Assembly (NCBI GenBank): GCA_045530935.1
Contig: JAZSDC010000032.1
Coordinates: forward strand, 1,223-65,222
Origin: Candidatus Enterousia sp.
GTDB taxonomy: Bacteria > Pseudomonadota > Alphaproteobacteria > Rs-D84
Direction of reading: 5' to 3'
Length of the DNA stretch: 64,000 nt
Positions 1 through 64,000 of the stretch are shown one piece after another. The notes beneath the pieces are model-generated. The model was not told the DNA's origin. It saw nothing but the letters and a program-made list of their open reading frames with translations, and did not search any database. Positions within the stretch are counted from its first letter, which is position 1. Every line of letters starts with the position of its first letter. The translations under genes and the position numbers were made by a program.

Positions 1-1
1 T

Positions 2-679
2 GTGTCAGGTATACCTTTGGCAGGCGCAGAAGTAAATTCTGAAACGCATGACAATAATAGTGTGTCGGGTGGTAATAATGTTGAATTGTCTGCGTCAATC
101 ACTCAAAAACAGGAAGAGTTGACCGCTTTGAATAACAAGTCTAAGAATTTGGGTAATTGGCGTACTGGATCAATGGCTGTTGGTACGGTTGCGAATATTG
201 CAGGGGCTGCTATTGCAGGTAATAATCGTGTCAAGGGTGATTTGAAAGAGCAAATAAACGCTTGTTTGGCAGCAGTTAAAGAATTATCAAATTCACGCAT
301 GCAGGCACGTATGTCTGGGGCGACGGATGCAGAATTAAAACGCGCCGAAGAAATTGTGCGTGCGTGTGAAGAATGGTCTACTGTTGATTTGGGCAGTATT
401 AATTCGCGGGCATCGGGTGCGGCTGTGTCCAGTGGTGTCGGTGCAACATTGGGATTGGCAGGAACGGTAACCAGCGCAATGGCAAATACAAACAAAACAC
501 GCGATGATAATACAGATTCTGGAAAGAAAAAGGAAAAGGGGTTGAATGTGGCGTCTAATGTGTTGGCGGGTGGTACAACAATCGCGTCTGGGGTTGCCAC
601 AGTTTTCAATGCAACACAGATAAGGGCGATTAAACGTGCAGTAACAGTTGCAGATAAGTGTGAAGAGGTATTGAAATGA
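2..679 (+). CDS. secreted alpha-helical protein with a Gly-rich hydrophobic helical hairpin (5' end outside the window); paralog of 41287..42123
   Basis: The ORF is open to the window edge. The C-terminal ~150 aa align with the 41287..42123 product (INACLAAVKELSNSRMQARMSG vs INNCKTAVNDLSRSRTQAHISG; GVGATLGLAGTVTSAMANT vs GIGATIGLAGTITSALANT). The stop overlaps the next start (ATGA). Confidence 0.8.
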   Translation: MSGIPLAGAEVNSETHDNNSVSGGNNVELSASITQKQEELTALNNKSKNLGNWRTGSMAVGTVANIAGAAIAGNNRVKGDLKEQINACLAAVKELSNSRMQARMSGATDAELKRAEEIVRACEEWSTVDLGSINSRASGAAVSSGVGATLGLAGTVTSAMANTNKTRDDNTDSGKKKEKGLNVASNVLAGGTTIASGVATVFNATQIRAIKRAVTVADKCEEVLK

Positions 680-2802
680 TAAAAAGATTTTTTCCTTTAA
701 CTTATATTTTGGGAATGTTCTTTTTGCCTGTGGGGTTATATGCAGATTCGGATCAGAATGCGATTTATATGAATGGACCAAGTTATCAAAATATCACAAA
801 TGTAGGAATGTTGGGTGATGATGGTGCCTGGGGGGATGGACAGTGGAATCTTAAAAATACGTGGTCGTATGCGGCACTGGGTGATGCAATGGACGAATTT
901 TATAATAAATGTTCAAGGGTGGATATAAATCAATTGGTTGAGTTTAGTAATTGGTTGCATGGTCTTGGGGCGACAGCTTCGTTAAAAGAATTGGCAGAAA
1001 AGTGTGTCGATATTGAAGGGTTTAAAAACAACGAAATTATAAGAGGATATAAGGATGAAAGTAGAGGAATAACGTATGAGTGTGCGTTGCCTGATGCCGA
1101 GGCGGCGACGTGTAATTCATCTGGGTGTGGTGAAAGACAGTATACGAAAGTACTTGCAAGAAATGAAAATAAGGCATGTGATATATTTTTATCTACGTTT
1201 ATACAAAGACATAATCATATTGCAGAGAATATTAGTAATAGACCAGGAACATATGTTGAAGAGGTTGCGCCAGGTGTGTACAAGGTGGTCGATGTTGTCT
1301 TGGCGCCGGGGTATTATATACCAATGCCGGGTGTTGTAGCAGGAAGAATTAATCAGGCAGTGAATACGAGTCCTGAATATACAAAGGTGTATAAATTAGT
1401 TGGTGGTCGCCGGGTTAAGCCAGCCTCAAATGGGACGGGGGTTGTTTTCTTGGGTGAAAATGATACAGATGAAAATGCCTATGTTTTAGCCCCAGGTACA
1501 GTTCACGAGATTCCGGGTTTACATACATGGACCAATGATATGTTTTTAAATGTGGATTCTAGGGATAGTAATCGTGGTGTTTTGAATGATAGTTATATTT
1601 GTACCCAAAGTGATGTTACAACGGTTATATATCAGATGTTTAATCGTGATCGTGGAAGTTTAAACTATACAATAAATGCAGGGGCGTCTTTATTGCCGGC
1701 AACTTGGAGAGAAGTTGGGTTAGCAGTTGAGTCAGCAGTTGGGCCATCATTAACTACTTCGGGAGTAGTTGGGCCAGCAGTTGGGCCATCATTAACTGCT
1801 TATGTTGGTCTTTTTGATACAAAAAGAACTTTGCATGAATTTTGCAGTGTTTCAGGGCAGTCAGAGGTAGGTTCGCATACCAATGGTGTAATGTTCGAAG
1901 GGAAAATTGCGAATTTGGAATGGTTGGGGCATTACCTTTATGGGATGATACGTTCCGAGATTGCATTGGTTAGTCCAGAAACAGCAGATGAAATTGTTTC
2001 ATTGTTAGAAGATTCTTCAAATGGAAATAGTACAGGTGAATCAGAAAAACATCAGGCAGCAGCATCTATGGGGGCGCAAAGTCAAAGTGTGGTTAGTTCG
2101 GAAATGAATCGTATTTTTTCTAACACGCAGTTTGATACACCACGGGATGCAGTTTGTTATTTTATGAAGTATTCTAAAGAGAAGGTTTGGCCAAATTTAA
2201 CTGTACCAGAAATACGTTCCTTGGAATGTTTTAATAATTGTAATACGTCACTTGCGGCGCAAGATGTTGTAACATGCTTGTATCATAAAGAAGAGGAGGG
2301 GGTTTCGCCAGAATATTGGTTGCCAGTAAGACAAGAGTATGTGGTTGACGATGTCGCAAATGGGGTGTTTGATAATTGCGAGTCTTTGCTTTTGAATGCG
2401 CATCAATGTGATATAACTTATTCTGTGCCCCAAAATCAGGAAGAGGCTTTGGTTGATGAGGAACCTGTTTTAGAAGATGTAACACAAAATCAGGATGCGA
2501 CTGCGATGACAATGGACAGAACCTTTGCAGATGCGATTTTTGATACTGTGGACCAGGCACTTTGCGCGACAATAGATGATGTTTGGAATAACAAAGGCTG
2601 GAATGACCGGGCATCAGGACATAAAGAAAAAATTAAATGTTTTTATAATTGTAATAATAATGATACACATGTTGTTACATGTGCGTATGGTGGGGAAAAC
2701 CTTGCAGAATGGACCGGCGGGACATATGTGTACGCGGTTGGGAATATCACAAATGAAGTGTGCGAAAACATTACAAAAAATGTAGCAGATTGTGGTATTT
2801 GA
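676..2802 (+). CDS. 708-aa secreted cysteine-rich protein, no recognised family
   Basis: Long ORF with a signal peptide (MIKRFFPLTYILGMFFLPVGLYA). Many Cys residues and a duplicated C-terminal CF(N/Y)NCN..VVTC module. A terminator follows. Confidence 0.85.
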   Translation: MIKRFFPLTYILGMFFLPVGLYADSDQNAIYMNGPSYQNITNVGMLGDDGAWGDGQWNLKNTWSYAALGDAMDEFYNKCSRVDINQLVEFSNWLHGLGATASLKELAEKCVDIEGFKNNEIIRGYKDESRGITYECALPDAEAATCNSSGCGERQYTKVLARNENKACDIFLSTFIQRHNHIAENISNRPGTYVEEVAPGVYKVVDVVLAPGYYIPMPGVVAGRINQAVNTSPEYTKVYKLVGGRRVKPASNGTGVVFLGENDTDENAYVLAPGTVHEIPGLHTWTNDMFLNVDSRDSNRGVLNDSYICTQSDVTTVIYQMFNRDRGSLNYTINAGASLLPATWREVGLAVESAVGPSLTTSGVVGPAVGPSLTAYVGLFDTKRTLHEFCSVSGQSEVGSHTNGVMFEGKIANLEWLGHYLYGMIRSEIALVSPETADEIVSLLEDSSNGNSTGESEKHQAAASMGAQSQSVVSSEMNRIFSNTQFDTPRDAVCYFMKYSKEKVWPNLTVPEIRSLECFNNCNTSLAAQDVVTCLYHKEEEGVSPEYWLPVRQEYVVDDVANGVFDNCESLLLNAHQCDITYSVPQNQEEALVDEEPVLEDVTQNQDATAMTMDRTFADAIFDTVDQALCATIDDVWNNKGWNDRASGHKEKIKCFYNCNNNDTHVVTCAYGGENLAEWTGGTYVYAVGNITNEVCENITKNVADCGI

Positions 2803-2813
2803 TAGAGTAAAAC

Positions 2814-2842
2814 AAAAACCCGCAAATGCGGGTTTCGTTTTT
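2814..2842. terminator. bidirectional rho-independent terminator
   Basis: aaacccgc-aaat-gcgggttt hairpin flanked by A-run and T-run, between convergent genes. Confidence 0.8.
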
Positions 2843-3233
2843 ATCGTTCATTTTCACGGCGTTTTGCCAAAACTAAACCCGCGCCACCAAGTGCGATTGC
2901 GCCTGCGATACCGCCTGCTGTAATCGCGCCATATGTCAGGTATGGAGATGCGGCATATCTTTCCAGTTCGCAATCTTGTTCATAGCCATTTACAATCTTC
3001 GAGGAATAGTAATATTTGTGTTCTTTTGGCGTGTCAAAACAGAATGCTGTTTCAAAGCGATTTTTCAATGAATAATCACTGCCCAGGCGTTCGTCACCCA
3101 AATATTTTATGCCATGCACGCCTAGACCCATCAGCGAGATGACAACTGTTGTTGTCAATGCACCACTTAATGCGCCCAATGTTCCATATTTTACAGTACT
3201 TGCTGCACGTTTAAACATGTTTCGTTTACTCAT
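2841..3233 (-). CDS. small membrane protein with glycine-zipper TM segments
   Basis: 130-aa ORF. N-terminal (GTLGALSGALTTTVVISLMGLGV) and C-terminal (AITAGGIAGAIALGGAGLVLA) hydrophobic Gly-rich helices. Confidence 0.7.
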   Translation of the reverse strand: MSKRNMFKRAASTVKYGTLGALSGALTTTVVISLMGLGVHGIKYLGDERLGSDYSLKNRFETAFCFDTPKEHKYYYSSKIVNGYEQDCELERYAASPYLTYGAITAGGIAGAIALGGAGLVLAKRRENER

Positions 3234-3315
3234 AATTCTGTCTCCTTTTTTATTTCGTTACAAACCAATCACTATTTATATAGTACAAAAAATAAAAAAG
3301 TCAATACAGGAGCAG

Positions 3316-5163
3316 TTATTTTGTTTTTTCTGTCTGTAGGACAAAACGTTTGTTTTTCGCCTGGTTCAGTATTCGATCATGTTTTAATAATGCGATACTG
3401 CGGTTAGATAAATCGATTCGCAGGCCTTCGGCTGTGTCGATAATGTTTTTTGCATGGATTTGATAGCCGCTAAATTTCTGGGTTCCCAGGGTAATTCGAG
3501 AACGAATTGACGTGTCATATATCATCCATATTGGTGATTGCGGTAATTCGGAATTGTTTGTTACAATGCCGTAAACCCCCAATAGAGCACCGTCTTGTAA
3601 TAATTTTATACGTGTGCCAAAGTGATTAGTTAATACTTTCTGGCCATTAATATATACATTATTATATGTGCCCATAAGGTTCGATTTGATGTGTTCAACA
3701 TAAACAGGAATTTCGTTAAAATTTGATTGGGGTTTTTTGTCGTTTTTCTGGCCTGAAATTATGGTTGTTTTTTTTGTGCTTGTGGCCGATTTAATTAGGC
3801 GCTCAGGAGCCTCGGACAGCATTTTTTCGATTGTTGCATTTTGTGCTTCATTGTTGTCGCAACTGTCCAGAACCAGCAGTGGGTGTACGCTGACGTTGCC
3901 TATGTCGTCAATTAATACGGTTTCTCTTTTTATTTGATTGGCCATAATTTTTGTGTGGTCTGTTGGGATAGATATCGTTTTTATCGCGGATTTATCAGTA
4001 GAAATACGCCATATCGGTTGCGCTGAATCGCGATACTTTTTTATGTGCATGTTATTTGTTAATGTGTCATACGAAATAATTGCGGCGCCTGACTTGCTTT
4101 CCGGGATAAATTCACCGGTGGTGTAATCTATTATGTGCAAGGCAAATTTGGTGGAATCAATTGTTTTGCGAATCACAGCCAGCTTGGTTTTTGTGTTAAT
4201 CAGACATACTTCATAAGGTTGTGCGCCACCGATTAGCAATTTTTCATTGGTCTTTCCATCATTAAAGTACAGTGTGTATTTGCCGCAGGTTGATGGAACA
4301 GAGTATATTGGAAACAGTCTTTGGGCTGATTGTTTTGTGGGAATAACAGGTTCTTTTTTGTGTGTTCTGTGTTTTCCGGTAAATTTCATCGTTTCAGGAT
4401 CGTATCCAGGAAATGCTGCTGCTAATGCTGTGTTTAATGATTGTTCAATTGGCATGTTGTGTGTGATACGGTAATGATATGCTGCGCGCAGGTTTTGTGT
4501 GGGTGCGTCTGACCAATCTTCACGAATAGTTGTTTTCCTGGGGGCTGCGCTTTTCTCTTCCAGGGCGGTTATGATTTCGTTTGGGATGTCCAGATTGCGT
4601 CTTTTGCGATAATGTACAGCCGTTTGTAATTGTTTTTTTGTCATTTTAGACCAATCTGTTCCTTGGGATATAAATGTATCTGTTGTGGCGTCATAGTTTG
4701 GAAAATGTTCTTGCAGTGCGGCAATCAGTTCCGGTTCAAGTGGTTTTTTGGCGGCGTGTCGATTGTGGCGTGCAGATTTTAATTGTGCATCAGTTGCTGT
4801 TGACCAGTCGGTTATTTTGTTGCTGCGACGTGTTATTGTGTGGGTTTGTGGATCGTATGTTGGAAAGCGGTCTATTAATGCGTCTGATAATTCTAGTTCA
4901 ATTTCTTGACCATTTCTGCGACGATGATTTAATGCGCTGTACAGCGCTGCATTTGATTTTTTCGACCAATTTACCTTGTCGCGTTTTGATGTTGTTTGGG
5001 GTAGGGCTGATTTGCTGGATGACGATGTGTTTTTTCTGACAATTTCATAAATGATTTTTTCGGATATTGCGACAGTCAGATCATTTATGCAGCTTTTTAA
5101 ATTTTCAATGGCTTTTTGTATTTTTTCATCTTCTGTTAATTTGGTCTTTTTTTGATATGTCAT
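3316..5163 (-). CDS. 615-aa cytoplasmic protein with four ~50-aa tandem repeats (DWS..L..A.H.R..AL...FP.YD..T), no recognised family
   Basis: Long ORF with no signal peptide. The repeats are visible in the translation at residues ~64-265. Confidence 0.85.
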   Translation of the reverse strand: MTYQKKTKLTEDEKIQKAIENLKSCINDLTVAISEKIIYEIVRKNTSSSSKSALPQTTSKRDKVNWSKKSNAALYSALNHRRRNGQEIELELSDALIDRFPTYDPQTHTITRRSNKITDWSTATDAQLKSARHNRHAAKKPLEPELIAALQEHFPNYDATTDTFISQGTDWSKMTKKQLQTAVHYRKRRNLDIPNEIITALEEKSAAPRKTTIREDWSDAPTQNLRAAYHYRITHNMPIEQSLNTALAAAFPGYDPETMKFTGKHRTHKKEPVIPTKQSAQRLFPIYSVPSTCGKYTLYFNDGKTNEKLLIGGAQPYEVCLINTKTKLAVIRKTIDSTKFALHIIDYTTGEFIPESKSGAAIISYDTLTNNMHIKKYRDSAQPIWRISTDKSAIKTISIPTDHTKIMANQIKRETVLIDDIGNVSVHPLLVLDSCDNNEAQNATIEKMLSEAPERLIKSATSTKKTTIISGQKNDKKPQSNFNEIPVYVEHIKSNLMGTYNNVYINGQKVLTNHFGTRIKLLQDGALLGVYGIVTNNSELPQSPIWMIYDTSIRSRITLGTQKFSGYQIHAKNIIDTAEGLRIDLSNRSIALLKHDRILNQAKNKRFVLQTEKTK

Positions 5164-5193
5164 CTAGATAACCTTTTTTTGATTTTTTTCTGT

Positions 5194-5201
5194 CCCCCCC
5201 C
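5194..5201. repeat. homopolymer C8 (G8 on the minus strand), 30 nt upstream of the 3316..5163 start
   Basis: Counted directly: tgt-cccccccc-ttgg. Confidence 0.9.
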
Positions 5202-5219
5202 TTGGTACATTTCTTTTTG

Positions 5220-7031
5220 TTATTTTTTCTTTTTGTTGTTTTCTGTTTTAAATTGAATGTCGCGCAGTTTTTTGTATTCTCCGTCCAATTTACATAACTC
5301 GGCATCTGTGCCCATTTCAACAATTTCGCCGTTTTTAATAACACAGATTATGTCCGCGTCCAGAATTGTTGACAGGCGGTGCGCGATAACAAATGTTGTG
5401 CGTCCTCGCATTAATTCGTTCAGGGCAGATTGGATTAACTTCTCGCTTTCTGTGTCTAGCGCAGATGTCGCTTCGTCCAGTAACAGGATAGGCGCATCCT
5501 TTAATATTGCGCGTGCGATTGCGATGCGTTGTTTTTGACCGCCGGACAGCATGCCGCCACCTTCGCCGACAGATGTATTATATCCGTCTGGAAATTCGTT
5601 GATAAAGCCATCGGCGTTTGCCGCGCGGGCGGCAGCTACAACCATTTCATGGGTTGCTTCGGGGTTGCCGTATTTTATGTTGTCTTCAATAGAGCCGTTA
5701 AATAAGAATACGGATTGTGAAACCTCGGCAATGTTTTGGCGTAGAGATTTTAGCGTGAATTTGCGAATGTCTGTTTTGTTGATTGTTACTTTGCCCTGTT
5801 GTGGGTTATAGAATCGTTCTAACAGGTTGAACAGTGTTGTTTTGCCACCACCAGATGGACCGACCAATGCGCATACTTTGCCCGCCGGCACATTCAGGTT
5901 CAGATTTTTGATAACAGGTTCATTTGGATTATATGCAAATGATACATCATGGAATCCAACAGACATATTTTTTGCTGTTAATTCGCGTGCATCAGGTGCG
6001 TCTGTGATATCGGGTTTGCTGTCCAGGAAGTCAAACAGGATTTCTGCCGCCAACAGACCATGCTGCAATGTGTCGCCAGTGCCGGTAATGCTTTTTGCGG
6101 GTTTGTATGCCGCCGTCAGTGCCAACAAGAATGCGGTAAAATCACCAGTTGTGATTGCGCCACTGGAAATAAAGTGGCCACCCATAATCATCGCAATACA
6201 CAGACCAATTGAAATCATAAATTCCATCAGTGGGGAACGCAGGGCGTTGGCCTGGGTGCTTTTATATGCGTTGATAACAGAAGAGTTTAAAACGCGTGCG
6301 AAGTTTTTTTCTTCGCGTTCTTCGGCAGCAAATGCCTGGATGGTTTTAATGCCATGCAGGGTTTGGTTTAATTGTTGTGATACATTATTTGCAATGCCGA
6401 ATGATTGGCGTGATAATTTGCGGCGTTTGCGCATGATTGCAACCATTGGAATCATAATTGCAGGTGCCAGGAACATTAACACAATGCACATCTGATGTGC
6501 GTAATAGAACATTAACGCCAATGTCATGATTAATGTGGCGACGTTTTGTACAACCTTGATCACGGTGCCGGTCACCAGGTTTAATACCGCGCCAGCCTGG
6601 ACGCCGAAATAGTTCAGATTTTTACCAATGCCGTCACCATAGAAACGCGCCAGGTTCATGTGGGTCATGTGACGGTAAATCTTTTTCTGCAGGTTTGCGC
6701 TGGCCAAGAGTCCCCCCTTGGACATAATTAATGCCTTGGCATATGTAAATGCGCCCTTGGCACCAAAAGCGACGATAACCTGAATCCCCAGCCAATAGAT
6801 GGCGTTCATACTTTTTTCAATAAAGGCCTTGTCCACAACCTGTTGTACCAGGGTGATGGTATAAGCCTCGGCCCCGGCGGCCAGGATGGTAAATATTATG
6901 CCGGCGGCCAGCCATTTCCAATATGGTGCACCAACTTCGCGCCAGACGCGCCCATACAGTGACCATTTAATACGACCGTTTGATTCATCGCCTTTGATAA
7001 AGGACTTTATTTTATTAGATATTTTTTTCAT
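5220..7031 (-). CDS. msbA: ABC exporter, fused permease/ATPase, MsbA-like lipid A flippase
   Basis: Six-TM exporter domain plus NBD. Walker A GPSGGGKTT, signature LSGGQKQRIAIARA, Walker B ILLLDEATSALD. Confidence 0.85.
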   Translation of the reverse strand: MKKISNKIKSFIKGDESNGRIKWSLYGRVWREVGAPYWKWLAAGIIFTILAAGAEAYTITLVQQVVDKAFIEKSMNAIYWLGIQVIVAFGAKGAFTYAKALIMSKGGLLASANLQKKIYRHMTHMNLARFYGDGIGKNLNYFGVQAGAVLNLVTGTVIKVVQNVATLIMTLALMFYYAHQMCIVLMFLAPAIMIPMVAIMRKRRKLSRQSFGIANNVSQQLNQTLHGIKTIQAFAAEEREEKNFARVLNSSVINAYKSTQANALRSPLMEFMISIGLCIAMIMGGHFISSGAITTGDFTAFLLALTAAYKPAKSITGTGDTLQHGLLAAEILFDFLDSKPDITDAPDARELTAKNMSVGFHDVSFAYNPNEPVIKNLNLNVPAGKVCALVGPSGGGKTTLFNLLERFYNPQQGKVTINKTDIRKFTLKSLRQNIAEVSQSVFLFNGSIEDNIKYGNPEATHEMVVAAARAANADGFINEFPDGYNTSVGEGGGMLSGGQKQRIAIARAILKDAPILLLDEATSALDTESEKLIQSALNELMRGRTTFVIAHRLSTILDADIICVIKNGEIVEMGTDAELCKLDGEYKKLRDIQFKTENNKKKK

Positions 7032-7083
7032 AGCGTTTGTATTATAAAGCCTGTATGGGGGGCGTGTAAAGCCCTAAAAATGT

Positions 7084-8193
7084 TTATTTAGTATTGGTTA
7101 GTGCATTTGTTAGTATGAATTTTAGAAATGCGTCACGCTCTTCTTCGCTCATCTTTTTTATATCTATTTCTTCTGTGCTGCCGAAAAGTGTAGATATTGA
7201 TTTCTCTGGAAATGCTGCCGTTAGTTTTTGGTGTATATTTAGCAGGTATTCTGGGCATTGCGTGAAGTTTACAATGTGTTGATTGTGTACCGCAAAAATT
7301 GGTGTAAATGGTTTTTTGCTGGAATTGTCAATAACGATTGCGTAGCTTTCTGTTAGTAAAACATCACCCATTGTTTGCATTTTGTCATGATAACGTTCAA
7401 ATATTATTGGTTGTGGTATATCGTGTCCGCCATTGCTGACGCGGTGTTGAACACGGGCGACACTTAATTCTGGACATAATACACACATGTGTAAAACATA
7501 TATTTGATAATTGTTTTTTTCGGCCAGTTGCTTCATACGTTTGCCAGAGCATGTCGTTTCAAATATTATATTTTGGGATTCCTTAAATGCTTGGTTGATG
7601 TGTTGGCGCATGTTTATCGCGGCTTCGCGGTAAATGCGATTGTTTAAAATCCCCAGTTTTTGATGGTATTTGTTTTTGATGATTGTTTTCTTTACCTTGG
7701 GGTTATGGACCAGTTGTTGATATTTTGGATACCAGCTTTGGCCGGATGCTTTTGCATTTATGCGTTCGTTGACATTTTTTCCCCCGATTTTTTTCATAAG
7801 ATCGGCTGTCGAGAAAATATCATTTTCTATATCGTTCATGTTATCGGGAGGGCTGATTAATGCACGGTATTGATCATACCAATATTTATTGTTTTCTGGT
7901 TGGTGAATTCGGGTAATTATATTGCCACCAACCTGGTCCATTTGCTTTTTAAAACGAGTCGCAGTGTCGATATTTACTTGATCTATCTGGATTTGCATTT
8001 CTTGTGCAATGGTTTCGTATTGCACGGAATATTCAGGTAAGTGTTTTAAATTGGCGATTTCGTCATCGTAATTTAAAAATGTTACGCCAGACAGTGCCGG
8101 TGTTTGAGTCATTATGGTGTTTCGGAATGTGGTTTTCCCGGCACCATTTGGGCCAGATACAATTATGATGTATGGTTTTTTTGCTTGTGTCAT
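7084..8193 (-). CDS. zeta-toxin/COG4185-like P-loop kinase with a ~150-aa internal insertion
   Basis: Walker A GPNGAGKTT, then FLNYDDEIA. Much later come FETTCSGK and RVQHRVSNGGHDIP, which are the conserved blocks of the zeta-toxin-like ATPase family. Confidence 0.7.
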   Translation of the reverse strand: MTQAKKPYIIIVSGPNGAGKTTFRNTIMTQTPALSGVTFLNYDDEIANLKHLPEYSVQYETIAQEMQIQIDQVNIDTATRFKKQMDQVGGNIITRIHQPENNKYWYDQYRALISPPDNMNDIENDIFSTADLMKKIGGKNVNERINAKASGQSWYPKYQQLVHNPKVKKTIIKNKYHQKLGILNNRIYREAAINMRQHINQAFKESQNIIFETTCSGKRMKQLAEKNNYQIYVLHMCVLCPELSVARVQHRVSNGGHDIPQPIIFERYHDKMQTMGDVLLTESYAIVIDNSSKKPFTPIFAVHNQHIVNFTQCPEYLLNIHQKLTAAFPEKSISTLFGSTEEIDIKKMSEEERDAFLKFILTNALTNTK

Positions 8194-8281
8194 ACTGTTT
8201 AACTCTTATAAATTTATTTTGTAAATATTTTATACAAAATATTCTTATTGTCAACAAAATGTTAGAGAAATAAATTTTCTG

Positions 8282-8310
8282 TTGACATTGGGTTAAAAAA
8301 TGTATAAAAT
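8282..8310 (+). promoter_or_regulatory. sigma70-type promoter for tRNA-Ala
   Basis: TTGACA (8282..8287), 17-nt spacer, TAAAAT (8305..8310), about 35 nt upstream of the tRNA. Confidence 0.6.
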
Positions 8311-8343
8311 CACTTCGCTTTCATGATGAAGGTGCAAAGTTTT

Positions 8344-8419
8344 GGGGTTGTAGCTCAGTTGGTAGAGCACCTGCTTTGCAAGCAGGGGGTCGTCAGTTCG
8401 AGTCTGATCAGCTCCACCA
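8344..8419 (+). tRNA. tRNA-Ala (anticodon TGC)
   Basis: 76-nt cloverleaf. Acceptor GGGGTTG/CAGCTCC with G3:U70, anticodon loop TTTGCAA, T-loop GTTCGAG, encoded CCA. Confidence 0.95.
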
Positions 8420-8423
8420 AGAC

Positions 8424-8456
8424 AAAGAGGGAAGGGGACGCAAGTCCCTTTCTTTG
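8424..8456 (+). terminator. hairpin / probable terminator after tRNA-Ala
   Basis: gggac-gcaa-gtccc core with extended imperfect stem, followed by a T-rich tract. Confidence 0.5.
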
Positions 8457-8496
8457 GTTAATAATTAAGATAATGCGTTAAAGGGGGTGAATACAT

Positions 8497-8703
8497 ATGG
8501 TTAAAGTTCTGGTTCGCGATAACAACGTTGAACAGGCACTGCGCGTTGCAAAACGTAAATCGCAGAAAGAAGGTCTGTACCGCGAAATGAAAGAACGTCA
8601 GCGTTATGAAAAACCAACAACAAAACGCAAACGTTTGAAAGAAGAAGCCGTTCGCAACGAAAAGAAACGTCAATCGAAACAGCGTATGGTTTTCGGATTC
8701 TAA
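8497..8703 (+). CDS. rpsU: 30S ribosomal protein S21
   Basis: 68 aa, [40 protein letters not shown], typical S21. A GGGGG SD lies upstream. Confidence 0.95.
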
Positions 8704-8711
8704 GAGTGAAA

Positions 8712-8742
8712 AGAATCCCCCACTTTGGTGGGGGATTTTTAA
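8712..8742 (+). terminator. rho-independent terminator of rpsU
   Basis: aatccccca-cttt-ggtgggggatt followed by a T-run. Confidence 0.85.
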
Positions 8743-8824
8743 TTCGTTTTGTGTGGTGTTTTTTCTGCTTTACTCTGTTTAAGAAAAATCGTATAATAAC
8801 AGAAAGAAAAGAAGGAATTTTTAT

Positions 8825-10546
8825 ATGAAAAGTAAATCTAGTGTGGCTACATGGGTTGTTTCTAGGATGTTGATGGCGGCGGGTGTTGTTGCGGTTGCTG
8901 CGTGTGCGCGTTCTGGTGGTGATGTGTTGGAATATTCGGCTAATAAAGCAACGCCAATGGTTGATTATGTGGAATCGTTGGATGTTTATTCTGCACCACA
9001 TAAAGATTCTTTCTTGAATCAATTGGCAATGAATTATCGTTCTTATGCGATATATAATGCACGTACAAGTGGTTTTTCAGATATGGGTGAATTGTTCGCG
9101 AACAAGGCTGTTGCGGCATTTAGTGGTGATGCGCCATATCCGGAAACGTTGGATAATTGGCCAATTGCAGATGAACAGACAGAGTTTGAGTTAGGAACCG
9201 CGTATAACGAGTTGGTTGACCAATTGAAGAATGATGCAATTCATACAAATCCAGAATTGGCGGCAGAAGCACAGGCAAAGTTTGATTGTTGGTTGTCTGC
9301 AACAGCCAGTGGGCAATCTGCAACTGCAGCACAATGTCGTGATCGTTTTGAGAAGACCATTGTTGCGTTGCGTGATTGTGAAAATGGACAAATTGTAAAA
9401 AAAGCAGCGCCAGAGGTTGAAGTCACAGAAACAGTTGTTAGCGAAGAAACTGTTGTCGAGGAGTTTACATCGCCCACAGGTGCAGAAACTGCAGTCGTAA
9501 AAACAGATGTTAAACGTAGGGAATATTATCCAGAAACTCGTAAATTAAATACGTTGTCCAAATCTGGCAAACCGCGCGAAGGGGTTATTATTGTTAATAA
9601 CGTTAATGTGCCAGAACATCTGATTAATCCAGAACCTGTTCAGCCAGTGGTATTTAACCAGAATATTTATGGTGGGGATAAATCTATAACCAAAAGTGCA
9701 GCTGATAACAGTGTAAGAAACAGTAATAATAATTTTAAGTCAACCATGGATTGTCCGGCAGGACAAAAGGAATGTCCACAGGTGCAACCTGTTATAATCA
9801 AAGAATCTGCATCACAACAGCAACAGGCGCCGACGGTTGCGGTGTTTGTGTCAGAAAAAGAACAAGCGCCATGCCCAGTTTGTCAGGCGTGCCAGGAAGC
9901 AGAAGATCCGGAATGTCCTGAATGTCAGGAATGTCAGAAGTGTCAAGAATGCCCAGATTGTCAACCAGAAGTTATTCCAGTAATTTCTGATGAAATGGTG
10001 ACACGTGATGAATTTATAAATATGATGATGGCAATGCGCGAGGAGTTGTTGGCGATTAATGAGCGCTTGGATCAAATTCAGGTCGCACAAGGTGAAAAGA
10101 CTATGATTAAAGTTCAACAGATTCCATTGGAACCAAAGCAACATGTTATGGAGGAGGTTCTGGAGGTGCGTTTTGACTTTAACAAGGCAGTAATTAAGCC
10201 AGAATATCAAGATTTGATTAAGAAATTGGCTACTGCGACCCAGGAAAATAAGAATATTAAGGTTTCTGTTGTTGGTCATACGGATACAGTTGGTACAGGA
10301 AATTATAACTATGCCCTGGGTGGTCGTCGTGCCGAGGCGGTTCAAAAGATGTTGATTGATTATGGTATTCCTGCCAGTCAAATTGTTGCAGTGTCTGCGG
10401 GTGAAGAAGGGCTGGCGGTGCCAACGCCTGATAATACGCCAAATGCAGATAATCGTCGTGTAAGGGTTGTTAAAGAGGTTCATTATACAGAACAGTCAAA
10501 ACCTGCGCCGATGGCGATAGAGGTTCAGGAAACTGTTATTGAATAA
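8825..10546 (+). CDS. OmpA-family lipoprotein with a long N-terminal region and a CxxC-rich linker
   Basis: Lipobox VAAC. C-terminal OmpA_C motifs (VVGHTDTVGTGNYNYALGGRRAEAV, NRRVRV). CPVCQACQEAEDPECPECQECQKCQECPDCQ at residues 350-379. Confidence 0.9.
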   Translation: MKSKSSVATWVVSRMLMAAGVVAVAACARSGGDVLEYSANKATPMVDYVESLDVYSAPHKDSFLNQLAMNYRSYAIYNARTSGFSDMGELFANKAVAAFSGDAPYPETLDNWPIADEQTEFELGTAYNELVDQLKNDAIHTNPELAAEAQAKFDCWLSATASGQSATAAQCRDRFEKTIVALRDCENGQIVKKAAPEVEVTETVVSEETVVEEFTSPTGAETAVVKTDVKRREYYPETRKLNTLSKSGKPREGVIIVNNVNVPEHLINPEPVQPVVFNQNIYGGDKSITKSAADNSVRNSNNNFKSTMDCPAGQKECPQVQPVIIKESASQQQQAPTVAVFVSEKEQAPCPVCQACQEAEDPECPECQECQKCQECPDCQPEVIPVISDEMVTRDEFINMMMAMREELLAINERLDQIQVAQGEKTMIKVQQIPLEPKQHVMEEVLEVRFDFNKAVIKPEYQDLIKKLATATQENKNIKVSVVGHTDTVGTGNYNYALGGRRAEAVQKMLIDYGIPASQIVAVSAGEEGLAVPTPDNTPNADNRRVRVVKEVHYTEQSKPAPMAIEVQETVIE

Positions 10547-10589
10547 TGTGTAATGGTTTTTTGTTCGGTGTTTGTATGTTATAAAATAC

Positions 10590-10618
10590 TTGACAAAAAG
10601 TTTTTTGTAGTGTATGTT
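10590..10618 (+). promoter_or_regulatory. sigma70-type promoter for the 51-aa ORF
   Basis: TTGACA, 17-nt spacer, TATGTT. Confidence 0.55.
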
Positions 10619-10658
10619 GACGCCGTCAGAGAGATGTTTTTGAAAAAGGGCATTTGAA

Positions 10659-10814
10659 ATGACTAATAATTTGGAAAATTTTGGTGTTGCGGTAGATTCT
10701 ATGGAAAAAGGCACGCGTGCAAATACTTTGAAACGTGGTGCGGAAGTGTTGAATTTGCGAAAAATTTTTGAAACACGTGGTATCTTTGTTCGAGAAACAG
10801 GTGAACAACACTAG
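10659..10814 (+). CDS. small protein, 51 aa (below the ORF-track cutoff), unknown function
   Basis: ATG preceded by AAAAAGGG at 8 nt. Translates MTNNLENFGVAVDSMEKGTRANTLKRGAEVLNLRKIFETRGIFVRETGEQH. It has its own promoter-like site and a terminator 10 nt after the stop. Confidence 0.55.
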   Translation: MTNNLENFGVAVDSMEKGTRANTLKRGAEVLNLRKIFETRGIFVRETGEQH

Positions 10815-10852
10815 AAAAAAATAAACCTGCATTTTGTGCAGGTTTTTTTATT
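10815..10852. terminator. bidirectional terminator (small ORF / acpS)
   Basis: aaacctgca-tttt-gtgcaggttt with flanking A-run and T-run. Confidence 0.8.
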
Positions 10853-10865
10853 TGTTTTTCTTGTT

Positions 10866-11243
10866 TTATAAGGCTTCAATAACAACCATTGCTGCACAGT
10901 AATCATTTTGATCGGTTATTGACAGGTGGATTTTTGCTTTATCTCCTGCGATTTCTTTTAAAATATTACGTGCGCCGCCTGCGATTAAAATCTCTGGCTG
11001 ACCAAAATCATTATGGATAACGGAAACGTCAGAAAATGCGATGTCTTCGCCGAAACCTGTGCCCAATGCTTTCAGGCATGCTTCACGAGCTGCCCAAAAA
11101 TTTGCAAGGTGACGTTCTGAATTAGCGTTGTCGTTATCGGCGTATTCTAATTCTTTTTTTGTGAATATGCGTTGTTTCTTGAATGCGGACCAGTCCAAAA
11201 AACGGCCACATTCAACTAAATCTATTCCAATCCCTATTATCAC
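10866..11243 (-). CDS. acpS: holo-[acyl-carrier-protein] synthase
   Basis: 125 aa, MIIGIGIDLVECGRF N-terminus and AAREACLKALG motif typical of AcpS. Confidence 0.9.
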   Translation of the reverse strand: MIIGIGIDLVECGRFLDWSAFKKQRIFTKKELEYADNDNANSERHLANFWAAREACLKALGTGFGEDIAFSDVSVIHNDFGQPEILIAGGARNILKEIAGDKAKIHLSITDQNDYCAAMVVIEAL

Positions 11244-11420
11244 GGATAATCTCCCTGGTATTTATGTTGTATATGGCATACTAGACATTTTTTTCCGATT
11301 CGTGCAAGAACAAAATGTATATATCTGTTTGATAATAAATTTGGTAATATTTTCCTGGGTGTTTTTAATAGATTGGTATGATATAATTGTTTTGTTAGCT
11401 TTAAAATAAAGGAGAAAAAA

Positions 11421-11801
11421 ATGAAAAAAATATCATTAGTAGCTTTGATGGGCGCGGTATTTGCATTTAGTGCCAATGCAGAGTTTGTTGAACCACCTGT
11501 ACAAGTTGTAGAGGTCGATGTTGTTGGATTCGTTGATGAAAATGAAACTATTTTAACTGTAGAGCAGGTTGAAGATTTGCGTGATGATACTTTTGTTATT
11601 TTAGAAGGTAATATTGTTAAGTCTTTGGGGGATGAAAAGTATCTGTTCAAAGATTCAACTGGAACAATAGAAGTTGAAATAGATGATGAAGGATGGGGGG
11701 GGCAGTCTGTTGGGCCAAAAGATGTTATAAAAATCTATGGTGATGTCGACAGGGGAATATTTGAAACAGAAATTGATGTAGATAGGATTGTAAAGAAGTA
11801 A
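11421..11801 (+). CDS. ygiW: YgiW/YdeI-family periplasmic OB-fold (BOF) stress protein
   Basis: Signal peptide, then LRDDTFVILEGNIVKSLGDEKYLFKDSTGTIEVEIDD..PKDVIKIYGDVD..EIDV, closely matching E. coli YgiW blocks. Confidence 0.85.
   Translation: MKKISLVALMGAVFAFSANAEFVEPPVQVVEVDVVGFVDENETILTVEQVEDLRDDTFVILEGNIVKSLGDEKYLFKDSTGTIEVEIDDEGWGGQSVGPKDVIKIYGDVDRGIFETEIDVDRIVKK
11695..11702 (+). repeat. G8 homopolymer inside the ygiW-like CDS
   Basis: gga-tgg-ggg-ggg-cag (W-G-G-Q), counted directly. Confidence 0.9.
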
Positions 11802-11830
11802 AAAAACCGCCCATTTGGGCGGTGTTTATT
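11801..11830. terminator. bidirectional terminator (ygiW-like / Cys-peptide)
   Basis: accgccc-attt-gggcggt flanked by A6 and a T-rich tract. Confidence 0.8.
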
Positions 11831-11930
11831 TGTCGCAATTTTTCTTGTCACAATTTTTTTTGTCACATGTGTTGTTGGTTGTGTTAGAGCAGTTTTTACA
11901 TTTTCCGTTTTTATTTTCTGATTTTGACAT
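11826..11930 (-). CDS. 34-aa Lys/Asn/Cys-rich peptide (MSKSENKNGKCKNCSNTTNNTCDKKNCDKKNCDK)
   Basis: ATG with AGGAAA SD 5 nt upstream. Own TTGTCG-18-TATTAT promoter-like site and a shared terminator. The longer 60-aa ORF-track version lacks an SD. Confidence 0.5.
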   Translation of the reverse strand: MSKSENKNGKCKNCSNTTNNTCDKKNCDKKNCDK

Positions 11931-11978
11931 TCTGTTTCCTTTTTTTGTTTTGTTGTTATTATATGTCCGGACGTAAAA

Positions 11979-12008
11979 ATAATACACTACCAGTTGGTGG
12001 TGCGACAA
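11979..12008 (-). promoter_or_regulatory. sigma70-type promoter for the Cys-rich peptide
   Basis: On the minus strand: TTGTCG (12003..12008), 18-nt spacer, TATTAT (11979..11984). Confidence 0.45.
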
Positions 12009-12023
12009 TATGTCTGTTTTCCC

Positions 12024-12056
12024 AAAAAAATAATGGGCTTAAGATTCGCCCATTGT
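12024..12056 (-). terminator. rho-independent terminator of the HTH gene
   Basis: aatgggc-9 nt-gcccatt hairpin followed by T7 on the minus strand, right after the stop at 12063. Confidence 0.75.
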
Positions 12057-12062
12057 TTTTAA

Positions 12063-12311
12063 TTATCGGTCTGCATTTAAATCTACAGAACGAAAGAACC
12101 TTAGAAAGTCATTTAGGTTGCAGCCTGTCGCACTTAGTATTTTGGCGATGCTGCCTGTGGATGGCCAGCGTGGTTGGCCGTATTTTGAATAGCGCTTGGA
12201 TTTATTAAATGTCGTTGGGTCCAGACCACTGTATTTGGCCAGGCCAGAGCAGCTCATATTATGAGCGTTTGCAAAGCTATCTATTGCACTCCATACGTCG
12301 TTATGTGTCAT
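12063..12311 (-). CDS. stand-alone HTH DNA-binding protein, equivalent to the N-terminal domain of S24/LexA-like phage-type repressors
   Basis: 82 aa. WSAIDSFANAHNMSCSGLAKYSGLDPTTFNKSKR..RWPSTGSIAKIL matches the N-terminus of alphaproteobacterial S24-peptidase repressors. No peptidase domain follows. Confidence 0.75.
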   Translation of the reverse strand: MTHNDVWSAIDSFANAHNMSCSGLAKYSGLDPTTFNKSKRYSKYGQPRWPSTGSIAKILSATGCNLNDFLRFFRSVDLNADR

Positions 12312-12589
12312 TTGTTTTTCTCCTTTGGTTTTATTAGTTTGTTTGTTGTTGCTGTTGTATTATAAAATATGTTTTTACTAATCTTTTAATGCTGTTTTTG
12401 TTGTGTGACTGTATAGAAATAGGCAGGTAATCGTATGAAAGGCTTGGATTCCTGGGGAAATAGCCTTGAAAAACGTCTTGAAATAAGTTTTTTTTCTTAC
12501 GATTTTGGGGATTTGTTCCTAGGTTTTTAGCTTGAATTTTGGTGTTTTTTCCTAAAAAAATAGGTATTATGTATAAAAAGGGGTTGGAA

Positions 12590-13486
12590 ATGGCAACGAT
12601 AAAAACAAAAGTGGCATTGTTCAGAGAACTGTTAGCGCTGAAAGAGGTTATTGATGTTGGGCAAATTCAGGCTGCGGCAGAACGTAATGGTATAAAGCAT
12701 TCTAATTTGTCAAAGATGATTGCGGATTTAGAGGCCAAGTTTAAAACATCTTTGCTGATACGTAGTTCGGCAGGCAGCGTGCCAACAAATACAACGCGTC
12801 AATTGTATTCTGATATAGAGGTTATCTCAGAAGCGCTGGATAATTTGTTGCAAAATTTAACGGCGCCAGAAGAGCTAACGGGCTTTTTATCTGTCTGGAC
12901 AGAAGAGGGGTTTGCCAGTTGCGGAATGTTGACTGAATTGTCCAAGTTTTATGCAAAATATCCAAAGCTGCGTTTAGATATTCTGACGAATTGTCATATG
13001 AATATGTTTAGTCCTGATGTTACAATAATTGATGCACGAAATATCAGTAAAATTCCAGGCAAAGCATTGTTTAAATTTAGAACCAAGGCAAAGTTTTACA
13101 GTACGCCAAAGTATATGTATAAACGCGGCGCGCCAAAAGATATGGATGATATGTTGGAAAATTATGATTTATGTATTCGTCAGAAGTTTTTGCAATATCC
13201 AGAATTTAATTTTTTGTTAAAGCGGGCAAAAAAATTAAATACAACGGCTGATTCTGCATCAATTATTTATCAGTTGGTGGCTGATGGTGCGGGGATTGCG
13301 TTAATGCCGGAATGGTGCGGTAATAAGGGGTTGGTAGAGGTGCCGAATATAGACTTTGATTATGAGTATATTTTGACATGCTTTGGTAATCCGTTAAAGA
13401 TTAAAAGTGCCAAGGTTCAGGCGTTTTTAGAATTCTTTTATGAATTTTGTAGTGAACATGGTATTCAATTGCAAATGTTTGAATAA
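12590..13486 (+). CDS. LysR-family transcriptional regulator
   Basis: N-terminal HTH (IQAAAERNGIKHSNLSKMIADLE) plus a LysR substrate-binding region. I prefer the ATG at 12590 (GGGG SD upstream) over the 12539 extension. Confidence 0.8.
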   Translation: MATIKTKVALFRELLALKEVIDVGQIQAAAERNGIKHSNLSKMIADLEAKFKTSLLIRSSAGSVPTNTTRQLYSDIEVISEALDNLLQNLTAPEELTGFLSVWTEEGFASCGMLTELSKFYAKYPKLRLDILTNCHMNMFSPDVTIIDARNISKIPGKALFKFRTKAKFYSTPKYMYKRGAPKDMDDMLENYDLCIRQKFLQYPEFNFLLKRAKKLNTTADSASIIYQLVADGAGIALMPEWCGNKGLVEVPNIDFDYEYILTCFGNPLKIKSAKVQAFLEFFYEFCSEHGIQLQMFE

Positions 13487-13534
13487 AAAAACATTGTAAT
13501 TTTTATTTGGGTGGGTTAATATCGGTGTGTTGTT

Positions 13535-13611
13535 CGGGGTGTAGCTCAGCCTGGTAGAGTACTTGCATGGGGTGCAAGGGGTCGCAGGTTCGAATCCTGT
13601 CACCCCGACCA
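13535..13611 (+). tRNA. tRNA-Pro (anticodon GGG)
   Basis: 77-nt cloverleaf. Acceptor CGGGGTG/CACCCCG, anticodon loop ATGGGGT, T-loop GTTCGAA, encoded CCA. Confidence 0.95.
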
Positions 13612-13617
13612 TAAAAA

Positions 13618-13648
13618 TATAAATCGGCATTTCGCCGATTTTATTTTA
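13618..13648. terminator. bidirectional terminator
   Basis: aaatcggc-atttc-gccgattt plus a T-rich tract, between tRNA-Pro and a convergent CDS. Confidence 0.75.
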
Positions 13649-14584
13649 TTCGCGTTCAGCTGTGGGTGCTGATATTGTGTTGTTGTTTTGTTTTTGTGGT
13701 TGATAATGGTTCTGGCATATGTTGTGTCTGCCTATGTATACGCGCATTTTTGATAAATCTATGCCGTATTCGTTTGATAGTTTTAGTAATAATTCATAAG
13801 TCTTGTTTGATGCGTCGCCTGAATACGCAGGGTCTTTGTGTGTAAATCTGGTGTCTTGTTTCCCAAGTAGATAGGCCATCATGCCAGTGGCATAATCGGG
13901 ATCTGCACTTGCGTGCGCGCGTGAAAAGTCGTGCGCCCATGTCGCAAGTTGTATAACTTTTTCTAACCACTCTTTTGGGCTGTCTGGATTATCTGGGCAT
14001 AGGTGTTCTATGCACATATTGAATATGTAGTCTGTAAATATTCTGGTTAATTCAATTTGTTGTATGGCACGTGTGTATTTTTCTGTGATTTGTTGTGCTT
14101 CGGTATCACAACCAATAAAGAGTTTAAGCTTGTCTTTTAGTAGCGTCATAGGCTTCTTGGTGTTGCCAGACATGGTGGTCATGGCCAGACGTCCCGCTAT
14201 TAATTCTGGACCGTCAATTTTTATTCGGGGGGCGATGTTTTTTAGCTTGTCGGATAGATCGTGCATACCAAATTCTTGTGATAAAGGTATACAAAAGTAT
14301 TGTATTATGACATACAGTAAATTATATCTGTCATAAATGTTTATTTCGGTTGGGGTGTTCGATTGGGGTAGTTTTGATAACTCGTATTTAAATTTTGATA
14401 TTATGGTTTGTATATGTTCTGGACTGATTATGGTTGATGCGGTTGGTGCAGAATGCATTGATTCTAGCTGTCTTATTTTTGTTTGCATGGCTGCTTTTTC
14501 TTGTTCTGCTGCGTGCAATTTAGCAGTTAATTCTGCAATTTGTGCTTCGTAATCAATTGTTTGTTTTTTGTTGAATATACCCAT
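13646..14584 (-). CDS. hypothetical protein with an N-terminal coiled coil
   Basis: 312-aa ORF with coding-like composition. No recognisable motif. Confidence 0.7.
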   Translation of the reverse strand: MGIFNKKQTIDYEAQIAELTAKLHAAEQEKAAMQTKIRQLESMHSAPTASTIISPEHIQTIISKFKYELSKLPQSNTPTEINIYDRYNLLYVIIQYFCIPLSQEFGMHDLSDKLKNIAPRIKIDGPELIAGRLAMTTMSGNTKKPMTLLKDKLKLFIGCDTEAQQITEKYTRAIQQIELTRIFTDYIFNMCIEHLCPDNPDSPKEWLEKVIQLATWAHDFSRAHASADPDYATGMMAYLLGKQDTRFTHKDPAYSGDASNKTYELLLKLSNEYGIDLSKMRVYIGRHNICQNHYQPQKQNNNTISAPTAERE

Positions 14585-14736
14585 TATGTTTCCCTTTTTT
14601 GATTTATTATAATAAGTTTAGCACAAAAAATATTGTTGTACAGTTTTTTGTATTAAGTGGACTTGACTGTAGATTGTTTTGTGTTGTTTTTTGTGGTATA
14701 TTTTTTACAATTGTTATCACAGCTGTTTAAACGTCG

Positions 14737-15180
14737 TTAATTTTGTTCTGTATGGGTTGCGCAATTTGTGCGTATCAGGTCATCAATGTGTATTCCCATG
14801 GCGTATGCGCGTGCGTCTGGAACTGCGCATGGGTCACAGTCACGTCTGATTTGGCCGACATTACAAACGAACGCTACGTCTTGGCATATTCCATATGTGC
14901 GGGTTTTAATCGGTTGGTTTAGATATTCGATGGCAATATTCCAGTATTTTTCAGGAACGGATTTTGGGTTAAATGCCCACATTTGACCGACGGTATTGGT
15001 TATGCGTTGAATGCATGGCGGTGTGTTCTTATCTGTGGGGATGTCTTTGTTTTTTTTGGTGTTATGGTTCGTTATCGTTATCCACGCAATAATGGATGTG
15101 CAAAGAAGAATAACGATGACCAACAGAATATAGTGCGCAATTGTAAATGGGGTGGTATTTTGTTTAAATGTTTTTTTCAT
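14737..15180 (-). CDS. membrane-anchored periplasmic Cys-containing protein
   Basis: ATG at 15180 with AGGAA SD. One N-terminal TM helix (IAHYILLVIVILLCTSIIAWITI) and 7 Cys in the C-terminal part. Confidence 0.65.
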   Translation of the reverse strand: MKKTFKQNTTPFTIAHYILLVIVILLCTSIIAWITITNHNTKKNKDIPTDKNTPPCIQRITNTVGQMWAFNPKSVPEKYWNIAIEYLNQPIKTRTYGICQDVAFVCNVGQIRRDCDPCAVPDARAYAMGIHIDDLIRTNCATHTEQN

Positions 15181-15310
15181 GATTGTTCCTGTTTGTTTGA
15201 ATTTTAGCACCTGGTGTGTGAAAAAAATATGGTTTTGTATTCCCATAATTAATTGATTTTTTTAAAATATTAATTTAGACTGTAGAACAATCTAATCAAA
15301 GGAGGATGCC

Positions 15311-16195
15311 GTGTTTGTAACTGAAAAATTAAAGACATTCTCGTGGGTTAATGTCGGTAACCCTGATCATGAAGATTTTGAAAAATTACAGACAGAATAC
15401 AAGATTGATGAAGATACAATATCTGATATTCTGGACCCGGATGAGCAGCCACGCCTGGAAATAGAAGATGATTACAAGGTTATTATTGTTCGTTTCCCAA
15501 TTATTAATCGCGAATCGGATACACTGTGGCATACAGAGCCGCTGTCCATCATTTATTCTTCCAGTCGTGTTATTACCGTTTGCCGCAAGCGTTGTGATTT
15601 ATTAGATAGAATAAAAAAGTCTGAAAAGACATCGCGAGAAGAATTTATTTTGAACATTATTTACTATATCGCCGAATCGTATCTGCGTATGTTGAAGGAA
15701 TTGAATAAACGTGTTTTGGCGTCAAAGCGTGTGTTGTTGGAACGAATTCGTAAAAAAGAATTGATGGATTTGTTAGAAGTTGAAAATAGCTATACATTGT
15801 ATATGGCGGGAATTCGTGGTAATGTTGCGGTGCTGGATAAACTAGAAAAAGTTCGTGGTTTTGTTAAAACCGATGATGCTAAGGAATTGGCCGAAGATGC
15901 GCGAATCGAATTAGCGCAGGCGACAGAGGTGGTAACATCGTACAGTAAGATGCTGAAATCAATCAAGGAAACATTCGAAAGTGTTATTAATATGGATTCT
16001 AATACGAATATTAATCGTTTGACAATGTGGAATATTATTTTGGTTGTGCCGACTGTGATTGTTGGCTATTTCGGAATGAATGTAAGATTGCCTTTTGCAG
16101 AATATCAGCAGGTCGCAACAGCTATATTTATCTTCATAATGGTTTTGTTGTTGGGATTTGCGTTATTTGGTTTTATTCGTCGCAGAATTGTGTGA
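15311..16195 (+). CDS. corA: CorA-family magnesium/cobalt transporter
   Basis: GMN motif (YFGMNVRLPF) followed by the second TM helix. GTG start with GGAGGA SD. Confidence 0.9.
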   Translation: MFVTEKLKTFSWVNVGNPDHEDFEKLQTEYKIDEDTISDILDPDEQPRLEIEDDYKVIIVRFPIINRESDTLWHTEPLSIIYSSSRVITVCRKRCDLLDRIKKSEKTSREEFILNIIYYIAESYLRMLKELNKRVLASKRVLLERIRKKELMDLLEVENSYTLYMAGIRGNVAVLDKLEKVRGFVKTDDAKELAEDARIELAQATEVVTSYSKMLKSIKETFESVINMDSNTNINRLTMWNIILVVPTVIVGYFGMNVRLPFAEYQQVATAIFIFIMVLLLGFALFGFIRRRIV

Positions 16196-16208
16196 TGGCT
16201 TGTATGGT

Positions 16209-16859
16209 ATGAAGCTGGAAACAAGTGGTATTTTGATAGCATTGCGTGCGTTTAGTGAACGTGATTGCGTTGCACAAATATTTACCCATGATTATGGTAT
16301 TTTAACAGGTGTTTTACGTGCGGCGGTTGTTGCTAAAAAAAACAAGCCTTTGGTTGGACAGTATGGTACAGTTGTTTGGAATGCGCGAATTGATACGCAA
16401 CTGGGGACTTTTCATTGGGAGTCGGAAAAAAATCTTGCAGCGTCATTGATGTTTTCTGCGACTGGTTTGTCGTGTATGAATGCAGCGTTTGATATTTTGG
16501 CGACATTGTTGCCAGAACGTGAAGAATACAAGGTTTTATATAAGGCAACATTGGATTTATTAGTTCGGTTGGCTGCCGGTGATGTTGCCCAATATGTAAA
16601 TTGGGAACAGGTATTATTGCGCGAGCTGGGGTATGCGCTGGATTTATCGTGTTGTTCGGGGTGTGGAACGACGGATGATTTACATTATCTGTCTCCACGT
16701 ACAGGGCGGGCTGTTTGTTCTGGGTGTGCGCAGCCATATCTGAATAAATTGTACAGATTGCCGATAGATTCGGATGTAACATTTCGTTTTTTGGAAAGTG
16801 TGTGCGCGCAACATGGTGTGCAGGTGCCAATGTCTAGAAAAATGATAAAATTTGTTTGA
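16209..16859 (+). CDS. recO: DNA repair protein RecO
   Basis: RecO-like N-terminal OB region and CSGCG..CSGC zinc motif. ATG at 16209, just after the corA stop. Confidence 0.85.
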   Translation: MKLETSGILIALRAFSERDCVAQIFTHDYGILTGVLRAAVVAKKNKPLVGQYGTVVWNARIDTQLGTFHWESEKNLAASLMFSATGLSCMNAAFDILATLLPEREEYKVLYKATLDLLVRLAAGDVAQYVNWEQVLLRELGYALDLSCCSGCGTTDDLHYLSPRTGRAVCSGCAQPYLNKLYRLPIDSDVTFRFLESVCAQHGVQVPMSRKMIKFV

Positions 16860-16937
16860 TTTTTGCTACATTTATTCCTTGCGAATTTTTTTATTTTTGC
16901 TATGGTGATTTCAGTTCAACAGAAGAAGGAGAAAATC

Positions 16938-17774
16938 ATGACTTGGACAATCTTGGTACTTGTATTGAGTATCGCGTTGTATCTGTTTAGCGATGTCTTG
17001 GTAAAGACAGATGCTAAGAAAGCTACAGCAGGTGTAAAATTTACCGAAAAAGCAATTAAACTGGTTGCGGTTATGTTGTTGGCAGGCTGTGTTGCAGGCT
17101 GTTTTTGTCGTGTGTATATGCCGTACTATCTGACGGAAGTTAATCCAGGAATCGTTCAGCATATGGTTGAAGGTATGCAGAAAAAAATGAACGAGGAAAA
17201 GAACAAAGCTGTTCGTGAATATGTTCGTAAAAATGCGGACAAGATGATTGCTGATGCGCCAGTGTTGGGTAATCCAGAAGCAGAAAAGACAATCTTTGTG
17301 TGGACTGCCGCTTCTTGTGGTTATTGCCGCCGTGTTCATGGTGAATTGGACAGTGTTTTGGCAGAACGTGATGATGTTCGTGTAGTTTTGAAAAACTTCT
17401 CGATTCATGGTGTAATGTCTGATGGCCCGGCACGTGCAATGATTGCGGCTAAGATTCAAGACCCTGCCAAGGCCGCGAAATTTGCTGATATTATTATGAC
17501 ACGTGAATATCGTCCATCTGAAAAAATTGATGATCAAGACAAATTGGCTGCTGCAATTGAAAAGAACTTGATGAAATTTGCAGAAGAAGTTGGTTTGGAT
17601 AAAGCAAAACTGAAAGAAGATATGAAGGGTGCAGTTGTTGCGCGTGAATTGGCGAACGTTCGTGATTTGGCACAACGATTCGAAATTACTGGTACTCCTT
17701 TCTTGATTATCGGGGAAGAAGCGTTCCCAGGTGCAATCCCAGCAGAACAAATCAAGGCTGCATTGGATAAATAA
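16938..17774 (+). CDS. DsbA-family thiol:disulfide oxidoreductase, membrane anchored
   Basis: AAGGAG SD, N-terminal TM helices, thioredoxin fold with CGYC active site, FEITGTPFLIIG cis-Pro region. Confidence 0.85.
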   Translation: MTWTILVLVLSIALYLFSDVLVKTDAKKATAGVKFTEKAIKLVAVMLLAGCVAGCFCRVYMPYYLTEVNPGIVQHMVEGMQKKMNEEKNKAVREYVRKNADKMIADAPVLGNPEAEKTIFVWTAASCGYCRRVHGELDSVLAERDDVRVVLKNFSIHGVMSDGPARAMIAAKIQDPAKAAKFADIIMTREYRPSEKIDDQDKLAAAIEKNLMKFAEEVGLDKAKLKEDMKGAVVARELANVRDLAQRFEITGTPFLIIGEEAFPGAIPAEQIKAALDK

Positions 17775-17792
17775 TTGCTTTTTGGTAATAAG

Positions 17793-17822
17793 AAAAACGC
17801 CCATTGTTTGGGCGTTTTTTTG
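17793..17822. terminator. bidirectional terminator
   Basis: aaaaacgccca-ttgtt-tgggcgttttttt. Confidence 0.85.
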
Positions 17823-17843
17823 TGGTTTGTATGTGGGCTGATT

Positions 17844-18110
17844 TTATTTTACAAATGATTTTAATATTTGAAATAAACCAAGGCGTTTCTTTTTCTTAAG
17901 ATCTTGGTATGCATATGATTCGGTGCGTCCAATTTCTGTGTATTCTGGCATATTGATATTTTGTACTGTATTTTTGTAATCATATATTATATCGCAACAA
18001 TATTTTATATTGTTGACATTGCAAGAAGTATATTTGTGCGTAATGTCATACAGTTTTTTACATCTGTACTTTTCTAGTATATAAAAACCAGGTGTGTGTT
18101 CGTTATTCAT
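17844..18110 (-). CDS. hypothetical 88-aa protein (weak call)
   Basis: The only ORF in a 420-nt AT-rich gap. No SD, and it overlaps the clpP promoter region. Confidence 0.3.
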
Positions 18111-18149
18111 GGCTACATATGATATATATGAAAAATCTATTTGTCAAAT

Positions 18150-18179
18150 CTTGTATTTTCATTGTTTTTGTCTATATAT
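18150..18179 (+). promoter_or_regulatory. RpoH (sigma32)-type heat-shock promoter of clpP-clpX
   Basis: CTTG-N18-CTATATAT, identical in architecture to the site upstream of clpB (44479..44508). Confidence 0.6.
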
Positions 18180-18208
18180 ATGATAAATTCGCGAATCGGG
18201 TTTTAATA

Positions 18209-18217
18209 TGGTATAAT
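18209..18217 (+). promoter_or_regulatory. extended -10 (TGgTATAAT), second clpP promoter
   Basis: TGGTATAAT 28 nt upstream of the clpP ATG. Confidence 0.45.
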
Positions 18218-18244
18218 TTCACAGGTACTAAAAGGATTTTGATT

Positions 18245-18826
18245 ATGGCACTGATACCAATGGTTATAGAAGAATCACCACGTGGGGAACGTTCGTTTGA
18301 TATTTATTCTCGTTTGTTGCGTGATCGTATTATTATGGTTAATGGACAGATTGAGCCAACAATGGCAAACAGTATTGTCGCCCAGTTGTTGTTCTTGGAA
18401 TCTGAAAATCCGAACGCTGATATTTCAATGTATATCAACAGTCCGGGTGGTGATGTATCCGCAGGGTGGGCGATTATGGACACGATGCAGTATATCAAGG
18501 CGCCGGTTTCAACAATTGGTATGGGCTTGGTTGCATCGATGGGATCGGTGTTGTTGGCAGCTGGCGAAAAAGGAAAACGCTTTGTTTTGCCAAATACCCA
18601 GATTATGATTCATCAGCCTTTGGCCGGTGCACAGGGACAGATTACTGATATGGAAATTCAAATGACTCAGTATCAGAAAAATAAAAAGACCTTGATTAAG
18701 CAAATGTCTGAATTTACAGGTAAAAAAGAAAAAGAATTGTTTGATGCGATGGAACGTGATAATTGGATGTGTCCGCAAGAGGCCAAGGATTTTGGCCTGA
18801 TTGATGGTATCTTAGAACGTAAATAA
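18245..18826 (+). CDS. clpP: ATP-dependent Clp protease proteolytic subunit
   Basis: [30 protein letters not shown] (Ser), IMIHQP (His). Start placed at MALIPMV. Confidence 0.95.
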
Positions 18827-18851
18827 TTCATATGTTGTATGGGGAACAGAT

Positions 18852-20114
18852 ATGAGTGATGAAAAAACACCAAAAACAGAAAATAATAATCAGCAATTTT
18901 GCAGTTTCTGTGGCAAGGCAGTATATGAAGTAAAAAAACTGGTTAGTGGGCGTAATGTTTGTATTTGTGATGAATGTATAAATCTGTGTAATGATATTAT
19001 GGCAGATGATAATCGTCGCGAAGTTAGTCAGGATGCAAAAAAATTGCCAACGCCATCGCAGATTTATAATTTTCTGAATGAATATATTATTGGGCAAGAT
19101 GTTGCAAAGCGTACACTGGCAGTGGCGGTTTATAATCACTATAAACGTCATAATGTTGCAGTTGCGTCAAATGTCGAAATTCAAAAATCAAATGTTTTAT
19201 TGATTGGTTCGACGGGTACAGGTAAAACCTTGTTTGCGCAAACTTTGGCGCGAATATTGGATGTGCCATTTGCAATTGCTGATGCAACGACGTTGACCGA
19301 AGCAGGTTATGTTGGTGATGACGTGGAAAGTGTTTTGACGCGTTTGTTGCAAAATGCAAACTTTGATGTTGAACGTGCCGGACGTGGAATTATATATATT
19401 GATGAAATTGACAAGATTTCACGTAAGTCTGAAAATCCATCATTGACACGTGATGTGTCGGGCGAAGGTGTGCAACAGGCACTGTTGAAATTGATAGAGG
19501 GTACGGTTGCAAATGTGCCGGCAGGTGGTGCAGGGCGTAAACACCCAGGCGAAGCGACGGTTCAATTGGATACCAGTAAGATTTTGTTTATCTGCGGTGG
19601 TGCTTTTGATGGGTTGAATAAGATTATTGGAAATCGAACATGTGAAAGACGCGGTATTGGATTTGGTGCACATGTAGAATCTGCTGAAGAACGCAAAAAT
19701 AAGAATTTCTTGAAGGATGTGGAACCAGAAGATTTGGTAAAGTTTGGTATTATTCCAGAATTGATTGGTCGTTTGCCGGTAATTACAACGTTGCAAGAGT
19801 TGGATGAGGATGCATTGGTTAAAATATTGACAGAGCCCAAAAATGCAGTGGTTAAACAGTTTGCAGCAATGTTGGAAATGGATGGGGTAAAGTTAAATAT
19901 TACTGATACTGGTTTGCGTGAAATTGCAAAGATGGCGGTTGCGCGTAAGACAGGGGCGCGTGGATTGCGCAGTATCTTGGAACGCGTGTTGATGCAACCA
20001 ATGTTCGAAGCGCCAGATAAAGAAGATTTGGCCGAGATTGTTGTAGACGCAGATGTTGTTTTGGGGAATAAGGCGCCCATAGAGATTCAAAAAGAGAATA
20101 AGAAGGCTGCTTGA
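18852..20114 (+). CDS. clpX: ATP-dependent Clp protease ATP-binding subunit ClpX
   Basis: C4 zinc finger CSFCGK..CDECI, Walker [17 protein letters not shown] Walker B. Confidence 0.95.
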
Positions 20115-20141
20115 AAAAAACGCTCGTAAGAGCGTTTTTTA
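20114..20141 (+). terminator. rho-independent terminator of clpX
   Basis: aaacgctc-gtaa-gagcgtttttt. Confidence 0.85.
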
Positions 20142-20163
20142 TTAATTTATTAAGTTCTTACTG

Positions 20164-20958
20164 TTATTGCAAGAATTGTGTTAGGTTTCCAGTAATTTGT
20201 TGTAATGCATTTGTTGTTCCGCTGTTTGCAGTGCTTTGAACAATCTGCATAATAGAACCAGTGTTGGTGCTGGAACCAATTCCGCCAATAGAGCTTATGA
20301 TAAATTCACTCCATAACGCGCGTTTTTGTGCGTTAAGCTTGGAAGGGGCGCATTTGTTAAATTTTTCTTCAAGGTTATGCGCCATTGTGGCTTCGGTAGT
20401 GTCAATCCAATCGTCTTCGGAAAAATTAACCTTGTCAAGAATTTCATAGATGTTTGATACTGTTTTCTTTTCTTTGGATGAACATGTGTTTCCAATTGGG
20501 TCGTTCGGACAATATGTTACAGATTTTGCAATTGGATAATCTTTCCAGATAGTGTTTTCTTTGTATTTGTCATAACATATGTATGTGTCATCTTGTGCCG
20601 CGGCGGCATAACGAACAGATGATTCGTATGTGTTGGAATCGTCGCAAACTTTTAGACTGGCAGTAACCTGTTTTGCAGATGATGCGCCAGTTTTAACCCA
20701 TTCTTTAAAGATTTTATTTGTGTAGTCTAATTCCTGGGATGAAGGAATGCATTCTGCGGTTAAAGCTTTTTGTTTTTTTGATATTTCTTGTACGTTTGCA
20801 ACCATATTTATTACTGTAGGTAACAGGCTGGAACCCGTTTTGCCAGCGTCATTTTTTTTCTGAGAAACGGTTGGCGCTTTTTTAATTGTGATAGCAAAAC
20901 TTGGTACAGTTTGTACCATGCATGCAAGTGTTACAAAAAATAGTAATTTTCTTTTCAT
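20164..20958 (-). CDS. secreted Cys-containing protein, unknown family
   Basis: Signal peptide MKRKLLFFVTLACMVQTVPSFA, 8 Cys, Gly/Ser/Thr-rich C-terminus. Confidence 0.75.
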   Translation of the reverse strand: MKRKLLFFVTLACMVQTVPSFAITIKKAPTVSQKKNDAGKTGSSLLPTVINMVANVQEISKKQKALTAECIPSSQELDYTNKIFKEWVKTGASSAKQVTASLKVCDDSNTYESSVRYAAAAQDDTYICYDKYKENTIWKDYPIAKSVTYCPNDPIGNTCSSKEKKTVSNIYEILDKVNFSEDDWIDTTEATMAHNLEEKFNKCAPSKLNAQKRALWSEFIISSIGGIGSSTNTGSIMQIVQSTANSGTTNALQQITGNLTQFLQ

Positions 20959-21044
20959 CTCTCTTGGATAAAAGTATAACATAAAATTTTAATTAGATAA
21001 ATATAAAAATTGCATTTTTGTTATTTGCGCGCTAAAGTGCAGGT

Positions 21045-21524
21045 GTGCACAAAGATAAAAGAAATTTTATTATATTGACCAAACATAAACGATTAAAGCG
21101 TTTGTGGCAGTTTTTTTTCACAGGCTGGGGGTTGGTTATGGTGGTGGCGTTGGTCGCAGGGGCACTGTTCACAAAACAGTTGCTGTGGACGCCAATATCG
21201 GTAATAAATATGACAGATATTGTTACAAATCAATTTAAAATGTCTGGTGCTGCGTTCGTTGGAACGGACAAGAATGGCGAGCCCTTTAAACTGCGTGCTA
21301 AGACAGGGTATCAGGAATATGATAAGCCTGACTTTGTTTTTATGGATTCTGTTTCTGGAACGATTAGTCGTGTTATGGCAGGGACAAAGGTCGTTGATAA
21401 TATTTCTGCAGATCGTGGACAATATAATCGTAAGAAAAAAACCATTACATTGTTGGGAAATGTCCGTGTGGATTCTAGTAATGGCGATAAATTAAGAACT
21501 GATGAGTTGGTGATAAAGTTATGA
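21045..21524 (+). CDS. lptC: LPS export system protein LptC
   Basis: N-terminal TM anchor plus LptC/OstA-like beta-jellyroll blocks (FKLRAKTG, ITLLGNVRVDS). GTG start. Overlaps lptB (ATGA). Confidence 0.7.
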   Translation: MHKDKRNFIILTKHKRLKRLWQFFFTGWGLVMVVALVAGALFTKQLLWTPISVINMTDIVTNQFKMSGAAFVGTDKNGEPFKLRAKTGYQEYDKPDFVFMDSVSGTISRVMAGTKVVDNISADRGQYNRKKKTITLLGNVRVDSSNGDKLRTDELVIKL

Positions 21525-22249
21525 AGCAATCTGTATTACGTGTTCAGCATTTGTCAAAATCATATGGAAAACGTATGGTTATCAAAGACGTGTCGCTAGA
21601 GGCGCGACAAGGCGAATCGGTTGGTTTGTTGGGGCCTAATGGCGCAGGTAAAACGACGGCTTTTTACTGTATAACAGGGCAATTGGCGGCAACTGGTGGG
21701 CAAATATTCTTGAATTCTCAGGATATTACGCATTTGCCATTTTATCAGCGTGCTCGTCTTCATATTGGATATTTGCCCCAGGAAAACAGTGTGTTTCGTG
21801 GTCTGACGGTTGAACAGAATATTATGGCGATTCTTGAAGTAGTTGAACCTGATAAGAAAAAACGCAAAAAGAAATTGGATTCCCTGCTGGAAGAGTTTTC
21901 AATTGCCAGCCTGCGCAACAGTCCAGCGACGGCATTGTCTGGGGGGGAACGTAGACGTGTAGAAATTGCCCGTGCGTTGGCAAATGATCCAAAATTTATT
22001 TTGTTGGACGAACCGTTTGCAGGTATTGATCCGATTGCGGTTAATGAAATCCGTAGTCTGGTGTCGCAATTAAAAAATCGTGGTTTGGGGGTTATTATCA
22101 CAGATCATAATGTTCGTGAAACACTGGGGATTACAGATCGCAGTTATGTATTGCATGATGGAAAAATCCTGAAACACGGAACAACATCAGAAATTGTACA
22201 GGATGAAATGGTCAAGAAAGTATACCTGGGCGAGGATTTTGTTATGTAA
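21521..22249 (+). CDS. lptB: LPS export ABC transporter ATP-binding protein LptB
   Basis: Walker A GPNGAGKTT, LSGGERRRVEIARAL, LLDEPFAGIDP, ITDHNVRE. Confidence 0.9.
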   Translation: MKQSVLRVQHLSKSYGKRMVIKDVSLEARQGESVGLLGPNGAGKTTAFYCITGQLAATGGQIFLNSQDITHLPFYQRARLHIGYLPQENSVFRGLTVEQNIMAILEVVEPDKKKRKKKLDSLLEEFSIASLRNSPATALSGGERRRVEIARALANDPKFILLDEPFAGIDPIAVNEIRSLVSQLKNRGLGVIITDHNVRETLGITDRSYVLHDGKILKHGTTSEIVQDEMVKKVYLGEDFVM

Positions 22250-22280
22250 AAAACAGGATTTTAAATCCTGTTTTTATTTT
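22249..22280 (+). terminator. rho-independent terminator of lptB
   Basis: acaggat-loop-atcctgt followed by tttttatttt. Confidence 0.85.
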
Positions 22281-22323
22281 GTGGACTGCTATTCCAGCGC
22301 ATGTATTGGTGGAACTATTTAAT

Positions 22324-23040
22324 TTATCTGTCGTGATGTGCCCTTAATTTGTCTATGAACATAGATTGGGTTCTGGACATGCATTTATACATATAATTGT
22401 AATATGTTTTCTTGTCGCCATTTAATGCAGCGCGCAATGCGGCAGTGTATTCGTGATTGTCGCTGGCCTGATTAAAGGCAATCGGACGATAGCCGCGATT
22501 AATTAAAAACCAGTTCATTAACATGCGGGCGGTACGTTTGTTAAAGTCTTTGAATGGCTGTAATACAATTATTTCATAATGTGCATCAAATGCGCGTTGT
22601 AATATGCTTTGTTTGCCGCTGTTCATTCTGTATATTATGTCGTCCAGCTTTTGACGTGTTACTTCTGGACTGGGGTCTGCGGGAGTTATCTGTTGCAGAT
22701 TGCATACGCATGTTGTGCGAAAACCGCCAGGGGTAACTTCTGTATCCTGGGCCAGCTTATAGTGAATGTCCATAACGTTACTTAGTGTGAAATTTGCAAT
22801 ATTTGTACGTGAAACAATCATATCCCACGTTGTTCCAATGTTGTGGATACTTTCACTGCTGGTTTCATGGCGTATTTCGTGATCTGCGCATTGATTCAAA
22901 ACAAGTGTTTCTTTTATGAACGCGCTTTTAACCCACGCAACATCGTCCAGGTGTTTGGCGTGTTTGTGTAATAGATCTGTAATTATTTCGCGTTTGCGTT
23001 CAATATCTTTTTTGATATTGTATGTTTCTTTTTTTGTCAT
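22324..23040 (-). CDS. Fic/DOC-fold protein with a degenerate active-site motif
   Basis: GGFRT, then AHYEIIVLQPFKDFNKRTARMLMNWFLINRGYRP, aligned to the Fic core HPFxDGNGRxxR. His is replaced by Gln and GNG by FNK. Confidence 0.7.
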   Translation of the reverse strand: MTKKETYNIKKDIERKREIITDLLHKHAKHLDDVAWVKSAFIKETLVLNQCADHEIRHETSSESIHNIGTTWDMIVSRTNIANFTLSNVMDIHYKLAQDTEVTPGGFRTTCVCNLQQITPADPSPEVTRQKLDDIIYRMNSGKQSILQRAFDAHYEIIVLQPFKDFNKRTARMLMNWFLINRGYRPIAFNQASDNHEYTAALRAALNGDKKTYYNYMYKCMSRTQSMFIDKLRAHHDR

Positions 23041-23077
23041 AGGTCCTTCTCCTTTGACATATTGTTATTTTGTATAA

Positions 23078-23106
23078 AATATAGTACATTTGATGTTATT
23101 TGTCAA
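23078..23106 (-). promoter_or_regulatory. sigma70-type promoter of the Fic-like gene
   Basis: Minus strand TTGACA (23101..23106), 17-nt spacer, TATATT (23078..23083). AAGGAG SD downstream. Confidence 0.6.
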
Positions 23107-23200
23107 GTTTTTGTAGTTGTGTATTTTTTTAAAAAATCGTATTGAAATATTTGTCAGATTTGTTTTATGCTGTCTTGTGCAATAGGTAAAGGGGTATCGT

Positions 23201-24619
23201 ATGTTAAAGTATTTATTAGTGTTATCTGCATTGTTCGTTCCAATGGTTGTAGAAGGGGCGCCTAAAAAGAAAAAAGAGGAGCCGGTTGTTCATTTGACGG
23301 ATGCTGAAATTTATGAAGAATTGAAAAAATTGGCGTTGGTTTTTGAAGTGGCGCGTGAAAATTTTGTTGAAGAAGCGGACGAAAAAAAGATGCTAGAGGC
23401 TGCAATGAACGGTATGCTGGGGGCTTTGGATCCGCATTCGTCATATTTGTCTGCCGATGATTTCAAGGAATTTAGTGAAAAATCACACGGTGAATTTGGT
23501 GGTTTGGGGATTCAGATTACCAGTGACCGTGGTGCAGTACGCGTTATTTCGCCAATTGATGATACACCAGCGGCGCGTGCAGGCATCAAAGCGGGGGATT
23601 ATATTACCCATATCGATGGTGAACAGGTGTTTGATTTGACGTTGAATCAGGCGGTAAAAAAGATGAAAGGTCGTCCAGGGACCAAGGTAAAGTTGACGGT
23701 TGTGTCTGATGATGGCGAATCAAAAACAATGACGTTGAAACGTGCAATTATCAAGGTTGAATCAGTTAAATCTTCTGAAAAAATGCTGGCGGGTGCAGAT
23801 CCAGAAGATGAAGATACACCAAAAATTGGTTATATTCGTATTTCTGATTTTGGTGTGACAACTGCGCGTGATTTGAAAAAAGCGATTGAAAAATTAGAAA
23901 AAAAGGACGTTGTTGGATATGTGTTGGATGTCCGTAATAATCCAGGCGGGTATTTAAATGCAGCGATTGATGTTTCAGATGCATTTTTAGAGGCAGGTGA
24001 AATCGTTTCAACGCGCGGAAAGAAAAGTACAGATATAGAACGTGTTTACGCCAGGGCGGGGGATTATACCAATGGGAAACCTGTTGTAGTCTTGATAAAT
24101 CATGGTTCTGCATCTGCGTCTGAAATTGTGGCGGGGGCATTGCAGGATAATGGGCGTGGCATTGTTATGGGGTCGCAATCCTTTGGCAAGGGTAGTGTGC
24201 AACAACAAAAACCGTTGGGGGATGGTACCGCAATTCACATTACAATTGCCCGCTATTACACACCGTCAGGGCGTTCCATTCAAAACGAAGGAATAACCCC
24301 AGATGTAGAGGTTTTGCAATCCAAGGTAGAAGTCTTAGAGAAGAAAGAAAGTATGTATTCTGAAGCTTCTTTTAAGAATTCGTTAAAAAATGATAAATCT
24401 AAGAAGAAAAACAAAAAGAAATCTGATGTGGATGATGCGGATTCTGATGAAGAAACACCATTTGAAGAATTGACGGATGAAGAAAAAGATGCGCGTGATT
24501 ATCAATTGCAACGTGCAATGGGGATGGTTATTGCATTGGGAAAGGTTCAAGCGCGTGCAATGGAAAATCAAGAAGCCGTAGAAGAGATAGAAGAAGAAAT
24601 AGAAGAAACGCAGGAATAA
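23201..24619 (+). CDS. ctpA: carboxy-terminal processing protease (S41)
   Basis: PDZ block GGLGIQI..PAARAGIKAGDYITHIDG, catalytic VVLINHGSASASEI, acidic C-terminal tail. Confidence 0.9.
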   Translation: MLKYLLVLSALFVPMVVEGAPKKKKEEPVVHLTDAEIYEELKKLALVFEVARENFVEEADEKKMLEAAMNGMLGALDPHSSYLSADDFKEFSEKSHGEFGGLGIQITSDRGAVRVISPIDDTPAARAGIKAGDYITHIDGEQVFDLTLNQAVKKMKGRPGTKVKLTVVSDDGESKTMTLKRAIIKVESVKSSEKMLAGADPEDEDTPKIGYIRISDFGVTTARDLKKAIEKLEKKDVVGYVLDVRNNPGGYLNAAIDVSDAFLEAGEIVSTRGKKSTDIERVYARAGDYTNGKPVVVLINHGSASASEIVAGALQDNGRGIVMGSQSFGKGSVQQQKPLGDGTAIHITIARYYTPSGRSIQNEGITPDVEVLQSKVEVLEKKESMYSEASFKNSLKNDKSKKKNKKKSDVDDADSDEETPFEELTDEEKDARDYQLQRAMGMVIALGKVQARAMENQEAVEEIEEEIEETQE

Positions 24620-24650
24620 AAAAATCCCCAAAATGGGGATTTTTTTTATT
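24617..24650. terminator. bidirectional terminator (ctpA / fba)
   Basis: atcccca-aaa-tggggat flanked by A7 and T8. Confidence 0.85.
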
Positions 24651-25596
24651 GTGCCAATTTATTGTCAGACCCCATTATGTCGATAATTTCATTCTGGCAT
24701 ATTTGTGTCATTAAATGTCTTGATTTAGATAAAAATTCACGTGGATTGAAATTTTCCGGTGTTTGTGCAAGGCTTTTTCGTGTGGCGGCAACAAAAGCAA
24801 GACGTAAATCGCTGTCGACATTGATTTTGCAAATATTCATTTGTGTGGCATGACGCAGTTGTGTTGGCGATATGCCACGTGCATTTGACAAGTTGCCACC
24901 AAAATTATTAATTGTTTTTATTAGTTCTTGTGGAATGCTGGATGCACCGTGTAATACTAACGGAAAGTTAGGCAATCGTTTAGATATATCGGATAAGATG
25001 TCAAAACGTAATTCTTCGTCTTCGCTTTTGCGCTTGTATGCGCCGTGACTGGTACCAATTGCAATGGCCAGTGAATCTGTGTTTGTTGCATTAACAAATG
25101 TTTCTACATCTTGTGGGTTTGTATAGCATGATGTTTCTGATTTGGTGTTTTCGTCTTCAATGCCAGACAGTGTTCCTAATTCCGATTCAACAGAAACATT
25201 GTGCATGTGGGCGTATTGTGCAACTTGTTTTGAAATGTTTATATTTTCTTTAAATGGTTTATTGCTGGCATCAATCATTACTGATGAAAATCCGATATCT
25301 ATCGCATGTTTGCATGCTTCAAAACTGCTGCCATGATCCAGATGTAATGCAATTTGTTGGTTTGGTGATATGTTTGCGCCTTTTATCATTGCAATCAGCA
25401 TGTCATCGCCCATGTATTTCAAGGCAGATTCAGATACTGCCAGTATTATTGGGCTGTTTGTGGCTTTGGCTGCATCAATTATTGCTTGTAGTGTTTCCAT
25501 ATTATAGAAATTAAATGCAGGAATTGCGTATTTGCGCGCCATCGCATCACGAAACATAGCGTTTGTGTTTACTACGCCTAAATCTGTATACGTCAT
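24646..25596 (-). CDS. fba: class II fructose-bisphosphate aldolase
   Basis: AFNFYNMETLQAIIDAA, ALHLDHG, LVLHGASS motifs of class II ketose-bisphosphate aldolases. Confidence 0.9.
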   Translation of the reverse strand: MTYTDLGVVNTNAMFRDAMARKYAIPAFNFYNMETLQAIIDAAKATNSPIILAVSESALKYMGDDMLIAMIKGANISPNQQIALHLDHGSSFEACKHAIDIGFSSVMIDASNKPFKENINISKQVAQYAHMHNVSVESELGTLSGIEDENTKSETSCYTNPQDVETFVNATNTDSLAIAIGTSHGAYKRKSEDEELRFDILSDISKRLPNFPLVLHGASSIPQELIKTINNFGGNLSNARGISPTQLRHATQMNICKINVDSDLRLAFVAATRKSLAQTPENFNPREFLSKSRHLMTQICQNEIIDIMGSDNKLAQ

Positions 25597-25668
25597 ATGT
25601 GTATCCTTTTTGCAGGATTATAACATAAATTTTTGCTTTTTTATATGTTTTCTTGGTTTTTGAATATT

Positions 25669-25692
25669 AAAAAAGCCCCATATAGGGGCTTA
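25669..25692 (-). terminator. rho-independent terminator of 25695..26162
   Basis: Minus strand: agcccc-tatat-ggggct followed by a T-run. Confidence 0.75.
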
Positions 25693-25694
25693 AT

Positions 25695-26162
25695 CTATCG
25701 GACGTTTTGCATGTTTGCATACATGCTTTTTGTTTGTTCTGCATTAGTGTTTATTTCGTTTAATGTGTTCGCCCATACAGAATTTTCATTGCCAATATTG
25801 TGTACTGTCATTTCTGTGCCATTCATAACAGCATTTGAAAGCATGTCTAGGATAGTTTTTGCACGTTCGTCAATTTTGTCATCTGGGCAATTAACATATA
25901 TTGTGATCTGTGGAATCGTTGCGCGTGGGTTGGGATTAGGAAAATTGAAACGTATTATTTCTTTGCATGCGTTTGCGTGTTTTTTTGCAGCTTCAATTGC
26001 TTCGCCAACGCGTAGGCGAAATGCAGCGATTTTATTACCTGTTTTGTGTTCAAAAGTATCCAATAAATATATTGTACGGTCTTTTACAAATAAATCTTTC
26101 TTTTTCAGGTAATCTGGTCGCTTTACTTCTTTTATAGGGCCAGAAAAATTTAATGTAGGCAT
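25695..26162 (-). CDS. hypothetical 155-aa protein
   Basis: ORF with GGAGGA SD. The + strand ORF 25633..26112 is its antisense shadow. Confidence 0.7.
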   Translation of the reverse strand: MPTLNFSGPIKEVKRPDYLKKKDLFVKDRTIYLLDTFEHKTGNKIAAFRLRVGEAIEAAKKHANACKEIIRFNFPNPNPRATIPQITIYVNCPDDKIDERAKTILDMLSNAVMNGTEMTVHNIGNENSVWANTLNEINTNAEQTKSMYANMQNVR

Positions 26163-26219
26163 GGTATTCCTCCTTGTTCTTGTCGTCTTACTTAATAATA
26201 TGTAGTACCAATGGGGTGT

Positions 26220-26249
26220 TTGTCAAGGGTAAAAAAGATTTTTTATAAT
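26220..26249 (+). promoter_or_regulatory. sigma70-type promoter of nifJ
   Basis: TTGTCA, 18-nt spacer, TATAAT. Confidence 0.55.
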
Positions 26250-26325
26250 CTTGCCTTGCTGCGTGAAAGGCGATATTATTCTGTACGATGTTAATTTGTA
26301 TTTTAGGTAAAAGGAATGTTTAATC

Positions 26326-29300
26326 ATGTCAAATAAGTTAATTGTTGATGGAAATTGGGCGGCGGCTGATGTCGCTTATAGATGTGTGGATTTTGCGGCG
26401 ATTTATCCAATTACCCCCAGCAGTACTATGGGTGAATTGGCGGATGAATGGTCTTTTCAGCATAAAAAGAATATTTGGGGTGCGATTCCACAGATAATTG
26501 AAATGCAATCCGAAGCAGGGGCGGCTGGTGCAATGCATGGGGCGTTGCAGATGGGCAGTTTGGCAACTACCTTTACTGCATCTCAGGGGTTATTGTTGAT
26601 GATTCCGAATATGTATAAAATTGCTGGGGAACAGACACCGTTTGTTATGCATGTGGCGGCGCGCGCATTGGCAACGCATGCGTTGTCAATCTTTGGCGAT
26701 CACAGTGATGTTATGTCTGTGCGTTCGGTTGGTTTTGCAATGCTGTCATCGCACAATGTGCAACAGGCGCACGATATGGCGGCAATTGCACATGCTGCGA
26801 CGATACGGGCGCGTGTGCCATTCTTGCATTTTTTTGATGGTTTTCGTACCAGCCACGAAGAATCACGACTGATTCGCATAGAAGATGAAATTTTGGAAAA
26901 ACTGATTCCGAATGATTTGGTTTTAGCGAATCGTGCGCGCGGAATGACACCTGATAAACCAGTAATTCGTGGTACAGCGCAAAATCCTGATGTTTATTTC
27001 CAGGGACGCGAGGCAGCCAATCCATTATATGAAAAAACACCGGAAATTGTACAGCAATGTATGGATGAATTTGCTGAATTAACTGGGCGTAAATATAACT
27101 TGGTTGATTATGTGGGGGATGAAAACGCGCAAAATGTTATTGTCGCAATGGGCAGTGGGTGTGAAACAATTGAAGAAACACTGGCTCATCTGCCATCTGG
27201 ATTGGGTGTGTTAAAGGTGCATTTATATCGTCCTTTCCCGGTAGAGGCGTTTTTAAAAATGTTGCCCAAGACAGTGAAACGAATCGCTGTTTTAGACAGG
27301 ACCAAGGAACCGGGCAGTATCGGTGAACCATTGTATCAGGATGTAAAATCGATTGTGCCAGATGGGGTTGCGGTCTTTGGTGGACGTTATGGTTTGGGGT
27401 CCAAAGAATTTAAACCAAGGGACGTCAAGGCGATATATGAAAATCTGATGCGTGGTACATTACACCATAACTTTACTGTTGGAATTGATGATGATTTGAT
27501 GGGATTGTCGTTGAAGACGGATGCGGCGTTCTCGGTTGAAGATCCTAATTTTAAAACTGCGATTCTATATGGTATCGGCAGTGATGGTACAGTTGGTGCG
27601 GTTAAGAATATTGTGAAAATTGTTGGGGAAAATTCTGATTTATATCCACAATCATATGCGGTTTATGATTCGAAAAAATCGGGTGGATTGACGGCGTCTC
27701 ATATTCGCTTTTCTGATGCGCCGATTAAAAGTCAATATTTGGTAGAAGTAGCTGATTTTATCAGTGTTTCTAACTTTATGATTGCTCAGCGGTTTGATGT
27801 GTTCCGCGGTCTGCGTGCGGGTGGAACCGTAATGATTAATACATCATTAGCGCCAGACGTTGCGTTTGCAAATTTGCCACGCGACACCCAGGAGCACTTA
27901 ATTAGAATTCGTGCAAATGTATATTTCTTGGATGCGAATCGCGCGGCGGCAGAATTGGGATTGGGAAATCGTATTAACACATTTATTATGTTGAATTTCT
28001 TTAATCTGACAAATGTAATTGAACCAGCCCAGGCGGCAATCAGTGCCAAGGCGGCCATTGAAAAAACTTATAAAAAGAAGGGAATGGAAGTCGTTCAGGC
28101 AAACTGGGCCGCAGTAGATAAGGCGGTGGAATATTTGTATAAATATGATGTTCCTTCGTCTGTGTCAAATTTTGCGCCCGATTTTATCCCTGCGATGACG
28201 TTGGAAGCGCCTGCTGAAATTGCTGGAACTTTGGGTGAAATGGCTGCGCAGCGCGGGGATGCGATACCGGTATCACGTTTTCGTGTTGATGGTGAATTTG
28301 GTGCGGGACAATATCCTGTTGGTACATCAAAATATGAAAAACGTGCAATATCTGACAAGGTTGCAACAGTTGATTTGGACAAATGTATACAATGTGGTAA
28401 ATGTTCTATGTTGTGTCCGCATGCTGTTATTCGTATCAAGGCATTGGATGAGGCGCAGGCCGAAGAACTGCGCGCCAAGGGGGTGCATGTTGTTCCGATG
28501 AAAACGCCAGAGTTAGGACCAAATATGTATTTTACAATAAATATTTCGCCTGCAGATTGTACAGGGTGCAATATTTGCGTGAAAAATTGTCCGACAGGTG
28601 CTTTGTCAATGGTGCCTGCGCGTGATGTGATGGCGGAAAATCAGGCGGCGTTTAATGCTGCAGAAAAGATTCCAGATTTCCCACGTGAAAAATTGAATTT
28701 AAATATTCCAAAGCATGTGGAATTGTTGCCGCATTATTTTGAGTTCCCAGGTGCATGTGCGGGGTGTGGTGAAACACCGTATGTGAAATTGCTGTCGCAT
28801 CTGTTTGGGGACAGGATGGTTGTTGCAAATGCGACGGGATGTTCGTCAATCTATGGTGCGAATTTGCCAACAACGCCATGGACCAAGGACAAGGCAGGGC
28901 GTGGTCCTGCATGGTCTAATTCGCTGTTCGAAGATAATGCGGAATATGGTTTGGGAATGCGATTGGCGCTGAATCAAAAACGTCATTCCCTAAAAGGTTT
29001 GTTGTTTGAGTTGGGTTTTGAAAATGTTGAAGATTTGTTCGATGAAAAAAATCCGGATAAACAGCGTGAAATAGAACAAACATTGCGCCAGCAGCTGGCA
29101 AAAATCGATGGGCCGCGTGCACGCTTGGCGGAAAGTCAAATTGGTGAAATTGTTGATAAGTCTGTATGGATTATTGGTGGTGATGGATGGGCGTATGATA
29201 TTGGCTATGGTGGTGTTGACCACATATTGCACAGTGGTGAAAATGTAAATGTTTTGGTGTTGGATACTGAAGGATATTCGAATACAGGTGGACAACAGTC

Positions 29301-29838
29301 AAAATCAACGCCATTTGGTGCCAGTATGAAGTTTGCAATTGGCGGTAAGGAACATGCCAAGAAGGATCTGGGGATGATTGCAATTATGTCCGGTGCATAT
29401 GTTGCGCAGATTGCCTTGGGGGCGAATCAGGCCCAGGCGATTCGCGCATTCCGCGAGGCAGAATCTTTTGATGGGCCATCAATCATATTGGCGTATGCAC
29501 CATGTATTGCGCATGGGTTTGCGCTGCAAAATGGCGCAGAACATCAGATGCAGATGGTGCAGACAGGGGCGTGGCCATTGTTCCGATTCGATCCGCGTTT
29601 GATTGCAGATGGTCATAATCCGTTGACAATGGATTCCAATGTGGATAATCCAACTGCGTTAGAGGAATTCTTGAAAACAGAAAGCCGATTTGCGGCTGCA
29701 CGTGCAGTAAATCCGCAGTTTAACAAGTTGGTCGATTTAGCCAAGGCAAATAATTCATACAGAAGCGAATTAAAGAAGCATATCGCGCAATTTGCAATGT
29801 TGAACAAGCCTGGTGTTAAAGAAAATGGCGAGGGGTAA
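26326..29838 (+). CDS. nifJ: pyruvate:ferredoxin (flavodoxin) oxidoreductase
   Basis: 1170 aa single-chain PFOR. Two 4Fe-4S motifs CIQCGKCSMLCP and CTGCNICVKNCP, TPP-binding GGDGWAYDIGYGG. Confidence 0.95.
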   Translation: MSNKLIVDGNWAAADVAYRCVDFAAIYPITPSSTMGELADEWSFQHKKNIWGAIPQIIEMQSEAGAAGAMHGALQMGSLATTFTASQGLLLMIPNMYKIAGEQTPFVMHVAARALATHALSIFGDHSDVMSVRSVGFAMLSSHNVQQAHDMAAIAHAATIRARVPFLHFFDGFRTSHEESRLIRIEDEILEKLIPNDLVLANRARGMTPDKPVIRGTAQNPDVYFQGREAANPLYEKTPEIVQQCMDEFAELTGRKYNLVDYVGDENAQNVIVAMGSGCETIEETLAHLPSGLGVLKVHLYRPFPVEAFLKMLPKTVKRIAVLDRTKEPGSIGEPLYQDVKSIVPDGVAVFGGRYGLGSKEFKPRDVKAIYENLMRGTLHHNFTVGIDDDLMGLSLKTDAAFSVEDPNFKTAILYGIGSDGTVGAVKNIVKIVGENSDLYPQSYAVYDSKKSGGLTASHIRFSDAPIKSQYLVEVADFISVSNFMIAQRFDVFRGLRAGGTVMINTSLAPDVAFANLPRDTQEHLIRIRANVYFLDANRAAAELGLGNRINTFIMLNFFNLTNVIEPAQAAISAKAAIEKTYKKKGMEVVQANWAAVDKAVEYLYKYDVPSSVSNFAPDFIPAMTLEAPAEIAGTLGEMAAQRGDAIPVSRFRVDGEFGAGQYPVGTSKYEKRAISDKVATVDLDKCIQCGKCSMLCPHAVIRIKALDEAQAEELRAKGVHVVPMKTPELGPNMYFTINISPADCTGCNICVKNCPTGALSMVPARDVMAENQAAFNAAEKIPDFPREKLNLNIPKHVELLPHYFEFPGACAGCGETPYVKLLSHLFGDRMVVANATGCSSIYGANLPTTPWTKDKAGRGPAWSNSLFEDNAEYGLGMRLALNQKRHSLKGLLFELGFENVEDLFDEKNPDKQREIEQTLRQQLAKIDGPRARLAESQIGEIVDKSVWIIGGDGWAYDIGYGGVDHILHSGENVNVLVLDTEGYSNTGGQQSKSTPFGASMKFAIGGKEHAKKDLGMIAIMSGAYVAQIALGANQAQAIRAFREAESFDGPSIILAYAPCIAHGFALQNGAEHQMQMVQTGAWPLFRFDPRLIADGHNPLTMDSNVDNPTALEEFLKTESRFAAARAVNPQFNKLVDLAKANNSYRSELKKHIAQFAMLNKPGVKENGEG

Positions 29839-29840
29839 AG

Positions 29841-30275
29841 ATGAAGAAAGTAATGTTATTGTTGTTTGGTATGATTTGTGTGGCAGCTTGCACATTTCAG
29901 ACCAAGCATCGCGGTTATGTTTTTCCATCTGATTTAAAAGGGCAGGTGGCTGATATAAAAACAACGTCTGTGTTGCTGGAAAGGGTTGGTGCCCCCCAGG
30001 TGAAAACGGTTTATGGTGACGAAGTATGGATTTATTATGGCGCGGATGAAAATTATCGTGGACCATTGGCGCCAACCTTTACAGATGAAACGGTATTGTT
30101 GGCATGGGTCAAGGGTGGACGCGTTTTGAAAACGTTGGTGTTAGAAGATGCCCAATTGCCAGATATTAAAATTGCAGATGGCGAAACAGAGATTCCTGCA
30201 GCGATAGAGCTGAATGCGCTGGAAGAATTGTTTAATAACATAGGGCGTTTTAGTCCGGCGGGTTTGGGACAGTAA
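29841..30275 (+). CDS. bamE: outer membrane protein assembly factor BamE (SmpA/OmlA lipoprotein)
   Basis: Lipobox VAAC followed by HRGYVF...G.P. BamE-like blocks. 144 aa. Confidence 0.7.
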   Translation: MKKVMLLLFGMICVAACTFQTKHRGYVFPSDLKGQVADIKTTSVLLERVGAPQVKTVYGDEVWIYYGADENYRGPLAPTFTDETVLLAWVKGGRVLKTLVLEDAQLPDIKIADGETEIPAAIELNALEELFNNIGRFSPAGLGQ

Positions 30276-30340
30276 AAAGCGTGTCGCATGATGCACTTTT
30301 TATCTTGTTTGAATGTGATAAATAGTGTAGAATATTAGGT

Positions 30341-30883
30341 ATGAGAATGAAATTTTTTATCTTTGCAGCCGTTTCATTAATTATGCCAATTGTTGCGAAT
30401 GCTGCGTTTACGTCGTGTGGTCCTGGGTATATTCTGGTCGAAGGGCGCCAGAAAATCGATGGGGTGCCTGTGGCGGAATGTCAAAAATTATGGTGCCGTG
30501 ATTTGGAAAATGGCAAGATGATGGGTGAAGGGGCCAAGGCAAATTCAGGGTATCAGGCAACAGATACGTATTCAGAATTGTGTGATGCAAATGACGTTTG
30601 TGTTGAATGTTGGGGCGCACGTAAGTGGTGCGCAGGCGAAGCGCGCGGGGAATGGAATCCTGAATATGGTGCATATACCCGTGGTGGCGATAATGCAACA
30701 TATTTGTCATATCAAAAAGGGTCTTGTTTTTCGTGGAAATTAGAAAAACCGAATTGTGAATCGGGATTAACAGCGGTTATCCAAGATGGGAAATGGGTTT
30801 GTGCGGCTGCGACTGGTTCGACCGAAGGGGGGCGTGCATCTGGTGTGCGCAGAACTGGTGGAATGCGACGTTTTTCACGATAG
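30341..30883 (+). CDS. secreted cysteine-rich protein (180 aa)
   Basis: Signal peptide ..IVANA, 12 Cys, basic Gly/Arg tail. Confidence 0.75.
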   Translation: MRMKFFIFAAVSLIMPIVANAAFTSCGPGYILVEGRQKIDGVPVAECQKLWCRDLENGKMMGEGAKANSGYQATDTYSELCDANDVCVECWGARKWCAGEARGEWNPEYGAYTRGGDNATYLSYQKGSCFSWKLEKPNCESGLTAVIQDGKWVCAAATGSTEGGRASGVRRTGGMRRFSR

Positions 30884-30887
30884 AGTT

Positions 30888-30917
30888 AAAATCCCGGATG
30901 TTGCCGGGATTTTTTTG
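30888..30917 (+). terminator. rho-independent terminator
   Basis: atcccgg-atgttg-ccgggat plus T7. Confidence 0.85.
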
Positions 30918-30947
30918 TGTCAATCATTTGTTTTTTTCTTTTTTTTG

Positions 30948-30956
30948 TGTTATAAT
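30948..30956 (+). promoter_or_regulatory. extended -10 element (TGtTATAAT) upstream of carD
   Basis: TGTTATAAT about 42 nt upstream of the carD ATG. Confidence 0.45.
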
Positions 30957-30998
30957 GTTCCAAGATGAGAGAATGGCAACCGCAAGAAGGTATCCATA

Positions 30999-31559
30999 AT
31001 GCCAAGTAAAAAATTAGATTTTAAGTCAGGACAGTACGTAGTATATCCAACCCAGGGTGTTGGCAAGCTGTTGCGTATAGAAGAGCAGACAGTTGCCGGA
31101 CAAAAGGTTAAAATGTTGGTTATTGATTTCGAAAGAAATCATATGACATTGCGTGTTCCTGTTGAACGGGCCGAGATTTCAGGTCTGCGTCCATTGACAT
31201 CGATGAAAAAGATGGACGAGGCAATTGCATCCGCCAAAGGCAAGGCAGGTGCAAAACGTATGATTTGGGCGCGTCGTGCAGCGCAATATGAAGAAAATAT
31301 TAATTCGGGCGATCCAATGAAACTGGCCGAAGTTGTTCGTGATTTGCAACGTCGCAGTGCTGCGGACACTATGACATTTTCGGCGCGTCAGTTGTATTTG
31401 CGTGCATTGGAACGTATGGCCCAGGAATTCGCCGTCTTACACAAGGTTGATTTAGATGTCGCATCAGATAAAATTGAAGATATTTTAGGTGTGCCAAAAG
31501 AAATTGATTTAAATGCCGTGGATGTTGAAGACGATGATATAGAGGATGAAGATTCTTAA
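30999..31559 (+). CDS. carD: CarD/CdnL-family RNA polymerase-binding regulator
   Basis: FKSGQYVVYPTQGVGKLLRIEEQTVAGQKVKMLVIDF, typical CarD_TRCF N-domain. Acidic tail. Confidence 0.9.
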   Translation: MPSKKLDFKSGQYVVYPTQGVGKLLRIEEQTVAGQKVKMLVIDFERNHMTLRVPVERAEISGLRPLTSMKKMDEAIASAKGKAGAKRMIWARRAAQYEENINSGDPMKLAEVVRDLQRRSAADTMTFSARQLYLRALERMAQEFAVLHKVDLDVASDKIEDILGVPKEIDLNAVDVEDDDIEDEDS

Positions 31560-31568
31560 AGCTGTATT

Positions 31569-31599
31569 AAAAAAAACGCCCGAATGGGCGTGTTTTTTT
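31569..31599. terminator. bidirectional terminator (carD / ssb)
   Basis: acgccc-gaat-gggcgt flanked by A8 and T7. Confidence 0.85.
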
Positions 31600-32050
31600 A
31601 GAACGGTATATCGTCGCCAATATCTGCAACTGATATTTCTTCGCGTGGTGCGGCGGCGGGTGCAGCCGCGTAATCGGATGCGGCACCGTCCATTGTTTTT
31701 GCACCAGACAAGATAACCATTTGACCACCGAATGGATTTAATACAACTTCGGTTGTAAAGACGTCTGCGCCGCTTTGGTTTTGCCATTTGCGTGTACGCA
31801 GTGAACCTTCGATGTATAATTTTGTTCCCTTTTGCAACATGCGTTCTGCAACTTCGACCAGGTTTGGATTAAAGATTACAACGCGATGCCATTCTGTTTG
31901 TTCTTTCTGTTCGCCTGTTGCGCGGTCACGCCATCTGTCAGATGTTGCCAGTGAAAAGCTGACAACCTTTTGACCGCTGCCCATTGTGCGGACCTGGGGT
32001 TCTTGGCCGATGTTGCCGACCAATATGACTTTATTTATACTTCCTGCCAT
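31598..32050 (-). CDS. ssb: single-stranded DNA-binding protein
   Basis: [23 protein letters not shown] fold, C-terminal DDIPF tip. Confidence 0.95.
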
Positions 32051-32132
32051 GTGTCACTTCCTTTGTTTTATTTTGTATAATGGATTTGACCAGGAATGTA
32101 TAAAAAAAGCAAGATTTTTTTACGGCAGATTT

Positions 32133-34010
32133 CTAAAAAAAGATTTTGCCACGCGCGAATGTGTAAATTTCATCTGTGCCATATGGATTGTCAACAAATC
32201 CGACGGTTATAAATCGATAATTTGCCGAATATTCGACTGCAGGTTTCCCAGCCAGGTTAATTGATTGGCTGCGAAACATATATTCGCCGTTTGTGTTGCG
32301 TCCAATTGGCACGTTCAGGTACACATTGCCAGATATTATTGTATCAGGTGTGCCAACCGAGAATGTGAAATCCCGGTGTGAAATTCCAATTTTTGCGGAT
32401 GCGGTCATTATATTAGAAAATTCAGATATAATCGATTCGTTTGTGCTGTGCGGTTTGGTTGTTCCGAATTCTGCATCCCAGAATAAATTAGCACGCCCCA
32501 TGTTTATATTGTTACTGAATCCAATAAACGTTGTGATTGGATCAGATTCTGTTCCGACGAATCCATTTGATTGGAACATATTATTTTTCTTAAATCCGAA
32601 CTTTATATTATTAAATTGCACAACAGATTTATGATTATTCGTCAAGCGTTCATATCCAATGCCACGGTTTTTAACAGATATATTATCGTTCAGTTTTGTT
32701 TCAAATGCACGTCCGAATTCGTCAACAAATGAAAAAGTCAGGTTTTCTGATTTTATTTTATGACCGATTGCCCCGCTGACGCGTACAGTATTCAGGGCGA
32801 CGTTTGCATTGTTTTGTATTGGAACCAGTGCCGCGCCCACAGGTCGGGTTGCGCGTTCCAGGTCCAGCATTCCATGTCCATAGATTTCGTCGACACCAAT
32901 TTCCCCCAGGTCGCGCGCCGTTGTGAATAACAGTTGGGTTATTTCAGTTGATTTCATGTATGGAAAAGCCTGGCGTATGACGGCGATGGCGGCGGATACG
33001 ATTGGGGCGGCAAAGCTGGTGCCGTTTAAGGGTTTTGTTGTTTTTGGTGATTCCAGGTCTGTTCCTGGGGCGGTGATGCAATAATTTTTTGTTATGCCGC
33101 ATGCGTTACTGAAATCAGCCAAGGCGCCGGTATTGCTGTCCCATGCGACAACGTTTACAAAATGTCCGTTTGTTTCTGGGACATGCAATGGGATTGTGGA
33201 CATTGCGCTGGATTGAGATTTGTAATCATTTCCCGCCGCCCAGACAAGTATTGCATCGTTTTTTACTGCGGCATTGGTTATTGCGTCTATAAAATTTTTA
33301 TCTGTGATTTTTTCCAGGTGTTGTTTATTTTTGACATCGGTTGCGAATATGTTTGTAGCGGACCAGCTGAAATTATATATATTTGCATTTGTTACAGATT
33401 GTATAACATCGCCAATTTCGTGAAAAGAATAAAAATTTTCGGTTGTTTGTGATATCTGGTACAGGTCTACATTTGCGTTTGGGGCGATATGTCCGCCCGC
33501 CATATATGCGACGTTTCGTGCGTGCCATGTGTTTGGTGCGGCGTCGAAGACTGCGATATTTGAACCTGCGCCGGTATATCCGCGTGCCAAAGAATATGCG
33601 GCGCGTATATCGTTGTATTGATTAATATTTCGTGTATATTCGCGTGTTGTTGTAATTGCCGCCATTGTGATTTCATCGACATCGGCGCCGACCATATCGT
33701 ATTGGATTGGCAATGTTGGGGTTGGGGTGGATTGGTGGTGGTGGGCGTCATTTGAAGTGCCGCCAATTAATGCGATTGCGCCACCGACCAATGCGATTGT
33801 GCCACCGGTAATTGTTGTTGCGGTTGCAAAAGATAATTTTTGTTCATTATTGCCATGTTCGACATTAATGCATTTATCAGGATTATATCGACGGTACATT
33901 TCGTTTGCGCAGTTATTCGCATACGCCACCGACGCGCCAAATGCGACATAGATAAAGACGGTCAAAGATAAAATTCGTTTAAACACGATATAAATCCCCA
34001 TTACACACAT
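32133..34010 (-). CDS. S8 (subtilisin-like) serine protease autotransporter
   Basis: Signal peptide. Asp (IAVFDAA), His (HARNVAYMAGGH) and Ser (GTSFAAPIVSAA) contexts. ~270-aa C-terminal beta-domain ending in FF. Confidence 0.8.
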   Translation of the reverse strand: MCVMGIYIVFKRILSLTVFIYVAFGASVAYANNCANEMYRRYNPDKCINVEHGNNEQKLSFATATTITGGTIALVGGAIALIGGTSNDAHHHQSTPTPTLPIQYDMVGADVDEITMAAITTTREYTRNINQYNDIRAAYSLARGYTGAGSNIAVFDAAPNTWHARNVAYMAGGHIAPNANVDLYQISQTTENFYSFHEIGDVIQSVTNANIYNFSWSATNIFATDVKNKQHLEKITDKNFIDAITNAAVKNDAILVWAAGNDYKSQSSAMSTIPLHVPETNGHFVNVVAWDSNTGALADFSNACGITKNYCITAPGTDLESPKTTKPLNGTSFAAPIVSAAIAVIRQAFPYMKSTEITQLLFTTARDLGEIGVDEIYGHGMLDLERATRPVGAALVPIQNNANVALNTVRVSGAIGHKIKSENLTFSFVDEFGRAFETKLNDNISVKNRGIGYERLTNNHKSVVQFNNIKFGFKKNNMFQSNGFVGTESDPITTFIGFSNNINMGRANLFWDAEFGTTKPHSTNESIISEFSNIMTASAKIGISHRDFTFSVGTPDTIISGNVYLNVPIGRNTNGEYMFRSQSINLAGKPAVEYSANYRFITVGFVDNPYGTDEIYTFARGKIFF

Positions 34011-34187
34011 AAATATAGTACAAATGCATGGTTTGTCAAGGCGGTAATGAGTCTATATCCTATCCTGGTTTTTATTGTTGAAATATATGATGTTGATTGA
34101 TAATATAATACAGTAGGATAAAGGCAGGGATTTTGCATAAAATACGACGTAAAAATACAATGATATTGTATTTTTTGGGGTTGGGGA

Positions 34188-36371
34188 ATGAATGTACGCA
34201 AAATAATTTTTTCTGTGTTATCGATGATGCTGGTGTTACGGCCGTCGTTGGTCGTCGCTTTTGATTCGTGGCCTAATGTGTATTTTGATATAGTAAAAGT
34301 GTATAATACCAATGGGAAAGAAGGACTTGTTGCCTGTTTAGAAAAAGACAATGTTTTTGATGTTTTTCCATGGTGGTACAGACAGAAGAATGCTGATACA
34401 CTTATGATTCTTGGTACAGTGGAACTTCATGATGATGATTATGGAAATAAAAGGGGATCGTATAATGTTAATTGGTTAGTGTACTGTGATGATGATGGTA
34501 TTGAACAATATCTTTTTGAAGATTATGTGACTATGGGTGGGCCTTTGGGTGTGCTGCTTGGAAAAAATTTAAAGACTATACAAGGAGCACAATACTATTA
34601 TGGTAACACTCTTGTATGGGAACCAAGTGTAACTCCTTCTGGTTTTATACGAGGTGCAACTAATTCATCGATTAATGTTTCATGTCCAGATGGATTAATT
34701 TATCATGATGGAATGTGTCAAGATTATGATAGTATAAAAGGCTCGTGTAGTAAAGGAACTAAAGCTCTTACTGGTAATGCGGCTGCGGGTATTCAAGCTG
34801 ATGATCCATGGACAACGCATGAATATACAGTTCATTTGTATGCTGCTGCTGCAGGTAAGAAGCGTGTTTTAAAGACTGGAAATACGGCTGATGGTGCGGT
34901 GCTGATTTGCAGATTAGAGAGTGATAAATATATGTATACTAACTGGTCAAAAGAGATCTGGTGTACCAGTAGCAATGACCCCATTCAGCACGAAACGGCA
35001 ATGCGGCTCTTTATATGTGATAAGAATGTTGGGTGGGTGGAAAAGCCCCTTCCCTGGTGCAGTAACGCGGCGAATATTAAAGATAAGGTGTTGACTGGGC
35101 TGAATGGACAAAAGGGGCTATCTTGTAAAGATAGAGGCGTCGGCTGCCGGGTGGGTTTTTCAGGCAGTAACTGCGCCTATTTATATTGTTCAGGCGACAG
35201 CCAGCCTGATTTAGAAAAAAAGACATGCCTTACAAGTCAGCAATATGGAAATTTAACACAAGAACAAAAAGAACGTGTAGATCAAGAAGTTCGTCGTTCG
35301 ATTGGAGAGTGTAAGAACATGCGCTCCGCTTATGAAAAAGATGTTCAGGCTTGTGAAAACAGTGGTGGAACGAATGGTTTTACGTGGAACGGACCAGACA
35401 AACAAAGACTGGAAACTGTAACTGTGGATGGCGTGCAGGATTTGTCAGGCGAATATATAGTGGAAACAGACGAAAAATATTGGGATACAGCTGCTAACGC
35501 GATGAAAAAAAAGAATAAATTAAACTGTAGTTACGAAAAAAACTGTGTATGTAATGCTAAAAATACGGAAGTAGAGTCCAATGTAAGATGTAAGTGTATA
35601 GCAGAACATGCGTGGGAAGATAGAGAGAACAAAAAGAGAGGGTGTAAAAAAATTGATGAGGCAAAACTAAGAGCTGATTGTGCAAATATTATTAGAGATA
35701 AGGGCTGTGCCCTAGATCCAACACTAGATCCGTGTATAGAACCAAGAGGTGAATATAGTTGTGAATGCGTATCCAAAAAATATGAAGGGTATTATAGATT
35801 GGATTTTAATACATTTGAGTGTGTGGCAGATTCAACATTGGCAATATGTCTGCCGTTGATTACGAAAAGACATGCCGAATGGGAAAACGGTGAATGCAAA
35901 TGTATAGATCGTGGTAGTGGCGAAAATATAAGACAATATCATTTAATAAATGGTGAATGTCTGGAAACATCGGAATCTGTTGCTGAACGAAATAGAAGAA
36001 ATGCCGCTGAACGCCTGGACGCGTTGATAGATGCAGATGAACAAGCAAACAATGCATTTAATAGAGGGGTTTCAAATATTCAAGAAGGATCCAAGCAGAT
36101 AGTGCGTGATGCGTATGATAAATTAAATAATCTGCAAGAAGAGGCGGATTTAAAACAAAGTGTGTGGCGTAACAAGGATGGAAAATTTAATACAATGCGT
36201 CTGTTGTCTGATTCTGTGGCAGGGGTTGCATTGGGGACCGTTGGTGGGGTGTGGGTGCATGAAGTTCTTAGAAAAAATCAGATAGAATCAGGTTTCGAAG
36301 CTATTGGTTGTACTGTTGGCGGTGAAACGGTGGCAGATTTTGGTTCTGTATTTCAAATTGGATTTAAATAA
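34188..36371 (+). CDS. 727-aa secreted cysteine-rich protein with EGF-like CxC spacing and a C-terminal hydrophobic anchor
   Basis: Signal peptide, more than 50 Cys, C-terminal LLSDSVAGVALGTVGGVWV segment. Confidence 0.85.
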   Translation: MNVRKIIFSVLSMMLVLRPSLVVAFDSWPNVYFDIVKVYNTNGKEGLVACLEKDNVFDVFPWWYRQKNADTLMILGTVELHDDDYGNKRGSYNVNWLVYCDDDGIEQYLFEDYVTMGGPLGVLLGKNLKTIQGAQYYYGNTLVWEPSVTPSGFIRGATNSSINVSCPDGLIYHDGMCQDYDSIKGSCSKGTKALTGNAAAGIQADDPWTTHEYTVHLYAAAAGKKRVLKTGNTADGAVLICRLESDKYMYTNWSKEIWCTSSNDPIQHETAMRLFICDKNVGWVEKPLPWCSNAANIKDKVLTGLNGQKGLSCKDRGVGCRVGFSGSNCAYLYCSGDSQPDLEKKTCLTSQQYGNLTQEQKERVDQEVRRSIGECKNMRSAYEKDVQACENSGGTNGFTWNGPDKQRLETVTVDGVQDLSGEYIVETDEKYWDTAANAMKKKNKLNCSYEKNCVCNAKNTEVESNVRCKCIAEHAWEDRENKKRGCKKIDEAKLRADCANIIRDKGCALDPTLDPCIEPRGEYSCECVSKKYEGYYRLDFNTFECVADSTLAICLPLITKRHAEWENGECKCIDRGSGENIRQYHLINGECLETSESVAERNRRNAAERLDALIDADEQANNAFNRGVSNIQEGSKQIVRDAYDKLNNLQEEADLKQSVWRNKDGKFNTMRLLSDSVAGVALGTVGGVWVHEVLRKNQIESGFEAIGCTVGGETVADFGSVFQIGFK

Positions 36372-36396
36372 AAATGCCCGGCTGGGCATTTTTATT
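36370..36396. terminator. bidirectional terminator
   Basis: atgccc-ggct-gggcat flanked by A5 and T5. Confidence 0.8.
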
Positions 36397-36403
36397 GTTA
36401 TTG

Positions 36404-36673
36404 TTAACGAATTTTTTGAATCAAATCAGATATCATCCAACCATTACCACGCTGAAATTGATTGAATTCAATGTCGAACGTTTCTGTTTCGATTGGTGCT
36501 GTGGCCAATGTCGCAGATTCAATATCAATTGGTTCGTTCGTCGATTCGTTCAAAAACGCTTCCATTGTTCCGGTGCCGCGTACATTATAAACGTTCGCAA
36601 CGCATGTCCCAGAAAATGTACATGGGCGATCTTGTTCGTGACCCAAATGTGCACACATATCACATACTGACAT
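36404..36673 (-). CDS. 89-aa protein with N-terminal Cys cluster (C4, C7, C18, C24) and acidic C-terminus
   Basis: ORF fills the gap between the pth stop and the terminator on the same strand. AAGGGA lies 9 nt upstream of the ATG. Two overlapping + strand ORFs have no such signals. Confidence 0.45.
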   Translation of the reverse strand: MSVCDMCAHLGHEQDRPCTFSGTCVANVYNVRGTGTMEAFLNESTNEPIDIESATLATAPIETETFDIEFNQFQRGNGWMISDLIQKIR

Positions 36674-36743
36674 ATTTAAATCCCTTTGTTATGTTAATCT
36701 TGTTGGGTATATTAACACATAAAACGGATTTGTCAATATGTAT

Positions 36744-37280
36744 TTATTCCTGGATGTTTGGGAATAATTCGATTGTGTTTATTGCAGATTTTATCGCAGA
36801 TGCGTGGGATTCTGGAATCTTGCCCAGTACCCAATCAGCAGGTGATATTGGTGAATCAAAATCACGTGGATGACCAATGCCAATTCGTATCCGGCGATAT
36901 TCGCGCCCAATATGGCTGTCAATCGATTTAATGCCGTTGTGACCGGCACTGGATCCGCCAATTTTTTCGTGGCAATTCCCAACGGTAATGTCCATGTCAT
37001 CATGAATTACAATAATGTTTTCAATCGGTATCTTGTAAAATGTCATTAATGCATGGACACAGGTGCCGCTGTTGTTCATGTATGTTTGTGGCTTTACAAA
37101 AATTACGCGATATTTTCCAATGTTGCAACGCGTCGTCAGACCATTTCGTTCGCTGGCCCATTTCGCCCCAGGACCCGCCAGTGCATCAACAGCAATAAAA
37201 CCAACATTGTGTCGCGTGTTGGTGTATTCGGTGCCTGGATTCCCCAGACCAACCACTAAAATCGGTTTATTTTCTTGCAT
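36744..37280 (-). CDS. pth: peptidyl-tRNA hydrolase
   Basis: ILVVGLGNPGTEYTNTRHNVGF and GHNGIKS motifs. Confidence 0.95.
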   Translation of the reverse strand: MQENKPILVVGLGNPGTEYTNTRHNVGFIAVDALAGPGAKWASERNGLTTRCNIGKYRVIFVKPQTYMNNSGTCVHALMTFYKIPIENIIVIHDDMDITVGNCHEKIGGSSAGHNGIKSIDSHIGREYRRIRIGIGHPRDFDSPISPADWVLGKIPESHASAIKSAINTIELFPNIQE

Positions 37281-37325
37281 ATTAAATACCCTTTTTTTAT
37301 TATATTATCATACAAAGGAGAAAAC

Positions 37326-37877
37326 ATGAAAACAAAATCGTTTGGTATTTTTTCTGTCGCTGTGGCAATGATGTTTGGTGGCGCAGCAAATGCAAATCTG
37401 ATATTCGATATTTATGGCGGCGCAACATATGGAATTGGTGCGCATACATTGTTGGCAGATGATAATGATGTATCAAAATCTGCCCAGGCATATGGGGCGA
37501 TTTTTGGGGTCGATATTCCTTTGTTTCGATTGGAATTAGAATATAATTATCTGGATTCTGATAAATTGACAACTAATTTGGGAATGGTAAATGCATATTT
37601 TAAAGTCCCAACACCATTGTTGAAACCATATATCGGGGCGGGTGTCGGTACGACTTTTGATGGTAAATATATGCCGGTAAAATCTGTCGATGTGGATACA
37701 GATGATGTCATCGCATATCAGGGGATGTTGGGGTTGACACTAAATCTGCCGGTGTTGCCATTTAATGTCGATGTCGAAGGGCGGGTTTTGTATGCGCCTG
37801 ATATGTTCCGCTATGAAAATAATGATGTCGATTTGTTGCAATATGATGCTAGAATCAAGTTGCGCTATGTGTTTTAA
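37326..37877 (+). CDS. small outer-membrane beta-barrel protein (OmpA-like/OMP_b-brl family)
   Basis: AAGGAG SD, signal peptide ..GGAANA, alternating beta-strand pattern, terminal YVF. Confidence 0.75.
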   Translation: MKTKSFGIFSVAVAMMFGGAANANLIFDIYGGATYGIGAHTLLADDNDVSKSAQAYGAIFGVDIPLFRLELEYNYLDSDKLTTNLGMVNAYFKVPTPLLKPYIGAGVGTTFDGKYMPVKSVDVDTDDVIAYQGMLGLTLNLPVLPFNVDVEGRVLYAPDMFRYENNDVDLLQYDARIKLRYVF

Positions 37878-37926
37878 TTGATACTTAGTGCGCCCCATAA
37901 TTAACCAAAATTAAAAGACGCAATAA

Positions 37927-40698
37927 ATGTTAACGCTGATTGATGGAAATTCTTTGTTGTTTCGGGCTTATTATGGGGTGCATGCACGATTGACGCGTGC
38001 AGATGGAACGCCAACAGGCGCAGTGTATGGTTTCTTGAATATGATTTTGCCGGTGTTGGCAAATGCAGAACCAGGTGATGAATTTGTCTGCGTTTTTGAT
38101 TCGTCGCGTATATCTTTTCGCCAGGATATTTACCCACAGTATAAAATGAACCGTTCCGAAACACCCCCTGATTTAATCGCCCAGGGCGGAATTATTCAGG
38201 CGGCGCTGGCGGCGATGGGAATGCCTGTGCTGTGTGTTCCAGGTGTCGAAGCAGACGATGTTATTGCAACGCTGGCAACAAAAAATTGTAATCGGGTTAA
38301 TGCAACGCGTATCATTTCTAGTGATAAAGATTTAATGCAGTTGGTGTCTGATTGCGTTTTCTTGTACGATGGTATGAAGGCACGTGAAATTCGTGAAGCC
38401 GAAGTCTTGGAAAAATTCGGGGTTAAACCATCCCAGGTAATCGATGTCCAGGCGCTGATGGGGGATGCGTCCGATAATGTGCCAGGGGTGCCAGGAATTG
38501 GACCTAAGAAAGCGGCAGAACTGATAAATCAATTTGGGTCGGTGGATAATCTGTATGATTGTCTGGATGATGTACAAAATGAACGAATTCGTGGGTTGCT
38601 GCGCGATAATCGTGAAATGGCGTTCGTGTCAAAAAAATTAGTGACACTAAAAAAAGATGTCGATTTGTCCGAATTAAAGCTGGGGCCGTTTGTGTTTAAC
38701 AAGGCTGCGATTATCGATTTTATCGCAAAATATATAGAAAGTAAGTCTTTGATTGCAAAGATAGAGAAAATTTTCCCAAATGCGGTTGCAGATGTTCCAG
38801 AGGGATTTTTTTCTTTCCCAGCAAATGCATGTGGTTTGCAGTTTGAAAGAGAAATAAAGCCGGTAAATCAGCCAAAATTTGAATTTAATTGTGAATTGAT
38901 AACGACTGTTTCGGCGCTGGAAACTTTTTTAGCGCGTGTAGATAAGGTTTTGGCACTGGATACAGAAACAACAGGTTTGAACCAAATGGCGGATAAAATC
39001 GTTGGGATATCTTTGGCGGTTGATAAATCTGATGGTGCCTATATCCCAATACGGCACAGGGGTGAGGCTGATGACTTGTTCGCAGACGGACAAAACCACT
39101 TGGGGCAGTTGGATATTAATACGGTGTATCAGAAATTGTGGCCTGTGCTGGTAAATCCAGATGTTGTTAAAATTGGACATAATCTGAAATATGATTTCCA
39201 TATACTGGAAAACGAGGGGTGGCAAACATCACAGATTGCACCGATTGATGATACAATGCTGTTGTCATATGCATTGAATGGCAGTGCCCATGGACATGGT
39301 TTAGATGAATTGGCGTTGAAATACCTGGGACACGAAAATATCAAGTTTTCTTCATTGTTTCCGGCAAAAACGCGTGATGCGGATATGCATTTCGATTTGC
39401 TGCCATTGCAAGATGCGTGCGCGTATGCGGGGGAAGATGCCTGTGTCTGTCGTGCGTTGTATGATATTATGCGGCCTGAATTAGATTCTGATTGTAAATT
39501 GCGTGATTTGTATGATACATGTGATTTGCCGTTAATGCCAATCCTGTTAAAGATGGAGCGCGCCGGTGTGCAGGTCGACAGACAAAAATTAAATAACTTG
39601 TCTGTTGTTTTTCATAATCAGTTGCAAATTTTGTCTGATGAAATTTGGGGGTATGCAGGACATCAATTTAATATCGCCAGCCCAAAGCAGTTGGGGATGG
39701 TGTTGTTTGATGAAATGGGATTGCCAGCAAATAAAAAGCGGTCAACAGATGCGGATGCACTGGGGGAACTGCAAGAACAACATCCAATTGTTGAAAAGAT
39801 TTTAAATTGGCGCTCGGTTGCAAAGCTGGCAGGGACATACGCGGACGCATTGCCGCGGCAAATCGCGTCGGATGGGCGAATCCATACAACTTATTTACAG
39901 ACCAGTACCAATACAGGGCGCTTGTCTAGCCGAGAACCAAATTTGCAAAATATTCCAGTGAAGACAGCGCTGGGGGAAGAAATCAGAAAATGTTTTGTCG
40001 CGGATGCGGATTCTGTATTAATTTCTGTGGATTATTCTCAGATACAATTAAGACTGTTGGCGGATATTGCAGATATTAAGACCTTTAAGGATACTTTTAA
40101 TGCGGGTGCAGATATCCATGAACAGACCGCGCGTAAGATTTTTAATATTCCTGATGGTTCAGACGTTTTAAAAGAGCAAAGACGTGCTGCTAAAACAGTG
40201 AATTTTTCAATTATTTATGGTATTTCTTCGTTTGGTTTGGCTGCGCAATTGGGGGTGTCGCGACATCAAGCTAAAGAAGTTATTGATTCTTATATGCGGG
40301 GATTGCCAGAAATTCAGGACTATATTGAAAGAACAAAACAGTTTGCGCTGGAACATGCATGTGTTTATACCCCATGGGGGCGACGTATTGAATTGGCAGA
40401 AGTTAAAAATCCACGTATGCGCAGTTATGCGTTGCGGGCTGCGATAAATGCGCCAATCCAGGGGTTCGAAGCAGATTTAATGCGGCGTGCAATGATTGCA
40501 GTAGATAAAAATATTGTTCAGAAAAATCAGGATAAAATTCGTATGATTATGCAGGTGCATGATGAAATGGTTTTTGAATGTAAAAAAGATTGTGCCGATT
40601 CCATGGCAGGACAAATAAAGTCTGTTATGGAAAATATTGCGCACCTGTCTGTTCCATTGGTGGCTGAGTTTACAATTGCACCTGTTTGGGGAAAATAG
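37927..40698 (+). CDS. polA: DNA polymerase I
   Basis: 923 aa. 5'-nuclease N-terminus (LIDGNSLLFRAYY), 3'-5' exo (LALDTETTGL), pol motifs (RRAAKTVNFSIIYG, QVHDE). Confidence 0.95.
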   Translation: MLTLIDGNSLLFRAYYGVHARLTRADGTPTGAVYGFLNMILPVLANAEPGDEFVCVFDSSRISFRQDIYPQYKMNRSETPPDLIAQGGIIQAALAAMGMPVLCVPGVEADDVIATLATKNCNRVNATRIISSDKDLMQLVSDCVFLYDGMKAREIREAEVLEKFGVKPSQVIDVQALMGDASDNVPGVPGIGPKKAAELINQFGSVDNLYDCLDDVQNERIRGLLRDNREMAFVSKKLVTLKKDVDLSELKLGPFVFNKAAIIDFIAKYIESKSLIAKIEKIFPNAVADVPEGFFSFPANACGLQFEREIKPVNQPKFEFNCELITTVSALETFLARVDKVLALDTETTGLNQMADKIVGISLAVDKSDGAYIPIRHRGEADDLFADGQNHLGQLDINTVYQKLWPVLVNPDVVKIGHNLKYDFHILENEGWQTSQIAPIDDTMLLSYALNGSAHGHGLDELALKYLGHENIKFSSLFPAKTRDADMHFDLLPLQDACAYAGEDACVCRALYDIMRPELDSDCKLRDLYDTCDLPLMPILLKMERAGVQVDRQKLNNLSVVFHNQLQILSDEIWGYAGHQFNIASPKQLGMVLFDEMGLPANKKRSTDADALGELQEQHPIVEKILNWRSVAKLAGTYADALPRQIASDGRIHTTYLQTSTNTGRLSSREPNLQNIPVKTALGEEIRKCFVADADSVLISVDYSQIQLRLLADIADIKTFKDTFNAGADIHEQTARKIFNIPDGSDVLKEQRRAAKTVNFSIIYGISSFGLAAQLGVSRHQAKEVIDSYMRGLPEIQDYIERTKQFALEHACVYTPWGRRIELAEVKNPRMRSYALRAAINAPIQGFEADLMRRAMIAVDKNIVQKNQDKIRMIMQVHDEMVFECKKDCADSMAGQIKSVMENIAHLSVPLVAEFTIAPVWGK

Positions 40699-40701
40699 TT
40701 T

Positions 40702-41175
40702 TTATTTTTCTTTTCCTGATAGTTCTGCGATTTGTTTTTTTATGATTTCATTGTTGTTGCGCAGAATTATTTGATGGTCTTGGCGCGCTTTGATAAAGTT
40801 TATCAGGCTAAAAAAGCTGTTTTCACGTTTTTTACGCAGTAAACGTTTGATGAAATTATCTGATTTTTGTTCGCCTGGGGCAACGGGATGGTTGCTGGTG
40901 TATGTTTTAATATGTTTGCCGTTGCAGTACAGTGTTATAACCCCATGTGGACCACGTTTTATAGAATATTCGTATTCAGGTGTGGTGTATGGAATATTCT
41001 TTTTTATTATGTGTGATATGCCATCTGTTGGTGCATAAATCGTTAACAGATATGAACGTCCTGGGAATGTTTTTATTAAATTTATGGTATCTGATTTTAG
41101 TATTGTTGTATCTTGGTCAGTGATAAAAGAAAGCGCAATATTATATACGTCTTCAATTGTAGCTGTTGTTGTCAT
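40702..41175 (-). CDS. hypothetical 157-aa protein
   Basis: ORF convergent with polA. No recognisable motif. Confidence 0.6.
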   Translation of the reverse strand: MTTTATIEDVYNIALSFITDQDTTILKSDTINLIKTFPGRSYLLTIYAPTDGISHIIKKNIPYTTPEYEYSIKRGPHGVITLYCNGKHIKTYTSNHPVAPGEQKSDNFIKRLLRKKRENSFFSLINFIKARQDHQIILRNNNEIIKKQIAELSGKEK

Positions 41176-41260
41176 TTGTGCACCATTTTCTAATATTATT
41201 GTTTTTAGTTTAATTCAGTATAATTCTTTTGTCAAATTGATAGTTTTGGTGGGGCGAATG

Positions 41261-41288
41261 AAAAAATACCGCCCACAGGGCGGATGTT
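41261..41288 (-). terminator. rho-independent terminator of 41287..42123
   Basis: Minus strand: ccgccc-tgtg-ggcgg followed by tattttttc. Confidence 0.7.
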
Positions 41289-42123
41289 ATTCGGTTGTTT
41301 TGTTTTCAAACGCTTCAAGGCAGGATACCATATTGTCTTCTAGTTTTGAAATTTCTTTAATTTGGGCCTTGGTAAAATTGTTTGCTATAAATGCAGAAGC
41401 GTTGGATGCGATGATTAATGCGTTTGTGGCGATATTTAATTGTTTTTCTTTTTTTTCATCGTCACTTTCGCGAACTTTTTTTGTATTTGCCAGGGCAGAT
41501 GTTATTGTGCCTGCTAGCCCAATTGTCGCCCCGATACCGTTGGTTATGGTGGCGCTGGTTGATTTTTTATTAATTAGATTAATGTTTACTGTGCCAATAT
41601 TTTCGCAGTTTTTTATAATTTGTTCCGCTCTTTTTATATCAGCTGCTGGGGTGCCTGATATATGTGCCTGCGTACGACTGCGCGATAAATCATTGACGGC
41701 GGTTTTGCAATTATTGATCAAATTTTTTAAATGCTTGTCAATGCGTGTTCTTGCTGATTGGATTGCACCTGAAGTATGTGTTATTGTGATGCCTGCTGTG
41801 CCAACAGTACGTAGATTCTTGAATGTGACATTCAGCTCATCCTCCAGCCCATCATCTTTTCCCCTGTATGGATTGTAATTAGTTTCTTCTATTTTTTGTA
41901 TAAGTTTTGGAAATAGCTGGAATAAATATATTCCGATTGACATAGCATAGACAGCGGAATTTGTGCTTTGTTGGCTATCTAATTTGTCATGAAAGTTTTC
42001 AATATCTTTTCCAAAATCAGTGATGCATTTTTCGTGAACATTTTGTATTGCAGTGGACAGATTGTCAGATGCATTGGCAATGCCGCACCATATGGCAAGT
42101 GGTATAAATAGATATTTTTTCAT
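41287..42123 (-). CDS. secreted alpha-helical protein with a Gly-rich hydrophobic helical hairpin; paralog of 2..679
   Basis: Signal peptide MKKYLFIPLAIWCGIANA. Two hydrophobic helices (GIGATIGLAGTITSALANT / NIATNALIIASNASAFIANNF) separated by the charged loop KKVRESDDEKKEKQ. Confidence 0.8.
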   Translation of the reverse strand: MKKYLFIPLAIWCGIANASDNLSTAIQNVHEKCITDFGKDIENFHDKLDSQQSTNSAVYAMSIGIYLFQLFPKLIQKIEETNYNPYRGKDDGLEDELNVTFKNLRTVGTAGITITHTSGAIQSARTRIDKHLKNLINNCKTAVNDLSRSRTQAHISGTPAADIKRAEQIIKNCENIGTVNINLINKKSTSATITNGIGATIGLAGTITSALANTKKVRESDDEKKEKQLNIATNALIIASNASAFIANNFTKAQIKEISKLEDNMVSCLEAFENKTTE

Positions 42124-42225
42124 TTTTCTATTCCTGATAATATTTTAATATATTTGTGTGTATTTTATCATATGTTCGCGAAAAAAACAAAAAATATTGT
42201 ACATATTGATTGTACTTATAGTTGC

Positions 42226-42417
42226 GGTTTTAATTTTGGTGGCGGCTCGTCGGACTGTATATTCCCATAATCGCTTTCGCTCTATGGGCCCCTTTCACTA
42301 CGTAAGGTTCAAACTGCGCGCGTGTGGACGCTTGTTTTCACCAACTGACGTTCCGAACTGGTCGGTCCTTCGTCCAACCAGACCAAAATAAAAACCACCA
42401 TTTGGTGGTTTTAATTC
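42226..42417 (-). repeat. tRNA-linked element E1: terminator, ~100-nt core with hairpin, and a diverged copy of the tRNA-Leu 3' end
   Basis: ggttttaatt-t-tggtggcggctcgtcggact (42226..42256) repeats ggttttaatt-c-tggtggccctggtcggact (42407..42436). The core is homologous to 58057..58142. Confidence 0.7.
42390..42411 (-). terminator. rho-independent terminator of tRNA-Leu(CAA)
   Basis: Minus strand: aaaccacca-aat-ggtggttt plus ttatttt. Confidence 0.8.
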
Positions 42418-42502
42418 TGGTGGCCCTGGTCGGACTCGAACCGACACTCATTGCTGAACTTGATTTTGAGTCAAGCGCGTCTACCAATTCCGCCACGGGG
42501 CC
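42418..42502 (-). tRNA. tRNA-Leu (anticodon CAA)
   Basis: 85-nt type II tRNA. GGCGGAATTGGTAGACGC D-arm, anticodon loop CTCAAAA, long variable arm, T-loop GTTCGAG, encoded CCA. One C:A mismatch in the acceptor stem. Confidence 0.9.
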
Positions 42503-42521
42503 AAAAGCACAAGCCGTTTAT

Positions 42522-42890
42522 TTAAGCGGCTTGTTTCGCTTCAACTTTTTTGACCAAACGCGCGCTGCGGTTTGCCTTGTGTACGGGCTTTTTTGCAGGT
42601 GCGGCTGGTTTGCCAGCTTTCTTTTCAATGGCTTTTTTGATTGCAGCCATCTCGCTGGTTAAACGTGATACAGGTTTTGACATTACATATCCATCCAGAC
42701 CGCCATGCTTGGTCAATGTGCGCAAGCCAGCAGTTGAAATGCGTAATGAAAAATCGCGTCCCAAAATATCACTGTGGAATTTTAATGTTTGCAGATTTGG
42801 CAAGAATGTACGTTTTGTACGACGATGAGAGTGGGAAACATTCATCCCAACTTCTGTTTTCTTACCTGTAACTTTACATACACGTGGCAT
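42522..42890 (-). CDS. rpmB: 50S ribosomal protein L28 with a Lys/Ala-rich C-terminal extension
   Basis: MPRVCKVTGKKTEVGMNVSHSHRRTKRTFLPNLQ is canonical L28. 122 aa in total. Confidence 0.9.
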   Translation of the reverse strand: MPRVCKVTGKKTEVGMNVSHSHRRTKRTFLPNLQTLKFHSDILGRDFSLRISTAGLRTLTKHGGLDGYVMSKPVSRLTSEMAAIKKAIEKKAGKPAAPAKKPVHKANRSARLVKKVEAKQAA

Positions 42891-42946
42891 AATACTTAAC
42901 CTTTAATTAATAGCGACGCTAAATTTATAACAAAAATAAGGAAAAG

Positions 42947-44401
42947 TCAAGCAATCTTTTCATTTTTTTGTTCAATTACTGTGTGCGCCGTGTTTATCAG
43001 GTCTGTGATAACCTTTACAGGTGTGAATGTTGATAATGGTGTTTCAACAAAAATTGTGTTCCATTTTGCCATTGCGCCATTCCACAGACCGGGGCGTTCC
43101 ATTGCACGCAGTGGACGACCGTTTTTAGATTTGTCTGATATAAAACCAGTGGTCATGTCTACGTAATCGTTTAGATTGAATTTGTTGCCGTTTATATCGC
43201 GTGGCATACAGACAATATCTGTTGGACTGAAAAATTCGCCATTGTGCAAGATGTGTTTTTGTGCGTCTGAAATTTGTCCAGGTTCTACAATTTGCAGGCT
43301 GATGCGATTGTCGCAGCTGTGTGTCCAGAATGGTCCGCCACCGGGTTCTCCGGTATTCTTTATTATGCCGCATATACGTAATGGGCGATTTAATATTGCG
43401 CGCAGGTTATCTTGGTCATTAACTTGAATCCCCAGGTTTGTATTTATGTATGTTTTGATTTCATTTATGTCTGCGGTGTTGTTATCAATCGCACGGATAA
43501 AATCAAATATTTGTTTTTGGACTTTTATTGCCAATCCTGCCAGTGCGCATTTATGAAATATGGTGTCGGCGCGTGCGCTTTCAGGACAAACATTGTCAAT
43601 ATTTTTTATAAATATTATATCAGCATCAATGTCATTCAAATTTTGAATTAAGGCGCCGTGACCTGCCGGGCGAAACAGTAGCGTACCGTCGTCATTTCTA
43701 AATGGCGTGTTGTCCAGGTTGACGGCAATTGTATCTGTTTCTGGTTTTTGGGATGATATAGAAATGTTGTATTTTACCCCAAAAAGCGATTCGTATTCTG
43801 GAACTATTTTTTCAAATAATTCGAGAAAGCCAGATGTGTGTTCTGGGGATACGGTAAAGTGCAGATTGACAGTATTGTTTGTGCGTGCGTATTGGGCCCC
43901 TTCGACCAGATGTTCTGCCACAGCGGTGCGATTAAATGTATTATATTTATGGAATTGTATTAATCCTTTTGGGGCGTTGCCATAGTTTAATCCACGTTCT
44001 GTGATTATACATTCAATAATGTCGTGTGGCGTTGGATTATCTGGTAAATACTGCTTTAAATCGTGATAAAATGCGAAGTTTTCAAGGTTTTCCAGAACTG
44101 TTTGGGTTGTTTTGTTTATTGTGCCTGTGGACAAGAATTCAAATAAATCTTTGAACATTCTGGTCGCAGCCCCAGATGCAGGAATAAATTTAACAATTTT
44201 AAATTTATTGCAGTTTTCATGGTAGTATTTGACATATGTTTCATCTAGCATTGGAATCACGCCATTGTTTATAGTGGCGGCAGATATGATTTTTGTAAAA
44301 GGGAAACCTGTTTTAAAGTTATCTAGTTGTTCTTGTACAATGTCAATGGTTAGACCGTGATTTTGGATTTGAGAAATATCTATGGGACTGAAATTTGACA
44401 T
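42947..44401 (-). CDS. DUF4301-like protein (UDP-sugar pyrophosphorylase-like fold)
   Basis: 484 aa. N-terminal DISQIQNHGLTIDIVQEQLDNFKTGFPF and KFIPASGAATRMFKDLFEFL blocks, as I recall them for DUF4301. Confidence 0.6.
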   Translation of the reverse strand: MSNFSPIDISQIQNHGLTIDIVQEQLDNFKTGFPFTKIISAATINNGVIPMLDETYVKYYHENCNKFKIVKFIPASGAATRMFKDLFEFLSTGTINKTTQTVLENLENFAFYHDLKQYLPDNPTPHDIIECIITERGLNYGNAPKGLIQFHKYNTFNRTAVAEHLVEGAQYARTNNTVNLHFTVSPEHTSGFLELFEKIVPEYESLFGVKYNISISSQKPETDTIAVNLDNTPFRNDDGTLLFRPAGHGALIQNLNDIDADIIFIKNIDNVCPESARADTIFHKCALAGLAIKVQKQIFDFIRAIDNNTADINEIKTYINTNLGIQVNDQDNLRAILNRPLRICGIIKNTGEPGGGPFWTHSCDNRISLQIVEPGQISDAQKHILHNGEFFSPTDIVCMPRDINGNKFNLNDYVDMTTGFISDKSKNGRPLRAMERPGLWNGAMAKWNTIFVETPLSTFTPVKVITDLINTAHTVIEQKNEKIA

Positions 44402-44478
44402 TTGTTATCCTTTTTCTGTGATAATAAAACAATTTTGTTGGCAGCGCAAGCCGTGTAGGGGGGGATTCGTTCCTGTGT

Positions 44479-44508
44479 CTTGAAAGGTGCTTTTGTGGCA
44501 CTATATAT
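44479..44508 (+). promoter_or_regulatory. RpoH (sigma32)-type heat-shock promoter of clpB
   Basis: CTTGAAA, then CTATATAT 18 nt after CTTG. 28 nt upstream of the ATG. Confidence 0.65.
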
Positions 44509-44536
44509 TAGAGGACAAAACACAAGGAGTTATTTG

Positions 44537-46594
44537 ATGAATCCAGATGATTTACAAGAAACGCCTGCCCAAGCAATAGAAAAATATACGACTGATTTTA
44601 CAAAGCTGGCAGCAGATGGGAAATTAGACCCAGTAATTGGGCGTGATGAAGAAATTCGTCGCGCAATTCAGGTGTTAAGTCGCCGTACTAAAAATAACCC
44701 AGTGCTGATTGGTAATCCTGGGGTTGGTAAAACTGCGATTGTTGAAGGGTTGGCGAATCGCATTATTTCTGGCGATGTACCAGAAAACTTGCTGAAAAAG
44801 CAATTGTTAAGCCTGGATATGGGGGCGCTGATGGCGGGGGCGTCGTTTCGCGGGCAGTTTGAAGGCCGTTTAAAGGCGATACTGAAAGCTGTCAAGGAGG
44901 CCGATGGTAAAATAATTTTGTTCATTGATGAATTGCATACCTTGGTTGGAGCAGGTAAGGGCGAAGGTAGTATGGATGCGGCGAATTTATTAAAGCCAAT
45001 GTTGGCGCGTGGTGAGTTGCACTGTCTGGGGGCGACAACATTGGATGAATATCGTCAATATATTGAAAAAGACCCAGCGTTGGCGCGCCGGTTTCAACCG
45101 GTATATGTTGATGAACCAACGGTTGATGATACGATTTCAATATTGCGTGGGCTGAAAGAAAAATACGAAGGACATCATGGTGTGCGAATCGCGGATGCGG
45201 CACTGGTGTCGGCGGTAAAGTTATCGAATCGGTATATCACGGACAGATTCTTGCCGGACAAGGCGATTGATTTGATTGACGAAGCAGCCGCACGTGTGCG
45301 AATCGAAGTCGCGTCTAAACCAGACAGGTTGGATGAAGTTGACAGACATTTGATGCAACTGAAAATTGAACAGCAGGCGTTGAAAAAAGAAAAAGATGAA
45401 GAATCAAAAAAACGCTTGAAAGATTTAGAGAATATTATCGCTGGGGTCGAGGCAGAATCAAAAACGCTGACCGCAGATTGGCAGGCAGAACAGCAAAAGA
45501 TGCGCGGTCTGTCAGATGCGATGGCTGCATTGGATGCAGCCAAGGCCGAAGTTGCAACCGCAATGCGTAATGGTGACTATGAAAAGGCGTCGGCATTGCA
45601 ATATGGCAAAATTCCAGAACTGGAAGAAAAAATTGCCGAAATGAATGCAGATGCACGTGAATACAAGACGGTTTTACCAGAACATATTGCCGCAGTAGTC
45701 AGTAAATGGACAGGTGTTCCTGCGGACAGATTGAATGCAGAAGAGCAATCAAAACTGATGAATATAGAAGATGAACTGCGCAAGCGTGTTGTTGGTCAAG
45801 ATCATGCGTTGGGGGTAATTGCGCGTGCGATTCGTCGCAGTCGGGCAGGATTATCTGATCCGCGCAGACCTATGGGCAGTTTTATGTTCTTGGGACCAAC
45901 GGGTGTGGGTAAGACCGAGGTTGCCAAGGCGTTGGCGGAATACCTGTTTAATGATGATGCGGCGATGACACGAATTGATATGAGTGAATATATGGAACCA
46001 CATTCTGTGTCGCGATTGATTGGCAGTCCCCCGGGGTATGTCGGTTATGAACAGGGTGGTGTGCTGACGGAAAGTGTTCGTCGCAGACCGTATCAGGTGT
46101 TGTTGTTTGATGAAATTGAAAAGGCAAATCCAGATGTATTTAATGTATTCCTGCAGATTCTGGATGATGGGCGTTTGACCGATGGCCAGGGGCATGTTGT
46201 AAACTTTACAAACACAATCATTATCATGACCAGCAATTTGCCAGATATGGATGCGATAAAGAAAAATTTTAGACCAGAATTTGTTAACCGTATCGATGAA
46301 ATTGTATTCTTTAATCCATTGGGTAAAGATGTGATGGCAGGGATTGTTAAAATCCAACTGCGTGGTTTGGAACGGCGTTTAAATGAACGCAGAATTGAAC
46401 TGAATATCACGGACAAGGCAATCAAATGGTTGGGCGATAATGGATATGATGCCGTATTCGGTGCGCGTCCGTTAAAGCGACTGATTGTGTCGGCAGTTGA
46501 AGATAAAATTGCTGATCTGATTTTAACCGGTGCAATTGGCGAAGGTAATACCGTTTACATAGATGTCAAAGGCAAGGATTTGACAGTCGGTTAA
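44537..46594 (+). CDS. clpB: ClpB disaggregase lacking the N-terminal domain
   Basis: AAGGAG SD. Starts at the position equivalent to E. coli ClpB80 (..[21 protein letters not shown]). Two AAA modules ([16 protein letters not shown]) and a coiled-coil M domain. Confidence 0.9.
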
Positions 46595-46625
46595 AAAAAC
46601 GCCCATTTGGGCGTTTTTTTTATTT
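46594..46625. terminator. bidirectional terminator
   Basis: acgccc-attt-gggcgt flanked by A7 and T8. Confidence 0.85.
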
Positions 46626-47144
46626 GATAATATTTGGTGTCCATCCTGTGGTATCCAGTTTTTGCAAATCTGATGGTAAATCAGAAACTTGCAAAACTTT
46701 CCAATGTTGGGTACGTCCAAATGGACCGATTTTACCACGGACATTTAATTCATTTGGTGTTTTTTGCCAGATGACGCTGGAGTAAACCTTGCCTGATTTT
46801 GGATCCATGATTTTACCGTCTTCATATTCGTTGTCATCAGAATCCCATTCCATATTCCATATTATGTCCATGCCGACCATTTTTGGTGTGCCTGGTACAT
46901 TATCTGCGGTGCGCGTTGGGTTTGAAAGTGTTTCTGATATTTTGCCGTCTGTGTTGTACAGTGCAATGATGCGTCCTGCCAATTCCGTATCGTCGCCGTC
47001 GGTATATTCATATAGTGCAACAATAGATTTTGGGGTTTGGGTTTCGTCGTCAATTGTCTGATAAAAACCTGTAAAAGGTATCGCTGCGTTTGAAGTCATT
47101 GGTATTAAAATTCCAGCCAGAACAGATAATAATTTTATATTCAT
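46620..47144 (-). CDS. DUF2147 domain-containing periplasmic protein
   Basis: Signal peptide MNIKLLSVLAGILIPMTSNA. GKIMDPKSGKVYSSVIWQ..LNVRGKIGPFGRTQHW matches the DUF2147 core. Confidence 0.8.
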   Translation of the reverse strand: MNIKLLSVLAGILIPMTSNAAIPFTGFYQTIDDETQTPKSIVALYEYTDGDDTELAGRIIALYNTDGKISETLSNPTRTADNVPGTPKMVGMDIIWNMEWDSDDNEYEDGKIMDPKSGKVYSSVIWQKTPNELNVRGKIGPFGRTQHWKVLQVSDLPSDLQKLDTTGWTPNIIK

Positions 47145-47280
47145 TTGTATTTTCTCCATTAATTTATATATCGGACATAAAAAATATAAACAAATTTTTT
47201 TGTATTGCAATTATCTTCTATGTTGACAAAAAGACAGTTCGTGTTATATTGTTGGCGATATGTAAAAAAAGGATTTTGTA

Positions 47281-47652
47281 ATGAATAAAAAACTAAAGCA
47301 GTTAATTGTTGATACTGTTAAACAATCTGGTGTTGTGTTAAATCGATATCCAATGGTTTGTGAATATGTTGTTGTGGATGCGACGGGAAAGATATTAATG
47401 GAAAGCACCATCAGTCAGTATTATGGTTTTTGCGAGTTATGTGTTAACGGTCAAAGATTTAATAGTGATTTGTCTGCGGGGATGGAACATATAATGACGG
47501 ACGAACAAAAAGATATTATGGATATTTTGCATGTAATTACAAAACGTTATAATGAAATAGAATCTAAGCATAATGATAAAAAGAAACCGACAAGCAAGGA
47601 ACAACAGGTTATTGGTTTCTTGCGTCGTGCCGCGTTGATAAAAAAGAAGTAA
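47281..47652 (+). CDS. hypothetical 123-aa protein
   Basis: ORF followed by a terminator. No recognisable motif. Confidence 0.6.
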   Translation: MNKKLKQLIVDTVKQSGVVLNRYPMVCEYVVVDATGKILMESTISQYYGFCELCVNGQRFNSDLSAGMEHIMTDEQKDIMDILHVITKRYNEIESKHNDKKKPTSKEQQVIGFLRRAALIKKK

Positions 47653-47653
47653 G

Positions 47654-47685
47654 AAAAACGCTGATGTTTTATCAGCGTTTTTCAT
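47654..47685 (+). terminator. rho-independent terminator
   Basis: aaaacgctgat-gtttt-atcagcgttttt. Confidence 0.85.
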
Positions 47686-47707
47686 TCAATATTATTTATT
47701 TATTTAT

Positions 47708-50488
47708 TTATTTAGTCCATTCTGTTCCATATGTTATAAATCCGCCTTCAATTTTTTCTATTTTAGGGCAACCGTAACCGTTGGATGTGGGGCATTCTAG
47801 GGTTGTATTATCTTTTTTATACGCGTATGTTATCTTGACATTATCTTTTCCAGTTGGATCGGTATATTGTTTATTGTCAATTAATACATATATACCCGCG
47901 CAATTAAATCCATTGTCTGTTTCGTCGACGGTGCCCATGCAAACCAATGATTGTTTATTGTCAGAATATATGACTGTTGGTTTAGTTGTGGTATTTGGTG
48001 GTACGCATATGGTAGATGGTGGGTTACTGCCATAAAGTATGCTGTTGGGTTGGCGTATATTATCTTTGATGCAACCGTAATTGGTTTTATTTAGTGGTTC
48101 GCATGAATATTCTTTTGAAGATTCTTTTGAATATTTTTTTTGGCAACAGTTGGTAACCCTATTTGAATTGTCGTCGGTACCTATAGTTAATTTTGTTCCT
48201 TTGTCTGAACGGCATATGATTCCGTCGTTGGTAATCAAGGAGTATGATTGGCATGAATTTGTTGTTGGATCGTTTAAAAAACCGGGCGGACATGTTGTGT
48301 CGCGACAATTGTCTGGTGCCTCGGCGGTTCCTGTGTTTTTTGCAAACCATTCCAATAATGTTTCATCTGCCGAAGATTGGGTTGTTAATATTTTGTTCGT
48401 TTCATTATCGTTTATCAGTAGTGTGTCTGGTTTAAATTCACAATTGCCCCAGATTTGTTCTGTTAAACGACAGATTTTTTGTTTGTCTTCTTTCTTTTTT
48501 TGTTTTTCTTCTGTCGTATCGTCTGTCGTATCGTCTGTCATATCGTCGCACCAGCTGTAAATATTGTCGTTATTGGTATATTGATTCAAAGGCTTGCTTA
48601 GGTTTGTGACGTCTGCAGGGAAAAATTTATTGATGTCACCGGCGCTTTCTATGCATTCTTGAACTTCGTTCCAGCATACGTTTCTGTTGATAATGGATTT
48701 ACGATTGGTTGATTTGTAAATGTTTTCGCACAGACCAAAGTTTCCAGCACTGGATGTGCAGGCGCGTACGATACAGTTTCGCCCAACCTCGCGACATGTT
48801 TTTAATACGGTATCAAATGTTATTTGTGTTGTTATTTGTTCAAATCCTTGGGCCCATTCGGATGTTTCTTCAGATGTTTCTGATGATACACTAAGCAGAT
48901 TTTCGCACGAGGTGCGCACATCTTTGCACATTTCATTTACAGTTTTATCAGCCAATATCCCAAAAATAGATATAGCGCGTGCGTCAAAATCAGAAATTGA
49001 ATCCATTGTTTTGTCCAGACATTGCGTTGTTAGTGTCGTGCATGATTGACGGATTTCTTCTAATTTGTCTTCTTGGGCCAGTTTTATTTGCGCCATCGCA
49101 TCTTCAAGAAATACATTCCATACATTGTCAGATATGTCTTGGCATTTTTCCATCGCAGGTTCTAAAAATTTCTTTTTATTGTTCAGGAAAGTTACAAATT
49201 TAGAATTTTCTGGGATGGTGGTCCATGATTGATCTGCATTGGGGCGTGTAATCAAGGTGCCCAGATTGGATAAATTAATTGACAGTATGGCGTCGCCAGT
49301 GGTTGGGTCGATATATTGACCTGTTGTATCCAGACATTTGCCCAGTTTGTCGCCGCACACTGTTGTGTCTGTTAACATATCCAGCATTTTTGATTTGCAT
49401 GTCAGGATATCATCTGAATTGCGTTGTTGGTGTATGTCAAGGCGCGACATGTCAAGCAATGCACCACTTTCATGTACTTTTGATTTTGCCTGGTTCATTT
49501 GCGTCTGGTATGATTTTTGTACTGTATTACAATCCTGTTCTATCATCATTTGATAGCCGCCTTCGGCTAGCTTTAAATCTTCGGGGCTGCAAACTTCCAG
49601 TGCCATTTCGCGACATACAGGCAGTGCAGCAGAATACAGTTCGGGACCGCTTTTTGTTGTTGTAGATGCACCGGCCAGCGAATCGATGTTGTCAAATGCG
49701 CTGTCTATATCCAGGTTTAAAGATATTGCATTAAGTTGGGTGTCAAAATTGCTGTTGTTAAAACTGGTATTTAATTTTTTTGCAATTTCATCCAGTGTCT
49801 TTTTTGAATCGGAACGATCTTTGATGTTAAATGCTAATTCGCCTTCGGTTGCTTGATTCAGTGCTGCGGCGTCTTCTTTATCCATGTTTACGGTCAGCAG
49901 GCGTTGGTTAAAATCTAAAAGTTTATCTTCGATATTTTCTAGTGTTTTTTTTGCGCTTTGGAATTCGTTTATGCGACTGGAACATGCGCAACGTTTTAGC
50001 TGGGCATCTTTGTTTGCACAAAATTCATCCATGCAGTTGTACAGTATTTCACGACATTTTTTATAGTCGCGTGATAACAGCGCAGCTTGTGCGGCTGTTG
50101 CAGTGCGTGAAATGGTTGAGTCGCCGTTGGGGGTGCGTCGTGTCGCGCTGCGAGTGGCGGTGGCGTTTTTTTTCACAATTGATGTTCGCTGTTGGGGGGT
50201 GATGGTTGGGGTGCGTTGCGCGGGGGTTACAGCTGTGCGGGTGCGAAACGCCGATTCGGTGTTGCGTGACGTTATGGTACGCGTCTGATTCGTTTTTGTT
50301 GCAGTGCGTGCCGTGGTTGCATTGCGTGTTGTTTTGTTGTTGGTGTTTTTTTTGCGATTCGTTGATGTGATAATACTGCCTTCTGGGCGTCTGGCGGTGC
50401 GGGATATGTTTGATGATGTGTCAGCCAACGTCGCATCCAGCCCAAGCAACGTAAAGCATGCAATTAAAGATAGTTTTATTCCCTTCAT
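47708..50488 (-). CDS. 926-aa secreted cysteine-rich protein with an N-terminal Thr/Arg-rich low-complexity region
   Basis: Signal peptide MKGIKLSLIACFTLLGLDATLA. ~130-aa T/R/N-rich segment, then more than 60 Cys. The ORF extends to 50554 but the ATG at 50488 gives the signal peptide. Confidence 0.85.
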   Translation of the reverse strand: MKGIKLSLIACFTLLGLDATLADTSSNISRTARRPEGSIITSTNRKKNTNNKTTRNATTARTATKTNQTRTITSRNTESAFRTRTAVTPAQRTPTITPQQRTSIVKKNATATRSATRRTPNGDSTISRTATAAQAALLSRDYKKCREILYNCMDEFCANKDAQLKRCACSSRINEFQSAKKTLENIEDKLLDFNQRLLTVNMDKEDAAALNQATEGELAFNIKDRSDSKKTLDEIAKKLNTSFNNSNFDTQLNAISLNLDIDSAFDNIDSLAGASTTTKSGPELYSAALPVCREMALEVCSPEDLKLAEGGYQMMIEQDCNTVQKSYQTQMNQAKSKVHESGALLDMSRLDIHQQRNSDDILTCKSKMLDMLTDTTVCGDKLGKCLDTTGQYIDPTTGDAILSINLSNLGTLITRPNADQSWTTIPENSKFVTFLNNKKKFLEPAMEKCQDISDNVWNVFLEDAMAQIKLAQEDKLEEIRQSCTTLTTQCLDKTMDSISDFDARAISIFGILADKTVNEMCKDVRTSCENLLSVSSETSEETSEWAQGFEQITTQITFDTVLKTCREVGRNCIVRACTSSAGNFGLCENIYKSTNRKSIINRNVCWNEVQECIESAGDINKFFPADVTNLSKPLNQYTNNDNIYSWCDDMTDDTTDDTTEEKQKKKEDKQKICRLTEQIWGNCEFKPDTLLINDNETNKILTTQSSADETLLEWFAKNTGTAEAPDNCRDTTCPPGFLNDPTTNSCQSYSLITNDGIICRSDKGTKLTIGTDDNSNRVTNCCQKKYSKESSKEYSCEPLNKTNYGCIKDNIRQPNSILYGSNPPSTICVPPNTTTKPTVIYSDNKQSLVCMGTVDETDNGFNCAGIYVLIDNKQYTDPTGKDNVKITYAYKKDNTTLECPTSNGYGCPKIEKIEGGFITYGTEWTK

Positions 50489-50616
50489 CCTTTGTAAGGT
50501 TATGTTAGCAAAATTATGAAAATGCGAGCAAGCAGAAAATATAGTAAAAATCATATTCTTTTCTGTGATTAAATGTGCGAATTTTACAGAATTTTATGAC
50601 GATTATTACTAATGTG

Positions 50617-50701
50617 TGGTGCGACCAGGGGGAATCGAACCCCCACGGGTTGCCCCACAGCATCCTTAGTGCTGTGCGTCTACCAGTTCCGCCATGGTCG
50701 C
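50617..50701 (-). tRNA. tRNA-Leu (anticodon AAG)
   Basis: 85-nt type II tRNA. Acceptor GCGACCA/TGGTCGC, anticodon stem CAGCA/TGCTG with loop CTAAGGA, T-arm GGGGG-TTCGATT-CCCCC, encoded CCA. Confidence 0.9.
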
Positions 50702-50800
50702 GTGGAAAGATTTTTGTATTCTTGCAAGTTGGCGTTTGTTTTTCAACCTTTTTTATGATAAAATCTGTTTTAGATAAAATTTATATGGAAAGGTTTACCT

Positions 50801-52366
50801 ATGAAAAAGTTGTCGAAAGTTTTGTTGAATTGTTCTTTGTTCGCTTTGATGCCAGCACTGGCAGGTGCGGCAGGTACATTTTATGATGGGCGAACATATC
50901 AATCACCACAGACGCGTTATTCGCAACAGTCTTATACACAGCGTTCATCGGCATATTCACAGCGGGGGGTGTCTGCGTATAATCGCGATAGATATTCTGC
51001 GTATTCTAATTCTGGTATGGGTGTAAAAAATGCCCAGGGTGGGGCGACGACAAAAAAACAGGACAAAGTTCAGTCTGTGTCGGCAAGTAAAGGCGGATTT
51101 ACGTTGGGGGCTGGTTTTTCACACCAAACATCTGTGTGGCAGTTTGAAATGAAAGAGTCTGGCTCTATTTTACACTATGATAACGTAGATTGGAATGTTT
51201 TTGATGTAAATGCAGGTTATGTTTTTAACGCAGGTAATACGCCAATTCAGATTGCTGCGGGGGCAAGCTATGGTATGCAAAGCGGCGAAACAACAATGAT
51301 TGACGATGATATTACAAATGGCGGATATTTCGTAACTGAATGGGTTGATGGTACAAAATGCCTGCAGACAGATGCAGATGGTAAATGTATTAAGTACGAA
51401 CATTTGGGAAATCAGATGGGAAATGCATTGTCAATAGGTACCAGTAAAGATGGATCTATGTTGGGGTTGAATGCGGAAATTGGTTTGAAAGATTTCTTTA
51501 AATGGGGGAATCTGAAAATTACACCATCTGTTGGGTGGCGTTATTTGAAATATGAATTAAAAACGCAAAATAACCGCGGTCTGTCGATGGATATTTATGA
51601 TGGACAGGGTGGGTGTTTTACAGTGCCTGGCAGTGACGAGGTGCAGTGTGATACAGTGTTTATATTTTATGATAGTGCAGGCAATCAATACTTGGCGCAC
51701 CGTGTTGATACAACGACTAATGGGGATCAATACGAAGGTGAAATAAACGGATATGATGAAGTTCCGTTGCCTTCAGATGCTGATGGTGTGGTGTATGAGT
51801 ATGTAAGCGCGGGTGGTACGTATTATTATGCACAGCCGGATATTAGTCATGAATATGAAGTTGAATGGTCTGGGCCGTATTTGGCATTGGATATGCTGTA
51901 TGATATTAATCAAAATAATTCTGTTAATGCACGTTTGGAATTGGGGTTGCCTGCATATAATGCAGTTGGTAATCAGCCATATCGTTTCGATTGGCAACAC
52001 CCAAAATCAGTTGAGGATAACACAGGTGTCGGTGGTGCATTTCATTTAGGTTTGGGGGCGAATTGGTCAACAGCAATTACAGACAGTGTGGCTTTGTCGA
52101 TTGGTTTGACATATGATTATTATACTGTGTCAGATGCTGATGCAAAAACATATTTGAACGAAGGATATTATATGGGGGTTTATAACGATATCTTGGAAAA
52201 CAAATTCGCAGGTGATGAAGAAACAATGTTGGCAGAAAATTCTATTGCACAGAATATTGTTAAATTGCAGGAAGATTGTCCTGGGTGGATATGTACGGCA
52301 GATGGTGAAATAGAATCTTTCTATAAATCAATGGGAATTCGTGTGGGGTTAAAGGCAAAGTTCTGA
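50801..52366 (+). CDS. 521-aa outer-membrane beta-barrel protein with a Q/S/Y/R-rich N-terminal region
   Basis: Signal peptide, beta-strand periodicity, terminal ..VGLKAKF. Confidence 0.75.
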   Translation: MKKLSKVLLNCSLFALMPALAGAAGTFYDGRTYQSPQTRYSQQSYTQRSSAYSQRGVSAYNRDRYSAYSNSGMGVKNAQGGATTKKQDKVQSVSASKGGFTLGAGFSHQTSVWQFEMKESGSILHYDNVDWNVFDVNAGYVFNAGNTPIQIAAGASYGMQSGETTMIDDDITNGGYFVTEWVDGTKCLQTDADGKCIKYEHLGNQMGNALSIGTSKDGSMLGLNAEIGLKDFFKWGNLKITPSVGWRYLKYELKTQNNRGLSMDIYDGQGGCFTVPGSDEVQCDTVFIFYDSAGNQYLAHRVDTTTNGDQYEGEINGYDEVPLPSDADGVVYEYVSAGGTYYYAQPDISHEYEVEWSGPYLALDMLYDINQNNSVNARLELGLPAYNAVGNQPYRFDWQHPKSVEDNTGVGGAFHLGLGANWSTAITDSVALSIGLTYDYYTVSDADAKTYLNEGYYMGVYNDILENKFAGDEETMLAENSIAQNIVKLQEDCPGWICTADGEIESFYKSMGIRVGLKAKF

Positions 52367-52367
52367 T

Positions 52368-52982
52368 ATGTTTAAACTGAAGTTTGTTTTATGTTTGTTG
52401 GCTGGTGTTTTTGTTGGAATGCCCGCAATCGCAGCGCAGTTGCGTGGTGTGGCATCTGTGAATGTAACCAGTGATACAGCGGCGACGGCCAAGAATATGG
52501 CATTTGATGAAGCGCGACGTCAAATTTTGTTTGATGTGTTGCGGCAATATGCAGACGTAGATGCTCTGAAAGATTTGTTGAAGAATTCAAAATCTTCTGA
52601 TTTGGCGAATTTGATTTCTTCTTCATCTATTGATGGGGAAAAGTTGTCAGACACAACATATTCTGCAAATATAACGATGATTTTAGATGGAAATGTTGCG
52701 CGAAATTGGTTAACGGAAAATTCTGTTCAGAATTGGTTGCCGGATGGCGCATCACAAGATGTCTTTGTTGTGTATGTCAATATGTCAGATGCATTGAATA
52801 ATTGGGCAGATTTAAATCGTATTGCCAGGGCAGAAAATATAGATTTGAACACAAAATATATGACAGGTAATACGGCTGTTTTGGAACTGCCGACATCTGT
52901 TCGTGGGGCGTTTACTATCGCAATTCGAGAATCTGGATGGCGGTATGCAAATCAGAATGGTGAACTGCGTATTTGGAAGTAA
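52368..52982 (+). CDS. 204-aa periplasmic protein, second gene of the OM module
   Basis: Starts 1 nt after the upstream stop. Signal peptide ..PAIAA. Confidence 0.75.
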   Translation: MFKLKFVLCLLAGVFVGMPAIAAQLRGVASVNVTSDTAATAKNMAFDEARRQILFDVLRQYADVDALKDLLKNSKSSDLANLISSSSIDGEKLSDTTYSANITMILDGNVARNWLTENSVQNWLPDGASQDVFVVYVNMSDALNNWADLNRIARAENIDLNTKYMTGNTAVLELPTSVRGAFTIAIRESGWRYANQNGELRIWK

Positions 52983-52997
52983 TTTTGGGGGTGTGGG

Positions 52998-53855
52998 ATG
53001 AAAAAGGTATCGTTGTTTTTGTTGTGTGTTTTTTTGCCAGGGGTTGTGTCCGCAGAAGAAGCAGACGCAAAAAAGGATTTAGTTTTAAATATTCGTAGAA
53101 TTGGTTTGGAATGGTCCAAGACCAATGTCAGAAATTCTGCGGATTATCAGGATTCGCCTGTGTCTGCATTAAAGGCGGACAGCCAAGATTTTATAAAGGG
53201 TGTTTTTGATACGGCATTAGAATATAACAAGGATAGATTGCAGTGGGATAATGGCTTGTTTATGGAGTACGGTGAAACTACGTTGAAGCCGTATGATGAA
53301 CCAGAAACGGTCAGCGAAAATTCAGATGATATTTTGTTAAGCAGTAATTTGTCATATGATTGCTTTGAATTTGCGGGGATTAAGTTTGGTCCAACGGTGC
53401 GTGCGGCATATGATACAGAATTCAAGACTGCAGATACAACCCCACGTCAGAATATTGTTCGTGCAAATGCGGGTTTGTCGTTGTTTGATAATGCGATTAT
53501 CAAAAGTTTATATTTGACCGGTGTGTATGAATATGACTTTACATATTCAAATGAAAAGACCAGCAAACTGGCTGCAGAAATAGGTTGGCGTTTGGAATAT
53601 CAGGTGCGTGAAGGGGTGAAATTATCCACCAATGGTTATTATCGTGAATATTTAAGTTATTCAGAATATGTGTCAACAGACCTGGAACGTGATTTAAGTG
53701 CGGTTGTGCGTATGGATACAAATTTGTGGGGTGATTTGACGATGGGCCCATATGTGCAATATCGTCGTGCCCGCGCCCGTGGTGTTGATGTTTATGGCAG
53801 TAACTTTATCATGGGAATTTCGTTTAACTATATTACTTCGTTTGGTTTGAAGTAA
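52998..53855 (+). CDS. 285-aa secreted beta-rich (probable outer-membrane) protein
   Basis: Signal peptide ..GVVSA, alternating aromatic pattern. The C-terminal 130 aa are duplicated at 56385..56774. Confidence 0.8.
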   Translation: MKKVSLFLLCVFLPGVVSAEEADAKKDLVLNIRRIGLEWSKTNVRNSADYQDSPVSALKADSQDFIKGVFDTALEYNKDRLQWDNGLFMEYGETTLKPYDEPETVSENSDDILLSSNLSYDCFEFAGIKFGPTVRAAYDTEFKTADTTPRQNIVRANAGLSLFDNAIIKSLYLTGVYEYDFTYSNEKTSKLAAEIGWRLEYQVREGVKLSTNGYYREYLSYSEYVSTDLERDLSAVVRMDTNLWGDLTMGPYVQYRRARARGVDVYGSNFIMGISFNYITSFGLK

Positions 53856-53904
53856 TGGTTTTTATCAGTTCCTTTCTTGGTTGCCCCATGTGGGGCAATT
53901 TTTT
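53463..53904 (+). repeat. segmental duplication, copy 1 (3' third of 52998..53855 plus terminator)
   Basis: About 90% identical to 56385..56824, including the terminator ttgcccca-tg-tggggcaa. Confidence 0.9.
53881..53904 (+). terminator. rho-independent terminator
   Basis: ttgcccca-tg-tggggcaa plus T6. Confidence 0.8.
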
Positions 53905-53918
53905 GTGTGTGGTGTTCA

Positions 53919-54118
53919 GATAAATAAAAGTTTAGTTAACAAAAACGTTTTACGTTTTTGTCATTCTGGGGCTTGACCCCAGAACCCAGGTTATGCGCGT
54001 GAAACGTGCACAAATAATAAAGATTTTATTACCTGGGTCCCGGTGTCAAGCACCGGGATGACATAATTTTTTGTAAAAAATTCTGTTTATGTTTTCCTTA
54101 GATAAACTTTTATTTATC
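53919..54118. mobile_element. 200-bp MITE-like palindromic element with 16-bp perfect terminal inverted repeats and two REP-like hairpins
   Basis: gataaataaaagttta (53919..53934) is the exact reverse complement of taaacttttatttatc (54103..54118). Internal arms gtcattctggggcttgaccccagaacccagg and cctgggtcccggtgtcaagcaccgggatgac are inverted copies. Confidence 0.55.
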
Positions 54119-54125
54119 AAAGCAA

Positions 54126-54155
54126 TTGACATTTATTTTATGATTCTGATAAAAT
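54126..54155 (+). promoter_or_regulatory. sigma70-type promoter of the Cys-rich cassette
   Basis: TTGACA, 18-nt spacer, TAAAAT, immediately right of the MITE-like element. Confidence 0.5.
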
Positions 54156-54161
54156 ACCTGT

Positions 54162-54399
54162 GTCGTGATGTGTTATCACGATGAGGTGTCAAGACCTCGG
54201 TACAGGCGTGGAATACATACTTGTGGCGCATTTTTGTGCTTTTTTTTATGATTCCGTTGAAAAAAACTCCTGATCATTTTTGGTCAGGAGGGCTGTGAAT
54301 ATATTGAATAAGCACACAATTCCTGTAATTGTCTTGAACCTCCTGACCACTTGTTTAAAAACAGTGGTTTTTTATTTCGAAATGAAAGGGGGAATTTTT
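54162..54399 (+). promoter_or_regulatory. ~240-nt structured leader with mutually exclusive pairings
   Basis: ctcctgatc (54267..54275) and cctcctgacc (54339..54348) both pair with ggtcaggagg (54282..54291). A weak hairpin plus T-run follows at 54347..54374. Confidence 0.4.
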
Positions 54400-55737
54400 A
54401 TGAAAAATAAAATATTTGCAACCATTGGTGGGGCGGTTGCCGCGCTGTGTCCATGGGTGACACATGCAGAAACATTTCCGACCGACGGAAATATGTTGGA
54501 AAACAAAACATACGAATCGGCGGCAACATACAATAATTTGGGCACATATGCGGGGTCGGTCAGTGCCACTGCAGAATACGCAGACATATTGTACAATGTT
54601 GGTGCGGGGCAATACCTGCCCGCGGGCAGCGAAGGCGTTGGCGCGGTGTGTACCGCGGGAAATTACTGTCCGGGGTTGACGAATGCCACATACAGCGCAA
54701 CAGATAACCAGGGACTGACCGCGTGTCCAAACGGATATCCAAATTCGGATGCGGGGGCCAGCATGAACACACAATGCTATACCACATGTACAGACAAATC
54801 GGTAATCGCACATGCGACGGCGGTCGCCGGAAATGATTACTATGGCAACGGCACGGACACATGTTATCCAACCGCATGCGATAATGGTTATCACACATAT
54901 AATGGTATAGAAATGGTCGAATCGGATCCATTGGTTCCAGGCGCAAACCCCAGTTTAGCAGGTACAAGTTTTGGCTATATCAATCCGAACGGCGATAAGT
55001 CCCAAGAAGGTGTTTTTGGCCTGACAGAAAACGGCACCTGGGGGGTCGCATATTCATATGGTAATGTATATGGTCAGGCCAGTTGTCAGTCATCAATAAC
55101 CGAATCTGTGGCGGGAAAGGAGTCATATTCTGGGATGATGTTAGATGAATCTACAAAACCTGAGGCCGACGATGTTCGCACTGCGTTGGAAACGGCGGGT
55201 GTAGATTCGGCGGCGGTTGATTCAGTTGTTGACATGCATGAAAAATATCTGGCTGGGGAAATTGATTTTGAGGAAGCGTATAAGACCGCGTTTGCCATAT
55301 TGGGCAGTGAATATGACGCAGATTTCAGCACAACCGCTTCGGGCCGATATTGTTTTTGTCAGATGACGGCATATAGTGCCAGTGGTTCCAGTGAGCTGAT
55401 ACCAGTCACATCGGCCCCCTGGGTCTTCATGAGCGACCTCAGCTCGAAGTTCGGTTGCGGGATCTCCTGCGCGTACGACTGTGCGCTCTGCATGCAGAAC
55501 GACGGCGCGTACGATCGCGCCTTCCGTGCTGCGGTGTTGGGGTCGCTTGGCACGCGGACGGTTGGTGTTTGCGCGGCAAACGAAATCAGTATTACGTGGG
55601 CGGACGCGGATCCGGCAGATGTTGCGGAAAATAACGCGGGCGTATGTACGTATGATGGCGACATCCGCACCCCGGTCAAGGCCATCACAAAGCCAGGTAA
55701 GACATTCAAGGGATGGAAATTTAACAAAGTGAATTAA
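54400..55737 (+). CDS. 445-aa secreted cysteine-rich protein with CP.G(Y) repeats and one C-terminal Listeria-Bacteroides-type repeat
   Basis: AAGGGGG SD 8 nt upstream. Signal peptide MKNKIFATIGGAVAALCPWVTHA. NYCPG..GLTACPNGYP, and C-terminal KPGKTFKGWKF. Confidence 0.8.
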   Translation: MKNKIFATIGGAVAALCPWVTHAETFPTDGNMLENKTYESAATYNNLGTYAGSVSATAEYADILYNVGAGQYLPAGSEGVGAVCTAGNYCPGLTNATYSATDNQGLTACPNGYPNSDAGASMNTQCYTTCTDKSVIAHATAVAGNDYYGNGTDTCYPTACDNGYHTYNGIEMVESDPLVPGANPSLAGTSFGYINPNGDKSQEGVFGLTENGTWGVAYSYGNVYGQASCQSSITESVAGKESYSGMMLDESTKPEADDVRTALETAGVDSAAVDSVVDMHEKYLAGEIDFEEAYKTAFAILGSEYDADFSTTASGRYCFCQMTAYSASGSSELIPVTSAPWVFMSDLSSKFGCGISCAYDCALCMQNDGAYDRAFRAAVLGSLGTRTVGVCAANEISITWADADPADVAENNAGVCTYDGDIRTPVKAITKPGKTFKGWKFNKVN

Positions 55738-55749
55738 ACATCCAAACGA

Positions 55750-56334
55750 ATGAAAAAGGCGTATGTTTTTTCAATCGCATTATCAGTATCGGCGAATTGT
55801 TTCGCCGATACTGATTTGTCTTTTTTGGCGCCAAACACTGTTATTCCAAATGCGTGTGTGTATAACAATACCGGGGTCTATTCAGATGAATTTGAAATGA
55901 TTCCAATCTGGGAAGATACCATATACACATGCGAACGCGGGTATTTCCTGCCTAAATTGTCTGAGGTTTGCGCACATTGCCCTGAAAATTCGTATTGTCC
56001 GGGTGGCAAATACACATATTCCGAAACGGCGGACACAGGCCTGAACGCATGCCCCGATGGAATGGTTGCGCCCGATGGTATGTGGGAACTGGCGCAATGT
56101 GGACGAAAATTCCATGTCGGCGATGGTTTTTTATATTTACGCACAGCGAAACAGACCGCACATGCGTTGCATTTTGATGTCAATGGTGACGGTATTGCAG
56201 ATTTCTTTGCCAATTTAAGTACAACAGATGTGGCGATTAGTAAGGATTCAACGCGCCGGATGAAGGTGCGAATGAATGACACAATTTATTTTGTTCACGA
56301 TGACACCGTGGATGTGTCAGCGGGGACAGAGTAA
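55750..56334 (+). CDS. 194-aa secreted cysteine-rich protein (CP.NSYCPGG / ACPDG motifs)
   Basis: Signal peptide MKKAYVFSIALSVSANCFA. Shares the Cys motif with 54400..55737. Confidence 0.8.
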   Translation: MKKAYVFSIALSVSANCFADTDLSFLAPNTVIPNACVYNNTGVYSDEFEMIPIWEDTIYTCERGYFLPKLSEVCAHCPENSYCPGGKYTYSETADTGLNACPDGMVAPDGMWELAQCGRKFHVGDGFLYLRTAKQTAHALHFDVNGDGIADFFANLSTTDVAISKDSTRRMKVRMNDTIYFVHDDTVDVSAGTE

Positions 56335-56375
56335 GTGGTTAGTGGTTAGTGTAAGTGGCCAGTGTCGGAAAAATC

Positions 56376-56398
56376 GTCATTCCCGCGAATGCGGGTAT
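56376..56398. repeat. REP-like hairpin gtcattcccgcgaatgcgggtat at the right cassette junction
   Basis: cccgc-gaat-gcggg stem-loop with the GTCATTC flank. Translates to the VIPANAGI string typical of such elements. Confidence 0.7.
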
Positions 56399-56774
56399 TT
56401 CGCTGTTTGATAATGCGATTGTTAAAAGTTTGTATTTAACCGGGGTGCATGAATATGATTTTACATATTCTGAAACAATCAGTAAACTGGCAGCAGAATT
56501 GGGTTGGCGTTTGGAATATCAGGTTCGTGAAGGGGTGAAATTATCCACCAATGGTTATTATCGTGAATATTTAAGTTATTCAGAATATGTGTCAACAGAC
56601 CTGGAACGTGATTTTAGTGCGGTTTTGCGTCTGGATACTAATTTATGGGGGGATTTGACGATGGGGCCATATGTTCAGTATCGCCGTGCCCGCGCGCGTG
56701 GTGCAGATGTGTATGGCAGTAATTTAATCATGGGGATTTCATTTAATTACATAACTTCGTTTGGTTTGAAGTAA
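56385..56774 (+). pseudogene. 5'-truncated duplicate of the C-terminal third of 52998..53855
   Basis: About 90% nt identity to 53463..53855. No signal peptide or N-terminal two thirds. The ORF-track start at 56355 lies in junction sequence. Confidence 0.7.
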
Positions 56775-56798
56775 TGGTTTTTATCAGTTCCTTTCTTG

Positions 56799-56824
56799 GT
56801 TGCCCCATGTGGGGCAATTTTTTT
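56799..56824 (+). terminator. duplicated rho-independent terminator
   Basis: Same ttgcccca-tg-tggggcaa plus T7 as at 53881. Confidence 0.8.
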
Positions 56825-56959
56825 GCCATCAAATGAAAGCGCCAGGAAAGAATGGGCGGTTTTTATATTTGCAATATTTTGTGAAAAAAGTTAGGATATT
56901 TAATGTGTCAGAATAATGTTTTAGTATTAAATACATAAATTCGATTAATCGGAGAGGGT

Positions 56960-57886
56960 ATGAAATTATTGATTATTTCATTTTTGCTTTGTATTCTGGG
57001 GTTTGATTGCAATGCTAAAATTGATAATCGTAAATATGCGGATTGGGGCGCCTATCCATATAATATGTTTGTATTGGTTAATTACAGTGGTACAGGTCAA
57101 TATGTTGCGCCCGATTTAATTTTGACCAGTTTGCATCTTGTTGATCAGACGTGCTATGATTCCGAATTGGATTATATTAATCAGCGTGGTTGCGATTTGT
57201 TGGATTCGTTGGAGCGTGAATACAAAGGGGATGTTGTTGCAGTTGGCAGACCATATTCTATTATGTCTGGTAAGCCTTTTGATGGTACAGGGTATTTGCC
57301 GTCGGATGATTGGGCGTTAATTCGGGTCAGGGATCCAAAATTTTTTCGTTATGATTATTTTAATGTATTGCCCCAGGCAAAAACTGGGAATGTGAATAAT
57401 GCGGGATTCGGTGCGATGCGTATCGTAACAGATGCAGAACTGAAAATCATACGCAAGAAATTTATCAGATTGGTGCGAGAAAGGTATCCTGTGAATGATA
57501 ATGATGATGTTGTCTTGAAAAGGATTCCTTTTACAGATTTTATTAGAGATTTGGATGATGCTTTGGGACAAGATGACGAAGATGGCCAAGCAATGGAACC
57601 GTTGTTTCAAGATGGGGATAAATTAAAATTCTCGAGATGCAGCATAGAAGATGTCGAAAATGGCTATTTCTATCACAGGTGTATGGGCGCACATGGTAAT
57701 TCGGGTGGCGCATTTTGGAGTGGTGATAATGATTTACATGGAATTTTAGCAACAGGGGCAGATTCATTTGATAAAAAAATAATGAAGCAAGGCAGTGGTG
57801 TAGATAGTAAATCTTTTTATGATGCCTTGATGCAGGCGATGATTTTATCAGAAGATAAAGAATTATCCACGTTGGACGTGGATTAA
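56960..57886 (+). CDS. secreted trypsin-like (S1) serine peptidase
   Basis: Signal peptide. His context LILTSLHLV, Asp context DDWALIRV, Ser context GAHGNSGGAFW. Confidence 0.75.
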   Translation: MKLLIISFLLCILGFDCNAKIDNRKYADWGAYPYNMFVLVNYSGTGQYVAPDLILTSLHLVDQTCYDSELDYINQRGCDLLDSLEREYKGDVVAVGRPYSIMSGKPFDGTGYLPSDDWALIRVRDPKFFRYDYFNVLPQAKTGNVNNAGFGAMRIVTDAELKIIRKKFIRLVRERYPVNDNDDVVLKRIPFTDFIRDLDDALGQDDEDGQAMEPLFQDGDKLKFSRCSIEDVENGYFYHRCMGAHGNSGGAFWSGDNDLHGILATGADSFDKKIMKQGSGVDSKSFYDALMQAMILSEDKELSTLDVD

Positions 57887-58241
57887 TAAAAAATGCACCG
57901 GCGGCGGGGCATTCGTTAGTGCGCGAACTGCGTTGGGGGTGTTCTGGCGTACTTATTGTCGAACCCTGGGTTCAAATATCCACGTTGCACGTGGATTAAT
58001 AAAAAATACCACACAAGGTGGTATTTTCTATTAATTCTGGCGCATCCAGAAGGATTGTTTAATTCCCATCACTGGCGTGATGGGCCCCTTTTCCCCGCGT
58101 AAGGTTCGAACATCGTTGGCACTCGTTCTCACCAACTATCGGGTCGAACCCTGGGTTCAAATATCCACGTTGGACGTGGATTAATAAAAAATACCACACA
58201 AGGTGGTATTTTCTATTAATTCTGGCGCATCCAGAAGGATT
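57865..58241 (-). repeat. tRNA-Arg-linked repeat array (elements E2/E3)
   Basis: Three copies of the 30-bp hairpin module atccacgttg(g/c)acgtggattaataaaaaat (57865, 57978, 58163). A 99-bp direct repeat 57958..58056 = 58143..58241 (1 mismatch) contains the tRNA-Arg terminator and 19 nt of its 3' end. Confidence 0.85.
58185..58209 (-). terminator. rho-independent terminator of tRNA-Arg (duplicated at 58000..58024)
   Basis: Minus strand: ataccac-cttgt-gtggtat plus T6. Confidence 0.8.
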
Positions 58242-58299
58242 CGAACCCTCAGTCTTCTGATCCGTAGTCAGATGCTTTATCCAGTTAAGCTATGGATGC
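58223..58299 (-). tRNA. tRNA-Arg (anticodon ACG)
   Basis: 77-nt cloverleaf. Acceptor GCATCCA/TGGATGC, anticodon loop CTACGGA, T-loop GTTCGAA, encoded CCA. Confidence 0.95.
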
Positions 58300-58351
58300 A
58301 ACGGTTTGTTATTTTATACCTTTTTATTTAAAAAGCAAGTAAAAATATTAC

Positions 58352-58933
58352 TTATTTTGTCTTTTGTTTTATGCCGTGATACAGTTCATTATAGTGTTGA
58401 CGACATACCGATTTATAATTGCTGTCCCCCAGTGCAAATTGGTCGCCAGCGTGTACTACTGTGCCATCTGGGGCAAAGCGCAGATGATGTGTTGCCATTT
58501 TCATACAGCCGTTTATTTGACAGTTTGATTCCATGCGATGTAATTTTGCGCCAACTTCGATTAAGCGTTGAGATGCAGGAAATATTTTTTCATTGCTGTC
58601 TGTCATTAGTCCGTAACACATGACAATTTTTCCTTGGGTGTCGGCAATGTGTACCAGTTTATCAATGTCTGATGGGCTGAAAAATTGTACTTCATCAACC
58701 AATATGACACGTGTGTCTGGGGCGGGCGCATAGGATTGTAGATTTGGCATTGTCATTGCGTTCCATTCCAAACCGATTCGTGATACTATTTTTTCGTTGC
58801 CGAATCGTGTATCAAATGATGGTTTGATAACCTCAGTCTGGGTGCCGTTTTTAGTAAAGTTATGTGCATTTATAATCAGGGATGCTGATTTAGAACTGCT
58901 CATTACACCATAATGAAAATGCAAATTTGCCAT
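58352..58933 (-). CDS. tdk: thymidine kinase
   Basis: MANLHFHYGVMSSSKSASLI P-loop variant, VILVDEVQFF, C-terminal Cys pairs (C..GC / CRQHY). Confidence 0.9.
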   Translation of the reverse strand: MANLHFHYGVMSSSKSASLIINAHNFTKNGTQTEVIKPSFDTRFGNEKIVSRIGLEWNAMTMPNLQSYAPAPDTRVILVDEVQFFSPSDIDKLVHIADTQGKIVMCYGLMTDSNEKIFPASQRLIEVGAKLHRMESNCQINGCMKMATHHLRFAPDGTVVHAGDQFALGDSNYKSVCRQHYNELYHGIKQKTK

Positions 58934-58948
58934 TTTGATTCCTTTGCG

Positions 58949-59887
58949 TTATTTAAAGCTCATTGATTCTAGTCGTTTAATTCGTTGTTTGATTGGCGGG
59001 TGTGTTGCAAGTAAATTGCCGATAAATTTGCGTGGTGCTGTTGGGGTGGCAATACAGGCAGATGACATTGATTTTAACTTATCCAGACATTCGACCCGTG
59101 AATCAACACTAATTTTTTGCAAGGCGGATGCCAATGCGTGCGGATTTCGTGTTATATGTGCCCCGGTTGCGTCGGCATTGTATTCGCGGTTTCGCGATAT
59201 TGCCATATGTAATAACGGGGAAATAATAGAGTTAAATACAATAAAAGCCAACCACACAACATATAATATTGCCGCATTGTTGTTTTGTTCGTCGTCCGAA
59301 GAGCGATTTCCATACATCAGATTACGCCATATTATATCCTCAATAAAAACAGTAACACCAATGCCGGTTATTATCAGCATGTCTATTCTGATGTCGCGGT
59401 TACCGATGTGCGCCATTTCGTGTGCGATTACACCAGACAGTTCAGCGGTGTCCAGCTTTTTAATTATTCCGCGGGTCAGGGCGACTGATGCGTCGCGTGG
59501 TGTACGACCTGTGGCGAATGCGTTCAGCGAGTTGTCGTCAATTATGTATACGCGTGGTGTTGGCAGTCCCGCCGTCAGTGCAACATTTTCGACCAGCCGA
59601 TATATTTCGCGGTGTTCGCGGTTGTCGGGGGCGATTTCATGTGCGTGTGCTGCATTCAGCATCATTGAATCGCCAAATGCCCATGATATTATCATCCACA
59701 CACAGCACGCAATAATTGTTGGAATTGCAACAGATATGGTGGTTTCGATTGCCTGATTCAATGGGGCAACAATCAGTGTGAACAAAAATATTAGTGCAAT
59801 AAATATTAACGGAAACAGCATAATCAGCAATACTGTTTTCAGATTATTTTTACGAATATGGTCATATACCGTCTGAATTTTTGTCAC
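58949..59887 (-). CDS. htpX: M48-family zinc protease HtpX
   Basis: Four TM helices, HEMAHIGNRD zinc motif, EYNAD. Confidence 0.9.
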   Translation of the reverse strand: MTKIQTVYDHIRKNNLKTVLLIMLFPLIFIALIFLFTLIVAPLNQAIETTISVAIPTIIACCVWMIISWAFGDSMMLNAAHAHEIAPDNREHREIYRLVENVALTAGLPTPRVYIIDDNSLNAFATGRTPRDASVALTRGIIKKLDTAELSGVIAHEMAHIGNRDIRIDMLIITGIGVTVFIEDIIWRNLMYGNRSSDDEQNNNAAILYVVWLAFIVFNSIISPLLHMAISRNREYNADATGAHITRNPHALASALQKISVDSRVECLDKLKSMSSACIATPTAPRKFIGNLLATHPPIKQRIKRLESMSFK

Positions 59888-59992
59888 TTTGATTCCATTC
59901 CTGTTGTTTGTATTAATAGCAGATTTATTTTTATAAAAGCAAGTGCATAAGATTGTTTTTTAAATTAACATTTTTGTGATACAATATGTTAG

Positions 59993-61213
59993 ATGAACAA
60001 GAAAGGAATTGTTTTTTTATTGTTGGGTGTAACGTGTTCGGTGTCGGCGGCGCCCGAAGGCGCATTAATGCGCAGCGCGAAAAGTTTGTTGCGTCCACAA
60101 AAATTTCCAAAAGTGTTCAAAGATTTGCCTTTCCATGAACGTGTTGCCATAAAAGACGAAGGGTACGAGAACTATGATAGCGAATTTGATAAAAATGGAA
60201 TTTGTATTTCTGGGTGTGCATATCCAGGAATGACAATTGAAGAAGAAAAAAAAATTATTGCCCAGGCAACCCAGGAGTTTTATGAGGCTATAGAACAAAA
60301 TGGCGGGTTGGGTGATCGAATCCCAGGTGCTGGTTCGCCAGGTGGTTCGCCAGGTGGTTCGCCAGGTGGTTTGCCAGGTGGTTCACCAGGTGGTTCACCA
60401 GGTGGTTCGCCAGGTGGTTCGCCAGGTGGTTCGCCAGGTGGTTCGCCAGGTGGTTCGCCAGGTGGTTCGCCAGGTGGTTCACCAGGTGGTTCGCCAGGTG
60501 GTTCGCCGGGTGGTTCGCCAGGTGGTTCACCAGGTGGTTCACCAGGTGGTTCGCCAGGTGGTTCACCAGGTGGTTTGCCAGGTGGTTCGCCAGGTGGTTC
60601 GTTGGGTGGTAATGATAGGTGTCCTAAAGCAATTAGAGGTGTTGTTCCACCATTAAAAAGAGACTTGATTGTTGTATCTGATTTTGGATATAGAGATGTC
60701 ACCAGTGGTTCAAAAAATCATAAGGGGATTGATTTGCGGGCTGGGATAGGAACGCGGGTTTACGCGGCGGCGGCTGGGACGCTTTATTGTAATAGCGAGC
60801 TTAGAAGTGGAGGTGGAGGCTATTATGCGGAAGTGCACCATGGATTGCTGAATGAGAAAACTGTTAAAACAAAATATCTACATTTGAAGGCGGACTCTTG
60901 CAAGTGTACAAACTCTGCAGGCTGTTCTGTTGTGAAGGGGCAACAAATTGCGTTGTCTGGAAATACGCCCAGTGTGACCCCGCATCTGGATTATAGGGTT
61001 TTTTATGGTGGTGTAGCAATAGATCCATTGGGGTCGAAAGTGGCACCGTATTATATAGATAATGGTGTGTTTAGGCAATGGCCTGCCCAGCCCAATGTTT
61101 TTCTGTCGGCGCCGTATAAAATTAAGCGAGGGCTTACCAGTAAGCGTGTAAAAGGTAAAACAGAAGAACAGTTGATACAAGATTTCCCGTGTTGTTCAGG
61201 ATATTCTAATTAA
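59993..61213 (+). CDS. M23 (LytM) peptidase with a (GGSP)n linker
   Basis: Signal peptide, ~23 GG(S/L)P repeats, HKGIDLRAG and HLDYRV M23 motifs. Confidence 0.85.
   Translation: MNKKGIVFLLLGVTCSVSAAPEGALMRSAKSLLRPQKFPKVFKDLPFHERVAIKDEGYENYDSEFDKNGICISGCAYPGMTIEEEKKIIAQATQEFYEAIEQNGGLGDRIPGAGSPGGSPGGSPGGLPGGSPGGSPGGSPGGSPGGSPGGSPGGSPGGSPGGSPGGSPGGSPGGSPGGSPGGSPGGSPGGSPGGLPGGSPGGSLGGNDRCPKAIRGVVPPLKRDLIVVSDFGYRDVTSGSKNHKGIDLRAGIGTRVYAAAAGTLYCNSELRSGGGGYYAEVHHGLLNEKTVKTKYLHLKADSCKCTNSAGCSVVKGQQIALSGNTPSVTPHLDYRVFYGGVAIDPLGSKVAPYYIDNGVFRQWPAQPNVFLSAPYKIKRGLTSKRVKGKTEEQLIQDFPCCSGYSN
60326..60610 (+). repeat. 12-nt tandem repeat (ggtggttcgcca), about 23 copies, in frame
   Basis: Read directly. 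Variants are tcg/tca/ttg at the third codon of the unit. Confidence 0.95.
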
Positions 61214-61580
61214 TAATAATTTTCTTGAATTTTACGGAAAAGCTGCCGTTGTTGATGGGGGAAAACGATACGATATGCGGGCTAAGCAGGCTGTCGCGTG
61301 CCCATTGTTGAAATTTTATCTTTAATATGCCACTGGCACCAGTGATTATGGTCGCAGTGTGTGTTCCAGATTGGGCTAATTCCATAATGGCGGTCCATGC
61401 CTGTTCTTCGGTTAATTGGTGTAAGTCCAATGTTGCGTGTTTTTGTGGGGCAGGTGGGGCGTATGGAATGCGACGTGACAGTTGCAGTTCGCGACGTATA
61501 ATGTTGCGCGTGTCTGTGTCGTTTGGCGTAAATTGTTCGCCAATCATTTCCATAATGTCGCGGTCTGTTAATTGTTTCAT
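61206..61580 (-). CDS. Smr domain-containing protein
   Basis: LDLHQLTEEQAW..ATIITGASGILK matches the Smr (MutS2 C-terminal) core. Overlaps the prmC stop. Confidence 0.75.
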   Translation of the reverse strand: MKQLTDRDIMEMIGEQFTPNDTDTRNIIRRELQLSRRIPYAPPAPQKHATLDLHQLTEEQAWTAIMELAQSGTHTATIITGASGILKIKFQQWARDSLLSPHIVSFSPINNGSFSVKFKKIIIN

Positions 61581-62356
61581 CGTTGTACCATTGTGAATAT
61601 TAATACACGTTCAATTCCACCCAGGTCGTATTCACAGCGCTGTAAATTCCATCCGTTGGATATAAATATGTTTTTTATGTCTGTTCCCTGATCAATGCCA
61701 ATTTCCAGGTACAATTTGCCGCCTGGTTTTAGCCAGTTTTTTGCATTCTGGGCGATTGATTTATATGCCGCTAATCCATTGTCGTCGGCGTACAGTGCCA
61801 TTTCTGGGTCGTGTTGTGCGCCGTCGTCAACGCGTGTGTCGTTGCGCGCAATGTATGGTGGATTTGATACGATTATATCAAATGTTGTGTGAAAATTATG
61901 TTGACGGTCAAACGTTGTTCGGATGGTTTTTATTTTTTGCCCCAGTCCCAGTTTAAATATGTTCTTGTTCGCAATGCGTAATGCGCGCCATGATTTATCA
62001 ATTGCAATACCAGATGTGTTTTGTGTGTTTTTGATAATTGCACATATTATGCATCCGGTTCCTGTTCCCAGGTCCAGTATTTGTCGCGGTGTGTCATCTG
62101 ACAGGTCGGAAATCACCGCAGAAACCAATGTTTCGGTGTCTGGACGTGGATCTAATGTGTACATGTTTGTATAAAAAGACAGACCATAAAACCATTTTTT
62201 GCCAATTATTTTCGCAACAGGTATTCCGCGACGTAGTTTTCGCGCCATGCGCCATACAGAATATCTGGAAAATTTTTTTGTATTTTCCGTGATTATTCGC
62301 GCTGCGCGTATGCCGCCTGCTTTTTGTAAGGTTGTGAATGCTTGATTTATTTTCAT
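61577..62356 (-). CDS. prmC: peptide chain release factor N(5)-glutamine methyltransferase
   Basis: ILDLGTGTGCI SAM motif, IVSNPPYI catalytic NPPY, PRPDTE. Confidence 0.85.
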   Translation of the reverse strand: MKINQAFTTLQKAGGIRAARIITENTKKFSRYSVWRMARKLRRGIPVAKIIGKKWFYGLSFYTNMYTLDPRPDTETLVSAVISDLSDDTPRQILDLGTGTGCIICAIIKNTQNTSGIAIDKSWRALRIANKNIFKLGLGQKIKTIRTTFDRQHNFHTTFDIIVSNPPYIARNDTRVDDGAQHDPEMALYADDNGLAAYKSIAQNAKNWLKPGGKLYLEIGIDQGTDIKNIFISNGWNLQRCEYDLGGIERVLIFTMVQR

Positions 62357-62370
62357 ATTGCTATTATAAT
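62342..62370 (+). promoter_or_regulatory. consensus-like sigma70 promoter positioned for a leaderless transcript of the M23 gene
   Basis: TTGATT (62342..62347), 17-nt spacer, TATAAT (62365..62370), then 7 nt to the ATG at 62378. No SD. Confidence 0.55.
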
Positions 62371-62377
62371 CGGTGTC

Positions 62378-63637
62378 ATGAAAAAAGCAAAAAATATTAT
62401 AAATGTTGTGAACCTGACCAGATTGGTTATGGTGTTGGCGGTGTTATTAAGCTTGGTTGCCATTTTCTTGGTGGTAACGAAAAGCGGTTCGTCGCGTGTA
62501 CGTGTCGCAAATGATGCAGAATGCAAATCTGTTGTTATGGTGGCGTCTGGGGATACGCTGTCTAAATTATTGTTGGAACAGGGGTTGGGGCATAATGACG
62601 TGAACGCAATCGCCCAGGTTCTGAAGTCTGATGCCGAAATTTCAACATTGCGTGCAGATCGCGACAGGTTGGAATTCTTTCGGGTGAATGATGATGCGCC
62701 TGTGTCCAAGATTGTGGTTGTACCATCGCCATGGCGCCAGGTTGAATTGACGTGTGATGATTCGGGGGTGTGGAATTGTAAAACAATGGATGTTGAACGT
62801 GATGTGCGCGCAGTGTACAAGGCAGGCGAAATTCAAGACGGAGACAGCTTTTATCTGGCGGGACAGCGTGCGGGAATTCCTGCGGGGATATTAGTTGATG
62901 TTTATGATTTGTTGGCGTTCGAAATGGACTTTGAACGTGATGTGCGCGCAGGACAGAAATTTTCTGTTTTGTATGAAGAAAACTTTTCAGATGGTCAAAA
63001 GGTTGATAATGGTCGTGTTTTGGCTGTTTCTTTCCAGGCCTTGCGCGGCAATGTGCAAATGTATCGATTTAAAAAATCAGATGGTACAACCGGATACTAT
63101 GATGAAAATGGTAATGGGGCAATTAAATCGTTAAAGCGCACCCCAATTAATAATGCAAAAATAACCAGCAAGTTTTCACGTAATCGAAAACATCCTGTGT
63201 TGGGGTATACGCGTGCACACAAAGGTGTTGATTTCCGCGCATCTACGGGGACGCCAATCCCGGCGGCGGGTGCAGGACGTGTCGTCGCGCGCAGTTTTAA
63301 TCGCGGACATGGAAATTTTGTGAAAATACGTCATAATGGTTCGTTCGAAACATTGTATGCCCATATGTCCAGATTTGCCAAAGGGGTAAATGTTGGAACC
63401 ACTGTACGCCAAGGGCAAACAATCGGATACGTCGGTTCAACAGGATATTCCACAGGACCACATTTGCACTATGAAATTATCAAAGACGGTGTTCATGTAA
63501 ATCCAATGACGGTAAAGTTGCCGGCGATAAGTAATCTGGGGCAGAATGATAAAAAGAAATTTATAGAATATCGCAAGATATTAGATGCAGGGATAAAACA
63601 ATTGGAAAAAAATCCAGGCTTGTATATCCAATTGTAG
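62378..63637 (+). CDS. M23-family peptidoglycan DD-metalloendopeptidase with N-terminal TM and OapA/LysM-like region
   Basis: HKGVDFRASTGTPI, HLHYEI motifs. TM anchor LVMVLAVLLSLVAIFLVV. Confidence 0.85.
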   Translation: MKKAKNIINVVNLTRLVMVLAVLLSLVAIFLVVTKSGSSRVRVANDAECKSVVMVASGDTLSKLLLEQGLGHNDVNAIAQVLKSDAEISTLRADRDRLEFFRVNDDAPVSKIVVVPSPWRQVELTCDDSGVWNCKTMDVERDVRAVYKAGEIQDGDSFYLAGQRAGIPAGILVDVYDLLAFEMDFERDVRAGQKFSVLYEENFSDGQKVDNGRVLAVSFQALRGNVQMYRFKKSDGTTGYYDENGNGAIKSLKRTPINNAKITSKFSRNRKHPVLGYTRAHKGVDFRASTGTPIPAAGAGRVVARSFNRGHGNFVKIRHNGSFETLYAHMSRFAKGVNVGTTVRQGQTIGYVGSTGYSTGPHLHYEIIKDGVHVNPMTVKLPAISNLGQNDKKKFIEYRKILDAGIKQLEKNPGLYIQL

Positions 63638-63731
63638 TGGCGGATCATTTTTATTATTGAAAAAATATGTTTGATGGACAATAATCGAATACAAGATTGT
63701 TGTTGAATGTTATATCGGGGGATTAACCAGG

Positions 63732-64000
63732 ATGGGGAAGATTGTATCTGTTTTTCTGACTTTGTTTTTGTTCGTTGGGAATGCGTATGCGGCTTCGTCA
63801 ATATGCAGCGAGAATAAATCACAGACAGATTGTCAGCAGGCTGCAAAAGATTTTGCAGATAGTAAATGTATGTGGTATTCTGCCCAAGGTGAAGGTAGTT
63901 GTTATTCCAGTTCGTGCAGGAATAATAAGACAGAGACAGAGTGTAAAATTGCAGCCACAGCAGGTAAAAATTATTGCGTATGGTTTAAGGATATTGAAGG
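63732..64000 (+). CDS. secreted cysteine-rich protein, 3' end outside the window (not in the ORF track)
   Basis: ATG at 63732 preceded by GGGGGA. Signal peptide MGKIVSVFLTLFLFVGNAYA. The frame is open to the window end. Repeated T(D/E)C..A......C.W....G.C unit. Confidence 0.7.
   Translation, partial: MGKIVSVFLTLFLFVGNAYAASSICSENKSQTDCQQAAKDFADSKCMWYSAQGEGSCYSSSCRNNKTETECKIAATAGKNYCVWFKDIE

Follow-up and report, generated by a model that had tools for sequence, protein, structure and literature searches.

Results

Units behind tRNA-Leu(CAA) and tRNA-Arg(ACG)

The window, i.e. the whole stretch of 64,000 nucleotides of Candidatus Enterousia DNA analyzed here, carries two related units, E1 and E2, each located directly 3′ of a tRNA gene on the minus strand. 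All features described below lie on this strand and are given in the tRNA sense. E1 (42226-42417) is situated 3′ of the tRNA-Leu(CAA) gene (42418-42502; ARAGORN; 57.9 bits with the Rfam tRNA model). A terminator scan placed a first terminator, T1, composed of AAAACCACC-aaat-GGTGGTTTT and a subsequent T run, at 42391-42412. It is followed by an inverted, diverged copy of the 3′ part of tRNA-Leu (TGGT..CTGGTTGGA..CGAAGGACCGAC; 42361-42385), which emerged from a local alignment with the reverse-complemented tRNA 3′ end and comprises the complement of CCA, of the acceptor 3′ strand and of the T arm. The core (42257-42364), delimited by alignment and by the covariance model R1, starts with a forward T-loop-like TTCGG and proceeds through P1, P2 and P3 to GGGAATATAC. 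Helix P2 (GGTGA-AAAC ... GTTT-GAACC; 42306-42342) harbors a tandem G.A internal loop and a variable tip, and hairpin P3 (CCCATA..TATGGG; 42264-42288) reads CCCATAGAGCGAAAGCGATTATGGG. The unit ends with a distal forward copy of the tRNA-Leu 3′ end (AGTCCGACGAGCCGCCACCA; 42237-42256), which starts in the T loop (AGTCC..) and terminates in CCACCA, and with a copy of the first 11 nt of the downstream flank of the tRNA (aaattaaaacc; 42226-42236). A preliminary description, made from the sequence of the window, had given the order tRNA, terminator, core, hairpin and tRNA 3′ copy for the minus strand, and this order was found at the positions listed.

In the minimum-free-energy fold of E1, the inverted copy pairs with the distal copy. 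The corresponding duplex test gave -18.7 kcal/mol, and none of 24 non-cognate partners performed better. The distal copy has diverged, with 3 errors relative to the last 19 nt of tRNA-Leu(CAA), and the second terminator (T2) has been lost. Because of the decayed 3′ copy and the absence of T2, E1 may be a decaying or dying copy. Its core is still intact and matched R1, which was built from relatives, with 95.7 bits (E about 1e-25).

E2 (about 58035-58222), located behind tRNA-Arg(ACG) (58223-58299; ARAGORN; 67.3 bits with the Rfam tRNA model), is made up of the same blocks. Here, the repeated tRNA end belongs to a longer direct repeat of 99 nt, which also contains a terminator and two hairpins. 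The proximal arm (58143-58241) includes 19 nt of the tRNA 3′ end, T1 (58188-58212), the palindrome ATCCACGTCCAACGTGGAT (58163-58181) and hairpin P0 (TTGAACCC-A-GGGTTCGA; 58144-58160). The palindrome is a remodelled inverted copy that has become self-complementary, and the long-range helix is absent from the minimum-free-energy fold of E2. The conserved core (58058-58155; 89.4 bits with R1) contains P2 (58103-58133) and P3 (58065-58084) and folds with z = -6.4. The distal arm (57958-58056), identical to the proximal one at 98 of 99 nt, comprises the tRNA copy, the second terminator (58003-58027; terminator scan), the palindrome and P0; within it, the 3′ 19 nt of tRNA-Arg are copied without error (19/19; 58038-58056).

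Behind E2 lies what is left of a second unit, which is of another type (module B, GACAATAAGTA...ACGAATGCCCCGCC...; about 57891-57960). It has neither a 3′ hairpin nor a tRNA copy, matched R1 weakly (8.2 bits) and shares its start and a ACGAATGCCCCGC block with six module B copies in related loci (L002, L010, L025, L029 and L033). As a whole, E2 is an array in which a complete unit, with an error-free 3′ copy and a second terminator, is followed by a truncated module B unit. Homology between the E1 and E2 cores, as proposed earlier, was substantiated over ~100 nt: both ranked first in an R1 search of the window, and the next match reached 13 bits.

Structure and covariation of the core

The core structure was set by hand and then re-fitted with a covariance model. 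In the re-aligned core, 93% of the cells were paired and 8 of 18 pairs showed double changes; the alignment was fitted to the structure, so that these counts lean toward it. None of 500 shuffles reached the observed values, and slid controls collapsed. Double compensatory changes were present in 6 of the 7 pairs of P2 (GGU-GA-AAAC / GUUU-GA-ACC) across the family. The comparison of E1 with E2 provides one example (AAAC/GUUU versus GAAC/GUUC), and in a diverged copy in L010 all three GGU/ACC pairs are changed. RNAalifold, applied to a plain MAFFT alignment, recovered P2 alone because the hairpins were misaligned in this alignment. P3 occurred in 24 distinct sequences of 13-48 nt, all of which fold as hairpins (median z -4.9). 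The compensatory change that had been suspected from the differing hairpins of E1 and E2 was borne out by these 24 folding versions, and covariation extended to the core pairs, which surpassed all shuffles. GU exceeded AC among the core pairs (21 versus 10). Furthermore, the single-stranded blocks AGTTGGT, GAACCTTACG or (G)AACCTTACG, GAAAGGGGCCC and TGGGAAT are near-invariant in about 33 species. Judged by this comparative evidence, the core is a structured element. The units have a length of 180-200 bp and contain no ORF. Coding potential was rejected, since the P3 lengths vary by non-multiples of 3.

Occurrence of the family and linkage to tRNA genes

The two-block pattern GAACCTTACG-N3-9-AAAGGGGCCCAT occurs exactly twice in the window, and 0 occurrences were expected from 100 shuffles. 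The family search consisted of a single 20-base pattern scan of 185,579 species genomes and yielded 39 loci, one of which (L011 from Bacteriovorax) was a chance match to the pattern and was dropped. The hosts are about 33 uncultured gut Alphaproteobacteria, many of them labelled Candidatus Enterousia. A search for the core in relatives, as advised in the preliminary description, revealed tRNA association elsewhere: 30 of 42 pattern matches were located 102-140 nt behind a same-strand tRNA, and the others lay at contig edges, in most cases, or were orphans. In 29 relatives, the core starts 70-89 nt after the same-strand tRNA. The linked tRNAs belong to 11 isoacceptors, namely Glu(TTC), Glu(CTC), His, Lys, Asp, Thr, Arg, Ser, Tyr, Leu(CAA) and Leu(TAA). 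Compared with the last 19 nt of its own tRNA, the distal copy was perfect in 16 of 29 fully resolved units and had at most one error in 21 of 29. Hence the earlier statement that each copy carries the 3′ end of its own tRNA applies to E1 and E2, with the errors given above, and to the family.

Only 1-2 pattern matches were found per genome, and several MAGs have two loci. Tandem units are present in L002, L010 and L013, and tandem arrays of different modules stand behind one tRNA in L002, L010, L025, L029 and E2. Other tRNAs at the family loci are followed by a terminator alone or by other modules, and empty sites were seen, for example at tRNA-Asp in L027 and L040. Decayed or truncated copies comprise the distal copy of E1, a tRNA-Asp remnant in L005 and a deletion into tRNA-Asp in L029. 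The length of the direct repeat ranged from 8 to 100 nt across units.

The 8-kb flanks of the 39 loci consist of syntenic housekeeping genes; therefore, the same tRNA loci are occupied in different species. L28 and ClpB, for instance, adjoin tRNA-Leu(CAA) in four loci, the window included. From species to species, the units are retained at the same tRNA loci, and P3 subtypes differ between species at one locus. Cores at different tRNAs of one genome were 97-98% identical (Asp in L009 and His in L015; Leu in L035 and His in L039). Most simply, gene conversion between paralogues of ~100 nt is enough to explain this likeness within a genome. Core identity of this degree between loci of one genome may also be expected from recent copying.

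Inverted tRNA copy, insertion point and terminators

Alignment of the units to their own tRNAs displayed a common order. T1 is followed by the inverted tRNA copy, a loop of 3-7 nt, the forward 5′ strand of the T stem with TTCG, and the core. Behind the core, the forward copy resumes with the 3′ half of the T loop and continues through T stem and acceptor to CCA, usually followed by T2. Thus, tRNA positions ~49-76 are copied as a hairpin, the forward arm of which holds the core in its T loop. The inverted copy between terminator and core is somewhat decayed, covers the CCA complement, the acceptor 3′ strand and the whole T arm (~30 nt) and is present in nearly all units. Its duplex energy was -16.0 kcal/mol with cognate and -11.2 kcal/mol with non-cognate partners. 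Substitutions in the inverted copy were biased toward keeping G.U pairs in the sense RNA (C>T 25 versus G>A 4). The inverted T loop often carries a TC>GA change (ATTCGAA to ATGAGAA), both in Enterousia units and in E. coli RtT. This change sets G.A mismatches opposite G57 and A58, the entry point of the module. An 'empty palindrome', i.e. an uninterrupted forward or inverted copy of T arm plus acceptor without a module, was searched for and none was found. Three features had been missed in the preliminary description, namely the inverted copy of the tRNA 3′ end ahead of the core, the placement of the core within the T-loop copy, and module B behind E2.

A terminator directly after the tRNA was detected in 29 of 29 units and a second one after the distal CCA in 24 of 29. 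The downstream terminators in L005 and L012 differ in sequence from T1. No promoter was found between T1 and the unit in E1 and E2, and the output of the units would therefore depend on a leaky T1.

Searches for known families and mobile-element partners

Rfam scans with gathering scores and with E<=10, which covered the window, E1 and E2, L029 and 18 related loci, detected tRNAs only; the cores match no Rfam family. The RtT model RF00391 has a gathering threshold of 45 bits. It gave no match on E1 and E2 at E<=10 and none on the 18 related loci at gathering score. A tmRNA or tRNA-like gene was rejected, as ARAGORN and the Rfam tRNA and tmRNA models do not recognise the units. Inspection by eye showed none of the defining motifs of group II intron domain V, hammerhead or IS608-like ends, and these classes were dropped.

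All-against-all ORF clustering revealed no integrase, reverse transcriptase or recurrent recombinase within the 8-kb flanks of the 39 loci, and no transposase was seen in these flanks. The ORF clusters of the loci and the window were exclusively syntenic housekeeping or secreted-protein clusters, and the gene map of the window shows no obvious recombinase or reverse transcriptase. The earlier remark that the unit is shorter than 200 bp and has no integrase nearby thus holds for the flanks of all 39 loci; full-length copies beside a tyrosine integrase, which it had been suggested to look for, did not turn up in them. Two pattern scans of viral contigs and BLAST searches of phages and plasmids produced no matches. 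Exact-protein look-ups for strain-level polymorphism led from L28 to one 529-bp contig and from thymidine kinase to none. A MITE or an IS200-IS605-type element fits poorly: the outer inverted repeats are tRNA-specific and not element-specific, the direct repeat has no fixed length, and no transposase was seen in the 8-kb flanks. A tRNA-integrating island or prophage is unlikely: a bounding direct repeat of the tRNA 3′ part is present, but no integrase was found in the units or in their 8-kb flanks.

Comparison with tRNA-linked repeats of E. coli

The layout of the Enterousia units resembles that of the tRNA-linked repeats (TLRs) of E. coli K-12, a class of 22 repeats at ten loci (PMC8144298). 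TLRs are recognised by their last 18-19 bp, which are identical to the 3′ terminus of the tRNA or rRNA upstream of them; in E. coli they were already known in 1978, and no function has been established for them (PMC8144298). The class includes the 178-bp repeats of tyrT/tyrV with the rtT/RttR RNA (Egan & Landy 1978 and Rudd 1999, as cited in PMC8144298). The rtT RNA and RrA, RrB and RrF are transcribed together with the upstream RNA and processed to discrete small RNAs (PMC8144298). RrA, RrB and RrF, which are linked to 5S rRNA, are located between dual terminators and are produced by read-through of T1 (Stenum et al. 2021, PMC8144298). Their ends lie 3 nt after the 3′ end of the upstream RNA and 3 nt after the repeat, and they bind Hfq and CsrA, via GGA motifs (PMC8144298). 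The preliminary description had stated that no described family has the layout of E1 and E2. This turned out to be wrong, as E. coli tRNA-linked repeats (RtT RNA, RF00391) share it.

The similarity to the tyrT/tyrV locus extends to details of the units. The locus contains four RtT units (133-138 bits with RF00391, the tyrT match serving as positive control), of which one separates tyrT from tyrV and three form a tandem array behind tyrV. Its order is tRNA-Tyr, spacer, GGGGAAGGATGAGAAGCTTC (inverted T arm and start of the acceptor), the loop GACC, AAGGTTCGA, the module and AATCCTTCCCCCACCACCA. The inverted T arm is GGATGAGAAGCTTC, and the forward copy resumes with AATCC..CCA after the module. 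In both systems the units stand directly behind a same-strand tRNA, occur as tandem copies and at several loci, and close with 18-19 nt copied from the 3′ end of that tRNA, CCA included. As in the Enterousia units, the E. coli sequence shows an inverted copy of the T arm and acceptor start, the T loop of which carries the TC>GA change (GGATGAGAA). A small hairpin and the forward AAGGTTCGA come next in E. coli, and the module enters at the identical T-loop position, ahead of AATCC..CCA. Moreover, the consensus structure of RF00391 pairs the inverted copy with the 3′ copy, and the same long-range helix enclosing the module is predicted in the fold of E1, though not in that of E2. The TLR description of PMC8144298 contains, as far as we found, no mention of the inverted T arm and of the module inside the T-loop copy.

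In contrast, the cores are unrelated in sequence and model. The Enterousia core model scored 2.8-4.7 bits on the RtT copies, and homology of the Enterousia core to RtT was rejected, as both model directions failed. An intrinsic-terminator hairpin stands directly behind the tRNA in the Enterousia units but is missing from the tyrT/tyrV units. The host classes differ as well, RtT being found in Gammaproteobacteria and the Enterousia units in Alphaproteobacteria. In the arrangement of terminators, the Enterousia units resemble rrA, rrB and rrF. At these loci, the sequence shows an upstream stable RNA, T1, an element of about 100 nt, an 18-nt copy of the 3′ end and T2, the same dual-terminator layout as in 24 of the 29 Enterousia units. 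However, rrA, rrB and rrF are linked to 5S rRNA and not to a tRNA, and they have another core. The Enterousia units share with the TLR class the same-strand site behind a stable RNA, the 18-19 bp 3′ copy and the occurrence as a repeated family. By sequence, they are not members of the RtT family and are best classified as a new sequence family of the TLR type.

Discussion

We consider E1 and E2 to be probably TLR-type elements, the alphaproteobacterial counterpart of E. coli TLR/RtT with a core of their own, and assign a probability of roughly 0.6 to this explanation as a whole. Three readings had been left open in the preliminary description. The CCA-ended structured RNA fits best, in view of the covariation, the pairing of the inverted copy with the 3′ copy and the second terminator in 24 of 29 units. 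The other two, a miniature tRNA-targeting element and an island scar, have no direct support: an integrase, phage or plasmid partner was not found, and the occupied loci are syntenic.

By analogy with RrB and rtT, the units might work as follows. RNA polymerase reading through T1 would append the unit to the tRNA precursor as a transcribed tail and stop at T2. Pairing between the inverted copy and the 3′ copy would form an acceptor/T-stem-like helix with a CCA tail. We propose that, because this helix and its tail resemble a tRNA, the enzymes of tRNA 3′-end maturation would cut and trim the unit RNA too. The product would be a stable small RNA of about 180 nt, the amount of which would track transcription of the tRNA. 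Within a genome, the units would most simply be kept alike by gene conversion and by unequal recombination between the repeated tRNA ends.

An unlikely alternative is that the units are miniature integrative cassettes or their scars. In this case, a recombinase encoded elsewhere would have inserted small circular or single-stranded DNA into the T loop of tRNA genes by recombination. Each cassette would have supplied a new 3′ end for the tRNA and displaced the native one downstream, and the core together with the inverted tRNA copy would represent attachment-site arms or a folded recombination site. The tRNA identity block starts at the same T-loop position in all units, which is reportedly typical of tRNA-integrating elements (Williams 2002). 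With islands and prophages that use tyrosine integrases, the units share the direct tRNA 3′ repeat starting in the T loop, the intact tRNA and tandem accretion. The arrays of different modules behind one tRNA, the varying direct repeats, the empty sites, the near-identical cores at different tRNAs of one genome and the variation of P3 subtypes at one locus fit this alternative as well. However, the units differ from such islands in their size of about 180-200 bp without integrase or cargo, and in having an inverted tRNA copy, a covarying core and conservation at orthologous loci. Neither an integrase nor a recurrent non-syntenic gene was found within 8 kb of the 39 loci, viral contigs, phages and plasmids gave no matches, and the number of pattern matches per genome is low. 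In addition, matching direct and inverted copies would be needed for each of the eleven tRNA targets, and the sequence left of the junction (GGGAATTTAC) is unlike a T arm. Finally, the G.U bias and the hairpins of free sequence point to a constraint acting on the single-stranded sense strand.

It is improbable that the units are selfish or neutral palindromic repeat DNA without a role as RNA, generated by template switching at terminator hairpins and spread by recombination like REP, RPE and MITE-like repeats. In a unit, the tRNA 3′ part does form a large, imperfect palindrome, the centre of which lies close to the terminator and P0, and the decayed and truncated copies described above would be expected of such repeats. 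However, this origin fits poorly with near-invariant single-stranded blocks and covarying stems in about 33 species, with the low copy number and with the retention of an independent second terminator in most units. Copies also have no terminal inverted repeats in common and no target-site duplication of fixed length.

A more far-reaching proposal, which we regard as a long shot, concerns the origin of TLR-type units in Gamma- and Alphaproteobacteria alike. They could be products of a single, unrecognised copy-and-paste process that places a structured RNA module at T-loop position 57/58 of a hairpin copy of the host tRNA 3′ half and rebuilds the tRNA-specific arms at each locus. The tRNA 3′ end could, for instance, be reverse-transcribed with snap-back synthesis, or the inverted copy could serve as guide in an RNA-guided recombination. 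If this were true, the inverted T arm, the TC>GA change, the insertion point and the near-identical cores would be footprints of mobile tRNA-templated RNA cassettes.

A degenerate tandem duplicate of the neighboring tRNA with a drifted middle would account for the T-arm and acceptor-derived sequence and for the D-loop-like AGTTGGT and T-loop-like GTT(T/C)GAACC of the core, but ARAGORN and the Rfam models leave the units unscored, and this reading is effectively refuted because the 5′ tRNA-derived part is inverted, which is impossible for a tandem duplicate, and because one core stands behind 11 different tRNAs.

If E1 and E2 are TLR-type elements, as we favor, the TLR layout is not confined to Enterobacteria and would be represented by an independent family in a distant, uncultured gut lineage. 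The comparison of both groups exposes the inverted T arm and the T-loop module and thereby sharpens the anatomy of TLRs. It also calls for caution with island-finding tools, in which a repeated tRNA 3′ end may be read as an integration scar. With its strongly conserved, covarying core that is absent from Rfam, the Enterousia family is a candidate for a new Rfam RNA family. Furthermore, it would provide a second, sequence-unrelated data set on the role and origin of tRNA-tailed RNAs.

A second family of tRNA-linked modules

Module B is a second family of tRNA-linked modules beside module A, the conserved core of the E1/E2 units. It is composed of GACAA(T/G)(G/A)AGTA, a hairpin, CGA(A/C)TGCCCC, another hairpin and (A/G)AGGG, and is then joined to a tRNA copy at the 3' half of the T loop. 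Module B is found in the window at 57891-57960 on the minus strand and, among the related loci, at L002:391-464, L002:752-825, L025:1298-1373 and L029:2308-2408, as well as in L010 and L033 (minus strand). It often takes the last position of an array, and it is absent from Rfam. Behind the distal tRNA copy of E1, the stretch GCAACTATAAGTAC (window 42205-42230, minus strand) is similar to GACAATAAGTAC, with which module B begins in E2, and is possibly what is left of a second unit.

A palindrome, ATCCACGT(C/G)CAACGTGGAT, is present three times in the window (57866-57886, 57978-58000 and 58163-58185). The first copy overlaps the final codons and the stop of ORF 56960-57886 (..STLDVD*), so that a piece of the repeat unit either lies within the C-terminus of a protein or has given rise to it. 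Another ORF of the window, 59993-61213 (plus strand), contains a long run of about 25 GSPGG repeats, after which comes a C-terminal part that may be peptidase-like. The products of many ORFs nearby are secreted, cysteine-rich proteins to which no obvious name can be given.

Orphan cores and damaged units

Two orthologous orphan cores, L008:2646-2742 and L012:5571-5661 (both minus strand), have neither an upstream tRNA nor a distal copy. In front of each core lie a terminator and TGG(T)GCGCGGAGT, whose complement resembles a tRNA 3' end; behind it, both loci have TACTGTGCA(G/A)TTATCGGACTAA. The TTATCGGACT motif is found again elsewhere in L012. The first unit also lacks a preceding tRNA in L002, L003, L022 (first ~170 nt) and L036 (~7150-7250, minus strand). 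Its place is taken by a conserved AGTTCG(G)AAA(T/G)TCGTCC(G/A)GCT(A/G)GGGC..GCCA, apparently an ORF whose 3' end continues into the final ~10 nt of a tRNA-like end.

The tRNA-Asp(GTC) gene at L029:2482-2564 is intact only as far as the anticodon arm, where it is fused to the P3 hairpin (one of the core helices) and distal 3' copy of a module A unit. Rfam still scores the truncated gene with 37.5 bits, while ARAGORN made no call at this site. The arrangement looks like a deletion that removed the T arm.

Comparison with E. coli and further module types

In E. coli, the RtT units (L041, NC_000913.3:1286000-1288000) exhibit both the inverted T arm and the T-loop insertion point. The inverted copy in E. 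coli tRNA-linked repeats (TLRs) is not mentioned in PMC8144298. The 5S-linked rrB element (L042:250-470) contains GGATTTGAAC, a GTTGC..GCAAC hairpin and CCCGGAGGG, motifs that resemble the E. coli RtT core.

Further modules were located in L009 (~4150-4400) behind tRNA-Glu, at L029:2062-2206 behind tRNA-Val, and after the distal copy in L005, L019 and L036. Type C reads ..CGGTCAGAGCGCC.. or GCGCCAGAGTGCCG.., and type D ACCGTAGACGAGAGGCAGACGGCAG... Both share the layout of terminator, inverted tRNA 3' copy, module and forward tRNA 3' copy, which means that several unrelated cores occupy TLR-type frames in these genomes.

Follow-up and report, generated by a model that had tools for sequence, protein, structure and literature searches.

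The window, i.e., the whole 64,000-nucleotide stretch of DNA analysed here, belongs to the ~0.9-Mb genome of Candidatus Enterousia, a bacterium of the gut (Alphaproteobacteria, order Rs-D84). We examined the region downstream of its DUF3078 outer-membrane protein (OMP) gene, where the preliminary description had placed a duplicated OMP gene end flanking a MITE-like palindrome, a promoter with a long leader, two secreted Cys-rich genes and a REP-like hairpin at the right junction. All these elements were found again, in part with revised bounds:

52998..53855, + strand: DUF3078 OMP gene, 285 aa, apparently chimeric (Pfam DUF3078, E=2e-06)
53458..53904, + strand: repeat copy B1, 447 bp comprising the final third of the OMP gene and its terminator (hairpin 53879-53900)
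53919..54118, no strand: MITE-like palindromic repeat element with 28-nt terminal inverted repeats, 86% complementary
54126..54155, + strand: predicted sigma-70-type promoter, TTGACA, 18 nt, TAAAAT, with TG (extended -10), 11/12 matches
54160..54375, + strand: conserved structured leader RNA, with covariation in homologues
54400..55737, + strand: Cys445, predicted secreted Cys-rich protein, 445 aa, 17 Cys, signal-peptide-like N-terminus
55411..55551, + strand: variable region (VR) of a putative diversity-generating retroelement (DGR) target, residues 338-384 of Cys445, 80% identical to the template repeat (TR) at 13677-13824 of L002
55750..56334, + strand: Cys194, predicted secreted Cys-rich protein, 194 aa, 8 Cys, signal-peptide-like N-terminus
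56376..56398, + strand: REP-like hairpin GTCATTCCCGCGAATGCGGGTAT, unique within the window, whose right arm contains the putative illegitimate joint
56380..56824, + strand: repeat copy B2, a displaced promoterless OMP 3′ third plus terminator (56798-56819)
56960..57886, + strand: putative secreted trypsin-like serine protease gene, 308 aa, GNSGG motif (Pfam Trypsin_2 and Trypsin, both sub-threshold)

The alignment of B1 with B2 gives 90.9% identity over ~442 nt, far above chance, with one 3-nt indel, close to the ~90% noted before, and a direct-repeat search yields 86% for 53458-53548/56380-56470 and 90% for 53552-53851/56471-56770. The single indel accounts for the shift in the spacing of the copies from 2922 to 2919. 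Identity continues past the stop codon and the terminator hairpin, up to 53904 and 56824, and the last 75 nt of the copies are identical. B2 belongs to an ORF of 139 aa (56355..56774). As had been described, this copy has neither the 5′ two thirds of the gene nor a signal peptide, and tblastn aligns it with OMP residues 153-285 only.

The palindromic element, whose DNA fold reaches -51.5 kcal/mol (z -9.45), has copies in L020 (93%) as well as in L010, L031, L028, L011 and L035. It is reminiscent of the palindromic repeats of Rickettsiales (Rickettsia RPE and the Wolbachia repeats including the WsnRNA46 locus) in being a near-perfect palindrome of ~200 nt, intergenic and multi-copy in related genomes, with a WsnRNA46 match on both strands. 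However, this match stays below the Rfam gathering threshold (49 bits vs. 65) and no target-site duplication is seen at the element; we know of no transposase for it. The adjacent promoter is the best sigma-70-like site of the region. It is kept in the leader copies of L004 and L092 and is followed by a leader of 245 nt.

The structured part of this leader comprises a 5′ hairpin, a long-range helix (GGGGUGUCAAG/CUUGAACCUCC), a pseudoknot (CAGG/CCUG), a second hairpin (CUCCUGAUC/GGUCAGGAG) and an intrinsic terminator at 54345-54369 followed by a U-run. In 20 homologues 92.6% of the cells are paired and 21 pairs show double changes, values that none of 500 shuffles matched; the consensus structure was also modelled with RNAalifold, and the single-sequence fold has a z of -5.2. 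Twenty-eight copies were detected by nhmmer in 1.5 Mb of Enterousia loci, ~20 of which have an ORF with a signal-peptide-like start within 200 nt downstream. The leader is thereby a conserved structured RNA with strong covariation, and a previously undescribed one. Since two pairing partners are open to GGUCAGGAGG, namely CUCCUGAUC on its upstream side and CCUCCUGACC on its downstream side, the latter overlapping the terminator stem, the leader probably acts as an attenuator or riboswitch-like switch. Its own promoter, a multi-helix fold with pseudoknot and covariation, a conserved internal loop, one segment with two mutually exclusive partners and an intrinsic terminator just before the ribosome-binding site are all features shared with attenuating leaders and riboswitches. 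In contrast to these, it matches no Rfam family and precedes unrelated secreted-protein genes rather than one metabolic pathway. Alternatively, it could be a stand-alone small RNA.

The two Cys-rich proteins are related to each other, residues 29-104 of Cys194 being 40% identical to residues 35-112 of Cys445. The AF2 model of Cys445 has a pLDDT of 81. Evidence from sequence alone suggests an Eph-receptor-like Cys-rich region; a fold search returned no significant match, the top hit being EphA2 (E=0.07), and none of the known folds is related to the central domain. Similarity to the Listeria-Bacteroides repeat is seen at the C-terminal end, with Flg_new significant in relatives and at E=0.17 in the window.

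Diversity-generating retroelements are known from Bordetella phage BPP-1 (Mtd), Treponema (TvpA) and Legionella (LdtA), and are abundant in the reduced-genome CPR/DPANN lineages. Relatives of the window carry a template repeat, a small ORF and a reverse transcriptase (RT) directly past the hairpin. The RT (PADLOC RT match 4e-39, also Pfam RVT_1) contains IGNLTSQ and YCDD, in agreement with the IGxxxSQ and YxDD motifs, and the small ORF lies just upstream of it. L002, L003 and L010 have a TR/VR pair of ~145 nt in which the differences concentrate on TR adenines (21 of 24 mismatches in L010; the TR and VR of L002 show in addition many non-adenine differences in the 5′ third), and the TR of relatives is rich in AAC codons. 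When the VR of the window is compared with the TR of L002, 19 of the 28 mismatches fall on TR adenines, and its 3′ 36 nt are the same as in the TR (IMH-like). In the family alignment A4 a majority residue is absent at the TR Asn/Asp/Gln codons and a few neighbouring positions. The location of the VR near the C-terminus of a secreted protein, its invariant 3′ end and the paralogous targets at remote loci are likewise typical of DGRs. On the other hand, the VR maps to a stretch predicted as helical, with C-A-x-x-C-A-x-x-C as an invariant ladder, and matches no C-type lectin by fold or sequence, the small ORF has no Avd-family match, the target is preceded by a structured RNA leader, and the window holds only the target half of the system, with RT, avd and TR all absent. 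We regard Cys445 as the variable protein of a DGR, probably ligand-binding and either secreted or at the surface. Because Cys445 is severed from template repeat and RT in this segment, its VR should be frozen; the exception would be a retroelement located at another place in the genome and working in trans.

The OMP homologues (n=1162) all come from gut Alphaproteobacteria/Ca. Enterousia. The operon formed by a Pom-like OMP, a 204-aa gene and the DUF3078 OMP is kept in 80 of 80 species and is followed by a variable region; the stretch between this operon and tRNA-Arg/thymidine kinase appears to be a recombination hotspot with species-specific content. In the haplotype that we regard as the lineage's own, the OMP gene is directly followed by the protease gene. 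Outside the window this gene occurs in L001 only, directly 3′ of OMP, and the protease is likely the resident OMP neighbour. The L002/L009 haplotype has instead OMP, Cys445, Cys194, the REP hairpin, template repeat, small ORF and RT. At least six related species (L002/3, L008, L009, L010, L020 and L070) have the Cys445-Cys194 pair directly 3′ of OMP, with Cys194 always next to Cys445, so that this position is old in the clade, though the copy in the window seems imported. GC3 is 0.50-0.54 at six of the seven gene-family loci checked and 0.40 at L070; the raised G+C appears to be a trait of the family and no sign of distant origin. The preliminary description had considered that relatives might have a full-length OMP paralog, alone or together with the same two genes in host-like composition. 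The gene pair was indeed found after OMP, and so was the protease directly after OMP in L001, but a second OMP copy exists neither in the 80 related species nor at any other locus fetched.

The 2.5-kb insert is missing from L004-L007, L047, L048 and L001. Its 3′ half (Cys194, at the nucleotide level, and the 3′ end of Cys445) is 93-98% identical to L002/L009, whereas the flanking core genes reach just 65-87%, in keeping with its earlier designation as an accessory island, here a horizontally exchanged one. L002 and L008 are closer to each other in the 5′ part of OMP, yet only 62-84% identical for Cys194 and the Cys445 3′ end. The donor-like sequence is not confined to the insert. The OMP gene is lineage-specific up to ~53327 and of L002 type from ~53328 on, i.e., from 130 nt upstream of the repeat: against L002, the window has 81 mismatches (24.5%) in 52998-53327 and 14 (2.4%) in 53328-53904, a single one of them in 53328-53457, and sliding identity rises from 85-87% to 96-98% near 53400. 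Overall, the similarity to the L002/L009 species group amounts to 93-98% across the tract 53328..56398, against a background of 65-87%.

The two repeat copies differ in this respect. B1 is 97.1-97.2% identical to L002, while 85-90% is expected from other species pairs; in pairs with a similar divergence of the 5′ part (~78-85% identity) the corresponding part reaches 84-91% identity instead of 97%. For B2 the identity to L002 is 90% (85% for its version in contig L088), as expected of orthologous divergence, and B2 is least similar to L002 in its 5′ 110 nt. The residues specific to B2 (AGIS, AIVK, GVHEY, VLRLD) are found again in OMPs of other lineages (P0122-P0126). In addition, one Logan contig runs from a 94-nt OMP match just upstream of B1 (ending at 53422), via 40 nt of divergent sequence, into a part with 97% identity to B2. 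At the right end, the homology to L002 stops at GCGGGTAT and that to OMP starts at GCGAATGCGGGT; the 9 nt AATGCGGGT at 56388-56396, inside the right arm of the hairpin, recur at 53466-53474 in the OMP gene.

Taken together, these data suggest that the layout of the window arose by recombination between two Ca. Enterousia haplotypes; to this account, including the DGR and the leader, we assign a probability of about 0.6. In a single step, ~3.07 kb of an L002/L009-type haplotype (53328..56398) would have been spliced into an OMP-protease haplotype. On the left the crossover, located somewhere in 53328-53440 of the OMP gene, would have been homologous; on the right the joint would have been illegitimate, at the 9 nt AATGCGGGT that the hairpin arm and the OMP gene have in common by chance. 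The incoming DNA would have brought its own OMP 3′ part as homologous anchor, which is why OMP remained an intact chimera. The resident OMP 3′ third would have been left downstream as the promoterless B2, its terminator now closing the cassette, and TR, small ORF and RT would have been cut off at the joint. Cys445 is predicted to be transcribed from its own promoter through the 215-nt structured leader with its terminal terminator. The pattern resembles homology-facilitated illegitimate recombination, described for transformation of Acinetobacter baylyi, Pseudomonas stutzeri and Streptococcus pneumoniae: one end is anchored by homology, here in the OMP gene, the other lies at a short G+C-rich microhomology (9 nt) beside a hairpin, and a few kb of non-homologous DNA are gained. 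It differs in that the event is read from natural sequences, that a congener donor implies foreign DNA with an allelic copy of the anchor gene, and that the outcome is a 447-bp direct repeat instead of a simple insertion-deletion. The closest Cys445 among 5.8 billion proteins is 84% identical, which points to an unsampled donor. Moreover, L002, L009 and L008 have nothing that corresponds to the promoter/leader/MITE part (53917-54370), and it is non-syntenic paralogs (L091, 87%; L092, 84%) that resemble the leader and the Cys445 gene in its 5′ part; for this reason the insert seems itself mosaic, and more than one event may lie behind it.

A join made by the assembler, which would have concatenated the differing OMP 3′ ends of two strains, has to be considered for a metagenome-assembled genome from samples shared by several Enterousia strains. 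It is extremely improbable, given that the cassette-B2 joint shares merely 9-14 nt, too short for a k-mer join, and recurs outside the source assembly. The independent contig L088 (ENA ERZ27316922), from another sample, aligns end to end with 55646..56872 at 95.8%, crossing the junction; because of this contig we regard the junction as real. Both L088 and the 3-member protein cluster P0121 contain the 139-aa ORF with this junction, which a Logan contig of run X2 spans as well. Furthermore, in runs X3 and X5 there are Logan contigs with zero differences from the lead-in to B1 (53329/53330 to 53546/53560). Nor does the earlier proposal fit that the cassette took the place of the first two thirds of the second gene in an old OMP tandem, the remnant then decaying. 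At the protein level B2 indeed differs from B1 by 9%, and it has neither promoter nor signal peptide, but the lack of any second OMP copy in 80 species and at every other locus, an ORF intact in two strains and the otherwise unexplained L002-like tract make this reading very unlikely; the distinctive residues of B2 also occur in functional OMPs of other lineages, and are hence not the product of random decay. Only marginally better are the prospects of a Campbell-type integration, in which a circle with the OMP 3′ third and the cassette entered by a single homologous crossover in that third. This would yield direct repeats around the insert, as observed; however, a circle beginning at the repeat cannot produce a donor-like tract that starts ~130 nt upstream of it, and the right copy should have a donor-like 5′ part, exactly where B2 is least L002-like, so that the tract boundaries already appear to contradict it. 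The related proposal of insertion with target duplication came close in outcome but had the wrong mechanism: the incoming DNA would have carried its own OMP 3′ part, and a transposon-type target duplication is not involved.

The most serious competitor, although clearly less probable than our reading, is its mirror image: the cassette haplotype, including the L002-like tract, was resident, and B2 with the protease was imported from an OMP-protease strain, anchored on the right by homology in the conserved terminator/tRNA-Arg module and joined illegitimately to the REP hairpin on the left, with deletion of TR-avd-RT. The final sequence is compatible with either direction, from which alone they cannot be told apart. 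Some details suit the import of B2. The protease gene was seen in the window's lineage only; a 99-nt module to its right (57958-58056) is 99% identical to L002 16666-16764, its hairpin occurring in three copies (57861, 57974 and 58159), which suggests repeated recombination there; and a Logan contig of run X3 links 56365 straight to 57959. This scenario nevertheless needs an extra earlier event to place the L002-like tract in its 65-87% background, as well as a coincidence of the right end of this tract with the later illegitimate joint, and the divergence of B2 is what one expects of the lineage's own OMP end.

After the event, B1 × B2 recombination could have excised the cassette again. L001, 99% identical to the window, has the order OMP(B1)-protease and no cassette, and a contig of run X1 has B1-type bases at 56711-56753 joined to the protease gene. 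The L001 form looks like such a pop-out, although an assembler jump could mimic it in this 3.7-kb metagenomic scaffold, given the identical last 75 nt of B1 and B2. Gene conversion also appears to have swapped patches between the two 447-bp copies, since patchy exchange is visible in two strains. Silent partial copies of surface-protein genes serve gene conversion in Anaplasma (msp2/p44 pseudogenes) and Neisseria (pilS). The locus recalls these systems by its promoterless, 5′-truncated OMP gene copy near the expressed gene and by the exchange itself. In contrast to them, there is a single copy here, the duplicated part is the most conserved of the OMP rather than a hypervariable loop, and the clearest patches run from the expressed copy to the fragment.

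The 3′ third of the gene 52998..53855, which encodes a DUF3078 outer-membrane protein (OMP), is present twice together with its terminator, and the two copies, here B1 and B2, enclose a cassette with two Cys-rich genes, Cys445 and Cys194. The features of the locus are as follows.

52998..53855, OMP gene
53458..53904, B1, the 3′ third of the OMP gene with its terminator
53919..54118, palindromic element of 200 nt (DNA fold z −9.45)
54126..54155, sigma-70-like site, the top-scoring of the region (11/12 matches)
54160..54375, leader RNA of 215 nt
54400..55737, Cys445, signal-peptide-like N-terminus, 17 Cys
55411..55551, variable region (VR) within Cys445
55750..56334, Cys194, signal-peptide-like N-terminus, 8 Cys
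56376..56398, REP-like hairpin GTCATTCCCGCGAATGCGGGTAT, its single occurrence in the window
56380..56824, B2, the second copy of the OMP 3′ third
56960..57886, secreted trypsin-like protease gene

A repeat search of the window paired 53458–53548 with 56380–56470 and 53552–53851 with 56471–56770, the spacing passing from 2922 to 2919 because of a single 3-nt indel. Alignments carry the identity past the stop codon and the terminator hairpin to 53904 and 56824, with 90.9% overall, which confirms the preliminary description of a segment of ~440 bp present twice with one 3-nt indel. The second copy does lack the N-terminal two thirds, since B2 spans OMP residues 153–285 only, and every element reported between the copies (palindrome, promoter with a long leader, which extends over 245 nt before Cys445, two secreted Cys-rich genes and a hairpin at the junction) could be located. 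MITEs combine terminal inverted repeats (TIRs), several copies, absence of coding capacity and a target-site duplication. The palindromic element has 28-nt TIRs (86% complementary) and copies in at least six related loci, among them L020 (93%); no direct repeat flanks it at 53915–53918 and 54119–54122, and its match to the Wolbachia WsnRNA46, found on both strands, is sub-threshold. The hairpin family of the junction occurs also in the OMP–Cys445 spacers of the related loci L002, L009, L010 and L020. In addition, the signal-peptide coding part of Cys194 contains, 45 nt past the Cys445 stop, a perfect 15-bp inverted repeat (ATCAGTATCGGCGAA and TTCGCCGATACTGAT, 55782–55815) followed by a T-rich run, a structure that might dampen transcription passing from Cys445 to Cys194.

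The OMP has 1162 homologues and led to 80 genome loci, every one of them from uncultured gut Alphaproteobacteria, for the most part under the name Candidatus Enterousia; an exact-match look-up of the OMP of the window gave no record. Enterousia (order Rs-D84) have genomes below 1 Mb and are devoid of TCA cycle and respiratory chains (PMC12306168); presumably, they depend on partners. As seen in a tblastn map of all loci, the block formed by a Pom-like OMP, a 204-aa gene and the DUF3078 OMP is found in every species, while the gene content 3′ of it varies between species, so that the interval from the OMP to tRNA-Arg/thymidine kinase is a hotspot. Directly 3′ of the OMP lie the Cys445–Cys194 pair in L002/L003, L008, L009, L010, L020 and L070, thymidine kinase in L047 and L048, and the trypsin-like gene in L001 (99% identical over 2.76 kb); in L004–L007 a 100-aa gene is found there, followed by DUF1919. 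Cys194 accompanies Cys445 3′ of the OMP in every case. The protease, DUF1919 and the 100-aa gene have no PADLOC match, and two metagenome-contig scans returned neither relatives of the protease protein nor a match to a B2-specific 32-mer.

It had been proposed that the cassette replaced the 5′ part of a tandem OMP paralog. This idea fails because no second OMP gene or fragment exists at other loci: in a tblastn search of 93 loci the OMP is present once per locus, save for the B2 fragments of the window and of L088, a contig from another sample and another assembly. In the comparison of synteny, the OMP stands directly before the trypsin-like gene in L001 and a full-length OMP paralog was found at none of the loci; the original interpretation is supported in part, for the accessory nature of the insert and not for the tandem paralog. 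The short OMP-like proteins P0122–P0138 were considered as extra silent cassettes and rejected: L090, which was looked up, is an ordinary OMP locus with a frameshift and L089 a 995-nt contig beginning within the OMP gene, the remainder being judged by sequence alone. The raised G+C content at third codon positions of Cys445 (0.52 vs. 0.33–0.37 for neighbouring genes) is not a mark of foreign or distant origin, but a trait of its family, which has 0.50–0.54 in 6 of the 7 loci checked (L070, with 0.40, is the exception).

The best explanation of the layout is that recombination, with a microhomology at one joint, imported the target half of a diversity-generating retroelement (DGR) and displaced the OMP 3′ end that was resident there. 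Differences between the window and L002 affect 81 of 330 positions in 52998–53327 and 14 of 577 in 53328–53904. Other species pairs with ~78–85% identity in the 5′ part of the OMP gene reach 84–91%, instead of 97%, in the 3′ third. With L002/L009, the entire Cys194 and the Cys445 3′ end share 93–98%; in the same region L002 and L008 share only 62–84%, though their OMP 5′ parts are more alike. Similarity to L002 then stops within the REP-like hairpin, at 56398. B2 is 90% identical to the OMP end of L002 and the B2 of L088, an independent strain, 85%, the divergence expected of an orthologous resident copy. Moreover, B2-specific residues are found also in OMPs of other lineages (P0122–P0126), and one Logan contig joins 94 nt of the OMP just 5′ of B1 (ending at 53422), a 40-nt divergent stretch and a 97% B2-like sequence. 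These identity tracts and the evidence on B2 assign 53328..56398 to the L002/L009 type and its surroundings to the lineage itself.

The left boundary of the tract falls within the OMP gene (53328–53440), where donor and recipient can be aligned, and represents a homologous crossover, the right one being illegitimate. Here, 9 nt (AATGCGGGT) are common to the right arm of the REP hairpin (56388–56396) and to the OMP gene (53466–53474); at this motif the homology to L002 ends and that to the OMP begins, the hairpin being continued 3′ by GCGGGTATGACGG in L002 and by OMP sequence in the window. In homology-facilitated illegitimate recombination, DNA is taken up by transformation, a homologous anchor, dependent on RecA, serves on one side and the other joint is made at a short microhomology in otherwise unrelated sequence. 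Two of these ingredients are present at this locus, namely the one-sided anchor in the OMP gene and the 9-nt AATGCGGGT joint, and the layout, as read from the DNA, appears to match this mechanism. The tract 53328..56398 would have been spliced in by a left crossover in the OMP gene and a right joint at AATGCGGGT, and the import would have moved the resident OMP 3′ end (B2) to the far side of the cassette. The locus is a clean natural example of such one-sided recombination with a microhomology joint, in which a conserved OMP gene offers the homologous handle for a sister-species cassette, and reveals surface reshuffling in an organism with less than 1 Mb of genome.

Other routes to the same arrangement were weighed. 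A circular molecule integrated through one crossover would also leave a repeat; this route is excluded since the donor-like tract begins 130 nt before the repeat and B2 resembles L002 least in its 5′ part. An assembly artefact at the cassette–B2 joint was rejected, as L088 matches 55646..56872 at 95.8% across the right joint and one Logan contig likewise crosses it. A mirror event, in which B2 and the protease entered a chromosome that carried the cassette rather than the cassette entering an OMP–protease chromosome, would look the same in the sequence; it needs two events and the import of the cassette one.

When B1, the B2 of the window and the B2 of L088 are compared, the B2 of the window has B1 sequence at alignment columns 140–256 and 396–465, and that of L088 at columns 300–360; such blocks, present in one B2 copy and absent from the other, indicate repeated gene conversion between B1 and B2 after the import. 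A two-site patch of B1 in the window (53582, 53585) matches the B2 of L088, hinting at a possible exchange in the opposite direction. The 447-bp direct repeat left by the import also makes the cassette losable again. L001, in which a B1-type end is joined to the protease flank, and a contig of the sequencing run X1, with B1-type bases at 56711–56753 joined to the protease, fit loss of the cassette through recombination within the last 75 nt, identical in B1 and B2; the L001 form may instead reflect a jump of the assembler at this 75-nt repeat.

The import concerns one half of a DGR. DGRs consist of a template repeat (TR) and a VR of ~100–150 nt differing almost only at template adenines; a reverse transcriptase (RT) lies beside the TR, an accessory protein, Avd, is encoded, and a C-type-lectin (or Ig-like) fold presents the VR. 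In L002/L003 a 148-nt segment (13677–13824) comes after the hairpin, and then a 117-aa ORF and a 363-aa RT. The segment encodes SAPWVFQNDNFSADNCANNCANNCANNMQNDNANYRAFRAAVLGSLG and is 80% identical to 55411–55551 of the window, and the RT (L002 14403–15494) matches RVT_1 and the PADLOC RT profile (4e-39) and has the motifs IGNLTSQ and YCDD. The TR of L010 (13892–14034) differs from its own VR at 24 positions, 21 of which are adenines (31 A in 148 nt); between the VR of the window and the TR of L002, 19 of 28 mismatches are at adenines and 9 at other bases. Over 8 VRs the mismatch frequency is 0.59 at A vs. 0.12–0.29 at the other bases. In the family alignment, no majority residue exists at template Asn/Asp/Gln positions and at a few neighbours, the intervening Cys and Ala being conserved. 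The 117-aa ORF, directly 5′ of the RT in L002, L003 and L010, has the usual position of Avd and no match in Pfam, PADLOC or the Avd family. The complete set of TR, 117-aa ORF and 363-aa RT adjoins the OMP hotspot at 13677–15494 in L002, at the same place in L003 and at 13892–15632 in L010; L084 (14629–15509, minus strand) has the small ORF and a template-like stretch, with no RT in the DNA fetched.

Using tblastn and blastn, no RT, small ORF or TR was found in the 64-kb window, which is therefore a DGR target and not a DGR; the illegitimate joint would have severed the element between the target genes and the template. In a search of 5.8 billion proteins, the nearest relatives of Cys445 are only 84% identical, and some lie at unrelated loci, after UvrD (L091) or beside EF-Ts (L092). 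Identity along Cys445 is mosaic with hypervariable stretches, a pattern due to the DGR. The paralogs in L091 (9601–11194) and L092 (3845–5476) have the same leader, a VR and no adjacent RT. One retroelement serving several targets is suggested, and the imported target, parted from its RT, offers a natural test of service in trans.

The AlphaFold model of Cys445 has a pLDDT of 81, exceeding 90 around the VR, which lies in helices 350–366 and 370–379. The whole-protein model has no Foldseek match at E ≤ 0.001 in PDB or BFVD, the best fold match, not significant, being the Cys-rich domain of Eph receptors (E = 0.07), and sequence profiles gave no PDB match up to E = 1. Display of the VR on a C-type-lectin or Ig-like fold finds no support in searches with this model, and the protein is apparently non-lectin, although it could still harbour a distant lectin-like core. 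Cys445, Cys194 and B2 have nothing significant in Pfam or NCBIfam; relatives of Cys445 have a significant Listeria-Bacteroides repeat at the C-terminus. Cys194 shares an N-terminal Cys-rich module with Cys445, and its single-sequence AF2 model (pLDDT 31) is unusable. The mechanisms are of known kinds; what is new is the leader RNA and the variable protein behind it, which is orphaned and apparently not a lectin.

In L002, L009 and L008 the syntenic genes lack a counterpart of the 270 nt that stand 5′ of Cys445; this stretch is 78–92% identical to sequences 5′ of the L091 and L092 paralogs and of an unrelated secreted-protein gene in L004. Since it stands also before this gene, the leader is a portable module and not part of one gene family. 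The L004 gene (18203–19225) encodes a 340-aa secreted protein without Cys, unrelated to Cys445, behind a leader RNA that is 88.5% identical. A profile search with nhmmer over 1.5 Mb of Enterousia loci found 28 copies; behind most of them (about 20 of 28), at a distance of up to 200 nt, stands an ORF whose start is signal-peptide-like. The depth of the Logan contig over the leader is ~10 times that of its flanks. The alignment of 20 copies yields six helices, including a pseudoknot, with 42 pairs; 92.6% of the cells are paired, vs. 79% in shuffles and 33–53% with slid partners, and 21 pairs are changed on both sides, values that 0 of 500 shuffles reach. A terminator hairpin with its U-run is kept in all 20 sequences, and the RNA ends 25 nt before the start codon. 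Two partners are available to the segment GGUCAGGAGG, namely CUCCUGAUC upstream and CCUCCUGACC downstream, the latter overlapping the terminator; in the alternative pairing (b:c), 90% are paired and one position is compensatory, and in half of the sequences the two partners vary together. This leader lies in a 5′ UTR, has a structure supported by compensatory changes and includes an expression platform, as do riboswitches and attenuators, which act through a defined ligand or trans-acting factor, and we read it as a putative new attenuator-type leader. Rfam has no match for it, either in the window or at four further loci, none of the RNA-seq runs contains cassette or leader sequence, and a conserved leader peptide was rejected, the reading frames differing among homologues. 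We propose tentatively, and consider it more doubtful than probable, that the leader (54160..54375) is a cis-acting regulatory RNA of a new class, be it a riboswitch or an RNA recognised by an antitermination factor, and imposes one common signal on a dispersed set of secreted surface proteins of the reduced-genome Enterousia, many of them rich in Cys and some diversified by a DGR; separately and with the same reserve, that the VR of Cys445 belongs to a non-C-type-lectin DGR scaffold, a helical Cys ladder. As a candidate regulatory RNA, this shared structured leader is a concrete handle on the regulation of secreted proteins in uncultured bacteria.

Further observations concern the surroundings. 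A 948-aa protein with 40 Cys (47708–50554, minus strand) adjoins tRNA-Leu (50617–50701) and is divergent to the OMP operon. Most of the 80 related species encode it close to this operon (43–67% identity); it is on the other strand or in another position in a few, and has no match in the available DNA of ~12 loci; its neighbour in L002 has Ephrin_rec_like repeats. Within the M23 peptidase gene (59993–61213), ~20 tandem GSPGG pentapeptide repeats, at about 60310–60610, account for the local G+C of 0.50–0.54. GC skew is positive in all 2-kb bins of the window (0.06–0.34) regardless of gene orientation, consistent with the entire window lying on the leading strand of one replichore of a strongly skewed genome. 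Finally, in the region 57861–58299 a terminator-like hairpin module ATCCACGTNGNACGTGGATTAATAAAAAAT occurs three times (57861, 57974 and 58159), and a 99-nt direct repeat (57958–58056 and 58143–58241, 99% identical) includes the 3′ end of tRNA-Arg for a second time (58223–58299, minus strand). This repeat is 99% identical to L002 16666–16764, the adjoining thymidine kinase only 78%; the repeat may be the trace of recurrent recombination or integration events where the hotspot ends on the right.

Follow-up and report, generated by a model that had tools for sequence, protein, structure and literature searches.

Candidate tRNA-mimicking RNA cassettes: a family of modular, structured repeat units behind tRNA genes of gut Alphaproteobacteria

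The tRNA-Arg locus and its tandem array

The window analyzed here (the whole 64,000-nt stretch of a Candidatus Enterousia sp. contig) carries an intact tRNA-Arg(ACG) gene that is followed, in the direction of its transcription, by a tandem array of two units, the first of a type that we denote A and the second a truncated unit of type B, which extends into the end of a trypsin-like protease gene on the opposite strand. The components of this locus, and those of a second unit in the same window, are as follows.

58223..58299, minus strand: tRNA-Arg(ACG), intact, with encoded CCA (ARAGORN; Rfam tRNA model, 67.3 bits)
58181..58222, minus strand: terminator-like hairpin T1, gaattaatagaaaataccac-cttgt-gtggtattttttattaa (from the sequence)
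58161..58180, minus strand: arm H1, palindromic, the predicted 5' strand of the closing helix P1 (MFE fold and arm comparison)
58144..58160, minus strand: P2 hairpin ttGAACCCaGGGTTCGa, the 3' strand of which matches the 5' strand of the tRNA T-stem plus TTCG
58057..58143, minus strand: core of unit A, consisting of the scaffold P3 + P5 and the alpha hairpin (alignment to the tRNA-Leu locus; covariance model)
58100..58141, minus strand: alpha hairpin module GAUAGUUGGUGAGAAC..GUUCGAACCUUA (family alignment; covariation at 24:70, 30:63 and 31:62)
58065..58084, minus strand: P5 hairpin CCCAUCAC-GCCA-GUGAUGGG, covarying across the family
58038..58056, minus strand: tail, identical to the final 19 nt of tRNA-Arg (A58 to CCA), the predicted 3' strand of P1
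57996..58037, minus strand: terminator-like hairpin T2, identical to T1
57959..57995, minus strand: arm H2 and P2 of the second unit
57895..57958, minus strand: truncated B module CAAUAAGUA..CGAAUGCCCCgccgccggugc, without the 3' third and the tRNA tail (alignment of B copies, with the full B of L240)
57866..57894, minus strand: 3' half of a terminator copy plus arm copy H3 (positional counterpart of the arm-like remnant in the empty site L111)
56960..57886, plus strand: trypsin-like protease ORF ending in ..KELSTLDVD*, with the last 7 codons and the stop codon within H3
42418-42502: tRNA-Leu(CAA), the upstream neighbor of E1
42237..42417, minus strand: second unit of the window, E1, with terminator, arm, P2, A core and a degenerate copy of the tRNA-Leu(CAA) 3' end

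The core of unit A is flanked by a 99-nt direct repeat (57958-58056 and 58143-58241; 1 mismatch, spacing 185). Read along the tRNA strand, this repeat contains the final 19 nt of the tRNA together with a terminator-like hairpin, the palindrome tccacgtNcaacgtgga and the sequence ttgaacccagggttcgac. A match of this length is not expected by chance, and its first 20 nt give 0.02 matches in shuffled sequences. The elements reported in a preliminary description of this DNA, namely this repeat, three copies of a hairpin module (57861-94, 57974-58007 and 58159-92) and the exact 19-nt copy of the tRNA 3' end, are all present. The claimed homology of the core to the tRNA-Leu locus holds as well: the segment between the repeat copies aligns with approximately 42262-42380 on the minus strand, behind tRNA-Leu(CAA), and a covariance model detects exactly two copies in the window, with 77.7 bits (58084-58151, in unit A) and 75.8 bits, the next best match scoring 9.4 bits.

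Several of these elements, however, turn out to be something other than what they were taken for. What had been called the first 20 nt of the core is indeed there but is a hairpin, GAACCC/GGGTTC, that is common to every unit type; likewise, the hairpin module exists in its three copies but is a 5' arm that pairs with the tRNA-derived tail. The supposed older unit, in which a degenerate tRNA-like end appeared to be joined to a foreign GC-rich stretch, is a truncated copy of the conserved module B, for which 25 copies have been found. The only mismatch between H1 and H2 falls in the loop of the palindrome; the corresponding arms in L003, L024 and L086 are GCACATCCCAGGATT, which, compared with H1, is not palindromic. 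The terminator-like site of T1 is called on the plus strand, the hairpin being symmetric.

Could the 185-nt periodicity have been produced by the assembly procedure? The window probably derives from a short-read MAG, and a related contig, L114, stops exactly at the start of the 99-nt repeat. We nevertheless consider an artefact, which the preliminary description had named as one way in which its reading could fail, to be extremely unlikely. The two repeat copies are differently flanked (by the tRNA and A in one case, by A and B in the other), so that the assembled order is the only linear path, and the single mismatch tells them apart. The junction between H3 and the truncated B is recovered in L114 itself, an independent assembly of a strain with a 98% identical protease, and similar arrays are present in 10 other assemblies. 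What might plausibly deviate from the assembly is the number of A units, and nothing else.

A family of modular units behind tRNA genes

It had been proposed that the tRNA-Arg locus arose by serial insertion or unequal crossing-over at a single tRNA target. An insertion-prone tRNA flank with tandem units is what we observe, but the locus is not an integration scar; instead, it belongs to a large family, of which more than 120 units were found in some 100 MAGs that represent Candidatus Enterousia and gut Alphaproteobacteria related to it. This family is apparently undescribed so far, given that a full-text literature search did not find a description of it. The core is held by 45 plus 106 genome stretches, all of which come from gut Alphaproteobacteria MAGs. 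In every case with a nearby tRNA gene, it lies 66-125 nt downstream of a tRNA on the same strand, in strict orientation, with 14 anticodon types represented, and the tail copies the 3' end of that particular tRNA (mean alignment score 30.8/40).

The units, 105-185 nt in size, are located on the same strand behind the tRNA and its terminator and are built in the order arm, P2 hairpin, core, tail, terminator. The arm is a degenerate inverted copy of the 3' part of the tRNA; P2 is a GAACC/GGTTCG hairpin; the core interrupts a direct copy of the same 3' part precisely within its T-loop, after TTCG57 (in unit A of the window, between TTCG and A58); and the tail consists of the last 17-20 nt of the tRNA, CCA included. 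D-arm and anticodon-arm remnants are absent from the units. In one chimeric unit, a Lys arm is combined with a His tail. A0, A and B are interchangeable modules of one scaffold: A0 units carry a triloop in place of the alpha hairpin, the A0 scaffold with an invariant 42-nt alpha hairpin constitutes unit A, the type found in the window, and B, with the consensus CAAUGAGUA...GAAUGCCCC...GAGGGAA, can replace the core or be nested inside A. A scan for module B with a 16-mer was unspecific, yielding 119 matches of which approximately 10 are real, the rest being mostly chance matches in unrelated phyla.

The simplest thought about such units, that they are decaying tandem duplicates of tRNA genes, i.e. 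pseudo-tRNAs devoid of function or mobility, would account for the cloverleaf-like fold discussed below, for the identity of the tail to the tRNA and for the partial similarity of the arm to the acceptor 5' strand. It would hardly account for the absence of D-arm and anticodon-arm remnants, for the failure of the Rfam tRNA model on the units, or for the same non-tRNA core, complete with invariant blocks, that recurs behind 14 tRNA types and at non-tRNA sites. Because unrelated tRNAs share the core, this explanation is largely refuted, and we regard it as very unlikely.

Comparison with known RNA families and elements gave the following results. At the gathering score, the window passes Rfam 15 only for its tRNAs, and at E <= 5-10 (window, L002 and L058), the A and B regions had no credible match; ARAGORN found no tmRNA or extra tRNA; and two patterns run against the viral contigs of IMG/VR yielded 0 matches. 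The ORFs that flank the units encode a protease, thymidine kinase, an M48 peptidase and housekeeping genes, and in the 8-kb loci examined, no integrase or transposase and no phage or plasmid context was found at the copies. The ORFs around copies that are not linked to tRNA genes, judged by eye from N-terminal sequences, are housekeeping-like, with no obvious transposase or integrase among them.

These observations have to be set against the possibility that the units are scars or miniatures of integrative elements that target tRNA genes, such that a tyrosine integrase crossing over in the T-loop would have used the repeated tRNA 3' end as its att site and the core would be a conserved end of the element. 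The T-loop is a classic integrase sublocation of tRNA att sites, and as in such elements, a direct duplicate of the tRNA 3' end starts in the T-loop (at A58), the tRNA itself is kept intact, and empty sites occur along with filled ones; moreover, L009 harbors a genuine 5.4-kb island with a 46-nt tRNA-Lys repeat. The units of L009 remain outside that island, however, and further features speak against this origin: the whole 'element' would measure 105-185 nt, no integrase was seen within or beside the units of the loci examined, no copy was found in IMG/VR, one core serves 14 tRNA types, the target occurs once more in inverted form, the repeats reach through the terminator and are identical per locus yet unlike between genomes, and the stems within the core covary. 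We think that this origin is unlikely.

Predicted fold, covariation and strand bias

It is predicted that the inverted copy of the tRNA end pairs with the direct one (P1 + P2), closing a cloverleaf-like junction with a free NCCA end, the other arms of which are the hairpin P5 and the short stem P3, onto which the alpha hairpin can be mounted, as in unit A of the window. The MFE structure of the window unit is a four-helix junction with a free CGCCA end and a P1 of 6+4 bp, where CGUCCA and GGAU of arm H1 are paired to UGGAUG and AUCC of the tail, respectively; in this prediction, the 5' and 3' ends form an acceptor-like helix followed by a single-stranded NCCA. There is no T-loop motif in P5, the loop of which is GCCA or of the GNRA type; GGTTCGA is found in P2. 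Helix P1 is imperfect and bulged. The duplex energy of the arm with the cognate tRNA end is -17.3 kcal/mol, versus -13.8 kcal/mol with other tRNA ends, and the cognate end is the best-pairing partner in only 23 of 71 units. When full-length units were analyzed with RNAalifold, P1 and P2 were not cleanly recovered, and an alternative UUCG/YGAA pairing was proposed. Because the arms align poorly, the resulting picture of P1, P2 and P3 is unstable, and we rely for this reason on the energies of duplexes, on comparing the sequences directly and on the central hairpin, which aligns well.

In the latter, compensatory exchanges occur at positions 24:70 (AU 41, GC 9), 30:63 (GC 46, AU 5) and 31:62 (CG 31, UA 18), and the stems of P5 and B covary as well. 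In 49 of 51 units (p = 7e-10), the better fold is that of the tRNA-sense strand, which also has more G:U pairs than the antisense strand (208 versus 148). Covariation of the helices and the bias of folding toward the sense strand are established, as are the family itself, its anatomy, its modularity and its presence or absence at individual loci.

Various other identities of the units were considered and rejected. A guide RNA of the omega, bridge or crRNA type does not fit because TnpB, IscB and IS110 are absent nearby and the 'guide' is paired in cis; tRNA-linked self-cleaving ribozymes (theta/HDV-like or hammerhead) found no match in Rfam; T-box-like sensing of tRNA lacks a consistent downstream gene; and the best match to a permuted tmRNA reaches only 11.6 bits. 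Read in reverse complement, the tail is perfectly complementary to the tRNA 3' end over 19 nt, from position 58, as in a retroviral-type primer-binding site, a candidate that was dropped given that no reverse transcriptase was seen and the structure favors the sense strand.

Turnover of the units and competing explanations

Empty sites, the search for which had been suggested in the preliminary description, do exist. Among 62 tRNA-Arg loci at the species level, 35 are occupied, some by arrays of 2-3 units, 16 are empty, and 11 retain remnants; the empty site L111, which shows synteny to the window in its genes for the protease, tRNA-Arg, thymidine kinase and M48 peptidase, is devoid of the core. 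With about one quarter of the tRNA-Arg loci empty and about one fifth holding remnants only, the cassettes are dispensable, which also fits selfish DNA. Cores within a genome, compared across tRNA types, are more similar (mean 0.84, up to 0.98) than those behind the same tRNA in different genomes (0.735). The direct repeats that flank the core reproduce the tRNA end and the terminator over 19-99 nt, identical per locus but different between genomes, and the 99-nt repeats of the window are an obvious substrate for unequal crossing-over. Recombination between such long direct repeats, and between dispersed cores, most likely adds, removes, duplicates and homogenizes units, and the window array, with A followed by a truncated B, was probably produced in this manner.

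A substantially different explanation regards the units as selfish, non-autonomous DNA repeats comparable to MITEs, REPs or Rickettsia palindromic elements, with terminal inverted repeats and internal hairpins recognized at the DNA level by an enzyme encoded elsewhere in the genome and with any RNA structure being incidental. Palindromic repeats such as REP/BIME, Correia and the Rickettsia elements, the last of which are also found in reduced alphaproteobacterial genomes, are similarly small, multi-copy, hairpin-forming, intergenic behind genes and sometimes located in coding ends. This explanation is favored, in addition to the inverted ends (perfect over 23 bp in E19_bin150), by the within-genome homogeneity of the copies, the mixture of presence, absence, remnants and truncated copies at one locus, the nesting of B in A, the breaking of contigs at copies and the absorption of one arm copy into the end of a coding sequence. 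In contrast to such repeats, the units are strictly associated with tRNA 3' flanks in one orientation, have ends derived from the target, and contain long invariant blocks, unpaired or non-canonical, as well as nested modules. Furthermore, no copy in the 8-kb loci examined adjoins a transposase or integrase; in place of a short target duplication of fixed length, there are the 19-99-nt copies of the tRNA end and terminator; a promoter-like site is conserved in one lineage; and the strand-asymmetric structure, tolerant of G:U pairs, argues for selection at the RNA level. On balance, this explanation seems improbable to us, although far from negligible.

The hypothesis that we favor, and to which we assign even chances, is that the units are tRNA-gene-linked, tRNA-mimicking structured-RNA cassettes and that recombination accounts for their gain, loss and duplication. 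The cassettes would be transcribed by read-through from the tRNA promoter, and the closing helix, resembling an acceptor/T-arm stack, might allow the tRNA-processing machinery, with RNase P for the 5' end and 3' trimming to CCA, to excise and stabilize them; the alpha and B hairpins would be functional or selfish cargo, probably protein-binding. Given that a terminator-like hairpin separates the tRNA from each unit, read-through must be assumed. In E19_bin150, the copies that are not linked to tRNA genes are accompanied by a conserved promoter-like site, TTGCCT-17-TATCAT (with an extended -10), and are closed by a perfect 17-23-bp helix of non-tRNA sequence. No promoter-like site was found in the window units. 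Transcription, processing, function and the colonization of new tRNA loci are inferred. An even more far-reaching scenario, which we put forward tentatively and with more doubt than confidence, is that the units represent self-propagating mimics of tRNAs, a new class of small RNAs that would take over the acceptor/T-arm strand from whatever tRNA gene precedes them so as to enter the maturation pathway and possibly charging or toxin-decoy pathways, that would colonize loci without any enzyme of their own, by template switching at the terminator palindrome and the universal T-loop sequence GGTTCGA, and for which alpha and B would be exchangeable cargo.

Relation to known systems and implications

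The tRNA-like domain of tmRNA, the YrlA Y RNAs (PMC4201824) and the tRNA-like structures of viruses resemble the proposed cassettes in that a closing helix is formed by the 5' and 3' ends, the acceptor/T-arm stack is mimicked, an NCCA end is present, and foreign domains are grafted on. Unlike any of these, the units have a 3' strand that literally copies the end of the neighboring tRNA and is specific to the locus, lack a canonical T-arm, are multi-copy, arrayed and dispensable, and are missed by the Rfam models. Another type of RNA encoded in the 3' flanks of tRNA genes are the small RNAs derived from 3' external transcribed spacers, such as 3'ETS-leuZ of E. coli, with which the units would share the presumed reliance on the promoter and processing of the tRNA. 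They differ in that the units are preceded by a terminator-like hairpin and form a conserved, modular structured family with a copy of the tRNA end, and nothing in them suggests a sponge function.

If expressed, the units would make up a large family of structured RNAs, apparently not recorded before, in gut bacteria with reduced genomes, and would constitute a natural tRNA scaffold, in which the copied 3' end of the adjacent tRNA frames exchangeable RNA modules; in biotechnology, the tRNA scaffold is a known trick for recombinant RNA expression. The long invariant blocks in the alpha and B hairpins imply a protein or RNA partner to be sought. Judging from the loci examined, the 3' flanks of tRNA genes can be hot spots of insertion and duplication without a visible integrase, which bears on the reading of tRNA-linked repeats in genome annotation.

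Finally, the window locus illustrates the remodeling of the end of a protein-coding gene by such repeats. As already claimed in the preliminary description, the protease ORF runs out within a hairpin copy, and a 70%-identical homologue ends in ..DSKELE and lacks the STLDVD of the window protein.

Layout of the tRNA-Arg locus

The array downstream of the tRNA-Arg gene is built around a nearly perfect direct repeat:

58223-58299, minus strand: tRNA-Arg(ACG)
57958-58056 and 58143-58241: the two copies of the 99-nt direct repeat, with one mismatch
56960-57886: trypsin-like protease ORF

The repeat, for which zero matches are expected by chance, contains the tRNA 3' end, the terminator and the hairpin module, just as the preliminary description had it. 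Read in the tRNA sense, the tRNA is followed by a terminator-like hairpin, the palindrome tccacgtccaacgtgga, ttgaacccagggttcga and the 86-nt core; next come an exact 19-nt copy of the tRNA 3' end, a second terminator, palindrome and ttgaacccagggttcga identical to the first and, at the far end, caataagtacgcca with a GC-rich stretch, then half a terminator and a third copy of the palindrome. The homology of the core to E1, the segment behind tRNA-Leu(CAA) (~42262-42380), was borne out as well: searched with a covariance model of its central part, the window yields just these two copies (77.7 and 75.8 bits, against 9.4 bits for the next match), and in the tRNA-Leu(CAA) segment the core homologue is followed by a duplicate of the tRNA-Leu 3' end that has degenerated.

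Anatomy and modules of the units

When many loci are compared, the sequences themselves show that the units share one plan. With S standing for the tRNA segment from the 5' strand of the T-stem through CCA, a unit begins, after the tRNA and its terminator, with an inverted, degenerate version of S that is made up of the arm and GAACC(C) (in locus L024, GGTCGGTTTTGAATTCGTGGCGCATCCAGAAGGATTCGAACCC is expected and GGTCGGTTTTTAATTTGTGCTGCTCATCCCGGGATTTGAACCC observed); a short loop is followed by a direct copy of S that holds the core exactly in the T-loop (..GGTTCG / core / A(58)RTCC..NCCA), and a terminator ends the unit. The stretch described as the core's first 20 nt is really hairpin P2, whose 3' strand is the T-stem/T-loop copy, and the copies of the 'hairpin module' are indeed present, but the module is the arm. 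The arm is palindromic in the lineage of the window, other tRNA-Arg units having GCACATCCCAGGATT in its place. The mean energy of the arm duplex is -17.3 kcal/mol with the cognate tRNA end versus -13.8 kcal/mol with other tRNA ends; the pairing is imperfect, the cognate end being the best partner in only 23 of 71 units. At the window's tRNA-Leu locus (42237-42256 versus 42418-42436), the tail reads agtccgacgagccgccacca and has drifted away from the tRNA end agtccgaccagggccacca, and the arm (ctggttggac) matches the real tRNA end more closely than its own tail. The possibility that units are decayed tRNA duplicates, which their tRNA-derived ends might call to mind, fits the evidence worse and appears very improbable.

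The cores are modular. At the tRNA-Arg locus of other species we find A0, a scaffold without the alpha hairpin in which helix P3 (GCC/GGC) is capped by a triloop; in the alignment, the window unit, of type A, equals A0 plus a 42-nt block (58100-58141). The supposed degenerate tRNA end with a foreign GC-rich stretch turned out to be a truncated copy, missing the 3' third and tail, of a second module, B, with the consensus cGA|CAAUGAGUAAA-stem-UUGUCAsGAAUGCCCCrCAG-hairpin-GAGGGAA. Across the 25 copies of B collected, the stems clearly covary (GAGCC/GGCGA, UUGCC/GGCAA, CGCGC/GCGCG, UUUUGAA/UUCAAAA); the module can stand alone as a unit, flanked by P2 and the tRNA tail, or lie nested in A or beside a third module. 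The latter, AGATTCGAAC-hairpin-GTTTGAATCC(GTACG), comes after B (L127 1564-1900; L147, L221, L224) in units that lie behind terminators with no adjoining tRNA, and itself includes T-arm-like sequence. Behind a tRNA-Leu(CAA) gene, L094 (1898-2146) carries four tandem copies of the alpha hairpin and a short linker with a 70-nt period; a similar array begins at the contig end of L099.

Distribution and tRNA linkage

How widespread are these units? Searches of one genome per species with two patterns, derived from blocks common to both window copies, yielded 45 and 106 stretches, which, two contigs excepted, belong to metagenome-assembled genomes of Candidatus Enterousia and related uncultured gut Alphaproteobacteria; the exceptions are binned as Alistipes and Bacteroidales, the Bacteroidales one being judged spurious. 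A search of viral contigs for the core gave no match, no Rfam 15 family matched it, and a description of the family was not found in full-text literature searches. Among 122 units, nearly all of those whose flanks are long enough sit 66-125 nt downstream of a same-strand tRNA gene, behind 14 anticodon types (Lys UUU/CUU, Glu UUC/CUC, Leu CAA, Arg ACG/UCU, His, Thr, Ser, Tyr, Asn, Gln CUG/UUG), with one additional unit behind tRNA-Asp, and the 3' end of the unit copies the last 17-20 nt of its own neighbouring tRNA.

The E19_bin150 lineage harbors at least four copies without tRNA linkage, each retaining a promoter-like site (TTGCCT-17-TATCAT) and closed by a perfect helix whose sequence is not that of a tRNA. 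There (L058 4917-5227; L052, L077, L079) the repeat spans ~300 nt; its inverted ends are perfect 23-bp palindromes, and a degenerate second alpha hairpin lies in tandem with the first. The contigs break within the element.

No integrase or transposase was found beside the units at the loci examined, and the possibility that these are integrase scars, notwithstanding the traits of tRNA-targeting elements, is a worse fit to the evidence and seems improbable. In L009 (1645-7222, minus strand), tRNA-Lys(UUU) hosts an integrated 5.4-kb island of the classical type, whose 46-nt repeat, taken from the tRNA 3' half, begins in the anticodon loop and adjoins a 382-aa ORF; the B and A units of this locus stay outside the island, attached to the displaced tRNA 3' half.

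Structure, strand bias and nature of the element

In the central hairpin, alpha, a tandem G.A motif lies between the invariant blocks AGUUGGUGA and GUUUGAACCUUACG. The stem of this hairpin covaries, as does the 3' hairpin P5.

Covariation in the alpha hairpin (pair: base pairs, number)
24:70: AU 41, GC 9, GU 2
30:63: GC 46, AU 5
31:62: CG 31, UA 18

The predicted fold of the window tRNA-Arg unit is a four-helix junction with a free 3' CGCCA, formed by the closing helix (P1a, CGUCCA with UGGAUG; P1b, GGAU with AUCC), P2, P3 bearing the alpha hairpin, and P5. In 49 of 51 units it is the tRNA-sense strand that gives the better fold (mean difference to the complement -6 kcal/mol; p = 7e-10), and this strand has 208 G:U pairs versus 148 in the complement, which points to selection on a transcript of the tRNA strand. 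A scan of the window units for a promoter-like site of their own found none.

The reading we favor, with confidence that is about evenly balanced, is that the units are tRNA-shaped RNA cassettes. These would be read through from the tRNA promoter; the closing helix, mimicking the acceptor/T-arm stack and ending in NCCA, would allow release by tRNA-processing enzymes, and the alpha and B hairpins would be the cargo. The main rival, a selfish DNA repeat of the MITE/REP/RPE kind, appears rather unlikely; palindromic repeats do share traits with the element, as do tRNA-like RNAs, tRNA 3'-spacer RNAs and tRNA-targeting integrative elements, yet it fails defining tests of each of these four known kinds. 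That the element is a tRNA mimic of a categorically new kind, propagating itself enzyme-free, is a tentative proposition, somewhat doubtful at present. In one hypothetical model, new tRNA genes would be colonized by template switching at the terminator palindrome and the universal T-loop GGTTCGA, which would explain at once why there is an inverted copy, why the core sits in the T-loop and why the direct repeat is long, and would require no enzyme of the element's own.

Occupancy and turnover

The identical 3' half of this tRNA-Arg is common to 73 species. Of 62 classable tRNA-Arg loci, 35 are occupied, 11 hold only an arm/P2 remnant and 16 are empty, so the empty sites sought in relatives do exist, including one in L111, syntenic with the window (protease, tRNA-Arg, thymidine kinase, M48 peptidase). 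There the gap is 215 nt, versus 466 nt in the window, and nothing is present besides the tRNA, its terminator and an arm-like remnant; the latter (3945-3975, minus strand: cttgtgaatatcacaggatatttt, palindrome then GGATATTT) aligns with the window arm copy beside the protease gene, so this site is probably a deletion scar rather than a virgin site. Among the 34 typed occupied loci, alpha-bearing A is found in 7, A0 in 14 and B in 19, some loci having more than one type (one module in 24, two in 9, three in 1).

For tRNA-Asp, three genomes provide one empty site, one remnant and one filled site with a 55-nt direct repeat of the tRNA end and terminator; the repeat copies are identical inside a locus and different between genomes. 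Within one genome, cores at different tRNAs resemble each other more (mean similarity 0.84, up to 0.98) than do cores at one and the same tRNA when species are compared (0.735). Furthermore, L009 (~1290-1430, minus strand) has a chimeric A unit with a tRNA-Lys-type arm and a tRNA-His-type tail and downstream flank, which implies that units at different tRNA loci have recombined. Taken together, these sequence comparisons indicate that recombination, gene conversion, gain and loss are frequent. Of the routes previously envisaged for the array, insertion at one tRNA target or unequal crossing-over, the latter has in the 99-nt repeat its expected substrate and product. No integrase or transposase lies nearby.

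The protease gene end and the assembly

The trypsin-like ORF, which ends in ..EDKELSTLDVD*, has its last seven codons and its stop within the third palindrome copy (H3). A 98% identical homologue ends in ..STLDED, a 70% identical one of nearly equal length in ..EDFDSKELE, and the protease of L111, with its empty site, stops directly after KELE. Thus, as proposed, it is the arm copy that supplies the window gene with its stop and its final six or seven codons. The same junction of H3 with truncated B recurs in the independent assembly of the 98% strain, which argues against an artefact there; the contig of that strain stops exactly where the 99-nt repeat starts, which shows that the repeat breaks assemblies. 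An artefact fits the evidence worse and is extremely improbable as the source of the array. Upstream of the protease (54280-56334, plus strand), two adjoining ORFs encode cysteine-rich, secreted-looking proteins, the syntenic L111 gene matching the Pfam Pom family; they appear unrelated to the tRNA-Arg array.
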